From positions 105,338,001 through 105,402,000 of the forward strand of contig OX597820.1 in NCBI GenBank assembly GCA_951406725.2: DNA of 64,000 nt. The letters are read 5' to 3'. The stretch is from Octopus vulgaris. Taxonomy: Eukaryota. A program made the translations under genes and the position numbers. This document shows positions 1 to 64,000 of the stretch, piece by piece; position 1 is the first letter of the stretch, and the number at the start of each line of letters is the position of its first letter. The notes under the pieces are model-generated. The model searched no databases, was not told the origin of the DNA, and saw nothing but the letters and a program-made list of their open reading frames with translations.

Positions 1-1620
1 TTCACTTCCCAGAAACCACAGCTGTTACCATTTCTTTTTATATTATTATAGATTCAGCCTTGCATCCCTTCCTTTTTGACCCATCACTAATCCCTTCCCT
101 CCCCTGTTCCCTGACATACTCACCCAACATCCCCTCTTACTTTTCCCACATCTTTCCACCTAGGATCATTATCCACTATTCTGTTCTCACTCAGCTAAGT
201 TTGCCACTTTTGTTTACTCATTTTTATACTGTTCATTCCTTTTTGCTGCACCACACAAGGTTCATACACTGTCACATTCATGCATCACAGCATACCTTTC
301 TCATTTATTTCTCATCCACTCTGTAGCCTTGTAGATGCAACATACCTCTATTAGACCCTTGGTCAGTCACATATTTAATGGAGAAAGTTGTTTGTACTTT
401 ACAATGCACCAACATGCCTCACTTTCACTCCTGCACATTTCAAAGCATTTAATACTTCAATCACTGGCATATTCAACACTGTATTCAGAATTACTGCACT
501 AACACTGCCTCAGCCATGAGCCCATTTGCATACATACACCATGGTATTATACCTCAACTGCTTTGTTTTCAACACGTCTGTGCTAGCTCGACTCTTTTCC
601 CGACTAGATGCATGTCGGATGTTCACATGCTCTGAGCTCATTTTAGACATAATGTCCCTCTGTTAGACCCCTGTTTGGTCATGTAATAAATAAAGTTACT
701 TGTCTCACACATCACTCCAGTATAGCTGCACTGTCTTTCTTGCTAACCTCAGCAATTACCCATGACAACAGCGCCAGACATGTTGCTTCTAAAAAACCTT
801 CAAGGTACTTCATACACTGCAATCCTGCAGGAAGATCTGCAATATCACCTGAGCTTGCTTTATAGTAAATTTTGATAAGTGCACCTGCACTCATGTATAT
901 GCCCTCACACACATGTAAACACTAACTCATTCCCACACTGCCCAGGTACTGACTGCATATTTTTGCACGCAAAGCCACACCTCTATTTGGACCTATCCAA
1001 GTAGAAAATTGTCCTGTATACACTCCAATGATCCTCTCTCCCGTTATGTGAAAATTTTCCTCGGTCATGTATTTCTTTCTCTTCCTAGATCGTAAGATTT
1101 TTTTTTCTTACAAATTCTCGAGGTGGGGGGTAATGTAGTGACTTCATTTAGGCACAGAGTAGATTCGAACCTGAATCGGTAAATTTTCCATAATATTTAA
1201 ACAGTGTTTTTCTCACAGAAAAGCAATGGTTCCATTTAATATATGGCTTTGCCAGGCTGATTTATATCTTTGCCACTTGACCCTTCTAACTTCATGTATG
1301 CAGTGGAGAATTGAATTGAGATAACAGTCACCCACCTCCCACCAAAGTATATCCATTGTCTTTGCAGTACATCTATTTTTCTGACTAGCTTTATATTGTT
1401 AGGGCATAATTAAATCTCAGAATGAGATTGAAACAGTAATCGCTCGATAATGTAAAGTATAGAAGCCATCTTATCATGGCTAACCACATTGGGGAGGGGG
1501 TGTTACTGTAGCTTTATAGCCCCAAGAGATCTTCGTCTCTAGCTGGCTTTAGACACAATATCTGTGTCCTTGGAGTATTTGTAAAGGGAGGCCATCCCTT
1601 CCTCGCAAGCCTGAGTGATA

Positions 1621-1663
1621 CGCTCGAACTAGTTTCGGGATTGTTGTCCCTCGTCAACGGGTG
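1621..1663 (-). ncRNA. Second copy of the same hammerhead motif (opposite arm)
   Basis: Reverse complement reads cacccg TTGACGA GGGAcaacaaTCCC GAAAC ta GTT cgagcg. Confidence 0.65.
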
Positions 1664-1931
1664 GTAACCACCAGGTAGCGATGAAAGTGAAGGCTCCTTT
1701 GCAAATATATATAAGTTTTTCTAATGGCGTCTGCCACTGATGTCGAAAACAAACAGTAAGCATAATTAAATCTCAGAATGAGATTGAAACAGTAATCGCT
1801 CGATAATGTAAAGTATAGAAGCCATCTTATCATGGCTAACCACATTGGTGAGGGGGTGTTACTGACGCCATTAGAAAAACTTATGTATATTTGCAAAGGA
1901 GCCTTCACTTTCATTGCTACCTGGTGGTTAC

Positions 1932-1973
1932 CGCCCGTTGACGAGGGACAACAATCCCGAAACTAGTTCGAGC
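1932..1973 (+). ncRNA. Minimal type I hammerhead ribozyme motif (U3 variant)
   Basis: gcccg UUGACGA GGGA-caacaa-UCCC GAAAC ua GUU cgagc: stem II 4 bp, palindromic stem III ACUAGU, stem I gcccg/cgagc with one C-A mismatch; predicted cleavage after 1968. Confidence 0.7.
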
Positions 1974-3933
1974 ATATCACTCAGGCTTGCGAGGAAGGGA
2001 TGGCCTCCCTTTGCAAATACTCCAAGGACACAGATATTGTGTCTAAAGCCAGCTAGAGACGAAGATCTCTTGGGGCTATAAAGCTACAGTAACACCCCCT
2101 CCCCAATGTGGTTAGCCATGATAAGATGGCTTCTATACTTTACTTTATATTGTTATAAATACTAGAACTCTGTAAGCCAAAATCAGTTAGTGAATGGAAG
2201 CAACTAGAGATGGCTACAGGCAGACAGCCACTTAAGACAAAGGGAGAAAGAAAACAATCAGTCACTATGATACTTACAACTTCCCTTGACTCTATAGCTT
2301 TCACTCGCTCACTTTCTTTACTCTACAACATTACCCTATCTCTATCTGTGGTTTACTACTACACAATGATGAGAACAGAAACTCACCTAGACAAGGGAAA
2401 TCTACAATATGTAACGGTAAATAAATGTTTGTTTACAACTTGGATCCCTGTTCTTCTTTCATCTTGCACATCTGCAAAAGCAACAACAGTTACAATTGGT
2501 GACTGCCAAATCCAACATATATCATCACAATTCCCGTTACAACAACCACGAAACTTACAAAAACCAATCTTGTTTTCTAACCCAAACACATAAACACGTA
2601 AAGCATGTAACTAACAAAGTTGCAACAAATACTTAATCTTTTTTCATCCTAAACGCATAAAAAACTGCATTACAAAGACTGGCCTTCCTCTTTAAGGCCA
2701 CAAAATACCTCAACTCCCAGACCATTTTAGCAGCTTTATAGGCCCCAGGGCAAATCAATGCACTAGGCCCTATAGTATTCTTTAGTGACAGCAAACCACA
2801 ACATATGTAGATCAGAATTGGACCCTTAGACCAGTGGGGCCGTGGGGCAACAGCAGAGTGTGCAGATACTTTAATGTGGCTGTGCTTAGTTCCCTAAAAT
2901 TACTAATTCCATATAAAATTTGAGTGAGACCTACAATGAAATATTGCTCCTATTTCTGCATCAATATCACAGCTACATATATAAACATTCTAGACAGCAT
3001 CTTTCAAAAGTTTTCTCAAGTCACTTGTCAATATTCACCAACTTCTCCCTCTCCTACTTCTATTATGGCAGCCACTGTTCTTCACAATGTGATGCTTTAC
3101 CTCTATTTAGGTCTGCCCAATCACCATCACTCATATTATGTCCCCCACCAAGGCTTCCATACTTGCCAGTAAAGCCAATCCAACCTTTCCAATCATCCAG
3201 AAATTCTTCACCATTCATGTTTTTCCTATAGCAGTTAACATACAGTTCAAGAACATTAACTGCTTTGATTTCACTCTTCTGGAGGCTATAAAGAGGCCAT
3301 GGGCAAAAGCCCTTCATTCAAACCAAACCATTAACAAAAATATATATATATTTCAGTCCCACTGCACAGCACATTGGGCAAATATCTTCTACTGCAGCCT
3401 GGGGCCAATCAAAGCTTTGTGAGTGGATTTGATGAATGGAAACTGAGAGAAGCTCATTGTATATACATATATGTGTGTACCCTTTTCTTGATATCACATG
3501 ATACTTGTAAATGAACATGATTGTCAGTGAGGCTGTTCATTTCCAGTCTTCTATGAAAAACATGTTGGGCCATGGGAAAATATTACCTTGCCTAGAAAAA
3601 GGTAAGAGTTGGTGGTAAGAAGGGCATCCAGCTTTAGAAAATCTATTGCAATAAATTCTGTCTGACCCATGCAAGCATGGTGAAGTGGACATTAAATGAT
3701 GATGAAGATTGGCTATCTTTCCCATATACAAAAATGAGAAATGTTCAAAACTCTACAAACTTTCAAGCAATACTTCCACTGCTTTCAGAAGTGAATTATA
3801 CCTTCTCAAGGTATATTTTTACATATAGATGGCTTAGGATATTGAGACTTTAAGAGTCTATGACTGAGAAGTACAAGAGAGAAAATATGAACCACTGACC
3901 AAAAGTTGACTAATAGTAATATTCTATCAGCTA

Positions 3934-4160
3934 AAGGCTGTGAGCTGGCAGAATTGTTAGCATGCCGTGCAAAATGTTTAGTGGCATTTCATCTGTCTTT
4001 ATGACCTGAGTTCAGATTCTGCTGAGGTTGACTTTGACTTTGTTTACATCCCTTTGGGGTTTGGGGGTTAATAAAGTAAGTACCAGTTGAATATTGGAGG
4101 TTGATGTAACTGACTTACCCCTCCCCTAAATCTGCTGGCCTTGTGTCAAATTTTGAAATC
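3934..4160 (+). mobile_element. tRNA-derived SINE (Meta-domain-like octopus family), decayed
   Basis: gagctggcagaattgttagca...gagttcagattc...gactttg...catccctttgggg...taagtaccag; same family recurs at ~4637-4847, 5377-5590, 14080-14302, 15966-16194, 51022-51215, 51737-51935, 52680-52975. Confidence 0.7.
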
Positions 4161-6080
4161 AATATTCTATCAACTGAGCAAGCTATATCTTATTTTTTTG
4201 AGATGCATACACCTGCTTACAAAGATACGTGCAGGCACGCATGGAAGTATTCAGAGTATGAATAGGTAGAATCCTATAGTATACCCTTTTACTTGTTTTA
4301 CTCATTGGACTGTAACCATGCTGGAGTACCACGTTGCAAGGTTAGTTGAACAAATTGATCCCAGTACACATTTTAAGTCTGGTATTTATTCTATCAGTGT
4401 CTCTTGCTGACCTGTTAAGTTACAGGGATTTAAACAAACCAGTTGTCAAATGGTGGGGATGGACAAACACAAACATGTACACACACACACACACACATAC
4501 ATATATAATTGACTTCTTATAGTTTTCATCTACCAAATTAAGTCAGAGGACATTGGCTGGTGCAGTGATTGTGAAGTGATGCATTACAATTATAAGAATA
4601 GAATGTATAAGCTTCTCATAATACATAAATTATTGATCTCAAATTATGGTACAAGACCAGCAATTTCAGGGGAGAGCTAAATTGATTGCATTGATGCCAA
4701 TACACAACTGGTACTTATTTTATCAACCCCAAAAGGATGAAAAGCAAAGTCAACCTTGGTGGAATTTGGACTCAGAACGTGAAGATGGATGAAAGCTGCT
4801 AAGCATTTCATCCAGTGGGTTAATGATTCTGCAAGTTCACCACTTTAACATAAATTATTGAATATATATTTAGTTTCCTTGTGAATCAATTTTGTGGCCA
4901 AAGTTAAGGTTTAAGAAAAATAAAACACTGTCTAGATTACGCAGGTCTTAACTGCAAGTAGCTGAGATACTTAACTGCTAGTAACTGAGAGGTTGGAAAA
5001 AATCATGATTTTTCTTTCTTAATTATTATTTTTCTCATTTGTATATACTTGTAGGTATACCAGGGGTGACTGGTTAAGAAGTTGGCTTCACAACCACAAG
5101 GTCTCAGGTACAATCTTATTGCCTAGCATCTTGGAAAAAATTTCATTTGCTATTGCCTCAGATTGACCCATTATCTTGTGAGTAATGGGTTGATGGAAAC
5201 TGTACAGAAGCCTGCCATGTGTATTGTGCATGTAATTCCTGAGAATTAAGGATAGAAATGTCTATGGAATACTCAGCCACATACATGTTAATTCAGTTGA
5301 TTAATTGTATCCTCACTGCTGAAATACAGAGATCCACTGCCACCACTTTCTAAAATTCTGTCTGAGATCAAATTATGGTTTCAAATTTTGGCACAAGGTC
5401 AGTGATTTTTAGAAGGAGTTCAGTCAATCATATTGACTCCAATACATAACTAGTACTTTATTTTATCTGCATTAAAAGGATGAAAACGAAGTTGACCACA
5501 GTAGGATTTGAAATCAGAACCTAAAGAGTCAGAACAAATGCTACTAACCATTTTTCCAATGTGCAAATGATTCTGCCAGCTTGCTGCCTTAATCTGAGAT
5601 CAACTAATAATATGGAGTTGATGTATGTCTAATGGTCTGTTGGGCAATCTAAAAATTTGCATTGAATAAGGTAAGAGTATATTAGCTGTATGTATCTATA
5701 ATGTAAGTCCTGTTCTCTGTGTGAGTATATGTGTGCATATGTGTGTATGTAAAAGATTATAACAGCAGTATTTTCAACTGATTTTCTCCAAACTGGGAAC
5801 ATACATTTATAATATAAATCCTGTTCTGTATGTGTGTAAAAGAATATAACGGCCATATTTTTCAACTGATTTTTTCCAAACTGGGAACATACATTACTTA
5901 TGTTCCAGAGATGGCTTTAGACTCTTAACATTTTTCACATAATGATTAACAGGCCTCCTGGGGGCAGAAAATATCCGTTCTGGTGTTCTGTGGAGAAGGG
6001 AGGTAACTCTTTATGAAGTAACTTCCAGAAACTGATTGTCCCCCCTTACATCCACTGGTCAAAAAATTATCACAATTTCA

Positions 6081-7340
6081 TCTAATATATAAAATAGAGA
6101 TGCATGTATTCACTTTTCACACATATCTCTATCTTTATATACCTCTCTAACCATCTCTATCTCTATAACTATCTATCTATCTATCTGTCTATGTCTTATC
6201 TATCTTATTTGTCTAACTAACTAGCTCTCTCTTCCCCTCTCTCTATATCTTACTCTGTTGTTTTCAATTTCATTTTTGAGATGCTATTGTTTTCACTGTA
6301 AGTTTTCAATCACTATTTACAAACAACAGTGACAAATTACTGACAGAAAGAGGTTCACCATTACTGATGAAAGTAATTTCATGCATAATTTACTGACAGA
6401 AGTAACTTCATAAATTTCATTTCAATCTGTACACTTAATTAATTTTCCTAAAAATTTCTTATTTACTTTTGCAACAGTTTTGTATTTTTCTGTTGTTTAT
6501 AGCTTTTTTCTGGTTCCTTCAACAGTGGCTCTTTGGTTCACTAAGTGACAAATTTCACTTCAACCTGTACAATTCTTTATTTTCCATAAAAATTTCTTAT
6601 TTACTTTCTGCATGTTGTATTAAGAAATATAATTTCTGTTACACAGTTATTTTCATTGTTTGCTATATTCTGCACCTGTGTATTTCAGTATACATATATA
6701 ACCATGCCTAGAAGAAAAGTGTCAAATTTGACTACAATGTCAAGGTCAGCCAACAGAATGTTTCTGGCCAGGGAAAGAGAGACAGCAGCAGAAATGGAAG
6801 CATACCAAGAAATGAACAGACTGTGCACTACAAAAGCCAGAGCATCTCAAAGTGATGAATAGAAGTATGCACGGCTGACAAGGAATAGGATCTCCACTGC
6901 AGAACAAAAAGCAGTTGCAACAGCTCAGAGAAGCAACTTCTATAAAGCAGCTTTCAATTATGATCCAGTAGCTCATTTTGAGATGACACTAGAGTTTCCA
7001 TTGGTGCAATGACAAGAGAGTGCATACATTGTAAAGAAAGGAAGTGACCTGGAGAGACACTTACACTGTGCTGCAGTGGTGGAAAGGTTGAACTCCTTGC
7101 AATCCCATGACCTCCAGAGGAATTGAAGAGACTGTTGTCATCAACTGACCAAGATTCCAAGCACTTCCAAAACAGAATTATGCAATACAATGCTGCATTA
7201 CAGATGACATCATTTGGAGCCAAAAGAGATATATAACTGAGCCAGGATTCATGCAAACTTTCAAGATCCAGGTCAGATTTATCATCAGATTGGCTCTCTA
7301 CTACCTCTATCAAATGGATCACCAAAATCGGCATTTCATT
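6081..7340 (+). mobile_element. Helitron 5' portion with degenerate Rep N-terminal coding sequence
   Basis: 5' end a|TCTAATATATAAAA at 6081. 6990-7310 translates, with stops and frameshifts, to IGAMTRECIHCKERK*PGETLTLCCSGGKV...SKHFQNRIMQYNAALQMTSFGA...GFMQTFKIQ.QIYHQIGSLLP, the Helitron Rep N-terminal signature. Confidence 0.85.
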
Positions 7341-8244
7341 CTTTATAATCTGAACCTATTTTTTGGTTATGTAATAAGCTACACAAAACATGTTTTTGAA
7401 TTATGTGTGTTTACTTTATATACATATATGAGTTGAAAACTTTCTTTTAACATTTCACTTAACGTCTGTGTTCCATGCTGGCATGGGTTGGAGAGTTATT
7501 AATGTAGAAAGTTGGTATCTCAGCTACTACCAGTTAAGACCTGCGGAATCTAGACAGCGTTTATATATATATATATACTCAAAATAAGCAACAAGAATAT
7601 CTTCGGTAATTTGGTACGATCGTTTCATGCTACATCATTTTACAATGCTAAATGATCACATTGAACAACCATATACTAAATAGTTATAGCAAATACAGAG
7701 ATTCCTTTACACATATACTACAAACATATACAAATATGCATCCGCTTTGATCTATAAGATTATACTTGGCTATTAGGTGTTGATTATTTTAATACGTTGG
7801 ATTAATAGAGAATTATAAATCTAATATTTATTAATTTTGGAGAAAAAAAACCTATCATTTATTATGAGTAGACATAATATTCAATAACTATGGACAGAAG
7901 TCTTATTAATTAAGTGAATATATTAGGGGTCAATGATATATATTAGGAAAAGCGGAAGAGGAGTAATCAAGATGAGTCATTTTCTTAGGTTTAGTAGATG
8001 GTGATTCATTTTTAGGAAGAGAAGTAATCAAGAAGAGTAAATTTCTTAGATTTAGTAGATGGTGATTTGTTATTAATGAATTAAATTAAAGAATCTAATC
8101 AGTTAGGTAGGAAATTAAAGAAACTAATCAGTTAGGTAGGAATATCCGGGGTCAATGATATATTAAAAAATGGAGGTGAGGTAATCAAGATGGACTGAGT
8201 AGTTTCCTTATAGACATAGAATTTTTACTATTTAATATAGGAGA

Positions 8245-9798
8245 CTAGCTTAAGGTGACCCACTCTACGCACGGGTAAGAGTATGGTTGTTACTTTCTGC
8301 TTTTTATCACCACATTCTCCCTCTTTGTTTTGCTCTCCTTTCTCTCTCACTTTCCCACTCTCTTAATTTTCCTCTCTCTCGGACACTCCCTTGCTTTCTC
8401 TTACTCTCTATCTTTCTCTATTTATCTCTCTCCCATTTATAAACAACAAAAGATCTTGAGTAAGTTCAGAAAGAATATATTTTAAAAGATCAATCATAAA
8501 TATCAGGCAGTGACAACGGAAAGGTCTGCTTCAAGGCAGACAGCAAAACACTAACATTTAAAAGGGACAGACGAACTTGTGAGCTGAATAAAATTTTTAA
8601 AATATTGGAAACCAAAGTTTGAAGGGATAGAATCTGAGAATAGTAGAGTCACCATGGCTGGCATTTCTTAATGACAGACAGCAACGTAGTGGCAGTTTAA
8701 GGCTGGCATAAAATTTTGAACTTGATGTAAAAGAAAATTCGTAAACACCAAGTTTTGAAGTGATTCTTTCTCACGACAGTAGACTCACCATGGCAAGCAT
8801 TCAAAACTTCTTCATCATGGATGCCAACACATTGACGATTTAAAGGCTGGCGCAAATTTTTTAGCTTGATGTAACAGAGAATTTCTAAACACCTGCTCCT
8901 GTAAATTTTAATCCCCTTCCAGCCCCATTTAGACCCTTTTTCACATTTTGGTTAATATAAGCTGATTTCATTCGGGTCTACTCGGGCCACATTTTATAAG
9001 ATGAGGAATTTTGTCCTAGAGGTCACGCCTTTCATTTGAGGAAAAAATTTTTCCCATGCAAACTCGGCAGCACTTGTAACATAGGTGTGCATTTTTTCAG
9101 CTCAACCGACCACATAATGCACACATTATATATATACACAATTAATATATATATGTACATATATACGCATTATATATATATGTGTGTGTATACACATATA
9201 TACAAATGTATATACAAATATATATATATATATAAATACAGATACATACACTTTGTATATATACATTATATATAAATATTTATATATAGAACGCACACAC
9301 ATATAAATTAACCCAATAAATATCTGATTCATAATATTTGTTCTCATGATTGAGCAGTGGTGGTGGCGATAATAATTCTCTCTATGAATGCAGACAGACA
9401 TAGAGAGAGTGTGTGAAAGTGCTGTCGAAGGCGGCAGGGGAAGATATAGGATGCTGTGAAACAACGTTGAAGAGAGAAAGTGAAGGGAAGGGTGGTAGAC
9501 GCTGTGAAACGATGTTATAGAGAGAAGGTGAAAGGAAGGGAGAAAAGAGAGTGAGAGATGGAGAAAGACAGACACATAAAAGAATGAGAGTAGACTTGTC
9601 AAAGTGTGCATTTTTGGCCCTAGCAACGACACCTTTTAAGATGGGGACTTCTAACCTAGCCCACTCGCATCCTCACCTCATTTTACATGTCCCTGTAAAT
9701 TTTGGAGTCAATCCAACGGGATCTAGTGGCCTTTAACCCGTTCTAATGTCAAAACCAGACAAAGAAACATTTTGCATTTCAGAATTATAATATAGAGA
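8245..9798 (-). mobile_element. Non-autonomous Helitron
   Basis: On - strand: starts a|TCTCTATATTATAA (9798) and ends with hairpin acccgtgcgtagagtgggt followed by CTAG|t (8245); internal microsatellite-like tracts. Confidence 0.65.
9125..9305. repeat. Degenerate (TA)/(CA) microsatellite tract
   Basis: Directly visible; similar (TA)n and (TG)n tracts at ~10163-10208, 58421-58498, 63086-63116, 63528-63560. Confidence 0.9.
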
Positions 9799-10172
9799 TT
9801 ATCAGGAAAAAAAAAAAGAGAGACAGAATTTAATTCTAAATATGCAATGAAGTTTTTTTGTAATCTGTGCATGTTGAATAAAAGCTAGTATGGTATATTC
9901 ATTCTTATTTAGTTATAAAGAATTAGAATTTGAAAATATAGGAATGGTCACAATATTATTATTTAAAATATTTAAACGTACGGGTTGTGCAATGTATGCA
10001 AGATACTCCTAGTTCAGAACAGTTATTTAACAAATTTGTATTGTTCTTATGTTTTCAAATTTCATGTTTCCATAGAACAAAGTTCACAACCATCTCTACT
10101 ATTTTTATAAGGCCGTGCTTTCCTTACTATATCCCATTTCAGGATAAATTCTATATTATTTTTATATATATG

Positions 10173-10208
<36 letters not shown>

Positions 10209-10217
10209 CATAAGGAT

Positions 10218-10411
10218 TAAGGATGTTCTGAAAAGTTTCTGCTTTGGGGTAAAGAAAATACAGGAGGATCAGTTTCCCCTTTAGATTCACACATTTATTG
10301 AAGTGGTTCTTCCGTTTTTCTAAGCCCTGTAAAAGATCTCAGAAGGTTGGGCCTCCAATCAGGCCTTTTGCAATACCCTTAAAGCCAGGAATTTTTCAGT
10401 TCCCCCTAGTA
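10218..10411. mobile_element. Mariner-derived MITE
   Basis: Imperfect terminal inverted repeats (ctgaaaagtttctgcttt / aaagccaggaatttttcag); further copies at ~21826-22030 and ~53540-53727. Confidence 0.65.
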
Positions 10412-11732
10412 TAATGGCTTTTAGCTTTTGTTCAAAGCCCAATGATGTCTGACAGCTTGATATCAAGGAGCTGTTTGTTTTCCGTTTTTGGACCATAAAG
10501 TTCTATTCATCTTTTATCCTCACTTTTGCTTCACCTCATTGTTACTCTGAGTTTCACATACAAGTTTTGCAGATACATAAATGGAATTAATTCATTTCAT
10601 ATATGTTAGCTACTACTGCTGTTGCTACTCACACAAGAATCCTAGATATCGTCCAACAAAGGTTTAATCACCTGTGTACTATAATTTCTGGCTCAAAGAC
10701 ATCTTGTCTCTTATGTCAACCTCTTCTCCAACTATTACAACAATTTCTACATGTTTGAACTGATAAAGATTTTGCTATTCTCATATACTCCTCTCTCTCT
10801 CTGGATATCTTCTTACATCCTCTACCCTACAATCTTATTATAGACACTTGGGTCATTTATCATTATTCTCTCCACTGAAATTTGCACTCTTCCTGTTTGT
10901 AGGTACAACCATGTAATACTGGGTTTGATTTATGTAATACTTGAAGCAAGTACTCTATGTCAGTTGAGGGAAAAAAAAAACGAATATAAAACTAACAGAT
11001 GAAAGTGTGTGTTAAGATGGATTGGTAGAATCACAGAAAATGCATTGGTTTTTCATTTTCCAAGTTTAAGTCTCACTGAGGTCAACTTTGCATTTCATCC
11101 TTCTGGTCAGTGAATTGGCAGAATTGTTGGAGTTTAGGGCAGACATTGCTTGCAGTATTTATTCCAGATTTTTCGTGTTCTGAGCTCAAATACAACACTA
11201 GAACCAAGTTGTATTAGCCCATTCCTCCCCCTTGAATCAAGTGTTCTCAAAATGACATAAATCAGTCCATCTCTCACCACTACCACCCAAAAATTGTCCT
11301 TCTTCATCCTTATTAAAGAAAAAACAAAATGGTTTACATTGATAATAGTTCTTTTGTAAGGACGGACAAGTTTAGAAAGTTTAAAACTATCTCAGTTTTA
11401 TTAAACATGGCAAGTTATCAACCACCCCACTTTTCAATCTTTACACTGGAAGAGTAGCTCGCCTCCTGTGAAAAACAGTCTTAATGATGGCAAGAAGAGG
11501 GGAGGGGTGCTGCTTGGAAAACTACTGGTCTTCATTAAAGATTTTTGCTTTAGAGATGAGATCCACAAGTGCAGATTTATGGTCAAACTTCGACCCTTGA
11601 CCGACAGAGATCTAGAGATATTCATCTTATCAACATCAGATGAAGTAAAACCCAACATCAATTTGGGGCGAAATTACATAAACGACATTGAGTTTAGCAT
11701 ACTGCTTATATTTATAGTGTTGATAATAGAAA

Positions 11733-12046
11733 TAATCCTTTCTAATAGATGCACAAGGCCTCATATTTGGAGGAAGGGATTAAGTCGATTACATCAACCT
11801 CAGTGCGTAACTGGTATTTATTTAATCAACCCCAAAAGGATGCACAAGGGCCGAAATTTTTTGGGGTAGGGGATTAAGTCGATTAGATCAATCCCAGTAC
11901 ACAACTGGTGCTTAATTTTTCGAACCCGAAAGGGATGAAAGGTAAAGTCGACCTCGGCAGAATTTGAACTCAGAACATAAAGACAGACAAAAATACTGCT
12001 AAGCATTTCGCCAGGCGTGCTAACGTTTCTGCCAGCTCACTGCCTT
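11733..12046 (-). mobile_element. tRNA-derived SINE (Meta-like), well preserved, with partial tandem duplication of its 3' half
   Basis: - strand ggcagtgagctggcagaaacgttagcacgcc...gagttcaaattctgccgaggtcgactttacctttcatccctttcggg; gggattaagtcgatta occurs twice. Confidence 0.8.
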
Positions 12047-12129
12047 ATAATAAATAGCTACAGCCATAAATTAATACAGTTTTTATATTAATATGAAAGT
12101 AATACATATTTTGTTTGGTTATCGCCCTT

Positions 12130-12175
12130 GTTTCCGTCACTTCCGGAAGCCACATCCGTAATTTGGAAGATGGCG
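12130..12175 (+). promoter_or_regulatory. Probable MTR4 core promoter: ETS-type palindrome CTTCCGGAAG and YY1-like AAGATGGCG overlapping the start codon
   Basis: tttccgtcaCTTCCGGAAGccacatccgtaatttggAAGATGGCGtcc; locally CpG-retaining; typical of metazoan housekeeping promoters. Confidence 0.55.
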
Positions 12176-12285
12176 TCCACCTTCGGAGACGATCTTTTCG
12201 ATATTTTTGAGTCGAAAGCTGATAATTCTAAAGTAACTGAAAAGAAAAATGAAGAAGAGAAAATATCGGTTGATGATACACAAAG
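12170..12285 (+). CDS. MTREX: MTR4 coding exon 1
   Basis: [16 protein letters not shown]..., resembles the metazoan MTR4 N-terminus (FGDELF-like); donor AG|gtaaga. Confidence 0.88.
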
Positions 12286-15200
12286 GTAAGATTCAACTTG
12301 ATAATGATTATTAAATAATATTCATATTTATGCGTTCTCATATTGTCACGTGTTGTACATGTCCCATTTTCCCCTTCGTCGTTTCAAGTACTAAAAATGT
12401 TAAATTTACTATAATTCTATTTTATACAAATTTGTAAAGTTTCAATAATTGTGTCTTATTAAACCGTCCATTTGACTTTCATATAGTCCGTTTCTAATCC
12501 GTTCGAAGCCGACCGATTAAACAGTTATCTAATGAAACGAAAATGAAAGAACAAATTTCTTTTCTGCCCTTATATAATGTTAAAAGAAAACTTTTTTTAA
12601 GAAATAATTTTTGATACAAAAATTAGCTCAAACGTAATTTTCAAGAAAATTCTTAATGGCCCCTTTCATTACTATTTGTGTACTTTGAAAGGGTATTAAA
12701 GCTTTTTTTGTATGTTGTTTTGTAACGAAAGCATTTTTCAAATTAAAATTGCCCTAGAATTTGTCGCGTGTATTTTTTATTTTTAGGTACATTTCGATTG
12801 CGTTTCAGAAGCTAGGAGGCCCATTTTTTGAAATACTAAACCCAGCACATATGGGTACCAAATAGAGATCCAAAGATTAAGAGCTTTTAAAGGATATTAG
12901 CTTAAAGTTTTTGTGAAATATCAGTTGATACAATCATTTCCCGTAGAGATAATCTTTTGTTTACTGTTTGTTTGTTTATAATGACTATTATACCATTAAA
13001 TGTTTCGTGTTTTTTTTTTGGCTTCTTGAATGTTTGACAAGTTCTTTTAATTACATGCTTTAAGAACTTTTAAAAAGTCTAATTTTTAATAGTTCTTCAT
13101 GCACAAGGCATTTTGTACATTTGCAAAGCAAGACTTCAAAAAATTGCCACTTACCAAACTGTAAAACTTCATTTCTGCGAGGTCGCTTTAAACATTGCTA
13201 CAAATTGCACAAATTTTTTACTTAGACTTTCTTCGACGGCTGGATATGATTTAATGAAAGTGCTACAATTGATGAAGGAATCCAAATTAATCTTTTAATA
13301 AACTTTCTGGTGTTCTGAAAGGGAAGAAAAAAGAAGATAGTCATAATGGCAAGAAAGGTTTGGTGTTTAAGATCCAACAAATTGATTTGGAACCATTGAA
13401 GTCATATTTGCGATTTCCTTTTGAGTTGTTGATTATCTTCACATTTTGTCAGATCCTTTCCCTTTTTTACTCAATGTCTGAAAAGTAGACTACATAACTT
13501 TAATATGTCCAGGCAAAAATTTGTTGAATGCACTACCTGTGTTGAATCAAGTCTTTGCAGAAGATTGCAAAGAAGCATTGGTTATTTGAAAATGTTATAC
13601 TTGACTCCCACAACTTGTGATGGTTGTGTAAAGTATCACACACTTGAAGTGAATGGAATCTTTGGGAAAAGGAATCCTGAGAAAAACTTGGGATGGAGTG
13701 GTGAAGACAAATTTCAAGATATTGCACCTCATAAAGATGATAAAAGGTTATGACATTTGGCAATGCTGAAGAAAACCTTTCCACTTGGGCAAACATGGTG
13801 AAATGCACATTAAAATTTGGATAATGGTGGAGATTTGGACTTTTATTTAGTTTATTCTTTCTAAGTCACCATCTGCTGCCCCTCTTGTCTTTTTAATATC
13901 TTCACTTATGTTGTCTGTCTCTTCTGTTTGCTACACTTGGCCACCTGCGTATTGTTCATATGTATTTCTCCAGTCACCATTGCCTGAGTAACAAGGGATT
14001 GCCATTCCTCAATACACCCCTCTGTTTACTTCCTGTACTACTAGCTGCCCTTTCCTCTCCTTCAGATCACTCTGTCATTGGTTTCAAATTTTGACACAAG
14101 GCTAGCAATTTCAGGGGAGGAGATAAGTCACTCCCCCCCTCACACACACACACAGTGCTCAACTGGTACTTATTTTATCGATTCCAAAAGGATGAAGGGC
14201 AAAATTGACATCAATGGAGCTTGAACTCAGAATGTGAAGACAGACCAAATGCTGCTTAGCATTTTACCTGGTGTGCTAACAATTTCGCCAGCTTGCCACC
14301 TGAAATTGACATCACTGTTTTACCATTGCTATCCCAACAACCTGTCACTTGCACTCTTTCTTGCCAGCAAACATAATTTCTAATTAGTGACTCACTTACT
14401 CTCTGTCATTACTCTCCCATTTCTCCTTCACCTTGCCTCAATCATACTGTTTTCCTCATTCATATTTACATGGTACATATACATCATCCAAAGACATAGC
14501 AATTTGTGAGACCATTTGAAGTGGCGGCTGACACCAGCTGTAGCTTGATTTGAATTAATAACTCTGTGATCATAAACACCATTATAATAAGTGTCAGTGA
14601 AAAAGTTTGTAAATTCTTAAAGTAATTAAATATTTCATAAAAATGATTGTGATTATTTGCATTAATTTAACTTATTCAGGGCTGAGGATTTACTCAGAAG
14701 TATCGTTAAAAAGCGAGAGATTGACAACCCTGATGTGATTAGTTCCAAGAAATTGAAATCTGACCATGAGGATTTTGCGTAAGTATTGAGTTTCTTCAAA
14801 CAATTTTGTAAAAATATCTGTAAACTTTTTACTCAATTTCATTTCTATCTTTTAAAACTGTTTCCCATGCTAACATGAATTGGGTAGCTTTTAAAAATTT
14901 AGATAAGCAGCAACATTTTAAATAGTTCTTGGGGGTATTTAAAACAAAAAGAACCCCTAAAAATAATGAATGTAAGGATTTGATCCACTTAACCTCATAG
15001 CTGTTGTTTATCATTAGTTCTAGGCAAAGCCATGGAGTTCAAGTTGGTAATATTTAGTATTTTACAGGAATCGGTGAAAATATACTGACTCCAACTAAAT
15101 GTAAAATATAATGTATTAAAATTTATAACTTCAAAAATACTAATTTGACTTTTTTTTTGTTTTATTTATTTCATCACTGGAAATAAATTAGATTTAAGGG

Positions 15201-18200
15201 TTTCTATGGAGGCAGATCTGGTTGAAGCAATTCTGTTTTTAAGATATCAACAAATTTTGGATTTAATTTCTATTCTGTAGATACTATGTTTTAATAAATT
15301 TGTACGGGTAAACTCAATCTTTTGCAAGGTGACTATTAGAGAGAGAATAGAGATAGAGGAACAGAAAAGGTGTTGAGTAGGTGTGTGAGAAATATTGTTG
15401 TAAAGTGTAGGTCTAGACAGCATAGTAGCCTTATTTTAAAATCTACATATAGTGTTTCTATAAGAGATGCTAAGTGGTACATTATATTTTATGTTCATGT
15501 TTTCTAACTTCATTTTTCCAATTTGTGTATGATGGCAGTAATGATTACAAACTCTTAAAACTGAACTTGATTTTAATTTTCTCTTTTTAGTGCAGCTGCA
15601 GAAGTTATGCCTCGTATCCAGGTCCACAAAGTTGAGACTTTGGAGTCTTGCACACATGAGGTAATACATTTTGTACAGTTAGATGATGTTCCCTTATTAT
15701 TTTTTGTTCATTTTTTTTGACAAGTCTTCAGTTCTTTAAGTTTTTTTTATCATTTGTCCCTATTAAGCAATGCTTTGTATACTTGAGTTCTCTTAGATTA
15801 TTTTTAACAACCTGGTCCAGTCCCTACCCTTTTTACCCAATTCATCAGTTTCTTGAAGATTATGTTCTGCGTGATACCTTGAGCAAGTATCATCTGTTGT
15901 AGCCCCAAGCCAATCAAACCTAGCAAGTGGATTTAGGAGATGGAAACTGAAAGAAGCTTGTTTATTCTTTGTTGCTCACAGGGGGCTAAACATAGAAGGG
16001 ACAAACAAAGACAGACAAAAAGATTAAGTCAATTACATTGACCCCAGTGCGTAACTGGTACTTATTTAATTGACCCCAAAAGAATGAAAGGCAAAGTCAA
16101 CCTTGGCAGAATTTGAACTCAGAACAAAAAGACAGATGAAATGCCTCTAAGCATTTCGCCTGGTGTGCTAACATTTCTGCCAGCTCGCCGCCTTATGAAA
16201 GAAGCTTGTTAATATATGTGTGTGTGTGTGTGTGTGTCTGCATGCACATATGTTTTTGTGTATTCTTGTTTTGACATCACATGATGGTTGTAAACAAGCA
16301 TCACCATAATACAAGTGGTGTTTTCAGTTTTCCATTAAAGACATATCTGGGCATATCTGGACAATATCTGGGAAATATTGAGGGTTGGTGACAGGAAGCA
16401 CATCTGGTTGTTGAAAATCTACCTCAACAAATTTCACCAGACCCATGCAAACATGAAAAAGTGGATGGTAAATGACGATGATGCCTTAAGTTTCTGTAGA
16501 GAAATTCTGTATTTTTTGCACTCCAATGTTGATACAGATTTTGAAGTACTAGCTACATGTGTGCATACACACAAACAGGCATGCTCTGCAACAATTTGAT
16601 AATCCTTCAATTGAGGCTTTCAACCTAAAATGTTAGTTTAATTTCTCTCGCAGCACACCAACATACACTTCTTTTGACTTTCTTTACCATTTAGTCTATG
16701 TTGCGGCAGCCTATCTTTGGCCTTACAGTATTTGTGATTCCTTTCTAAATTGATTTAATAAAACAGCTGGCTAGAGTTACGGCTCAAGACATGTTTTTGT
16801 CTTTTTACATAGCTTGCCACTTTATTTAATTCTTTTGATACTAACCTGCCCAAAGCCACTCCTGCTTCTTAGATACAATCCATCTTTCTATCAATATTTC
16901 CTGTTAAATTATGTCCCAAGCACCAGCTTAACAACAACAATTATTTTACTAAATATTTCATTATTTTTGTAATTAATTGCTAGAAAGATAATGTATTTCA
17001 ATAGAATTATGGTGAAAAAAGCATTAAAATACCAATTTGTTGAAATGCTCTTATTGAAAAATGCAATAGAGCATTACTTATTATCATTTAAATACTGCTA
17101 TTAATGGTTTTTTTTTTATCATGTATCTCAGCATTTAATTTATTACGACAGCTTCTTAAATGATTATGCTTTCATAATAACATTGAAAGTGTTTTAAATT
17201 TCTCTCTCTTTCTCTCTGTACAGGTTGCTCTACCTCCTGATGAAGAATTTGTTCCTTTGAAACCTCCTCCTGAAAAACCTGCTCAGGAATTTCCATTTAT
17301 TCTTGATCCATTCCAAAAGGAAGCACTTTTATGTTTAGAAAACAACCAGTCTGTATTGGTATCTGCACACACATCAGCTGGCAAAACAGTTGTTGCTGTG
17401 TAAGTATTACAGTTTGAGATCTCCTTAATTTACAGTACTTTTTTTTACAAGTGCATAAAAAATTTTAGATTAACAAAAATCATTAATTCCTTGACTTACA
17501 ATTATTTATTTGTAAGTTAGATGTTGAAATGTTTCATTCACAGGTATCCTTGAAATAAGCATTTGTCACCTACTAAGGTACTGTATTTGCTCATGTATAA
17601 GTTGTACACCTAATTTAGTGTTAAATCTTGGTATAAAATTTTCTGCCTTCATAGATATAGCTTTGCTCCATGTATTAATTTGCCTCACCCACTCCTCCAT
17701 GTTCTTCACTTAAATCAAGTATAAAATTTATCCCCACTTAAATGTGGACATTCTATTAGAACAAACTACAATGCAGTAGTTACCATGGGAGAAACTCCCA
17801 GATTGGCTTTTTGGTACAAAATATACTCTTGTTGTAATAGCATGGTATAGTTTGTTCTAAAAGAACCTCCATGTTAAGAGGGGATAAATATTACCTCTCA
17901 GTATTAATAGTGCCATTTAAGCACAAGTAAATACAATTATTTCAGTCAATTGCACTTACTACAAATTTGTAAACCTGTGCCAATATTGGAAATTGATGTT
18001 TAATCTGTAGCTTTTAACATATGGTAGAAATAACCCTGCTTTAGATTCCAACTGAAAAATAGAGATTTAGTGTGAGTAAATTTTCTAGATAGAACAGTTG
18101 GTCTGTTTTTGTTGGTGTCTGGCATTTAATCTTCACGATTGGATGGACTGAAGTATATGAAATTAAGTGCCCTGTCTGGAAACAACAAAATATTTTACGG

Positions 18201-21200
18201 TTGTGTGTGAGTTAAGAAAATGAGTGGGCATTAGAAATATGGGAGAGATATCGGCGTTGGTTTGGATATGCAGGGGGCTCTAAATTATTTTTCTTTACCT
18301 ATCACCATGTTTCACACTCCCCATGCACTGCCTAACTGTCTCCCCCCACCTCTTGCAACACTGTTGCAACCTATTCACTTACATGGCATCTCTCATCCTT
18401 CCTCTCTTTACTATATTGAGCATTATTATTCTGCTGCTGTTCACCCCCATCAACCATTCTCTACATTCATCTCTCGAGCCCACTTTAGAGTCGTCATTTA
18501 CTCTTCCTAACTCCCCTTATTCGTCACCATTTATTTTTCATTCATTATATTCAACCCCTCACCCTAACCCATCTGTCATCCTCCATACACTCTTACAGCC
18601 TCTACTCCACTTCTACTTTGAGGGTCCGCTCAGACACCTCATCATCACTATTTTTATCTCTTTTCAGCCCAGTCCCAATCACACCCATCTTTTCTACAAT
18701 GTGAGTAGCCATGTAGTTTCTCTACTGCAAGAAACCTGTTCTGCTATGGCTTCTTATTTCATACGTTAACCCCTCATCTAGCATAAAGCTGCTTCTTTTG
18801 GGGTTCCTAGTAATGCAAGCTGCATGGCAGCCTCACGAGTACTGGTGCCATGAAATATGCATTTAATAAATACTGTAAAATAGTTGGTGTTAGGAAGAGT
18901 ATCCAGCTGTAGAAACCATGCTAAAGAGCACATTGCAGTATAATGCAGTTTTTGGAAGCATTGGAGCCTGTTAAACCATCCAACCCATGCCAGCTTTGAA
19001 CATTTATGTTAAATTATGATAATGATCAGTGGTATAGCAGTTGAAGGATGGCTTAGGATGAAATTATTGTAAGCCAGAAATCAGAGCATTGAGCCTCAAA
19101 GAAAAGATGTAGGATTGAGATTCATGGTGAAATGCTGTATTTGCTGGTCCATCCAACCCAAACCAGATGGAAAAAATTATTATCATTGTCATTTAATGTC
19201 CATTTACCATGCTGGCATGGGTTGGATGGTTTCATGAGCTGGCAAGCTAGAAAGCTGCATCAGGTTTGACAGTGGAGTGGCAGCAACTACTACCATGTTT
19301 GTGTATGCTTTGATAAATTTATTCTTGTCTTCAGTTAGAATGAGAATTTATCAATTTATATTTCCAGCTATGCCATTGCAATGTCACTCCAAAAGAAGCA
19401 ACGTGTTATATACACATCTCCTATTAAAGCATTAAGCAACCAGAAATATCGAGAACTGTTTGAAGAGTTTCAAGATGTTGGTTTGATGACCGGAGATGTA
19501 ACTATCAACCCAACTGCTAGTTGCTTAGTCATGACAACTGAAGTAAGTTTCTTTAATTTGTTTTGTTTATTGCAGAAGCTCATTTACACTGAAGATTTAA
19601 TAGCTGTACAGAGAAATAATTTTGTTGTTATTTGTAGCTTAGTAACAATTGCAGTAGAGTAAGAAATCCTGTGAATTGAGTTAAAGTTTAATTTCGAGTT
19701 GAAATCTAAGTCTTTCAGAAAGTCATGAACATCATATTCCTAGGTCTTCAGAAAGTTGTTGACTAGCACTTAAGTTTGAAATTTTTATGATTTTAGTACA
19801 GCTGAAGCTAAGCTGTATCAACAGCCTTGTTTTAATTATTAGTTATTTCACATATATTGTTGTCCTTGACAAGGTGTCATCGTTTTACTTGCCTTCTGAA
19901 ATATTTCTGATGCCATACTACATAAGGTAAATTAAAACAACGTCTTGAAGTTCAGTTTTATCTTTTATACCTCTAGGTCAATGAACCAGAGAGAGATATT
20001 GAAGACACTTTAATTGTTGGCAGGTTATAAAATTTTTACTGCCTTGCAAATCATTTTTAACATATTAGGATCTGTTGTTTATTTTGGGTTAAATGTAATA
20101 CGATTCAAGTCAGATGGATATAACTTACAAAACAATCAAATTAACCCTTTTGATACTAACCTAATTGAGACCATTTCTGGTTTTTGTGTTTTAACATATT
20201 CATATCAAAATTAAAACTTTCCATTATGATGATAATTTTTATGTAAGAAGCTTGTTTTTCAAGTATTTTTATTAGAAATTTTATATATTTACATTTGAAA
20301 CAGCAATGAAATGTATAGGTTTTCTTGTCTGTTAGCTTATTCTCTGCATCTTCAAATGCTTTGACACTTCTTACCAATACATCTATATATCAGCTCTTTA
20401 TTTTTCTTTGTTAATTATAAACAATTACATTTTAATACTGACAAGCATTATAGTAATTACAATAACATTCTCTCCACAGATTTTGAGAAGTATGTTATAT
20501 CGAGGGTCAGAGATCATGAGAGAAGTTGCTTGGGTGATATTTGATGAGATTCATTATATGAGAGATAAAGGTGTGTTACTTTTATTATTGCTCTTTTTCC
20601 TTTGACTCAGTGATTTTGTTTGTTATCTTGCCTGTAATCCTGTTACAGCTCTCTCTCTCAATAATACTTTCTTCTATCATTTAAATTCCTTTTGTTTCTA
20701 TGCAGAACGAGGTGTTGTTTGGGAAGAAACCATTATTCTTCTTCCTGATAATGTACACTATGTATTTCTATCAGCCACTATCCCTAATGCACGACAATTT
20801 GCTGAGTGGATATGTCATCTTCATAACCAGGTAAGGGAAGAATTCTGGAAATATTTGAGATTGTATGTTGTCATGTTTATGGACCAATGTACTTATAGAT
20901 TAATTATCCTTATCATTTAATGTCCATGTTCCATGCTGTCTGGGTTGGACTAGCTGGCAGGATCTGATGGGTCCAGAGTCTGCATTATGCCCTGATGTCT
21001 GCTCCAGCATAATTTCTACAGTTGAAATTCCTAACATCAACTGCTTTACTGTGTCTACTGGGTCCCTCTTTTTTTTTTTTTTTTTCACATGACCACTAGT
21101 GAAGTCACTATGCAGCCTGCAAGACTAACATCCCCTTTGACTATGTGAAGTTTAGTAGAGAGGGAGGCAGATTTATGCTATGGGATAAAGGGTTAAGGTG

Positions 21201-24200
21201 AAAGAGAAAAGGCCAGAAGAGAACAAGTTTCTTATTGTAGGGGATTTACATAGCTATAGAAGAAGGGGTGGGAGTGGACAGTGGAACTGGAGAGAAAAAT
21301 AATGATGATAAGCTATCAGGGTGGACCTCAAGATATGTGGTGAGTGGAAGTGTGGGTGGGTAGCAGTTGTAGGAGATGGTGAATATTATGAACAAATGTT
21401 GAGGGATGATTAATAGGAGAGAAGAGGTGACTGACAGTGCAGAAAAGAGGGCGTAGTGGTGGTGTGAAGAATAGTGGAGAGAAGACAAGGAGTGAAAAAG
21501 AGAGGGAAATTCATATATGGTTGAGGAGTAGGTCGTAAGAGTGTGGGGGCGATGTAGTGAATGGAGAAGGAAGTGACTGATGGGTGGGAAGAGAAATAAT
21601 TTGGTGGATGAGGAAGGTGATCAATCTAAAATGTAGATGGAAAAGAAAGTGTTAAAGATGCATAACAGTGAAATGATTCCAGATGGTAAGAGGGGTAAGT
21701 GGTATTGGTGGGGAAGAACTGAAGTTTGCTTTTCTGCTCACATTTCACTACAACAGCAGACTAGTACATGGCAGTGGGAATGTTTTGAGTAGGAAAGGGA
21801 TAGGGGCAGTTGTACATTTATGAGTGAGTGCTGAAAAGTTCCTGGTTTTGGGTAAAAGAAAATACAAGAGGATCGGTTAATTATGATTTTATTCAACATA
21901 TTCCCTTCTCAGATTCACTCACTTACTACACCAGTCCTTCAGTTTTTCTAAGCTCAATGAAAGAACTCAGAAGGTTGGGCCTCCAACTAGGCCTTTCTCG
22001 ATACCCTTAAAGCCAGGAACTTTACAGCATATGCATACATAGATACACAATCTTACAGGATCTCAGTTTTTCCATGCTAGGCGAGTCTTTTCAAGAACTG
22101 CATGCTATGAGCCATCCTGGTACTTTGTCATCTTCTCAATGATGTTTATGGACATTTCTGTAGTGAACTCATTTTAATGTCAGAACATTTAAACATTGCT
22201 TTATTTTTAGTTTGGGCTTGATTTTGAAGTTCATCTTAGTAGTTGTTAATTTGATCACTCTGCCTCAACAAATTCCATGTGATCCATGCAAGCATAGAAA
22301 AATGGATGTTTAACCCTTTAGCATTCAGATTACTTACACTGTCAAAAGTATTGCTAATTTATTTACATTGTTTTCAGTTAATCGTGCATCGTCTCATAGC
22401 TTTGAGATATTCATGATGTGACTGTTTATTTTTAGAATGACATTGTAGGGTAGATGTGAGAGGCCAGATTTGAATGTTATCAACATAAAAAAAAAGTAAA
22501 ATATTTGGTCCTGATATGGCCAGCTTAAATGCTAAATTGTTAAGCGAGGTTAATGATGATGACAGTACAGATTGTAAACAGTACCAATTAATACTCACTC
22601 ACCTTCCTTTGTAACCCTCAGTTTTTCTATTACAACTAAATATTTTCATCTCTAATATGAAGTTTGTATTCGTACATTATTTTTTAGATATATGGGAAAT
22701 ATCCATACTATCTTTATCACTATTTATCCTTATGTGTGATATCAGATGCTTGATCTTAGCTCTTTGAACCAACTGGTCCAGGAACATATCATATGAATGT
22801 GAACATATAAATAGTTGAACTACAAGTGATCTGAATTACTTGATGAATTGAAATGCACATGACTTAGTGCTTAAGGTATTTGGTTCACAATCATTAAGCT
22901 ATGAGTTTGATTCCTGGTGGTGCATCGTGTCCTTGAGCAAAAAATTATTTTACATTGCTTCAGTCCACTCAGCTGGCAAAAATGAGTTGTACCTGTATTT
23001 CAAAAGGGCCGGCCAGCATTGTCACATTCTGTGTCTTGTTGAATCTCCCTGAAAACTATGTTGAGGATATGCATGTCTATGGAGTGCTCAGCCACTTGCA
23101 GGTTAATTTCACATGTAGGCTGTTCCATTAATTGAACCAACTGGAACACTCATCACAACCAACAGAGAGCCAGGCCACTCGATAAATTACTCTGTCAGAA
23201 ATCAATCATATTAAGCACCACTTCCACAGTAAAATTTTGTAAGAGATAGCAGAATCAAAATTAACAAATAACTAACTTTTGAATCCTTTTTTTTGACTCC
23301 TTATGGAAAATATGTCCCCAAACTTTCTATATTTGTATCTTTGTATTTTTTTTACAGCCATGTCATGTTGTTTACACTGATTATCGACCAACTCCATTGC
23401 AACATTACATCTTCCCTGCAGGTGGTGATGGCATTCATTTAGTGGTAGATGAGAATGTAAGTATGCCCCTGTTATAATGGTATTTTAAAGCTTAAAACAA
23501 ACACACACACAATGGTTTAACTGAATATTCTGTTTCCTTATATACATATGCCAGGGAGAATTTAGAGAAGAGAATTTTGCAACTGCCATGCAAGTTTTAC
23601 AAGAAGCTGGGGGAAACGCTCGAGGAGATATGGGACTTCGTGGAAGGAAAGGCAATGTCAGAGGTAAGTTAAATCTCTATATGGATGTGTGTGTATATAT
23701 ATATAATAGTTACTGGCATAGCTGTGTGGTTAAGAATTTTCAGGTTCACTCCTACTGCACTGCATCTTGCAGAATTATCTTCAACTATAGCCAACTGGTC
23801 AAACCAAAAGCCTTGTGAATGGGTTTGGTAGATGGAAACTAAAATAAGTCCATCATGTATGTGTGTGTGTGTTCATTCTTTGGTTGTAAGTAACACCTTC
23901 ACTAATGGTGTTATTTGCTTACATTCCCCTATGAATGCATATCTGAGCTTCTTGAGAAGTTGTGCAACAATTGTAAACAAAAAACGCTTATTTCAGTGTT
24001 ATTTCGTTTTGGTATTCCATGTAAACATGTGCAAGGTATTCTTTGATAGACAGAGATTATTATATCACTTGGAAATAGGTGGGGGATAGCAACAAGAAGG
24101 AAATCCGGTCAGAGAAAACTCTGTCTCATCATGGAAAAGTAGACATTAAAACAATGATGATGATTTTATATATATATATATAATCCCAATTTAATTTGTT

Positions 24201-27200
24201 TGAAGTTATTTAATAACAGTATTAGTTGGTGTTGAGCAACTTATTAAAAACATTTCCTTCTCATAAATCTTTTCTATTTGAATATATTAGTCCTTTGATG
24301 ACCATATTTTTAATGAATTACTCTGTTTAAATTAATTAAAAGGAATTAAGTGAAAAAGCAAAGGTTGTCATTATTAAGATAGATATATTTGGAACATATA
24401 ACTTGAAAAAGTTTTTTCATAAAATTATGGTGGAAAATTTTAGCTTAAATGTGCCTTAGCATGGAAAATGGACGTTAAACGATGATGATGATGATTGAGG
24501 GATTTTGTCATAGAAGTGGAGGCGGTCTCAGGTGGGTTGGTATCAGAAGGGTTAAAAACAAATCAAAACCTACAATTTCTCTTTTTTTTTTTTGTTGAAA
24601 CCTCAGATAATTCCAACTGCTACAAAATTGTGAAGATGATTATGGAAAGAAACTTTGCTCCTGTAATTGTGTTTAGTTTTAGCAAGAAGGATTGTGAAGC
24701 TTATGCTCTCCAACTGACCAAACTGGATTTTAACTCTGGTAAGTACCACATTGGTTTTCTTTTCATAATGGTGTGATATGTTACTAGTGAGCTAAATTTG
24801 TGACTAAATTTTGATTCTCAGTATAAGCTATTTTAACTTGATCCGCATTCATGAATGTGTTTGGAATAGGTAGGTAATGCTACAAATTCCAAATCTTTAT
24901 TAGATGTAAACCATAGATAATAATACCAATAAGTATGTTATTCTGTACAAATAATTATTAAGGTGAGCTCTTGTAAGATAAAATTGAAAGTTGGTCCAAA
25001 ATTTTGTGAAGATCTTCTGTGAGTGAAAATAGTTTAGGTATTGGATTTCTGAGTAATAAAGGAAAGACAAAAACAAAAAATATTTAAGTTACTGCTATGG
25101 CTATTGTTATATTCTCTTGCAAGCAGTTAAGATTATGGCTGTTTCCTCAACATTCTGTTGTGAAACATTTGCCTCAGCAAATCAAATAAAATCAGTTGCA
25201 GGGAAATATTTTCATTTAAATTTTCTGTATTTAGAATGATTTGCACTTGCCTAATTCAAAGCCATTGTCCTCAGCTAAATGAACTGTATGTGTTGGTCAT
25301 AGTATTTGAGAAACATATTTATTCTGCTGGCAAAGCAAATGCAAAAAAGCTGTTTGTATTATAGGATCATGAAGTCATATTTATTTCGCGTATGAAATTT
25401 AAAGAATTGAGTTCTTTATGAGCCCCTATAATAGTGGAACTGTTAAAACATTAATCAGTTGCTCTATAGAAACAAAATTTTCCAATATCTTAACTAAAGA
25501 AAGTGAAGCAGTTAAAAATGAATTGGTTCATGCTCACAAATACTTATGTTAAAAAAGAAAACAGCAAATAGGGAAGTAACAGAATATATAAAGCATAGGA
25601 AGTACTCATTTCAGTTCACTTGGATTTTGAGACCAAATTACAGCTTTTATTGGTAATATTATGTGCTTCACTAGGTTTCTATCTGGTGGATGATTTGTCC
25701 TTCAATCAGTTAATTATTTTGGAGCTATAACTAAATAATCTCTTTGTTATGCAGCATAAGAAAAATAGGGAGGTTCATTAACCTTCTAAATCCTGTTAGG
25801 AGAAGAGTGGTGAAGTAATTTCAATAAACAGCAGTGATCATGTTAAAGAGGCATTATTTGCTTAGCTCTATTCAATAATATAAAGTATTATTGAGTGTTA
25901 CAGTTTAGTTTTCTGGTATTGATTTTGAAATCCTTTTTTTTCAATTAAAGCCGAGGAAAAAAATTTAGTTGTGGAAGTGTTCAATAATGCCATTGACAGT
26001 TTGTCAGACAGTGACAAGAAATTGCCACAGGTCAGTATTGTTTTATTTTGTTTTAATTGACACAGTTGTGATAATAAAGAGGAATTTCATAATCATTTTT
26101 GGATTTTCAAGTAATGCCCTGTTGGCCCCTTCTCTACAAACATGTATTTTGTCTTACTATTTTCTCTGCTAAAATTCTATGGTTTTGTAAATACTTTATT
26201 TGCATATTTTTAACTGAAATGAATAGAAAACACCATGAATGCTATTTGGGTATTGAATTAACTGCCTTAGTGCTTTACTAATAATGCTTCTAGAACTTAA
26301 AATATTCAATCTTAGATAATTCCCATTACCCTTCATCTGTAGGATGTAGTCTATATACATCTAATCCAGTGCTTAACACATGGAAAAATGAAAAGCAATA
26401 TAGAGCCAGGTGAGATCTGAACTCAGAACTCAAAGTATAGTGAATTCTGATGTCCATTTCTCATTGATATAATATGTAATCTTTTTAATGCTAGCTGTCT
26501 CCATAACTTGCTTCCCCTCCACTCCTGGAATTCTGAGAAATCTCTAAGAAACAAGCAGTGAGAGATTAATTACTTGAATGTCACAAATATTATATAGAAT
26601 GCAGCTGCTCCTAACCATTGCCGTAGCATGACCAGTCAGTCACAGCAAATCACAGATAATCAAAGCCAATATCTCTACAAGTTAGTCTGTTGTTTGCTAC
26701 CAGTATGATGCATTCACAACTTAATTCTCGAAAGTTTCATCATGCACTGCCCATAAAAAAAACATCTTAAAAAGAGGATGCCACACTAAAAGTATGTCAG
26801 TTTGGCTAATAAGCTGAAAATGTTTTGAAATGATTTTTGTTCTTAAATAAATGTTATTAAATTTAGGAAGTTTTAATATTTACTGTGTATTTTGACATCA
26901 AACAACAATTTTATCATAGGATTAAAAGATATTTTTTGGTAACCTTTTCTTCTGACACAATATTTTCAGGTTGAAAATGTGCTTCCTTTACTGAAAAAGG
27001 GAATTGGAATCCATCATGGTGGTTTACTTCCTCTTTTGAAGGAGACCATTGAGATACTTTTTGCTGAAGGTCTCATCAAGGTTTGTATTTAAAGCTTAAT
27101 TTATATAATTTTTCTAATCAAAATACCAATATGTATAACATTTACACATCAGTATTTTAGTACTGCTTCTAACACAGATCAGTAAATAGTTATTGTTCAT

Positions 27201-30200
27201 CAATTTCTATATTGGAACAAATATTTTGCAGCATAGCTCACACTGTCTGGAGGTGTTGTCCCTGAGGAGACCAAGTTAGGTTGAAACTACCTTTTTTTAA
27301 CAGATCTCTTTAAGAAGTTTCTCTGAGACAAAATATTACAGCTGATGCTGTTCTACATTTGCATATACTTTGTAAATGTTTTATACACAAGTATTTGGGC
27401 CTAATACTGTTTCATGTGTGTTTGTTAAATTAATTTTTGTAATATTGCTTACCTTTTAAAACATTTAAAACTAGCTAAAGTTCAATCACCATAGAAACAT
27501 GTTAATTGTTCAAATTTGTTATCTTCATTATTTGGTAGCTCCAACCCAGTAATTTTTTTCTTATTTTCATCATCTTTTTAACATCCATTGCTTTTCATGC
27601 TTGCATGGGTCAAACGGAATTTGAGGCATATTTTTTCTACAGCCTTTTTGTCACCAACCCTCACCTGTTATGAAGCAAGGTAATGGTCCCCTATTCTATT
27701 GAGTATTAAACATCCTGGTCATAGTTATGAGTCTATATAACATGTTAAGAAGCTTGGACGTGCTTTCATGGTTGATTGAAGCATATAACACTGCCTGTAT
27801 TCAAAAGGCTGTTGTTTTGTTTGCTGTTAATGAATTCAAGTAAGGGAAGAAGATATGAGTTATGATGATGATTTAGGGGCACAACTAGTAGTTTTCAGTA
27901 ATCATAAATCTCGGTACTGAAAGTATGAAAAGCAAATCAAACTCCAATGGGATTTGAAATCAGAATTTAAGGAACCAGAAGTACCAATCCACTCTTTCAG
28001 TAATAATCATAATAACAATACTTTCTGATTTAGGCACAAGGCTGAAAATTCCTGAGAAAAGGAGGTCAATTACATTGGCCTCAATATTTGACTGGTGCTT
28101 TATTTTATTAACTTCAGACTGATGAAAAACATAGTTGACTTCATCAGAATTTGAATTAAATTATAAATTCCGTAGTTAAATACTGAAAGAATTGAGTAAT
28201 TTCTGTGAGCCTAGTTGGATGTTTTATTTAGTACAAGAAATAATCCAGTATTAATGATAGATAATTTTTCTCCATTTTCTTTTCTCTTCCTTTTAGGCCC
28301 TGTTTGCTACAGAAACATTTGCCATGGGTCTTAATATGCCTGCCAGGACAGTTTTATTCACCTCTGCTCGTAAGTTTGATGGTAAAGATTTTAGATGGGT
28401 AAGTTTTTTGTTTTGTTTTTTCTGTTCTTTTGTAAATAAAAGCATCTACTTATATGTAGGCTTGAACTAAAACCTCATGCAGTTTTGCAACATAGCTGGT
28501 AGTATCTCAATAATCAAATAACAGCAGAAACAAAACAGGGAATATTTGGGAAGTAGTAGTATAGTAGGATAGATCTGAGAAAACTGTGTCTACTTCACAT
28601 GAAACAACAAAGATATCTGCAAGGCTGGTGTAAACCTACTAAACTTATACCATCTTAGAAAAATATAATGCATAATAGATACTGACAATAAGGACTTGGT
28701 TGGTTAACCCTTTTGTTACTATATTTCTTTTTATATACTCTGCCTTTGTTTTGTATTAGAGTTTTATAAAACTTTGTCACTATTAAACTGGTGTTTGAAG
28801 CATAGATTAACATGGATATTTAAGGTTTTAATTTAAATTACTATAAAACAAAGTTTCTCTCATTGAACCAGAAGTGGTCTCAAGTATATTGGTATCAAAA
28901 GGGTTAAAACATTCTGTTGTATAAGCTCTTGTTTCATTAAGTTGCATACAAGTATCTAGTTTTGAAAACCATTCTGGTTCATGTTAGGCTGGGAAATGGG
29001 TTTTTCTTTTTCTTTTTTTTTAAAGCTCCATATATTTACATAATTTTTTTATTTTTATTTTTCTATGTTTTTATTTACTTTTGTAAATTTAGATAACATC
29101 CGGTGAATATATTCAAATGAGTGGTCGTGCTGGACGTCGTGGAATTGATGACCGTGGTATTGTTATCTTGATGGTTGATGAGAAAATGAGTCCTATGGCT
29201 GCTAAAAATATTGTTCAAGTGAGAAATATAAATTATAATTTTAATGTCATTTATTGTTATTGGCTGCTACTGTTTGTTTACCTCTGGACATATTCAGTTT
29301 CCTTCTCTTTTCTCTAGAATAAAATATTTCATTAAGTTATTAATAATGACCTCTCATAAGAGTGTATGTCCATTAAATATAAAATTTCAGTGGGAAATAG
29401 AAAATACATGGCTGTTTTATATTTGTCTGTCTGTCCGTCCATTTTTCCATATGTGTGTATATAAATATTCTTTTTGGATGACTATGTGGTTATGAAGTTT
29501 GCTTCATAACCATTTTGTGTTCAGCCCCATTGTATGACATCTTAGACAAGTGACTTTTACTAAAGCTCCAGCCCAATCAATTCCATGAAAGTGGGATTGG
29601 TAGATGCAGTGTACAGAGACTTGTTTTATGCATGCACTTCCTATGTGTCCATATCTTGAACTGGGTACACTTCTACCAACACTTTTTTTCATATTGAGCA
29701 GGGCCATCTTCCTGAAGGGATCAGTGATTTTTCTGTTTTCCTACTTACTAGGACTTAGGTTTTTGTTAAATTAACTCTCTCACAGACCTTGCTTTCACAC
29801 CAGAAATTTCCTCTCTAGTTCTGGTAGTGATTCAGCAATAAGAATGAGGTCATCAGCATAGAGGAGTTCCCAAGGGCAATCTGCCTTAAATTCCTCTGTT
29901 ATAGCCTAGAAGACTATGATAAATAAGAGGGGGCTGAGAACCATTCTTTGGTGAACTCCTACCATATATCATCACTTTTCCATGCTTGCATGGGTGAGAC
30001 AGAATTCATCAAGGCAGATTTTTCTTTGGCCAGATGTCTTTCTTGTGATTAACCTTCACTTGTTCCTTCCCAAGCATGGTAATAATTTCCCCTTGACCTG
30101 GCATGTTTGCACAGAAGATTGGAAACAAACAACACTGCTTGGATGATGATTGCATTTGTTTACAACTTTTAGGCATTGTCAATATAAAGAAGCATATACC

Positions 30201-33200
30201 CATATATATATATGTGATGGGATTCTTGACAGTTTCCATCTACTAAATTCACTAAAGCCTGGGGCTGTAGTAGAAGACACTGTGCAGTGGCACTGAACCC
30301 AAAGTCAACTTGAGTTGCAAAGTGAGCTTCTTAAGTACGTAGCCATATCTGCACCTAAGTTTTATATATATATATATATATATATGAATAAATGTTGTGC
30401 TGCAAAACTGTTTTTGTATTAGAATAGAGTTTGTAAGTTACTCTGAAGTGTTAGACATAATCATATGAGTGCTATTACTTGAGGAAAGCATGAATGTCAG
30501 AATTTCCCAAGTTTCATGCCTATGCAACATGTTATTTTCAAAGTCTCAGTTTTTAAATGGAGGTACTGACTTCTCATCACCCTCATTTTTTATCTCTCTC
30601 TTTCCAACTATTCCCACTCCTGAGTATATAATGCTGGGTAGTCATGTATCTACTCTTCAACAAGACACCTGTTCTTATCTTGCTATCATACTAGAGCCTT
30701 TCAATACCTGGCATGAAGCCACTTCATTCAATACTGCACCCCCACTCAGTCAAGGGGCTTTTTCCCTTTTCTTTGTTTTGCAAGTTACTTGGTATCCTTA
30801 CTAGAGTCAGTGCTATGAAAGAAAGCACCCCATACATTTTGTGAAGTGGTTAGGATTGGCATGCCGCTGTAGAAACCATGCAAAGCAGCTTTTGGAGCTT
30901 GACACAGTCTTCTGGGTTGTTGGATCCAGTCAAAACCTTCAACCCATGCCAGCATGGAAGATGTATGTTAAAGAAAGGTGATGATGATGTGTATACTTTG
31001 TTTTTCCTTTTATAATAATTTTGAGTTATGGAAAATATTGAAATCTTTTTGTTTAGGGAGAAGCTGATCCTTTGAATAGTGCCTTTCATCTAACCTACAA
31101 CATGGTCCTGAATTTGTTGAGAGTCGAAGAAATTAATCCTGAATATATGTTGGAACGATCCTTCTACCAGTTCCAAAACTATGCCACTATACCACAACTT
31201 CTTGAAAGTATGTATTCACAATTTTGTTACACTTGATTTAGAAAAAAAAATTCTATCTCACTAAATTATACCATTAACCCTTTAGCATTTAAACCGGCCA
31301 TATCCGGCCAAAAGTATTCTGCCTGTTTTATGTTCAAATTGGCCAGATCTGGTCTCTCACACCAGCCCTACAATATTGTTTAAAAAATTAACAGCTACCT
31401 CATCAAAATCTCCTAGCTACAAGATAATGCATGATTAATTCAAAACAATGTGGATAAAGAAGCATTAATTTTGGCAGAATAATGTGAACACTAAAGGGTT
31501 AAGCCTTTAGCATTCTGATTATTCTGCCAAATGTAATGGTTATCTATTTACATTGTTTTGAATTAATTATCCATTATCTAACAGCTTTGAGATTTCAATC
31601 TTGTGATTATACATTTTTAGAATGACATTGTAGGATAGGTGTGAGTGGTATCTGGCTGATTTGAATGTAAAACAGGTTGAATATTTGGGCCCGATATGGC
31701 CAATTTAAATGTTAAAAGGTTAATACTTTTAATTATCTCATGGCTTGACTATTCAAAGAGGAATTAGAAAATCCTAATATATGATTGTGTGGTTAAAAGG
31801 TTTGCTTTGTAATCATGTGACTGCTAGATCAGTCCCACTATGTGGCACTTTAGCCTGTCATAGGTACATTGTTGATCAATCCCTTGTTAGTTGAATTCAG
31901 TAGACAGATGTTGTGTAGAAGCCTGTGTGAACATGTGTATGTATGAATTGTATAAAAGTGTGTGTGTATATATATATGAAAGAGATGCAAGCATAGGTGT
32001 ATGGTTCAGAAGTTCACTTCTTAACCAAGTGGTTTGGGTTCAGTCCCATTATACAGTACCTTTAGATGCAGGCCAACAGAGATGGCTACAGCTTGCAAGC
32101 TGAAGCAGGTAAAAGAGTATATCAATATTTAAATGTTTTGTTTCATTCTCATGTTATATTTTTCCTTTGTTTACCATGTAGATATTCGGAAACAAGAAAA
32201 AGATCACAATAACCTGAAAATTCCAAATGAAGAGCAGATAGCAACTTATTATAAGATTAGGCAGCAGCTTGATGCCCTTGCTGTTGAGTTCCAAGGATAT
32301 ATCACAAAACCACAGAACATATTGCAGTTTTTACAGCCAGGACGTTTGATTAAAGTAAGTACCTTCTGCAGTTTGTGATATATATTTAGTTGATATATAT
32401 AGTTGATATTTATTTACTTTGTTTTGAATTAATTGTGCATTATCTCATATGCTCATGATTTTAACTGCTGTTGTCACGTAAACTGGCTCGTAAAAAGCGC
32501 CCATTACACTCTTGGAGTGGTTGGCGTAATGAAGGGCATCCAGCCATAGAAACCATTGCCAAATCAGATTGGAACCTGGTGCAGATTTCCAGTTTATCAG
32601 TTCCAGTCAAACCATCTAACCCATGCCAGTATGGAAAGCGGATGCTAAATGATGATAATGATGATGAATTGTTTTATTCTTAGAATGATATTGTATAGAA
32701 GGTGTGAGAGTCTGGATGTGGCCAGTTTGAACATAAAACACGTAGAATGTTTGTGCCAGAAATGGCCACTTTAAATGCTGAGTGGCTAAATGTTGAAATG
32801 ATATTTTCATTAACTTATCAGCCTCTCTTTTCTAGGTAAAGAATACTGATGATGATTTTGGTTGGGGAGTTGTTGTCAATATCCAGAAAAAGACGGATCA
32901 AAGCAAGGTAAACTTAGCTCCAAAATTTTAAAAATAAGAAAATAGATAAAATAGAACAAGTTAAATGAAAACAGTAGATATGAATGGTTTGTTCAAACTT
33001 GTTACCCATCTTGGAGAAAGACTACTCAATGAAATTTTAAGTCCAGAAAGCATTGCAGAGCATATAGATTCATTTAAATGGAAAATATCTCAAGTATATT
33101 TTATTTTTGCTAAATTAGTGTCTGAACTGTATTCCAAAGAGACTTGGGTAACTTTAACCCAAAGGCCTCTTCTCATTGCAGTCTCTGCTGTTATGTTGTG

Positions 33201-36200
33201 GCTAATTTCATGGAAAAAAGCAAGTGGTAAATCTAGTCAAATTAACAGTTCCTCATGAAGATTACATGGCTGCTGCTGGGGCTTAAAAGATTGACTGTTA
33301 TGAAAACCGCCTCATGGAATGTGAAGATGCAGGCTGGAAATCAGAATGTTTTCTAATTGAAGTTGGCTGTAGGAGATTCATTGGACAAAGTGTGAGGCGA
33401 CTGTTATCGTTAGGCTTTACTCAAGTTAAAAAGCAAATACCACCACAAGTGATATCCAGACTACAGTGGAAAAGGCAAACCACTGGATTTGGTTAAAAAG
33501 AGACGATGAGCAATGGCTAGAAGAATATTGAGTGAAACCTGATAACCAGTTGATTTAGCGAGTGGGGTCTGGTGCACGATGATGCCATCGAGAAACAGCA
33601 CGCATTCTCTCCTGATGCCCCATAAACTTGCTAGCATCCAATTTTCAGAGCTTTGAACTGGTAGCACTTGCATCAGCAAGTTAGCAAAAAAAAAATATAT
33701 TCCAAAATGACATGAGGGACTTTAGCCCAAAAGACCTCTTCTCATTGCAATCTCCACTGTTATGTTTTTGCTAATTTCATGATTTCTTGAGATTTACTAA
33801 ATGCATCAGCATTCTCTCTTTGTCAAACATTGGAAACCTCGGTAGAATTTGGGTGGGGGAGTTTTAGGAAGCCCACTATGCTATTCAAAGCAATATTGGT
33901 AATTAAAGCAGCAGACATCCATATACTGTTACCATAATCAGTCGTAAACTATAATAATTCCTCAACAACAAAATATCAGCTTATTAAAGTGTTACATTTT
34001 TTTTTTATACAAACAAAAGGGGTTCATTTTTTCCTAATTTGAATTCCTCTGTGTTAACCTACATTCAAAATCTCCATCATTCTCATATTTTCAGTTGGAA
34101 TCAGATGTTCAGTACGTTTGTGAAGTTCTTCTCCATTTAAGTCAAGAATCAGCTCATACTCATAGCAGCTTATCTATTAAACCGTGTCCTCCTGGACAGA
34201 AAGGAGAGATGCAGGTATTGCTTCTTTTAATATCTTTCGTATTGGTTCTCTCTCTCTTTCTCTCATATATAGATATATTTATTTATTTGTCATTTCTAAA
34301 TGTTGTTACTATATTTTATTTTGTCTTTTCTTTCTAGGTTGTACCTATTCTCATTCATTTGATATCTTCAATAAGTTCCGTACGCTTATATGTTCCTAAA
34401 GACTTGCGGTCACTGGACAGCAGACAGAGCATCCTAAAATCAGTTCAGGTACTCCACATTTCATGACTCCTCCTATTTGATGATTTTACCATTGAACTCT
34501 TTCATTAAGCTACCAGAGTTCCTGAGACCATCCAAACTTATCTTCTACCTATTTCGGTTATTAGACTCTGGCCATACTGAGGTACTGCCTTGAAGGGTTT
34601 TGTCAAACAAATTGACCCTAGTACCTTTTTATTTTTTCAGTCTTGTACTTATCTTATTTGTCCCTTTTGCCGAACTGTTAAGTTACAAGGATGTAAACAA
34701 ACCAACACTGGTGGTCTAGCAATGGTGCGGGACAAACACACACACAAAATAATTAACAGTGACAAGCAGTACTAATACTAAAAAATAAATATTTATCTCC
34801 TACTTAAAGTGGATGTTGTATCAGAACACAGAATATTGCATTATTTACCATGAGAGAACTCCTTATATGGACATGTGGTGCATAAAATCACTCGTGTTTA
34901 TATTGTTCACAGATAAAGCTGCTGTACCTAGCCATGGATGCCTATTGTTGATAAGGTCAAGAAGGGCTGAAATCATACGATTTGGCAGTTCAGGTGGCCA
35001 TAGCAGTTAATTATCACTACTGACTTGGTCACCTAGGTACCAGAAGCTATCAACTACTTCTAGTTTTTCCTCCTGGAGTGTGATGGAATCTGTTTTCTGA
35101 GCATCTGTGGTTTTTATTGCCTCTGTGCATCTGCTGCACATGAAAGCTATCTTCTTCGTTAATCTTCCTTTGATGTTGCTGTACCTCTTATATGTCCATA
35201 GCTTACACAGGGTACATCTTATGGAGTTTCTACCTACACCTTTTCTACAGATCGAGCAGGGCCACCTACCTGAAGGGGTGTGTGATGTGTTCGCCTTCCT
35301 ACTTATTAGAACTTTGGTCTTTGCAACATTGACTCTAAGACCCTTCAATTCTAAACCTTGCTTCCACACTTGACGTTTCTTCTCTAGTTCTGGTAGTGAC
35401 TCTGCTATGAGGGCCAGGTCATCAGCATAGAGGAGTTCCTAGGGGCAACCTGTCTTGTATTCCTCTGTTATTGCCTGGAGGACTATGATAAATAAGATGA
35501 GACTGAGGGCTGATCCTTGGTGGACCCCTACTTCTACCTGAATTCTTCACTAGACTCATCTCCAATCCTAAATCTACAAGCAGCATCTCTGTATAGGGCC
35601 TGTACAGCCCTTATTAACCATTCGTCAATCCCCAGTTTCTGCATTGCCCACCAGATAAGGGATCGGGGACCCTGTCAAAGGCTTTTTCTAAGTCCATATA
35701 GGGGTTTATCTTTGGCTAGGTATTTCTCCTGCAGTTGCTATACCAAGAATATAGCATCAGTGGTGCTTCTTCCTGGCACAAAACTGAACTGCATCTCATC
35801 TAATCAGACTTTCTCCCTAATTAGTTGGGCTTTGACCTGTGTGATAATTTATACTCATTGATTCATTGGCTTAAATTTTATAATCAATGTGTAAGATAAC
35901 CCATTATGTATAAAATGTTTTCATAAGGATTCTATCATTTAATGTTTGGCTTCCATGTTGACATGGATTGGACTGTTTCACAGGATCCGATGAGTTGGAG
36001 GACTCTTATCCTAATTCAATGTCTACCGTGGGTATAGTTTGTACAGCCGAATGCCCTTTCTAACACAAACCCCTCTACAAGTTATAGTGGATGCTTTTCT
36101 CATTGCTCCGGCACTCGTAAAGATTGCCTTGCAAGATTAGAAGCTAATGTGATCCCTAAAACAGGAAGAACAGAAGAGAGGGCAGGGTTAGGGTTCGAGA

Positions 36201-39200
36201 CAGCAGGATGGGGCAGAGTAGGATGAGAGGAACAGATTTACTGTTGTGATGAGAGTAACAGAATGATATAGTAGGCACTAATTGGGGTGGAGCAGTGTGA
36301 CCAAGAAAGGGAAGGGATTAATGCTGAGTGGGTGGGTGGGTTCTTAAAAGTTAATGTAACAATTACTAGCAATGTACTGAACTGACGTTCAGTACAATTT
36401 ATACTAAGTTCAACACACTATCATGTATACAGACATGTTTCAGTAATACATACTTTTACCATATTTAATTTATGCTGTGTGATTTTATGTTGTATGAGGT
36501 GGAATCCATTGTGTTTATGGCAGAGTAAAGCCTTGAAAGCCTAATGATAGACTACATATTGGTTTAACTTTATTTTATTTCATGAAGTTTCTTATTGCAA
36601 AATCACTTTATATTTTAACTTCACTGAAATACTTGTGCTTTCTTTCATTCTTTCAGGAAGTTCAACGCAGGTTTCCATGTGGTCTACCCTTGCTAGACCC
36701 AATTGATGATATGGGTATCCGAGAGAAAGGATTGAAGGAAAACATTAAGGTATAAGCAACATTTCATGAACATTATTCCATTTGTTATCTTTTGCAGATT
36801 TGAACTATAGATGACAGTTTCCTTCCTTGTAACAAAATATTGTGTATGTTATGTATGTTTGTGTACATATACACACATGTATAATATGAATATATATAAT
36901 GTATGCATATACATATGTACACACACATGAGTAATATTTTATGTGCAATTTGTTAGATGTTTGCTACAGGCAATTTATATTTGATTGTATTTTTGTCCCT
37001 TTCAGAAAATTGAAGCTTTTGAACACCGTATGTATTCCCATCCTCTTCATAAAGACCCAAAACTGGAAGAATATTATTCACTGTATGAACGAAAAGCTAA
37101 GGTAAATAAAATCAAATGCACCAGTAGGTACAGGCATGCCTGTGTAGTTTTGAAGTTGTCTTTGAAGCCATGTTGTTTAGGGGTTTTGTTGCCCTGCCTG
37201 AATATTGTCAGCTGACATTCTATACTACACCCAATGGATTGACTAATACCTTGTAAATGAAATTGGTTTAGAAACTGAAGAAGCCTATCAGGCGTATTTC
37301 TGAGTGTCATGTGTGTGTTTGTGTGAGTTCATATTTCCCTTTGTCTTCATATATTTTTGTTAACAGTAAACAACAATCTCACTATCAATACTGGTTGGTG
37401 TCCTTTGCTTACAGTCAATCTCAAAAGGATATCCAAGTTTCTCGACATGTTGCACAGTCTTTGTATACAAAGAATTTCATTCAAATAGTGTTTGTTCCTT
37501 CTACATTCATGTTCCATGGTAGCATACTTCACTTTTCTGTTTTACATTTGAATTCTGTCTCTTGCTTAACCAAGCAACTCGGAAATTAGTGTGAAAAATG
37601 TTGTCAGCTAGGTGGGTTGAGAATAATACGTTTATTTGCTTTGCCCAGGAACACTCAAAAGTGGACAGTTAGGAATTTGGTAGAAAGCACACACAACATA
37701 TTACATTCTTTTAAAGATTTCCTTATGTAGCTTGCACAATATATAAGGTTATGAAGAGTTATGTATTTTAGCTTGGACAAAATATGAAGATTTTCTATGT
37801 TCTATGTTGGACACAATATAAAGATTTCTTTGTGTATTTTAGCTTGGACAAGAAATTAAAAAAATCAAACTTGAAATGAAGAAAAAGAAGTCATTACTGC
37901 AAATGGATGAGTTGAAATGCCGGAAGCGTGTGTTGAGGCGACTTGGCTATGCAACGCCTTCAGATGTTATTGAAATGAAAGGCAGAGTTGCTTGTGAAAT
38001 TGACAGGTAATCAAACTTTTCTTTTTTTTTTTTTTTTTTTTTTTTTAAAGTTTAATAACCCTGATATTGTGATGGTAACTGCAAGGTTTGGTTAGTTTTA
38101 AAGGAATAAAACTTAAATCCTAAATCCAGATATTTTCAGTTCAAATTCAAGTTGAATTTACAGTTATATACAAATAGAACATGGTAGAACAACAACAGCA
38201 CAAACGTAAATGTACAAGCTTAGCAAAAACAGTCTCCTACATTTTACTGGTTGATAAACATTTAATGCTTTAGCATTTAAACTGGCCATATCTGGCCCCA
38301 ATATTCAAACTGGCCAGATTTGGTCTCACACCTACCCTACAATATCATTCTAAAAATAAACAATCACATTATTGAAACTGCAAAGATATAAGAAAATGCA
38401 TAATTAATTCAAAACAATTTGAATAAAAACACATTACATTCAACAGAGTAATCTGAACACTAAAGAGTTAAATAGCAAACCCATGGCGTACATCAGGCTA
38501 ATCCATAACGGTAACTGAAAAAAAAAAAAAGGAAAAATTGGCTACATGAGGACACCATTAACACCTGTCTAACTTTGATAGCTTGTATGCCTCACAACAA
38601 GATATTTTGCTGCTGCATCTTGTACCAACTGAAACATTTGTAAGGACAATAATATATAAACAATGTAATAACACAGTACTCCAATTTGTCATAGCCCTGT
38701 CGTGGGATGTGCTTCCCGGCACCAACCAACATTGTTTTTTTTGAGCCAGGTACTATTTCCAGTGGTCTTTCAAACAACAAACCGTTCAATGGCTGGACCC
38801 CTTTTTTGCATCCCTGACACTGTCGTCAGCACAGCATGCAAATGTCAAGACAACACCTACTTACAGAGCTATGGCACAGGAATGAGCCTGAAGTAGCAAT
38901 AGGTCAAGTAAAGAAAGAAAACAATGAGATATGAAAGATAGAAAAGTGAATAGTGAAAGAGCCATAAAGATGAAAGGGTACATAGGCTTTCTAGAAATAG
39001 TGTTAGTGAATTTTGGAAAGCATGGAATTTTTTAATGATGCATTGTCTTGATAGCTAATGACTGATGCAGAGAGTTTATTCTGTGCTTTGACAATACTGA
39101 GTGTGAAAACAATGTTTCTGAAAGTCATGGGCCCTACTCTGATTTTATAAGCATGTCCATATACAGGAGAGTTATTGAATTCAAAAAGGTGGCTGAAGTT

Positions 39201-42200
39201 GGAAAGATGGTGGATAATCTTGTGGGCATTTATGAAGTCAGCTGCTAGACATTAGAACTTTTGTTTTGATGTCCAGAAAAGCAATATGTTCAAAATGTGG
39301 AAAGTGACCAACAGAGGGTTATTCTAATTTTTTTTTTAATCTGTTGGTTTAACCCTTTTGTTACTAACCCGGCCGAAAAATTTTTTGCTTCATAATACCA
39401 ACCTGGCCGTAGCCGGCCGAGAGAACCTATTGTTATTTAAATGTAAATTTGAACCCAAATCTCGGTACATTTGTTAAAACACGTGATTTCATTTATAAAT
39501 AGTTGGGTTGTAGTATTCGACATTGCTTGACCTGATATTTGAACTCAGTGAATTTTGGGAGATTTTTTTCCACATTTTTTTGGCATCGATTTTTCTTCAA
39601 CATTGAAAATGGATAGGAGTTTCATGTTATCAAGTATTGATTCCAAATTTAAAGCTTTTTCAACGGAAAATAGGGAGATATCGAGAAAAAGAATGAAATA
39701 GGTACAAAAGCACGTGGTGTACAATAATGAATAGGATATTTTTTTTATCCGAAAATGAAAGCAGCGATTCCAAAGAAACAAAGCGGCGATGGCGATAACA
39801 AAGACGATTTTACATCGGAATGAAGTAAAAAAAAACTTTAAAAATGTTTTTATTAGCAATTTTTCTGAGGAGATTGAGTTTATCTATAGTCTTTCTTAGG
39901 AAGCGAAACCATTAGACTTTATTTTTTTCATTATGCTTGTTTGGAACGATCAATGCGGAAACAAATTTACGCAGATTGTAAACAAACACAAAATGGGGGA
40001 ACAAAGTTTGGAAAATTTGTGAAGCAAATACTGGGTACTGTTGTGGATTTAGTTTTTATACAGGGAAAATAATATTAGTCAGCATTGCCTAGGGAACGAT
40101 GTGGTCTGGAATTTATCACTTCCATACCATAACCAGGGCCGTATATTATTTTTTTACCGATTTCTTTAGTTCGGTCAAACTTGCAGTGGATTCCAGTATT
40201 TCAGTTTATTCCACCTTTATGGTACACCTGTTGTGCATTAAATTCAACTGATGATCTAGTGATGTGCACAATTCTTCTTTATCAAAATTTTGTTGCATAC
40301 CCATTTGAATATTAGCTGATGATTCATTTTCTATGGTGATGTTTAAACAAAATTTTAATATTTTTACCTTTTGCTCAATTTACGTGGATTTATCTGTAAT
40401 TAAAGTCACTTTGAGGCAAAAGTTATGCAATAGAATTGATTAAGAACCCTTTCTTTAATTATGTTCCAAATATCACATTAATATGTTGATAAGTAAAAAA
40501 AATTACAGTTATTTAATGAAACAAGCCTAAATTCATGATTATTTTAGAATTTAATTGAACTCATGAGGGGTGTATTTTGGTCAGAAATATAGTAACGAAA
40601 GGGTTAACCAGTGTGTTAATTTTTGGTTGTAGACAAAATTTATAAGTTTGTGAATATATCAAAAGTAAAGTTTTCTTTCTTTTTTTTTCAACTTCATAAA
40701 TTAAATTGTTGGTCATTATAAATTGTATTTACCTTTTATTGGATTATCTGGTTTCTCAAAAATAACTCACTATTTCATGACTTAATTTCATATTTAAATT
40801 TTCAGTGGTCAAGAACTTCTTCTTACTGAGTTGATTTTCCATGGAGTTTTCACTGACCTCACTGTCCAACAGAGTTGTGCCCTCCTCAGTTGTTTTGTCT
40901 GCCAAGAAAAAGCATCAGAAACTCCCAAATTGACAGAAACACTTCGTGGACCATTAAGAATCATGCAGGTAAGTGCACTTAATTACATTAGTTTTAGTGA
41001 TTACCCAAATAAACGAGAGATTTGGTCTGCCTCACATATTGTATCTAACCCATTCTAGCATGGAAAAGTGAATATTAAAATGTTAATGATAGTGACAGCA
41101 GTGGCAATGGCAGCAGTGATAATGATGATGGAGATGCAGTTAAAAAACAGGGAGTTTATGAAGTAAAATGAAATATAGAAGCAAATGTATATCTTGAAAT
41201 TGTTTGCTGCTGTTATGGCTTTTATTTTTCCTGGCGAAACTTGGTTCAGTGCATCCAGGTAACAAAACCATTGCTATTTTACAGGAAGGATTAGCAGTGC
41301 TAATATTATCTGTCTTTATATCGTAGCCAGTAGTATAGAATGTCATTTGGAGAAGAGTAAAAGAGTGTATTTGTACATCAGCTGTCACAAATTTACTGCT
41401 GTTGCTGGTATCACTAGTCAAACACACCAAGTGTTAGTTAGCTTTTCAATTATCTTCCATATTCCCTTTGATTTCTTGACATTTTGCTTCTCACCACTAT
41501 CCTCTAAAATGACTAGACTTCTTTGTTCCAATGGAATTGGTTTATCTGTCAGCTATCTCTGCTGAGATAGTCTTAACTGAGTGAGGGTTTCTCCAAAATG
41601 TATGACATTTTTATTATGACTTGTATGTGTGACACCATGTTCTCAATGAGTCTGTAGCTTGTCTTATTCTTCATTTTGAAGCCAGTTCAGTCATGCTACT
41701 ATTGCCCAGGAGAAAGCCAAATTCTTATATTATAGCAGGACTGAATTAACTCATGAAAGGTATTTAGTTGGTGTTTTATCTTTTCTGCTCTCCATCACTA
41801 CCACCAGGCAGTCTAAAATTCTTAATCATTTACTAATAACGCAACTGTACCAAGCTCTAAGTCATCATCATCAACACTGCGTCTGCATTATTTATATCAT
41901 ATTTACTTCATCTTGTGAGCTACATGGTAATCTTGTTAGTGCTGGTGCCATGAAAAAATAACAAACACCAGGTACACTCTGTATTGTGGTGGGTGTTAGG
42001 AAGAGCTTCCAACAATAAAAACCATGTCAAAGTAGACATTGGAGCATGACTCGGTCCTCCAACAGGTTTGATCCTGTCACACTGTCTAATCCCTGCTAGC
42101 AAGGAAGGTAAACATTAAGAAATGATGATGCTAATTGTTTAGCTTAGTGGATCAAAATATGAAAACCTTTGTAAAAATCATTCACAGTTGGCATCATTGT

Positions 42201-45200
42201 TTTGCGTTTTTCCAAGTTGGTACGAGTCTTTCATCATCTGGCACTTACAACCACAGAGAAAACAACTAACCTTTGTTGTTGTGCATGTCATTTTTATTTA
42301 AACAGATAGTTTCCCTTCCTGTCATTACTCACATTACAGCATGGGCTGTGCACTGGGTGTAGTTTCATTGTACTACCAGTATTAGAAGTGTTTGACTGCA
42401 GCAGGATTAAAGAATCACACACCATTCTGTATTTACTCCGATGCTGGTGTCTTTTAGAATTGGTCTTTTTGTTTTACAGGAAACTGCCAGAAGAATTGCC
42501 CGAGTGAGCAAAGAAGCCAAGATAGAGATGGATGAAGAAACTTACGTTGATTCTTTCAAACCACATATGATGGATGTTGTGAATGCTTGGTGCAATGGTG
42601 CTGAGTTTGCTCAAATTTGTAAAATGACTGATATATTTGAAGGTATAACATAATAGCTTTTCATGAGGTTTTCTGTTTTCCTTGATTTATCCCAGTTTGA
42701 AAATGCAAAAATTGTTAAAAACAAAATTATTACTCTTATTAACTAAAAAAACAGATTGACCTTTTATGGCTACTGATTTGGTTAACAATTACTATTAATC
42801 AATGTGAGAGTTAGTTAATCAGGACTGATAAAGGTGGTTAATCAAAGCAAATAAAGTTGTGCGTATAGGAGGGTGATGGTGGTTATTTAGCACCAGAGAG
42901 TCCTGAATGAGCAGTCTTATGATCAAAGCATTCTGGTCATGACCATCTTGTTCATTAGTACTATATTCGTTAAGCGAGCATAGTGTCATTCTTGTAGATT
43001 TGACTGCTATTTCTAACAACAGATCAAGTGATTTTCATGTAGAGACTCAGTGGACGTTTAGAATTCTTGTTGGTGGTCATTAGGATCTGTTTCTTTTTCA
43101 GTGAGCAGTTTCAGGACTTGAGCTTCCTACAGTAAGCTAATACAACTGTAATTAATTTACAACTTACCAAACTACCTACAGCAGTCTACTGTATCTCTGC
43201 TTAGTTCCTATTTACAGCTGGGACACTTACTAAATGCAAAATATATCTCTGAAGCTTCAAATAGCTTTTCAGAAGCAGTGCTTAGGTACAAATCCTTAAC
43301 TTGAAGTTGGAGAAAGATAGGTCTCCTCTATGATAGAATACAGGACATATTTCCACCAGTTAGGTAAAATTAGGCACATGGTATTCAATGAAATCTCCAA
43401 ATACACAGTAAAATAACCTACAGTGATTTTTAAAATGAAGACTTTTGACTTGATAACCCTCTGATACCATATCTACAAAGCCATTTTATTTGTATTATTT
43501 CTAACATGGTCAGCTGAGTATCTCAAAACTTCAATATGAACTGTTTTTTTGTTTTCCTTTTAATCATGATTTTTGGTTTTGTTAACTGCATTAACCTTTT
43601 AGCATTCAGATTCCTCTGTCAAATTTAATGCCTATTTATTCACGTTTTGAATTAATCATGCATTATCTCGTAGCTTTAGAATTTTGATGTAGTGTTAGCT
43701 TATTAGAATGTTATTGTAGGGCAGGTATGAGAGGCTAGATCTGACCAGCTTGAATACATAAAGCAGGTAGAATGTTTGGGCCCGATATACCCAATTTAAA
43801 TGCTAAAGGGTTAAGGATTGCTTTCTACCAATGGTTGTGATTGGTGTTACATCCCACTTACTGAATTAATAACATTTGGTTTAATAAAACTATTTTAACA
43901 GGAAGTGTTATAAGAATCATGCGGCGATTAGAGGAAATGTTGAGACAAATGTGTCAAGCATCAAAAGCTATTGGAAACACAGAACTTGAAAGTAAATTTT
44001 CAGAAGGTATCGTAAAATATTCTCTCTTGTATTGGTTTCGGATGTGTTGTTTGTGGCTGTTTCTGTTTGTTGACACTAATTTTCACCACATTAATATCTT
44101 AATTTGTGATTGACCTGACCTTGAGTAATTGGAGGAATCATCAGCCAGATTTATGTAGAGCAAATCTATTTATATATCATAGAAATAGTAATTGTAGCTT
44201 TTAGTTAGAGCAGAATGTCTATTATCTAATTAATGTCACTTTGTGATAGATGTTACCAGTTGGAGGTGAATAAACCCAGTTAACACCCTCCTTCAGAAAA
44301 CGACTGAAGTCATTGCAATTATAGTAAAATCAGTTACTATGGAAACAAATGTATCACAATCATCATCATCAAATTTATGGGAGTTTGTTGTTTTTTTTCT
44401 CTTTTCCTCTCCATTATTCACATAAATAGGACAGATTTGCAAAACATACAGCTGCTTTCCATGTATTTCAATTCCCACATCAACATATCTAATTCCGGTT
44501 CTCTCAGTGAATTTCTGCTTCATTCACAGTTCATCTGCTGTTTATATATTGAGAGTAATCTGCTTCCGTTGGTCCCTGTTTATAACAAAGTGAACTGAAA
44601 CATACTTTTTGTCAAAGTATTCAGCACAGAGACATTTTTAGGGGACACCTCTGCAGAAAAAAGATGGCTATATATCTGAATATAGATTTAATAATTAAAT
44701 ATATTTTTTATGGATATTAGATGTAAAAAAAACATTCCATAGGTGCTGGAGTGGCTGTGTGGTAAGTAGCTTGCTTACCAACCACATGTTTCTGGGTTCA
44801 GTCCCACTGCATGGCGCCCTGGGCAAGTGTCTTTTACTACAGCCTCAGGCCGACCAAAGCCTTGTGAGTGGATTTGGTAGATGGAAACTGAAAGAAGCCT
44901 GTCATATATGTATATGTTTGTGTGTCTGTGTTTGTCACCCCCCCACCCCCCCAATACCGCTTGACAACCAATGTTGGTGTGTTTATGCCCACATAACTTA
45001 GCGGTTCAGCAAAGTTATCGATAGAATAACTACTAGGCTTACAAAGAATAAGTCCTGGGGTCGATTTGTTCGACTAAAGGCAGTGCTACAGCATGGCTAC
45101 AGTCAAATGACTAAAACAAATAAAAGAATAAAAAGGAAATACTATGTATATCCCTAAACATATGTCAAAGTATTCTTTCTTTTCTCTCCTTTTTTTTTGT

Positions 45201-48200
45201 TTGTTTGTTTATTTTCCTGCAAAATTTGGTGATTGCCTTGTATTTCATTGAAGGTTGATAATCCTGAATCCTACAACTGCTTAATGTGTCTTTTTAATGT
45301 AAGAAGTGCCTCAAAATTGAAAATCAAAAGAATTTTCAGTCTCAATCATTTTAGTCCATTTTATAAATTCAAATAGACAATCATTTCAATGTCCAGAAAG
45401 ATCCAAAATCTAAAGCCCTTCAAGTTTCGGGCATATAGGATAAAGGAATATCACTTCATCATCATCATCATCATCGTTTAGCGTCCGTTTTCCATGCTAG
45501 CATGGGTTGGACGGTTCTACTGGGGTCTGTGAAGCCAGAAGGCTTCATCAGGCCCAGTCAAATCTGGCAGTGTTTCTACGGCTGGATGCCCTTCCTAACG
45601 CCAACCACTCCGTGAGTGTAGTGGGTGCTTTTTACGTGCCACCCGCACTGGTGCCAGACAGAGCTGGCAAATGGCCACGAACTGATGGTGCTTTTTATGT
45701 GCCACCGGCACGAGGGCCAGGCGAGGCTGGCAACGGACACGAAACGGGGCGGTGCTGGCAACGGTCGCGAAACGGAAAGTTCTCTTACATGCCACCGGCA
45801 CTGGTAACACATCTGCAATTTCCATTGATCGATTTCGATTCTGATCCTCACTTGCCTCAACGGGTCTTCACAAGCAGAGTTTTGACATGCCACCGGCACT
45901 GGTAGCACATCCGCAATTTCCATTGATCGATTTCGATTCTGATCCTCACTTGCCTCAACACGTCTTCACAAGTAGAGTTTTGTGTCCCAAGAAGGGAAGG
46001 TATGCATACGTAGGCTGGCTCCATCCCATGTAGAAGGCCACGGGTTATGGACTCACTTGTCCTGCCGGGTCTTCTCGCGCACAGCACACTTCCAGAGGTC
46101 TCGGTCTCTAGTCATTTCCTCAGTGAGACCTAAAGTTCGAAGGTCGTGCTTCACCACCTCGTGCTTATAATATTCTTACAAGTTTTTTAAAAATGTAGAC
46201 CCTTTGTATATAAGAGATAAGTTAATCTTTTTATAATTCTTTTAAGAAAAATACTCCAGCTTAGGCAGAACCCATTTTATTAAACCAGTGGGAAATTTAT
46301 ATTGAAACATGTCCACTCAAAATACAGGGTAGCTAATGTCCAAGGGTCAGCTGGAAAATTTCATAGGTTGATCAAGATGCTCTCATGGAATGTGACCAAA
46401 TGAGGCTTATTTTTTGCAGTTCCCCTTGCAGTTCACACACTTCTTTCGTTGGCGTTACAGTGCCTGGATCTCATTGGTGGAGAAGCTTTCATCCTGCTGG
46501 TCAAAAACATTATCAACAGGCGCATTGCTTCTTAACCACATGATTCTGGATTCAGTCCCACTGTGTGGCACATTGGGCAAGTGTCCTCCTACTATAGCCT
46601 CAGGCTGGCCAAAGCATAGTGAATGAATTTGATTGAAGGAAACTGAAAGAAGCCCATAGTATATATATTCTTCTTTATCCCCGTCTGTCTTGATAGACAA
46701 TGGGTTGCGCCAAGGGTGGGGCCTACTTTGATGATGTGCAGCGTCTGCTGTGACTGAACAGTCCAATTCTAGAGTGGCAGTCCTTGGTACAGTCACTGCA
46801 CACGAACATCGATGGGTACGTGTGGGGTGTTGCTGCAGTTGTCCTCCTCCTGTCCCGCCTGTCCAACCACAGCTGTGCTCTCCTCGTTTGTCTCCCACCA
46901 TCACTTGACAACTGGTGTGTTTACATCTCAGTAATTTTGCGGTTCGGCAAAAGAGACTGGTAGGATAAGTACTAGGCTTAAAAGAAAAAACAAATAAGTT
47001 GTGAGGTTGATTTGTTCAACTAAAACCCTTGAAAGTGGTGTCTCAGCATGGCTGAAGCAAGTAAGAGATAAAAGAACAGTAGATATGACGTCATCATCAC
47101 TAGGATACTGGATCCCTGCCAAGTGCTTTTTCATGTAGGGGAGAACAAATGACATTGTTTGAGGCAGATGCAACTGGTTTCCTCGAACGTTTCCCAACCC
47201 AGGATGAGAGTTAGTTCCATCATTTTGAGCCAGAGATAAAGAGACAATCCATGCAGTGGAAACACCTCTCCTCACCTGCTACAAAGACCATGGCCATTTC
47301 ATCCACAGGGAAGGTAATGGTCTCAATTTTGGGGGGAAGCATCTGCCTCAAACAATGTCAGATGGGGCCAAATCAGGAGAATAGGGAAATTGATCAATCA
47401 GTTCAAAGCCACAGACATGCACAGCAGTCATTGAAACTAATGACTTGTGTGCTGGAGCATTTAACTGATGAAACAAAACTCCTTTTGCCAGTTTTCCTGA
47501 GTGCTTGGTCTTGATAGCCTTTTGTACCTGCGTCAGCAAGTTGGCACAGTATTTTCCATTGGTACTGTGGCTCTTTTGAAGGTAGTCAATAAGCACTACC
47601 TTTTGCTTCCCCCCAAAATTGAGACCATTACCTTCCCTGTGGATGAAATGGCCATAGTCTTTGTAGCAGGTGAGGAGAGGTGTTTCCACTGCATGGATTG
47701 TCTCTTTATCTCTGGCTCAAAATGATGGAACTAACTCTCATCCTGGGTTGGGAAATGTTCGAGGAAACCAGTTGCATCTGCCTCAAACAATGTCAGATTT
47801 TGCTGTGATGTGACCAGCCTGGTGTGCTTTTGATCTGGTGTCAGAAGACATGATACTCACCAAGCAGAAAACCTTTATTATGCCAAGTTCATTGTGCAGA
47901 GTATTCTTAACCCCCTCACAGGATATGCTAATAGCATTGGCTATTTGATTTATAGCCAATTGCCTGTCATCCATCACCATGTGGTGAACACATTCAGTGT
48001 TTTCCCTGGTTTTGGTGGTTGTTGCAGGATGTCCAGAGCTTAGGTCATCTTTAAGAGTCTCTCTCCCTCTCCTAAATTCAGCTACCTACTTTTGCATTGT
48101 TGATAAAGCTGGAGTGTCATCCTCTAATGTAGCAACCATGTCAGTATGAATGTCATTGAAGGCTAAAGCCTCTTTCTACAAGTACTTGATCACAGCACAA

Positions 48201-48620
48201 TCTCAAATTTTGTCCATTTTCACGAGAAGCTGCTATGAGTTACTTTTGAAGACTTCTTTGTAGAGTCAGATGTCATATTACCAGGAAAGAAACAGTACAG
48301 TTATTAATAAGGGTTGAAATTAATGCATGCAAGATTTCACAGCTCTAGCACCCAGTACACTATAAAGCGGTTAGCATTAGGAAGGGCATCCAGCTGTAGA
48401 AACCATGACACATTAGAGCTCAATGTAGCCTTCCAACTTATTGGATCCTATTGAACTGTCCAATCCATTCCAGCATGGAAGACAGACGTTAAATGATGAT
48501 TATGTATGATGCTTCATACACAAATTATAACAAAACTTATTTACTTATTTATTTCTTTTTTTTCCAGGGATCAGGAAGATAAAAAGAGATATTGTATTTG
48601 CAGCCAGTTTGTACCTATAG
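12170..48620 (+). CDS. MTREX: Exosome RNA helicase MTR4 (Ski2-like DExH helicase), complete spliced CDS, 26 coding exons, 1024 aa
   Basis: join(12170-12285,14680-14778,15591-15660,17224-17399,19368-19542,20480-20570,20706-20830,23358-23456,23555-23663,24607-24738,25951-26030,26970-27080,28297-28398,29093-29218,31057-31207,32182-32354,32836-32907,34095-34214,34338-34448,36657-36749,37006-37101,37843-38006,40806-40968,42480-42642,43902-44006,48568-48620) = 3075 nt. All introns GT-AG, phases consistent. Motifs: [49 protein letters not shown], arch/[12 protein letters not shown]-terminus [13 protein letters not shown]. Confidence 0.97.
14680..14778 (+). CDS. MTREX: MTR4 coding exon 2
   Basis: ttcag| [32 protein letters not shown] |gtaagt; 99 nt, phase-compatible; poorly conserved region. 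Confidence 0.75.
15591..15660 (+). CDS. MTREX: MTR4 coding exon 3
   Basis: tttttag| [23 protein letters not shown] |gtaata. Confidence 0.9.
17224..17399 (+). CDS. MTREX: MTR4 coding exon 4 (Q motif, Walker A)
   Basis: VALPPDEE...[12 protein letters not shown]...[15 protein letters not shown]; acag| ... |gtaagt. Confidence 0.96.
17579..17939. mobile_element. Possible Tc1/pogo-type MITE
   Basis: Imperfect inverted termini tactgtatttgctcatgtataa / ttaagcacaagtaaatacaatta. Confidence 0.4.
19368..19542 (+). CDS. MTREX: MTR4 coding exon 5
   Basis: [29 protein letters not shown]...[21 protein letters not shown]. Confidence 0.97.
20480..20570 (+). CDS. MTREX: MTR4 coding exon 6 (DEIH box)
   Basis: [30 protein letters not shown]. 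Confidence 0.97.
20706..20830 (+). CDS. MTREX: MTR4 coding exon 7 (motif III SAT)
   Basis: [41 protein letters not shown]. Confidence 0.97.
22309..22543. mobile_element. TTAA-flanked (piggyBac-type) MITE, ~225 bp
   Basis: TTAAccctttagcatt ... aatgctaaattgTTAA; further copies at 31274-31502, 31499-31723, ~38262-38471, 43591-43814. Confidence 0.7.
22857..23180 (+). mobile_element. tRNA-derived SINE (V-domain-like family), decayed
   Basis: A/B-box-like head, gtgtccttgagcaa, cagtccactcagctgg; related head to 59182-59520. Confidence 0.55.
23358..23456 (+). CDS. MTREX: MTR4 coding exon 8
   Basis: [33 protein letters not shown]. Confidence 0.97.
23555..23663 (+). CDS. MTREX: MTR4 coding exon 9
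   Basis: [36 protein letters not shown]. Confidence 0.93.
24607..24738 (+). CDS. MTREX: MTR4 coding exon 10
   Basis: [43 protein letters not shown]. Confidence 0.95.
25951..26030 (+). CDS. MTREX: MTR4 coding exon 11
   Basis: [26 protein letters not shown]. Confidence 0.94.
26970..27080 (+). CDS. MTREX: MTR4 coding exon 12
   Basis: [37 protein letters not shown]. Confidence 0.97.
28297..28398 (+). CDS. MTREX: MTR4 coding exon 13 (motif V)
   Basis: [34 protein letters not shown]. Confidence 0.97.
28704..28906. mobile_element. TTAA-flanked MITE, second subfamily
   Basis: TTAAcccttttgttact ... ggtatcaaaagggTTAA; termini match the larger element at 39349-40607. Confidence 0.7.
29093..29218 (+). 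CDS. MTREX: MTR4 coding exon 14 (motif VI)
   Basis: [42 protein letters not shown]. Confidence 0.97.
29800..29965 (-). mobile_element. RTE LINE reverse transcriptase fragment
   Basis: - strand encodes ..[40 protein letters not shown]. Confidence 0.8.
31057..31207 (+). CDS. MTREX: MTR4 coding exon 15
   Basis: [50 protein letters not shown]. Confidence 0.97.
31274..31723. mobile_element. Two TTAA-MITEs in inverted orientation sharing a central TTAA
   Basis: TTAA at 31274, 31499 and 31720; second copy is a diverged reverse complement of the first. Confidence 0.8.
32182..32354 (+). CDS. MTREX: MTR4 coding exon 16 (arch)
   Basis: [29 protein letters not shown]...FLQPGRLIK. Confidence 0.95.
32836..32907 (+). 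CDS. MTREX: MTR4 coding exon 17 (KOW)
   Basis: [24 protein letters not shown]. Confidence 0.94.
33213..33695 (+). mobile_element. 3' fragment of a HERO/R2-superclade LINE (restriction-like endonuclease), 3' UTR and poly(A)
   Basis: [59 protein letters not shown] resembles the ELTVPWE...K..KY..L...GW...EVG.RG endonuclease motif; A10 at 33686-33695. Confidence 0.7.
34095..34214 (+). CDS. MTREX: MTR4 coding exon 18
   Basis: [19 protein letters not shown]...[13 protein letters not shown]. Confidence 0.92.
34338..34448 (+). CDS. MTREX: MTR4 coding exon 19
   Basis: [37 protein letters not shown]. Confidence 0.96.
35010..35840 (-). mobile_element. RTE-clade LINE fragment: RT domains with an inserted PHD-like finger
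   Basis: [18 protein letters not shown]...[19 protein letters not shown]...[23 protein letters not shown]...CSRC...[10 protein letters not shown]. Confidence 0.85.
36657..36749 (+). CDS. MTREX: MTR4 coding exon 20
   Basis: [31 protein letters not shown]. Confidence 0.95.
37006..37101 (+). CDS. MTREX: MTR4 coding exon 21
   Basis: [32 protein letters not shown]. Confidence 0.96.
37843..38006 (+). CDS. MTREX: MTR4 coding exon 22
   Basis: [54 protein letters not shown]. Confidence 0.95.
38990..39290 (-). mobile_element. Decayed CR1-type LINE 3' end
   Basis: - strand resembles GHAYKI...[21 protein letters not shown], matching the CR1 RGH.YK...FF..RVV..WN.LP..VV tail. Confidence 0.45.
39349..40607 (+). 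mobile_element. Internally deleted piggyBac-type DNA transposon
   Basis: TTAAcccttttgttact ... agtaacgaaagggTTAA; ~40089-40186 encodes [22 protein letters not shown].(D)RFFSSVKLA, similar to the piggyBac DNFFTS catalytic region. Confidence 0.75.
40806..40968 (+). CDS. MTREX: MTR4 coding exon 23
   Basis: [35 protein letters not shown]...GPLRIMQ. Confidence 0.96.
42480..42642 (+). CDS. MTREX: MTR4 coding exon 24
   Basis: [54 protein letters not shown]. Confidence 0.97.
43591..43814. mobile_element. TTAA-flanked MITE
   Basis: TTAAccttttagcattc ... aatgctaaagggTTAA. Confidence 0.75.
43902..44006 (+). CDS. MTREX: MTR4 coding exon 25
   Basis: [34 protein letters not shown]. Confidence 0.97.
44742..45135 (+). 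mobile_element. tRNA-derived CORE-type SINE, near full length
   Basis: A box tggctgtgtgg, B box gggttcagtcc, CORE-like ccctgggcaagtgtc, tail taaaagaataaaa; many partial copies elsewhere. Confidence 0.8.
45455..46165 (-). mobile_element. 5'-truncated RTE LINE: ORF end, repeat-containing 3' UTR and (GAT)n tail
   Basis: - strand [35 protein letters not shown]; 98-bp tandem duplication 45787-45982; terminal module ggttggcgttaggaagggcatccag; (cat)n on + strand at 45458-45475. Confidence 0.8.
46520..47079 (+). mobile_element. CORE-type SINE inserted in the mariner
   Basis: ttcagtcccactgtgtggcacattgggcaagtgtc ... gcaagtaagagataaaag; AACAG at both borders. Confidence 0.7.
46665..46880 (-). mobile_element. 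RTE LINE extreme 3' fragment inserted in the SINE
   Basis: - strand [23 protein letters not shown] (RTE C-terminal zinc finger), then a short 3' UTR with hairpin tgtctatcaagaca. Confidence 0.75.
48568..48620 (+). CDS. MTREX: MTR4 coding exon 26 (last)
   Basis: tttccag| [16 protein letters not shown] (TAG 48618-48620). Confidence 0.96.
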
Positions 48621-48807
48621 TATGTTTCCTTTCCTGTCACATCTAAACTGGAATGATTTTATATTCATTGTAAATAACATTTATGATATGGAAATTTTTA
48701 TTGTTACATTAAATCACACTTTCCACCATTATTGTGTTTTCTTTTGTATTGTAAACATTTACAATTTGAATATCTATGTGTCTTTTTTATTTTGTCTTGT
48801 ACCTTAC

Positions 48808-48813
48808 AATAAA
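48808..48813 (+). terminator. Candidate polyadenylation signal AATAAA of MTR4
   Basis: First AATAAA ~190 nt after the stop codon; runs into a genomic A tract. Confidence 0.5.
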
Positions 48814-50129
48814 AAAAAAAAGATTATCTCTGCCAAGGTCAAGTTTAGCTTCAGTTCTTTCAAGATTGACAAGGTAACTACCATTCATGTCTTGACTGTG
48901 GGTTTCCCCAAAATGTATGGCCTTTTTTAATGACTTGTAGTGTGTATGACACCATGTTCTTGATGAGTTTATGGCTCATCTTATCATTCCTTTTGGAGCC
49001 AGGTCACTTACAATGTGGCTTTCTTGCCTAAAAGCCACATTTTTTACCTCACTCTCCCTTATAGATGGAATGAAATAACTCATGGAAAGTTGGTGTTTTA
49101 TCTTTTCTGCTCTCCATCACCACTGCCACCAGTCTAAAATTCTCAATCATTTACTGTCTAATAACATAATCGTAAATTATTCATTAACCAAACCTAAGCT
49201 CTAAGTCATTATCATCAACACTACATCTGCCATCTTGTTTATTACTCTGGTTATATGTCTCCCACTTTTGCATTATTTATATCATATTTACTTCGTTTAC
49301 ACCTAACCTGTTAGGAGTGAGTTTGCATTTATTGGCTGCCAATTATCTCTAATTTTGTCAGTTGCTCTCACTAAAAGTATGAAAGACCTTTTCCATTCAG
49401 TTTGGTAGATGATGGTGGTGATAGTTGTGTTATGAAAGATGAGGAAGGACCATTGCATTTTTGTATTTAATAAAAAACATTGATGCCTTTAGTACAGAAT
49501 TTTTTACAAAATCACCATTAGTAATGTCATTAGGCTTATTCTCTTATATGCTTATTATATTTATAAATAGGACATCAAACTGCAAATTGAAGGGTTAGTG
49601 GAGCATTTCCTCTCAACTAAGATTGTGATATATCCTTGATTAAGAAACTTCAATCTCCTTAGATTTGAACACAGAACAAATCATTGCCTGTTTGTTCATT
49701 TTTAAATCCATTTTTCCATGTTAGAATAGGTTAGATGAACATGTTATTGTAGTATTGTTATACAGTACGATGCTCTTCCTGTAGCTAATCCTTACCTGTT
49801 TTGCATTAAGGAATCTTTTATTTCTCAAATCTTTGAAGGCGTGAAGTGAGCAGGTGATCTGTTTATAGAAGAATTGACAGCAGCATCACTGTTCATACAT
49901 TGTGACTTTTATAGAAGCAAGCACACAGTACATGCGTGAGCATGCATACACAGATACATAAGTAAATTTGCCACTTAGTATATCTACTTCAAAGGTTTAT
50001 ATACATTATACCTTGTTACTGTGTGGATTGGGTTCCCTGCTGACAGGCCTACTGGCTCGAGCTGCTAGATTAGCTGCTTTTTCTCTGAGAATGGTCAAGT
50101 GATGTAGACAACTTTGATGAGACCTCAGT

Positions 50130-50600
50130 CATCATCATCGTTTAACGTCCGTTTTCCGCGCTAGCATGGGTTGGACGGTTTGACCGGAGTCTGGGAAACC
50201 AGGGGCTGCACCAGGCTCCAGTCTGATCTGGCAGTGTTTCTACAGCTGGATGCCCTTCCTAACACCAACCACTCCGCGAGTGTAGTGGGTGCTTTTTACG
50301 TGCCACCTGCACAGGTGCCAGAGGGGTCTGGCATCGGCCACGATCGGTTGGTGCTTTTTATGTGTCACTGGCACAGAAGCCAGTCGAGGCGGTGCTGGCA
50401 TCGGCCACGTTCGGATGGTGCTTTTTATGTGCCACCGGCACAGAAGCCAGTCGAGGCAGGGCTGGCATCGGCCACGTTCGGATGGCGCTTTTTATGTGCC
50501 ACCAGCCCAGAAGCCAGTCGAGGCAGGGCTGGCATCGGCCACGTTCGGATGGTGCTTTTTATGTGCCACCGGCACAGAAGCCAGTCGAGGCGGCACTGGC
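50130..50600 (-). mobile_element. RTE 3' UTR-derived element with internal 67-bp minisatellite
   Basis: Same terminal module as 45455-45650; (cat)n tail at 50130. Confidence 0.8.
50330..50597. repeat. 67-bp tandem repeat, 4 copies
   Basis: Units start at 50330, 50397, 50464, 50531: ggcatcggccacgttcggatggtgctttttatgtgccaccggcacagaagccagtcgaggcagggct. Confidence 0.95.
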
Positions 50601-53600
50601 AACAAAATCTTTTTGTTTTTTCTTCAATCTATAGGGAAATGGATAAATTTGACTTGTATATGCCTAGTACATATCTTTACATATATATGTGTATATCATC
50701 ATCATCATTTTAACCTTCAGTTTTTCATACTTGCATGGTCAGGTGGAATTAGTTGAGGCAGATTTTCTATGACAAAATAACTTTCCTGTCACCAATCGTC
50801 GTCTATTTCCACACAAAATATTTTTTTCCCTATGGTTGGACACATATCTATTGGAAATTGGAAATGCACAACACCATTTGTATGATAGTGACATTCATTT
50901 ACAAGTCAGGATGAGACACGTACATATATGACAAACTTCTTATAGTTTCCACCAACCAAATCCACTCACAAGGTTTAAGTATGCCTGCACAGTATTTTAA
51001 CCAATAATTATTCCTAGTATTAAAGGTAGTGAACTGGCAGACTCATTAGCACACTGGACCAAATGCTTAGCAGCATTTTGCACTTCTTTATATTGTGAGT
51101 TCAAATTCCATCAAGGTTGATTTAGCCTTACATCCTTTTCAGGTCGATAAAATAAGTACCAGTTGAGCACGGGTTAATGTAACTGACTTACAACCTCCCC
51201 CAAAATTTGATTCCAATAATTATTTTTAGTATTAACACATGCACAAAAATTTTGTAGAGGTGTAGTTCTCTGGAGTGAATACTTCCTCATAACATACTTA
51301 GGTCTTATTTTATAAAGCACTGTTAAAATAAAAGTCTGAGTTAAACCTAGTTGAAATTTGAACACAAAATGAGTAGAGGAACAAAACTAAAAACTGTGCG
51401 ATATTTAATCCTTGACTCTGTCACTCTAGGATTACTAAGACTGGCACAAGGCCACATTTTGGAGAAGGATTTAGTCAATTATATCCATCCCATTATTTGA
51501 GTGGTACTTTCTTTTATTGACACTGTTTAGAGGAAAGATGAGGTCAACTGGCAGGGTTTGAACTCAAATGTAAAATGATCTAACTAAATACCACAGGCTG
51601 TTTTGTCTGTCATTCTAAGGATTCTACCAATCCATTATTCCATTAATTATATATTAGGGTTGATTCATTCAGTTACACACATCCTTTATAACTGTCAAAT
51701 GTAAAGAATTATTATTTTGAATTAAAAGTAATTGTTTCTAATTTAGGCACAAACCAGCAATTTTGAGGGTATTAGTCTGTTTCACCACCTTGATTGGTAC
51801 TTTATTGTACTGATCCTGAAAAGATGAAACGCAAAGTCGATTTTGGTTGGATTTGATTTCAGAACATTTTGGTCCAGAAAAAATACCACAAAGCATTTTC
51901 CCTGATGCTGCAACAATTCTGATAGCATTCCACCTTAGTAATATAGTCTTCAACATGGTGGTTCCTATGGAACAGTCATGATGCAGTGGTGATAAACATT
52001 ACTTCTCAGTATAATTACTGCCTTCATCTCTATAAGAGATTTTATAACTAGCTAATTTGTTTAATTATAATCATTTCTATTATAACTACAAGGCCTGAAA
52101 TTTTGCCAGAGAGACTAGTTGATTACATTGACCCCAAAAGGTTGAAAAGCAAAGGTGACCATGGCAGCATTTGAACTCAGATTGTAAAGAGCTGGAAAAA
52201 CTGCCACTAAGTACATATCAATGATTCTACCAGTTTGCTGCTTTAATAATAACTTGTGGGACCTGTGGAGAAGCTATTTAAGAAAGAAAGGATGATTTTT
52301 ATTTTAAGTTATTTCACTTCCAGTCACAATAATATATATAATTTTAAAATTTCCCTCTACTAAGTGGTTTGTGTTTCTCTCTTTCTACCTCTTCAACAAA
52401 CTTTTTAACCCCTCTTCATGTCTTTAACATTTCTCTCTTTCTCTTCATCTTCCCACCCTACAGCATGTCATTAACACTTCTCTCTCCCACTTTTCTCTCA
52501 CCATCTTTTTCTCTCGTCCTTTGCCTCTCCCTTCAACTAACCACATGATTCATTTGGCCGTAGTCTATTATTATACTCCACTATTCTTTCTTCTCTACTC
52601 ACATTTCTCCCCACTTCATTTTTATTCTACCTCTCTAACTAAAGTATAATGGGCAAACGAACAAGCAGATTATTATAGCTTCAAATTTTGGCACAAGGCC
52701 AGCAAATTTTAGTAGGGTGGAACTAGTCAATTAAATTGATTCCAGTGCTCAACTGATATTTATATTATCAGCTCGAAAAGGATGGGAGAGCTAGAAGTGA
52801 AGCTAAGCATTTTGGTATGCAAATGATTCTGCCAGTTGGCTACCTTAATTTAATTTTTGGCACAAGGCTAGCAATTCTGAGAGAAGGGGGAAGTCGATTA
52901 TATCAACCCTAATGCTCAGCTGGTACTTAATTTATCAACCCTGAAAGGATGAAAAGTAAGGCCAACCTCAGCTGGATTGCTTTGATTTGACACAGGATCA
53001 CATTGTGGATGGGTAGGATTCCATAATGGAATGGATAAACACCTGTATTTTATTAACTCTGAGAAATAAATGGTTTAGTCCACCCCTGATGGGATTCTAA
53101 TCCAGAATGTATGAAATATAAATAAATCCCAAAGGCATTTAGTATTAGAAACGTCACTGTTTCTGTACCTTGCTGCACATAAAACAGCGAGTGTCAGACT
53201 AGTGATAACATCATCAGTAGTGTTGTTATCTATACTTTGCCTCCTATTTGTGATAGGCTGTGCAGGAGCTGATACAGTTTATGGATAGCTCCAGTTGCGA
53301 CAATATTCTTCAGTACAGTGGTGATTTAGTTCAAATATTGATTGAAGTAGATCTTCTATGGCCAGATGCTCTTTTTGTTGCCAACTTCCACCTGTTTCCA
53401 AGTAAGGTTAATAATTCTCCTTGGCCAGATGCATTCATGGAATATAGAAAATGAAGGACAATGTATGACAATGCTTGTTTACAACTATTGTGTGATGTCG
53501 AGATAAGCACTCATATTACGCACACAATATATATATATATGAGGGGGTATCACAAAAGGCCTAGTTGGAGGCTCAAACTTCCGAGTTCTTTTACAGGGCT

Positions 53601-56354
53601 TAGAAAAACTGAAGGACCACTACAATAAGTGTGAATCTGAGAGGGGAATATGTTGCATAAAATCATAATTAACTGATCCTCCTGTATTTTCTTTTATCCA
53701 AAGCCAGGAACTTTTCAGCACCCCCTTGTGTATGCAATGTGCTTCTTTCAGTTTACATCTACTAAATACACTCACAAGTCTTTGGTTAGCTCAAGGATAT
53801 AAAAGACACATGCCCACAGTGCCATGCAGTAGGACTGAAACAAAATTTCTGTGGTTTGGAAACAAACTTCTTAAGTACATAGCCATCCCTGTGCCTTCAT
53901 TAGTAGTGTCAATTGGTTTGTCTTTGGTGAAGATTTGTAACACTACCTTGATATGAGCTGCTGTTGTATTGAAACTGGTTTTGCTGCTGCTAGAACAGTT
54001 TTGGCATTGGTTCAGTTTTCAGTCAGAATGGTTTGCTTTTGAGTAACTAAGCAATATTTTGATTAATAATGAAACAAGGAAGGTCACTTTGGAAATTGAT
54101 ATTGATTTACTAGAATACATTTATATATGAATACTTCACATACACATACATGGCTGTGTGGTTGAGAAGTTTGCTTGCCAACCATGTGGTTTCAGGTTCA
54201 GTCCTACTCATGGCACTTTGGGCAAGTGTCTCCTACTATAGCTCCAGGCCAAGTAAAGCCTTGTGAATGGATTTGGCAGATGAGATCTGAAAGAAGCATG
54301 TGTTGGTTCATGTACTGTCATATGAGCAGTGTTGTTCATTTCCCTGTCTTCTGTGTAAAGAATGTCTGACCAGGGAGAAATATTCCTTTGCTGAGAAACA
54401 AATGACGGTTGGTGGTAGGAAGAGCTTCTGGCTATAGAAAATCTACTTAAAAAAATTTTGTCTGACTTTTGCAAGTATGGAAAAGTGAACGTTAACACAA
54501 TAACAATGCTGATGATAATACATGTAAATGTAAGTGTATAATGTATATGCATATTAGTGTGTGTATTATTTTGCTTCACATTGCAATGCATATATACAAT
54601 ACAGTGCTGTAAAGAAACCAAGTTAGAATTTATATAGCAACATACTAAATTACTTCACTTGAACACCAAGTCAGCACTATAAAAGATGCTGGCCAACAGA
54701 ATGTATAGGTAGGAAAATCAGAAACATTCCATACAAACTAAATCCTGAGAAAAATACCAAATATGAGGCTGGAACATTTGTCATAGAGAAGACCTGTCCT
54801 CCACAGCAGAAGTATTATTAAGGCCACATCCCTTGATGGAGGCAATGGCCTGCAAGAGTCCTGTGCCAGTGCCACAGCCACGTGAAAGCACTCATGCCCC
54901 TGGTATGTTAAAAGCACCTAACACACACACCAAAGTGGTTGGTGTTAGGCATCCCTCTGTAGAAATCAGACTGGAACCTGGTGCAGCTCCCCAGCTTGCT
55001 TGCTCTGATCAAACCATCCAACCCATGCCAGCATGCAAAATGGATGTTAAAGGATGATGATGATGAATAAAAGTAAATAAAGGAACAAAGATAACGGTAT
55101 TGCATACTGTCCTCTTTGCTTTGTTTATTTACTTTACTATATCATCATGTGCCCCAGAATGCCCACAGCCTTTGGGCTGAAACGTGTAAGAGAATAAAAT
55201 AATATCATCAGTTAATGTCTTTGCCATGCTATCATGGTTTGGATGGTTTGACAGGATCTCACAAGCTGTAGGACTGTGTTGAATTTCCATGTCAGCTTTG
55301 GCATGGCTTCTGCAGCTGGATACCCTTCCTCACACTAACCACTTTATAGTGTACAGTAGATATTTTTTAAATGACACAGGCACTAATGAGGTCACCAATT
55401 AACTCACAAGACAAGAAAACCCCCATTGATTGTATAGGAGTGTATTTGAGAGATGGGAAGGTGGTTTCATGTCAGGTATTGAGAAGCTAAAATATGATGA
55501 AGGGACATGCGCAGGTGTCCTGCCATGGAGTAGTAGATACATGGCTTTCCATATTATATAAGGGTGAGTAGGAGTAGCTGGAACAAAGATAAAGATAGTG
55601 GTGACAAGGTTCCAGTGCAAACTCTCAGAGTACAAGAAGGTGAGTATAAGCGAATATGGACATTGGGTCAAGTGGGAAGGAAAAAATGGCTGAATTTCAA
55701 GAGAGTGTGAGAGTGGCAAATGGTTAGAGGTGGTACGATGTGCTATAATGAGTGGTAAATGATGAACAAAGGTGGAGATGTGGTTGATGATAAATATCAC
55801 TATGAAGTGGGGGCTGGTGAGAATGGTAGAAGTGGTTCAAATTGAAAGAAGGGATAACTAGCAGTGCAGGAATATATATATATTCTTTTATATGCTTCAG
55901 CCCTAAGGCTATGGCCATACTAGGGCACACACACACACATATGCATATGAATACAAACACACACATATAAATGTAAACATTGCAAATAAATGCTGCGTTA
56001 CCAATCTTGACAAATTGTAGTCTGAAGTTCAAGGAAGTAATTTAATAAGACAGAAATTGGAAAGATGTCGCAAAACTTTTGAGAGAAGATTTCTTATCTT
56101 GGAAGACAAGGTTGGTCACAATAAGAACAATAGGAAGCTAGGTCAAAAATCTACTATAAGTGGATCAAAAGGTTAGCAGATGGGATCTCAGCAAAATTTC
56201 CTGTTATATACTCTATACAAACACGCATGTACAAACACACACATTTACAAGCAGGAGGAGAATTCAACATATTTAGTTGGAATTGTAAATATTGAATAAG
56301 TTTGACTCACTTCCATATTACATGCTGACACAAAATGCACCTACGTCCTCCGAT

Positions 56355-57465
56355 GTACAGAGTTAGAGTAGTGAAAGCTGATCTCAAAATGTTGAGCCTC
56401 ACAGAGGAGATGACAAAGGACCAAGATGATTGGTGATTTGCTGTGCTCAAGGAGACCTATTCCACCGTGGAGAAAATAAGGCCTTGAGAATATTTAGTTA
56501 ATGCCTATACATGCCGGGCTCTGCATCATCAAGCATTTCTTATGCCACATCCTCCTAATACCTATCCTACTTCTAATTAATGGTACCACTCAGCTGCTGT
56601 AATTATTTGCAAGCAGAATTGGTACATTTCCCTCTCCCTTTTGTTTTGAATTACCCGTTATCTCCTTCCTCAAAACCATTTTCTATTAACATCATTTTCC
56701 ATCGATCACTTTTTTTCCTTGCTTTCAGTTATCTCTCCTTCTTCTGAGCTACATCTTAGATCTGCCATACCTTGTCTTTCATACTTCTCATATTTGCTAT
56801 CATTCTCTATGCACTCTCATAAATGTCATTGATACCCCCATCCACTGTTGTTACCCCACTGACAATGGCCACCCATACGTACCTCTTACCTTCATCTCCA
56901 TTACTGTACATCACCTTGCTCATCATTCCCCTGCTTTCTCAGCTATCCTTGTTCCTGAACCTCTTCTATCTTTTACACCTCACCAAACTAACCTCCATAC
57001 TGATATTTCCCCCTCAAACACACCTCCGCCACTGTTCATCACACACTACATTCACCTCTACACCCATCTCTAATCATCTGTTAATCTCCTCTGATACGCT
57101 AATAAAATTTAACCCCCCTCTCCCCAATCCTCTCTGCATTCTTTCTTAAACTCTCTTTCTCGTACCTTGAGATGCTCTGGCATGTTTTCACTACTATCTC
57201 TATCTTCTTTCTAGCAATTCCAACCCATCCTTATATAGTGCTGGATAACCATGTATCTCCTTTATAGCAACATACCTGTGCTTAACCTCCCAACACCAGT
57301 CCCCCATCTCAAATAGCCCTTCTCTGCCCCACTCAGTCAAAAAGGATTTTTCCTTCTCGTGTTTTGCCAATTACTTGGTGATCTCAGGAGTGCTGTTGGC
57401 ATAAAAAATGCACCCAGTTCATACTGTTGGCATTAGGAAGGGCCTCCAGCCACAGAAACCATGTC
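56355..57465 (+). mobile_element. Old RTE LINE 3' end with long pyrimidine-rich 3' UTR
   Basis: VVKADLKMLSLTEEMTKDQDDW*FAVLKET at ~56368-56457, then a CT-rich tract, then ttggcattaggaagggcctccagccacagaaaccatg. Confidence 0.6.
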
Positions 57466-57551
57466 TACATCATTGCATGCAAAGCCACAGGTGTTACATC
57501 AGATTTTTCTTCCTCGAAGAGAGATGTCAAAAGAAAGGCTATATATATATA

Positions 57552-58420
57552 TGAGGTGGTATCAGAATGTTCCCAGACTAATTCTGTAGCACACCAACAG
57601 ATGGCAGCACACAGTTGCATGCACAGTGAGAGCTAGCAGTGACCTTCATGAGGCAGTGTGGTGAGTGACATCGCTGTGTTTATTTCGCAAGGTGTGAAAT
57701 TTGTGTTTTTGTGATTGCATGTATGTTGTAGTCTGCGATTTTGTCATGGACAGGAAGAAAGAGCCAACATGAAATTTTGTGTTAAACTGTCTGCTACAGA
57801 GACATTGAGCATGCTTATGGTAATGAGGCAATGTTTTGAGTGTCATAGGGGCTTCAAAAATGGAAGAACATCTCTGGAAGATGATGAGTGAGCTGGAAGA
57901 CCTGCCATGAGTGTCACCCCCAGAAATGGGGTATTGTGCATTGAGAATTCGTCCCCCAGGGCCAGACCATTGATTGAGAGTTCTACTGTGATGTTTTGAA
58001 ACATTTGAGAGAAGATATATGGCTAAAGCGACTTGATCTGTGGAGTGCAAAGAATTGAATTCTTCACTGAGCTCTCCTCACTCATGAGTTTCTTGCCAAA
58101 AACAACATGGTATCACTTCTGCATCCACCATATTCACCAGATTTAGCACTTGCAGACTTCCATGTCCTCCTACAGATGAAAACACAGTTGAAAGGTCGCC
58201 ATTTTAACATCATTGTCAAGATCCAGATTGAATTGCAGAAGGTTCCCAACTGCTTACAGAACCTGACTTCCAGGCCAGATTCCAAAAGTGGTAGAAATGC
58301 TGGGAACAGTGTATTGCTGCACAAGGTGGCTATTTTGAAGGAGATGATATTAAAACTCAGGTAAATAAGTTATTTTTTTATTTAACATAACTAGTCTGGG
58401 AATGTTTTAATAACACCTCA
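57552..58420 (+). mobile_element. Internally deleted mariner transposon with both TIRs
   Basis: TA|tgaggtggtatcagaatgttcccagacta ... tagtctgggaatgttttaataacacctca|TA; HPPYSPDLALADF...MKTQLKGRHF. Confidence 0.88.
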
Positions 58421-59181
58421 TATATATATATACACACACACACATGCACAGACACAGACACACACATACATGCACACACACACATATGCACACACACAAA
58501 ATTCAACAGGTGCTTTCTTTATATTAGCCTGCCTATTCATGTTTTCATTTGAAGGCACAAATATATACTCTATGCCATGCACATACACAATTGTTTGAAA
58601 AAATTTACATATTGGTCTATTGAATTACTTCTTACTCAACACATTGTTATTTGCATGTCTCTGTGAGTGCATTTGACAATTCCTCTATCGTTTACCTGCT
58701 TCTTTCTTTAACCAACCCTGTCCTACTTCATATGCCTCCCTACTGTGTTACTACTACCACTCTTAATATTTTCTAAATAACTAAACATTTCTTACATTTC
58801 ATTATTGGATCAACTAGTGCTGGCTAAAATCTTTGAAGTCACAGTAACTATGCATTTCATTTGGATATAATGGATAGAGCTAAAAATAAGTGCTTTGAAT
58901 ATGGACACAGTGGACTGTGTAGACAGAAACTGAAAGAAACCAGTCGTATATGTGTATTTGAGTGCATGACTGCGTGTATGTTGCTATCTCCTTGTTTTGA
59001 CATTGTATGATAGTTGTAAATGAGTGCCACTGTCATGCAAGTGATGTCCTTTGTTTCCACTCTTCTGTGAAAACCTAAGAGGTTAGAGTGTGACGGAGGG
59101 ATAGAAACAAGTGTCTTGCTGTAGAGGAGATACATGGTTACCCCAGTCAGAGGGAGAGAGCAATATATATATATATATATT

Positions 59182-59520
59182 TAAGACCCTCTTCAGTCAT
59201 GAATGACCATGGGATTGCACCTAGAAAGTTACCTTCCGAGGCACAAGTCCGGGCAAGGTTGTTTGTGGAAGACCAGCAGTTGCCCTGCATACCAGGCTTC
59301 CCTCTCCACACCACTGATGTTATCCAAGGGAAAGGCAAAGTGGCTGATACAGCTTAGCACCAGTGATGTCACAACTCATTTCTACAGCTGAGTTAACTGG
59401 AGCAACATGAAATAAAGTGTCTTGCTCAAGAACACAACACACAGCCCGGTCCGAGAATCAAACTCATAACCTCACGATTGTAAGCTCGACTCTCTAATCA
59501 CTGAGCCATGCACCTTCACG
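59182..59520 (-). mobile_element. tRNA-derived SINE (V-domain-like), full length, between (TA)n tracts
   Basis: - strand gtgaaggtgcatggctcagtgattagag...gagtttgattctc...gtgttcttgagcaagacacttt. Confidence 0.75.
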
Positions 59521-59588
59521 CATATATATATATATATACTACTCTACTCTTTAGAGTATGTACTTTATTGACAATATATATATATAAT

Positions 59589-62358
59589 GTTCGTCCTTTG
59601 GGTTCGAAGATGACCATTGACATCATTTGGTGGAATTGCTGCTATGAGACCGGAGGTGGCTGGTGAGGCCAATCCGGGCAAGGAAGCCCCTCCCACAGGT
59701 GGGGCAGAAGTGGGTAGGGGCTGTGCTATTGGTGCAGGTGGCTCTGGCTTTCCGCATCTGACGTTTCTGTTCTGCTGACTGAATCCGTCTCTCCTTGGCT
59801 GTCTTTGCTCCTGTGGTGATTGCGCTGCGCCAGGATGAGCGGTCGGCAGCAAGTGTCTCCCAAGTCTCTGTGCCGATGGAGAAGTCTTTGAGAGAGACTT
59901 TGAGACTGTCCTTGAAGCGCTTCTTCTGCCCTCCGACTTTGCATTTGCTGTTTTGGGATGCGAGTGTCGGACATGCGGGAGACGTGGCCCACCCATCTCA
60001 GCTGGGCCTTGCGCATGATCGTGATGGTGCTAGGGAGATCTGCCTGCTTCAGAACTTCCGTGTCTGGGACTTTGTCCTGCCAGCGGATGTGAAGGAGGTT
60101 CCGAAGAACCTGAGGTGGAAGTGGTTTATCTGGCGCCCGTGCCTTCGGTAAGCAGTCCATGTCTCGCAGCCGTATAGTAGGGTGGTAAGCACGACTGCCC
60201 GGTAGACTTTCAGCTTGGTGTTGAGGCTGATTCCTCTCCGCTCCCAGACTTTCTTTCGCAATCTCCCAAATGCACTGCTTGCCTTGGAGATTCTGTTGAT
60301 GATTTCAGCATCTATGTTGGCATTGCAGGAGAGAGTGCTGCCCAGGTAGGTGAAGTTTTCCACCGCTCGTAGGATCCGTCCGTTCACCTTTATCTGAGGC
60401 TCATGGTATTGTTTGCCGGGGGCTGGCTGAAACATCACTTCGGTTTTCTTGGCACTGATGGTGAGACCGAAGTTGTCACAGGCTGATGAGAACCTGTCCA
60501 TCCCGAGCTGCATCTCCTGCTCATCGATTGCATTAAGGGCGCAGTCGTCAGCAAAGAGAAAGTCTCTGACGACTGTCTCCCTTACCTTTGTGACGGCCTG
60601 CAATCTTCTGGAGTTGAAAAGTTTCCCGTCTGTCCTGTACTTGATGTCGATACTGGACTTGCAGTCCCTGAAGGCATCGGACAGCATTGCCGAGAACATG
60701 ATGCTGAACAGTGTTGGGGCCAGGACACAGCCCTGCCTGACTCCGTTGGTCACCTGGAAGGCTTCAGATGAGTTGCCGTCTTCAAGGACTCTGGCTGTCA
60801 TTCTGTCGTGGAACTGGCGGACAATTGCAATAAATTTGCTGGGGCAACCAAATTTTCCCATGACCTTCCATAGTCCCTCCCGACTGACTGTATCGAAAGC
60901 CTTGGTGAGGTCAACAAAGGTCATGCAGAGGTCAAGGTGCTGCTCCATGCATTTCTCCTGGAGCTGGCGGGCGGCGAATATCATGTCAGTGGTCCCTTGA
61001 CCCGCGCGGAAGCCACACTGGCTCTCAGGGAGAAGGCCTTGCTCCAAGTGTTCCAGAAGGCAGTCAAGCAGGACTCGGGCCAGGATCTTGCCTGCTATGG
61101 ACAAGAGGGAGATTCCTCGGTGGTTGTCGCAGGACTGCCGATCTCCTTTCCGCTTATAAATGTGGACGATTGTTGCGTCCCGGAAATCTTGAGGGAGTTG
61201 TTCCCTGTCCCACATCGACTGGAACAGGCTGGTGAGCTGACTGATCATGGTGGGGCCGCCCAACTTGAACTCCTCTGCAGGGATGGCATCAGAGCCTGGA
61301 GCTTTGCCGGTGGACATTTTTTTGATGGCTCTGCTCACTTCCTCGACTGCAGGGGGAACAGCCAGCTCATGGTTTGTCGGCACCTGGGGGAGTCGTGCAA
61401 TGGCTTCCTCGTTGATCTGGGCTGGTTGGTTGAGCACGATGTTGAAATGCTCCGCCCATCTCTCCAGGATCAGCTTCTTGTTAGTCAGGAATGAGGTTCC
61501 ATCCGAGCTGAGCAGGGGTGTTGATCCAAAGGAGAACTGCGGTCCATAGACAGCTTTCAGCGCCTCGTAGAATTTCTTGGTGTCGTGTTTGTCTGCGTAT
61601 CCCTGAATCTCATCTGCCTTGGCGCTTAACCATGCGTCTTGCATGAGGTGGAGTTTTGCCTGGACTGTGCTGCAAATGTTGTTGAAAGCAGCCTTCTTTG
61701 CCGTGCAGGTGGTGTCATTTTGGTGAGCCCGCAGCAGACGGCGTTTCTCTTCCAGGAGCTTTTGGATTTCCTGGTCGTTTTCGTCGAACCAGTCCTGGTG
61801 GTTCCTCATAACTTGGCCTAGAGTTTCAAGGGTGATGGAATGAACCGTGTCCCTGAATGATTCCCACTGCTCATCGATGCTGGACTGGTCATTCCAAATG
61901 TCCAACAGCTTGCTGTCCATACGTGACTGGAGATCTTGTGCAGTCAGCTGGTTCTTTAATTTCGTGATGTTAAGCTTCCTCATCACTTTCTGACCCTGTG
62001 GTCTTCTCTTAGGTCGAATGTAGAAATCCATCCTGGAGATGATGAGGCGATGGTCCGTCCAGCAATCAGCTCCGCACATGGCTTTGACCAGTCTCACGTC
62101 CCGCCTGTCTTTCGCCCTGATGATGACGTAATCTATCAGATGCCAGTGTTTGGAGCGTGGATGCATCCAGGATGTCTTGTTGCGTGTTGGCAGACGGAAC
62201 AAGGTGTTGGCGATGATAAGATCATGAGAGGCACATGCACGCAGGAGGAGCTGCCCGTTGTTGTTGCACTTTCCGATTCCTTGCTTTCCCAGTACGCGAT
62301 GCCAGGCTTGGTGGTCAGTCCCGACACGGGCGTTAAAATCCCCAAGGAGGATGAGCTT
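59589..62358 (-). mobile_element. Young RTE (BovB-like) LINE: APE C-terminal half, RT, C-terminal zinc finger, 3' UTR; frameshifted near 60100 and 59945
   Basis: KLILLGDFNARVG, HWHLIDYVI, TDHRL, FVDLTKAFDTV, QGCVLAPTLF, FLFADD, TYLGS (717-aa ORF 60049-62202), LRWVGHVSRM, CPTCGRGFLARIGLTSH; stop at 59623; (TA)n tail. Confidence 0.95.
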
Positions 62359-62745
62359 CCCAGGACGGGGCTAGAAAAGGTTGCCCAAAACATAGCCTGC
62401 CTCACCTCACCCTGGTCAGCAAACCGCGGCTGGCGGGGATCCTTTCCTAGTGGTCGAAACAAAGAAAGAAAACAAACAAAGGTGCTCACTTTCACAACTT
62501 GGAACGTGAGAACTCTGCTTGACAACACCAAAGCGGACAGACCAGAGAGACGAACTGCCCTGGTGGCCAGAGAACTGAGCCGATACAATGTCGATATCGC
62601 AGCACTGTGTGAGACCCACCTTGCGGACAAAGGCCAGCTGACAGAGACAGGCGGCGGCTACACTTTCTTTTGGAGTGGTCACAGCAGCGAAGAGCGTCGT
62701 GAGGCTGGTGTTGGTTTTGCCATCAAGTCAGTACATGTGCGGAAA
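62359..62745 (+). mobile_element. Inverted 5' segment of the same RTE (APE endonuclease N-terminus)
   Basis: TFTTWNVRTLLDNTKADRPERRTALVARELSRYNVDIAALCETH...YTFFWSG...REAGVGFAIKS. Confidence 0.92.
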
Positions 62746-63085
62746 CACACTCTAAAGAATAGAGCAGTAAGCATCAAAATAAAAAGTTAAATCCTTTTTG
62801 TTTTAATGTGTGTGTGTGTGTCTTTGTGTTTGTGTTTGTCCCCTCAACACACACACATCACTTGACATCTGGTGCTGATGTGTTTGCATCCCTGTAACTT
62901 AGTGGTTCAGCAAAAGAGATTAATAGAATAAGTATCAGGTTTTTTTTTAAATATAAGTAGTGGGGTCGATAAGTTCATCTAAAAATTCTTCAAGGTGGTG
63001 CCCCAGCAAGACCACAGTCTAATGACTGAAACAAGTAGTAAGAAAAAAAAAGTTAAAAGATATATGCACACGTACACCCATCCAT

Positions 63086-63119
<34 letters not shown>

Positions 63120-63526
63120 GTATGTGGGTGTGCATGCGTGCATGTGTGTATATCATTCAAAAGACCATGAAGGTAATATGTTACTTGGAAGCAAATGAAG
63201 GTTAGTAACAGGAATAGTGTCCAAGTGTTGAAAAACTTGCCTCAAGTTTTATATGAACTATCCTAGCATGGAAAAAATGGACATTAAAATGGCAATGACT
63301 GTTCCTGACACTACTCGATGCTTCATAGCAATAATATCTTGAAAGTATTTTAAATGCAAACACATACAATCTTTGTCACATATATGTGACCTTCAATATA
63401 ATTTGAGCTGCACTTTTTGTACACAATGATCAATGATATTATCTCTTATCTTCTTTTCACACTTGAGCACAATGTGACCTTGTATTTTGGCACTGATGTT
63501 TGCGTTGAATTTCTCATATTATATAG

Positions 63527-63561
<35 letters not shown>

Positions 63562-64000
63562 TCCTTGCCTTGACAATGTGCTATAATTGTAAACAAGCAT
63601 CATTGTCATATAAGTGGTGTCCAGACTCCCACGAAAACATATTTGGCTATGGGGAAATATGACCTTGCTTGGAAACAGGTGAGGGTTGGTGACAGGTAGG
63701 GCATCCACCTGTAGAAAATCTGCCTTAATGAATTAATTCCATCTGACCCGACCTATGCAAGCATGGAAAAAGTGGACAAGATAATGATGCTAATAACAAA
63801 GATGATGATGATGGTGATGATGAAAATGCTGATAATGATTCACAAGAAAGTATGGTAGGTTATTATATTTAGTTGCTAACAGACTAGCAAGGTCGTCTGG
63901 GAAGGGTTAACTCTTAGTGCCTGTGTCCTTGAATATGTATGTTCTGAGAGCTGTTGAATTGTTGATCTTTGTGTATACTGTTTGCTGCCAACTGACTGCT

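Follow-up and report, generated by a model that had tools for sequence, protein, structure and literature searches.

Results

Two inverted arms of a hammerhead-like repeat share one target duplication

The window, the whole stretch of 64 kb that was analysed (G000:C7:105338001-105402000, from a 2.8-Gb octopus genome), contains two inverted arms of a 356-nt repeat unit that lie within an older host repeat and are bracketed by a 13-bp direct repeat. Positions along the unit, counted over window 1404-1759, are given as q. The locus comprises the following features.

1200..1388, strand unassigned: older host repeat, left part; paralogues align over 1200-1401 at 75-85%
1389..1401, plus strand: target-site duplication, left copy; single copy in the host-repeat paralogues and in contigs of other runs
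1402..1403, plus strand: two extra bases at the site-A junction, likely untemplated
1404..1864, minus strand: arm A, 461 nt (1.3 units), starting at fixed site A (q1); the RNA sense is the minus strand
1404..1452, minus strand: Penelope-like tail, ~47 nt from site A to site B, present at a single outer end, with a small hairpin in the fold
1621..1663, minus strand: type I hammerhead-like motif with a U3.G8 core, a 4-bp stem II and a palindromic stem III
1669..1682, minus strand: putative transcription start (1682), together with the 14-nt site that a site-specific LINE duplicates in other copies
1706..1713, minus strand: TATA-like box, about -31 from the putative start
1734..1743, minus strand: snRNA-promoter-like (PSE-like) 10-mer at -61, the same offset as in the U2 genes of this genome
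1746..1749, minus strand: first run of four or more U in the unit RNA
1864..1864, strand unassigned: inner junction of arms A and B, with a 1-nt overlap
1864..2142, plus strand: arm B, inverted, from q328 to about q50, with its outer end at fixed site B and without the PSE-like element
1932..1974, plus strand: second hammerhead-like motif, the mirror of 1621-1663 on the opposite strand
2143..2155, plus strand: target-site duplication, right copy; its first 6 bases match the element at 5/6
2156..2400, strand unassigned: older host repeat, right part, which adjoins the left part in paralogues

Both copies of the 13-mer are located where the initial annotation had placed them (1389-1401 and 2143-2155), with no third occurrence within the 64-kb window. 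Arm A, which follows the path q1>356>105, likewise measures 461 nt from 1404 and exceeds one unit as described earlier; its repeated parts (1404-1508 and 1760-1864) differ at 1 of 105 sites. Arm B is the reverse complement of 1453-1731 (~280 nt). Because five bases of the right duplication also match the element at 1447-1452 (5/6), the outer end of arm B falls within q44-50. The two arms differ at five internal sites, of which three are at CpG positions in one arm or in the family. Each of the five differences is seldom seen in the family, as would be the case for mutations that arose once the copy had inserted. The target duplication bracketing both arms supports the earlier proposal that the copy in the window is a single insertion and one retrotransposition event.

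Within the host repeat, region 1300-1401 has 28 matches in the genome. In 10 of 11 host-repeat paralogues, the left flank runs directly into the right flank, 7 times without a gap, while the right-flank match is absent from the eleventh. Contigs from three of four other runs carry a single 13-mer followed by the right flank; run X18 gave no match at the insertion flank. The direct joining of the flanks in the paralogues together with the single 13-mer in the contigs supports that the 13-bp duplication is genuine. These contigs are probably paralogues, so that the single 13-mer expected at an empty site was recovered but not the orthologous empty site itself.

The left junction is crossed by 18-31 bases in contigs of all four runs (two coded organisms) and the right junction by 26 bases in one contig, crossings at or below our bar of 31 bases. 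A motif built from loose contig ends had no match in the genome. None of the contigs of the four runs spans the whole insertion or the inner junction, as would fit an assembly artefact; however, the arms differ at their five sites, the left junction recurs in every run, and the paralogues confirm the target duplication. A fixed fold-back DNA element, for which the initial annotation expected the same inverted architecture in all copies, is contradicted by inner junctions that vary between copies, with only two endpoint pairs seen twice among 68. Artefact or fixed element, this class of explanation is barely credible.

Most copies of the family end at two fixed sites

The unit has 1,976 candidate places in the genome, and one of its 20-mers has 963 exact genome matches, indicating dispersed copies. 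It is non-coding (356 nt, GC 43.5%, longest ATG frame 63 codons), and an ORF scan of the unit detected no reverse transcriptase (RT) plus GIY-YIG reading frame. Using a best-hit search, two mid-unit searches, and two end-motif searches, we compiled a census of 202 distinct elements, which is a non-random sample in which end positions are BLAST limits. The census contains 85 inverted copies, one complex copy, and single-arm copies ending at site A (48), site B (58), or elsewhere (10). Among 286 outward-facing RNA 3' ends, site A (q348-5) accounts for 125 and site B (q40-52) for 135; hence, 260 of the 286 lie at one of two fixed points ~47 nt apart, which define an optional tail.

Seventy of the 85 inverted copies pair A with B and have an inverted 5'-truncated arm with a one-sided tail. 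None pairs A with A or B with B, and 15 have one or two other ends; under independent choice of sites, like-with-like pairs would make up about half of the inverted copies. Twenty of the A+B copies were drawn from samples picked on mid-unit sequence, which argues that the A+B rule is not made by the end motifs used in searching. TA runs flank 46 of the 70 A+B copies and, as a raw count, 85 of the 202 family copies. Outside TA microsatellites, the A+B copies have a duplication of 12-13 nt in 17 of 24 cases and of 8-17 nt in 22 of 24. A sister family, 72% identical, has the same ends, and four of its six inverted copies are A+B. Across the family, 86 of 252 arms are longer than one unit, and arrays stop at about 2.5 units.

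The two arms usually copy the same stretch of one template

The initial annotation explained the inversion by twin priming with a small deletion, on a template of ~770 nt or a circle. In L1-type twin priming, a chance internal primer lies just past the first cDNA. In the window copy, the arms do fit end to end with a 28-nt gap, arithmetic that we confirm, and inversions of L1 have a median deletion of 14.5 bp (10.1101/2024.08.27.596794). We analysed abutment and arm stops in 68 of the 70 A+B copies (two-piece copies only); arms with <88% identity were excluded from the analyses of abutment, of crossing of the ribozyme cut, and of promoter and arm-end density. An end-to-end fit within 30 nt occurs at the level of chance (19/68 copies versus 21.3 expected; 7/34 versus 10.7 in the end-sampled set). 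Instead, both arms stop within 40 nt of the same template position in 28 of 68 copies compared with 11.1 after shuffling (end-sampled set, 21/34 versus 8.3), and because they tend to stop at the same template position, the arms overlap. Moreover, both primers are at fixed sites in the 202-copy census rather than at a variable internal site abutting the first cDNA, and the junctions examined had no poly(A) at the non-inverted end. With outer ends fixed across the family and abutment at chance, L1-type twin priming with a 28-nt deletion is refuted for the family and highly improbable as an account of the insertion, and the 28-nt gap in the window copy is best read as a coincidence. What stands of the twin-priming proposal is priming from both cut DNA ends, which is likely. 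The window copy requires a template of only 461 nt (1.3 units) rather than ~770 nt; a template longer than one unit is upheld.

In an allele test on 67 copies, arms A and B were concordant at 684 of 715 polymorphic sites, compared with 73% (maximum 80%) for random pairs, and 19 rare variants were common to both arms. The matching end positions and this allele agreement support that, as a rule, both arms were copied from a single template and over the same part of it. In five inverted copies (L015, L016, L025, L119, and L131), however, the arms disagree at two or more linked sites, which suggests two templates or a switch.

Shared alleles and matching endpoints would also arise if the cDNA primed at A snapped back and copied itself as far as B. 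Such self-priming has been proposed for rotifer Penelope elements (PMC3846280), and the window copy, in which A reaches 461 and B reaches 328, is compatible with it. However, arm B should then never outreach arm A, which it does by >15 nt in 33 of 68 copies, and 58 copies start at B without an A arm. These observations refute fold-back copying as a general rule, and we consider it very unlikely as the explanation of these insertions.

The unit carries a hammerhead-like motif and a putative snRNA-type promoter

The hammerhead-like motif in arm A, with a predicted cut between 1627 and 1626, lies 175 nt 5' of site B on the RNA strand, so that the RNA sense deduced earlier from the insertion geometry agrees with the sense of the motif. 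Its layout is that of dimer-dependent animal hammerheads (PMC4209133). No Rfam match at the gathering score was obtained in the window. Stem I of the family motif has 5/6 pairs, and the window copy has a private stem I mismatch at 1662. The dominant subfamily (131 of 149 scored copies) has U3.G8 with GUU, which is not a Watson-Crick 3-8 pair, while an older subfamily (13/149) has U3-A8 with GUC, a known hammerhead variant (PMC3088659); at the aligned position, the sister family has a canonical C3-G8 motif. The stem layout was read from a motif parse in which one family predominates and which failed to pick up most ribozymes of the sister family; this parse does not amount to a covariation test. 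Judged from the core sequence, the expanding U3.G8 subfamily may cleave poorly.

Upstream of the putative start at q279, a 6-mer is found at -59 in both families and at -57 to -61 in 18 of 20 U2 loci; an exact 10-mer is common to the unit and 6 of the 20 loci. None of the 20 U2 loci has a TATA-like box at about -30. The likeness to a promoter is based on direct comparison of motifs and on their offsets, a weight-matrix scan with U2 upstream sequences having been uninformative. From the putative start to the first U-run is 289 nt, which in a tandem places this run about 10 nt beyond site A. Under the U6-type rule, the TATA-like box and the U-run suggest transcription by polymerase III. If q279 is the start, the promoter lies outside the transcript. 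The 14-nt site at the putative start is duplicated by a site-specific LINE in other copies, while the window copy has no LINE; the only domain match of this LINE is zf-RVT.

Altogether, 132 of 250 arms continue beyond the putative start and enter the promoter; in 3 of 250, the arm extends past the start of the second unit. Arm B of the window copy starts just short of the PSE-like element. Arm A holds the whole putative promoter but one ribozyme, and the window copy is predicted not to make circles; with one ribozyme per strand, it is a predicted dead end.

The two fixed ends match the footprint of Penelope-like elements

Purified Penelope protein, a predicted dimer, cuts and extends both strands of preferred AT-rich DNA, and its reverse transcription begins from two internal sites, which delimit the tail of genomic copies (PMC11167929). 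Hallmarks of Penelope elements are inverted arms, a tail on one side, and the targeting of microsatellites (PMC8557442, PMC3846280); the octopus family displays all of these. Because the A and B ends match the Penelope tail and its two reverse-transcription start sites, we regard the element as a likely non-LTR retrozyme whose mobility depends on a Penelope enzyme, a partner that we infer from the footprint of the insertions.

The genome holds elements with RT plus GIY-YIG, their RT score being just below Pfam's cut-off. The inverted copies of these elements that were examined carried the tail on one arm only (2/2). In a sample of 50 loci among 6,136 Penelope candidates, seven of the eight 3' regions that were aligned matched the unit no better than shuffles did (79.5 versus a mean of 79.4). 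The eighth, a 67% match beside the Penelope copy L305 that was considered as a pLTR, was rejected since it is a separate insertion of the sister family in a TA run.

A circular template is favoured over an uncut multimer

Arms cross the predicted ribozyme cut in 169 of 252 cases without an excess of stops there (10 versus 8.6), which argues against linear monomers released by cleavage as the main template. An early impression of stops at the cut was rejected on the same count; the early impression also included stops at q346, within the denser stretch q340-350 described below. Between the repeats of one arm, 69 minor alleles (24 different) are shared and 15 are discordant, while 15 private changes are shared and 164 are not. 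The homogeneity within arms, thus, predates insertion. Among the best 40 of 1,896 candidates, none matches the longest arm (896 nt) over a greater length, the next being 715 nt; a longer source that was lost or lies among unscored candidates is possible.

The same two-site Penelope priming could act on a linear multimer that stays uncut, the transcript of a long master copy. Ribozyme cleavage was dispensable in vitro, and the authors proposed a multi-copy mRNA as the Penelope template (PMC11167929). The dominant U3.G8 core and copy L016, which has two haplotypes within one arm, also fit a multimer, as do extra arm ends near the putative start. In the full sample, the density of arm ends is about double that of nearby positions at q280-289 and triple at q340-350, which hints at some linear templates; of the end-sampled arms reaching q280, 1 of 32 stops by q289. 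On a multimer, however, arm length could only shrink from parent to daughter, and none of the 40 scored candidates could serve as a longer source of the longest arm. Also against it are the 24 different minor alleles present in both repeats of an arm while private changes mostly are not, and the 96 single-arm copies, none of which carries the inner flank of a parent. Two pairs of copies have similar flanks: a LINE explains one pair, whereas in the other the flanks have just 79% identity and the endpoints differ. We consider the multimer unlikely.

Within-arm homogeneity, the lack of a longer source among those scored, and arms that include the upstream promoter lead us to favour a circle over an uncut multimer, and a circular template is, on these sequence comparisons, quite probable. 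Circular templates have previously been proposed for copies longer than a unit (PMC4209133; PMC7229834, discussion). The circle suggested in the initial annotation thus survives, on evidence other than the inversion geometry from which it was derived.

Discussion

The explanation that we prefer, and hold to be probable, is that the locus is one insertion of a 356-nt non-coding hammerhead-like repeat for which a Penelope-type enzyme primed both cut DNA ends at two fixed sites of one RNA, itself probably circular. In the proposed mechanism, (i) rare genomic copies of about two units would be transcribed from the snRNA-type upstream promoter; (ii) two hammerheads would excise a monomer, to be ligated to a circle; (iii) a dimeric Penelope RT-endonuclease would make a 12-13-nt staggered cut in AT-rich DNA and extend one end from A and the other from B; and (iv) the two cDNAs would end, in many cases at nearly the same position, and would be joined through little or no microhomology. 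Continued synthesis around the circle would restore tandem repeats and put the promoter back upstream of the start. Against this scheme, start sites did not differ between strands in the in vitro Penelope system (PMC11167929).

The unit has several properties of non-LTR retrozymes, namely a length in the range of ~170-400 nt, GC below 45-50%, a type I hammerhead motif, and duplications of >4 bp. With metazoan non-LTR retrozymes (PMC7229834; 10.64898/2026.07.22.740005), which in mussels have units of 350-390 nt, it shares a non-coding unit of ~350 nt, a type I hammerhead with a short palindromic stem III, partial tandems, dispersed copies, long target duplications, and co-occurring Penelope elements. 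It differs from them in that the octopus arrays end at about 2.5 units and the dominant core is U3.G8. Non-LTR retrozymes and their likely Penelope partner are already known from the same two sources. Their mobilisation was left open in PMC7229834, whereas in 10.64898/2026.07.22.740005 it was argued from co-occurrence and homology, and local array amplification was suggested. Fixed retrozyme ends, a tail, inverted arms, and A+B pairing were not found in the texts of these two sources; supplementary material may be relevant here, above all Fig. S9 in PMC7229834 and Figs. S1-S2 in PMC11167929.

Endonuclease-bearing Penelope-like elements (PMC3846280, PMC8557442, PMC11167929) resemble the octopus copies in their head-to-head inverted arms, a tail at one end, a hammerhead 5' of the start sites, AT-rich or microsatellite targets, and 5' truncation. 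In contrast, the octopus unit has no ORF, its tail is about 47 nt rather than 30-40 nt, its duplications are 12-13 nt rather than the 8-10 nt of rotifer examples, and it has no sequence match to the local Penelope ends compared. The text available from these three papers mentions neither strict A+B pairing nor a shared template, and the origin of tandem, inverted, and tailed Penelope insertions was called undefined in PMC8557442. L1 twin priming (10.1101/2024.08.27.596794) is alike in that one RNA is primed by two DNA ends and microcomplementarity serves to join the cDNAs; however, L1 uses a poly(A) primer and a spurious internal primer and yields abutting arms, whereas in octopus both sites are fixed and the arms show overlap. 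Newt satellite 2 (as cited in PMC2220036) is also a hammerhead repeat with an snRNA-type promoter, but that promoter is described as polymerase II while the octopus features suggest polymerase III.

A wider reading, which we advance tentatively and rate at somewhat below an even chance, is that a Penelope RT dimer holds one circular retrozyme RNA in a fixed geometry with a subunit on each tail end, so that two-sided insertions are always A+B. The circle would rebuild the external snRNA-type promoter, the expanding subfamily would have a weakened U3.G8 ribozyme, and the site-specific LINE would parasitise the same promoter.

Compared with the rest of its family, this one locus is ordinary, and the separate parts of the picture are already in print. 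The insertion footprint ties the spread of retrozymes to Penelope enzymes and makes the question of mechanism testable, with sharp predictions for the existing in vitro Penelope system: A+B pairing as a rule, one template shared by both arms, and a stagger of 12-13 nt.

A young LINE inserts into retrozyme repeats

A LINE of 5.3 kb was found joined to retrozyme repeats at loci elsewhere in the genome (L-numbers; positions in the 356-nt studied unit are given as q).
L252:1660-6980, with further copies at L344 and L357-L396; same sense as the retrozyme; young 5.3-kb LINE with zf-CCHC, RT and zf-RVT domains

The LINE inserts at about q269-282 of retrozyme repeats, in the same sense, and among 40 copies scored out of 145 candidates, 36 carried retrozyme sequence at the LINE 3' end. 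The retrozymes at these junctions belong to many diverged families, matching two retrozyme references at 69-97%, and the 3' ends of the LINE itself are 94-100% alike between copies. In the second of the scored sets, 19 of 20 copies were full length and 7 of 20 had an exact 14-nt duplication. Tx1 elements with target specificity are known (PMC4494074); our literature search found no report of a LINE that targets a retrozyme.

Short copies and other repeats

In six short inverted copies (L140, L237, L239, L247, L249 and L262), both arms end at q90-98, at a G-rich run, with junction letters that differ between most of them. An old fragment of the unit also recurs.
L004:1940-2006, L080:1112-1164, L239:519-582 and L262:2334-2400; old fragment of q47-115 (83-85%)

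Each time, the fragment lies next to a short stretch taken from the A end, the fixed outer end at q1. The pair is possibly a tiny old insertion with one arm starting at A and the other at B (the fixed end at ~q50), which then spread as part of another repeat. Two tandem repeats in the window bear no relation to the retrozyme insertion.
45787-45982 and 50288-50601; tandem repeats with periods of 98 nt and 67 nt, respectively

Other elements with hammerhead or hammerhead-like motifs

Three further elements carry a hammerhead or a similar motif.
L293-L304; young Penelope family with many open frames of 781 codons
L343:4454-4990; third hammerhead repeat, period about 361 nt, adjoining a Penelope copy
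L313-L342; older sister retrozyme family, 357-nt unit, 255/356 identical to the studied unit

The Penelope family has a U3-A8 hammerhead-like motif close to its 3' end and an optional tail of ~38 nt (7 ends with and 18 without, some loci being counted twice); by its architecture alone, it is a candidate partner of the retrozyme. The third repeat has a U3-A8 core and the same loop II. The sister family, with 3,012 candidate places in the genome, has the canonical C3-G8 core with GUC, and shares the A and B ends and the promoter-like spacing of the studied family.

Within the studied family, sites q224 and q249 separate a dominant young subfamily with U3.G8 and GUU (131 copies) from an older one with U3-A8 and GUC (13 copies), while 5 copies have neither combination. 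The retrozyme may have kept amplifying once its ribozyme had weakened.
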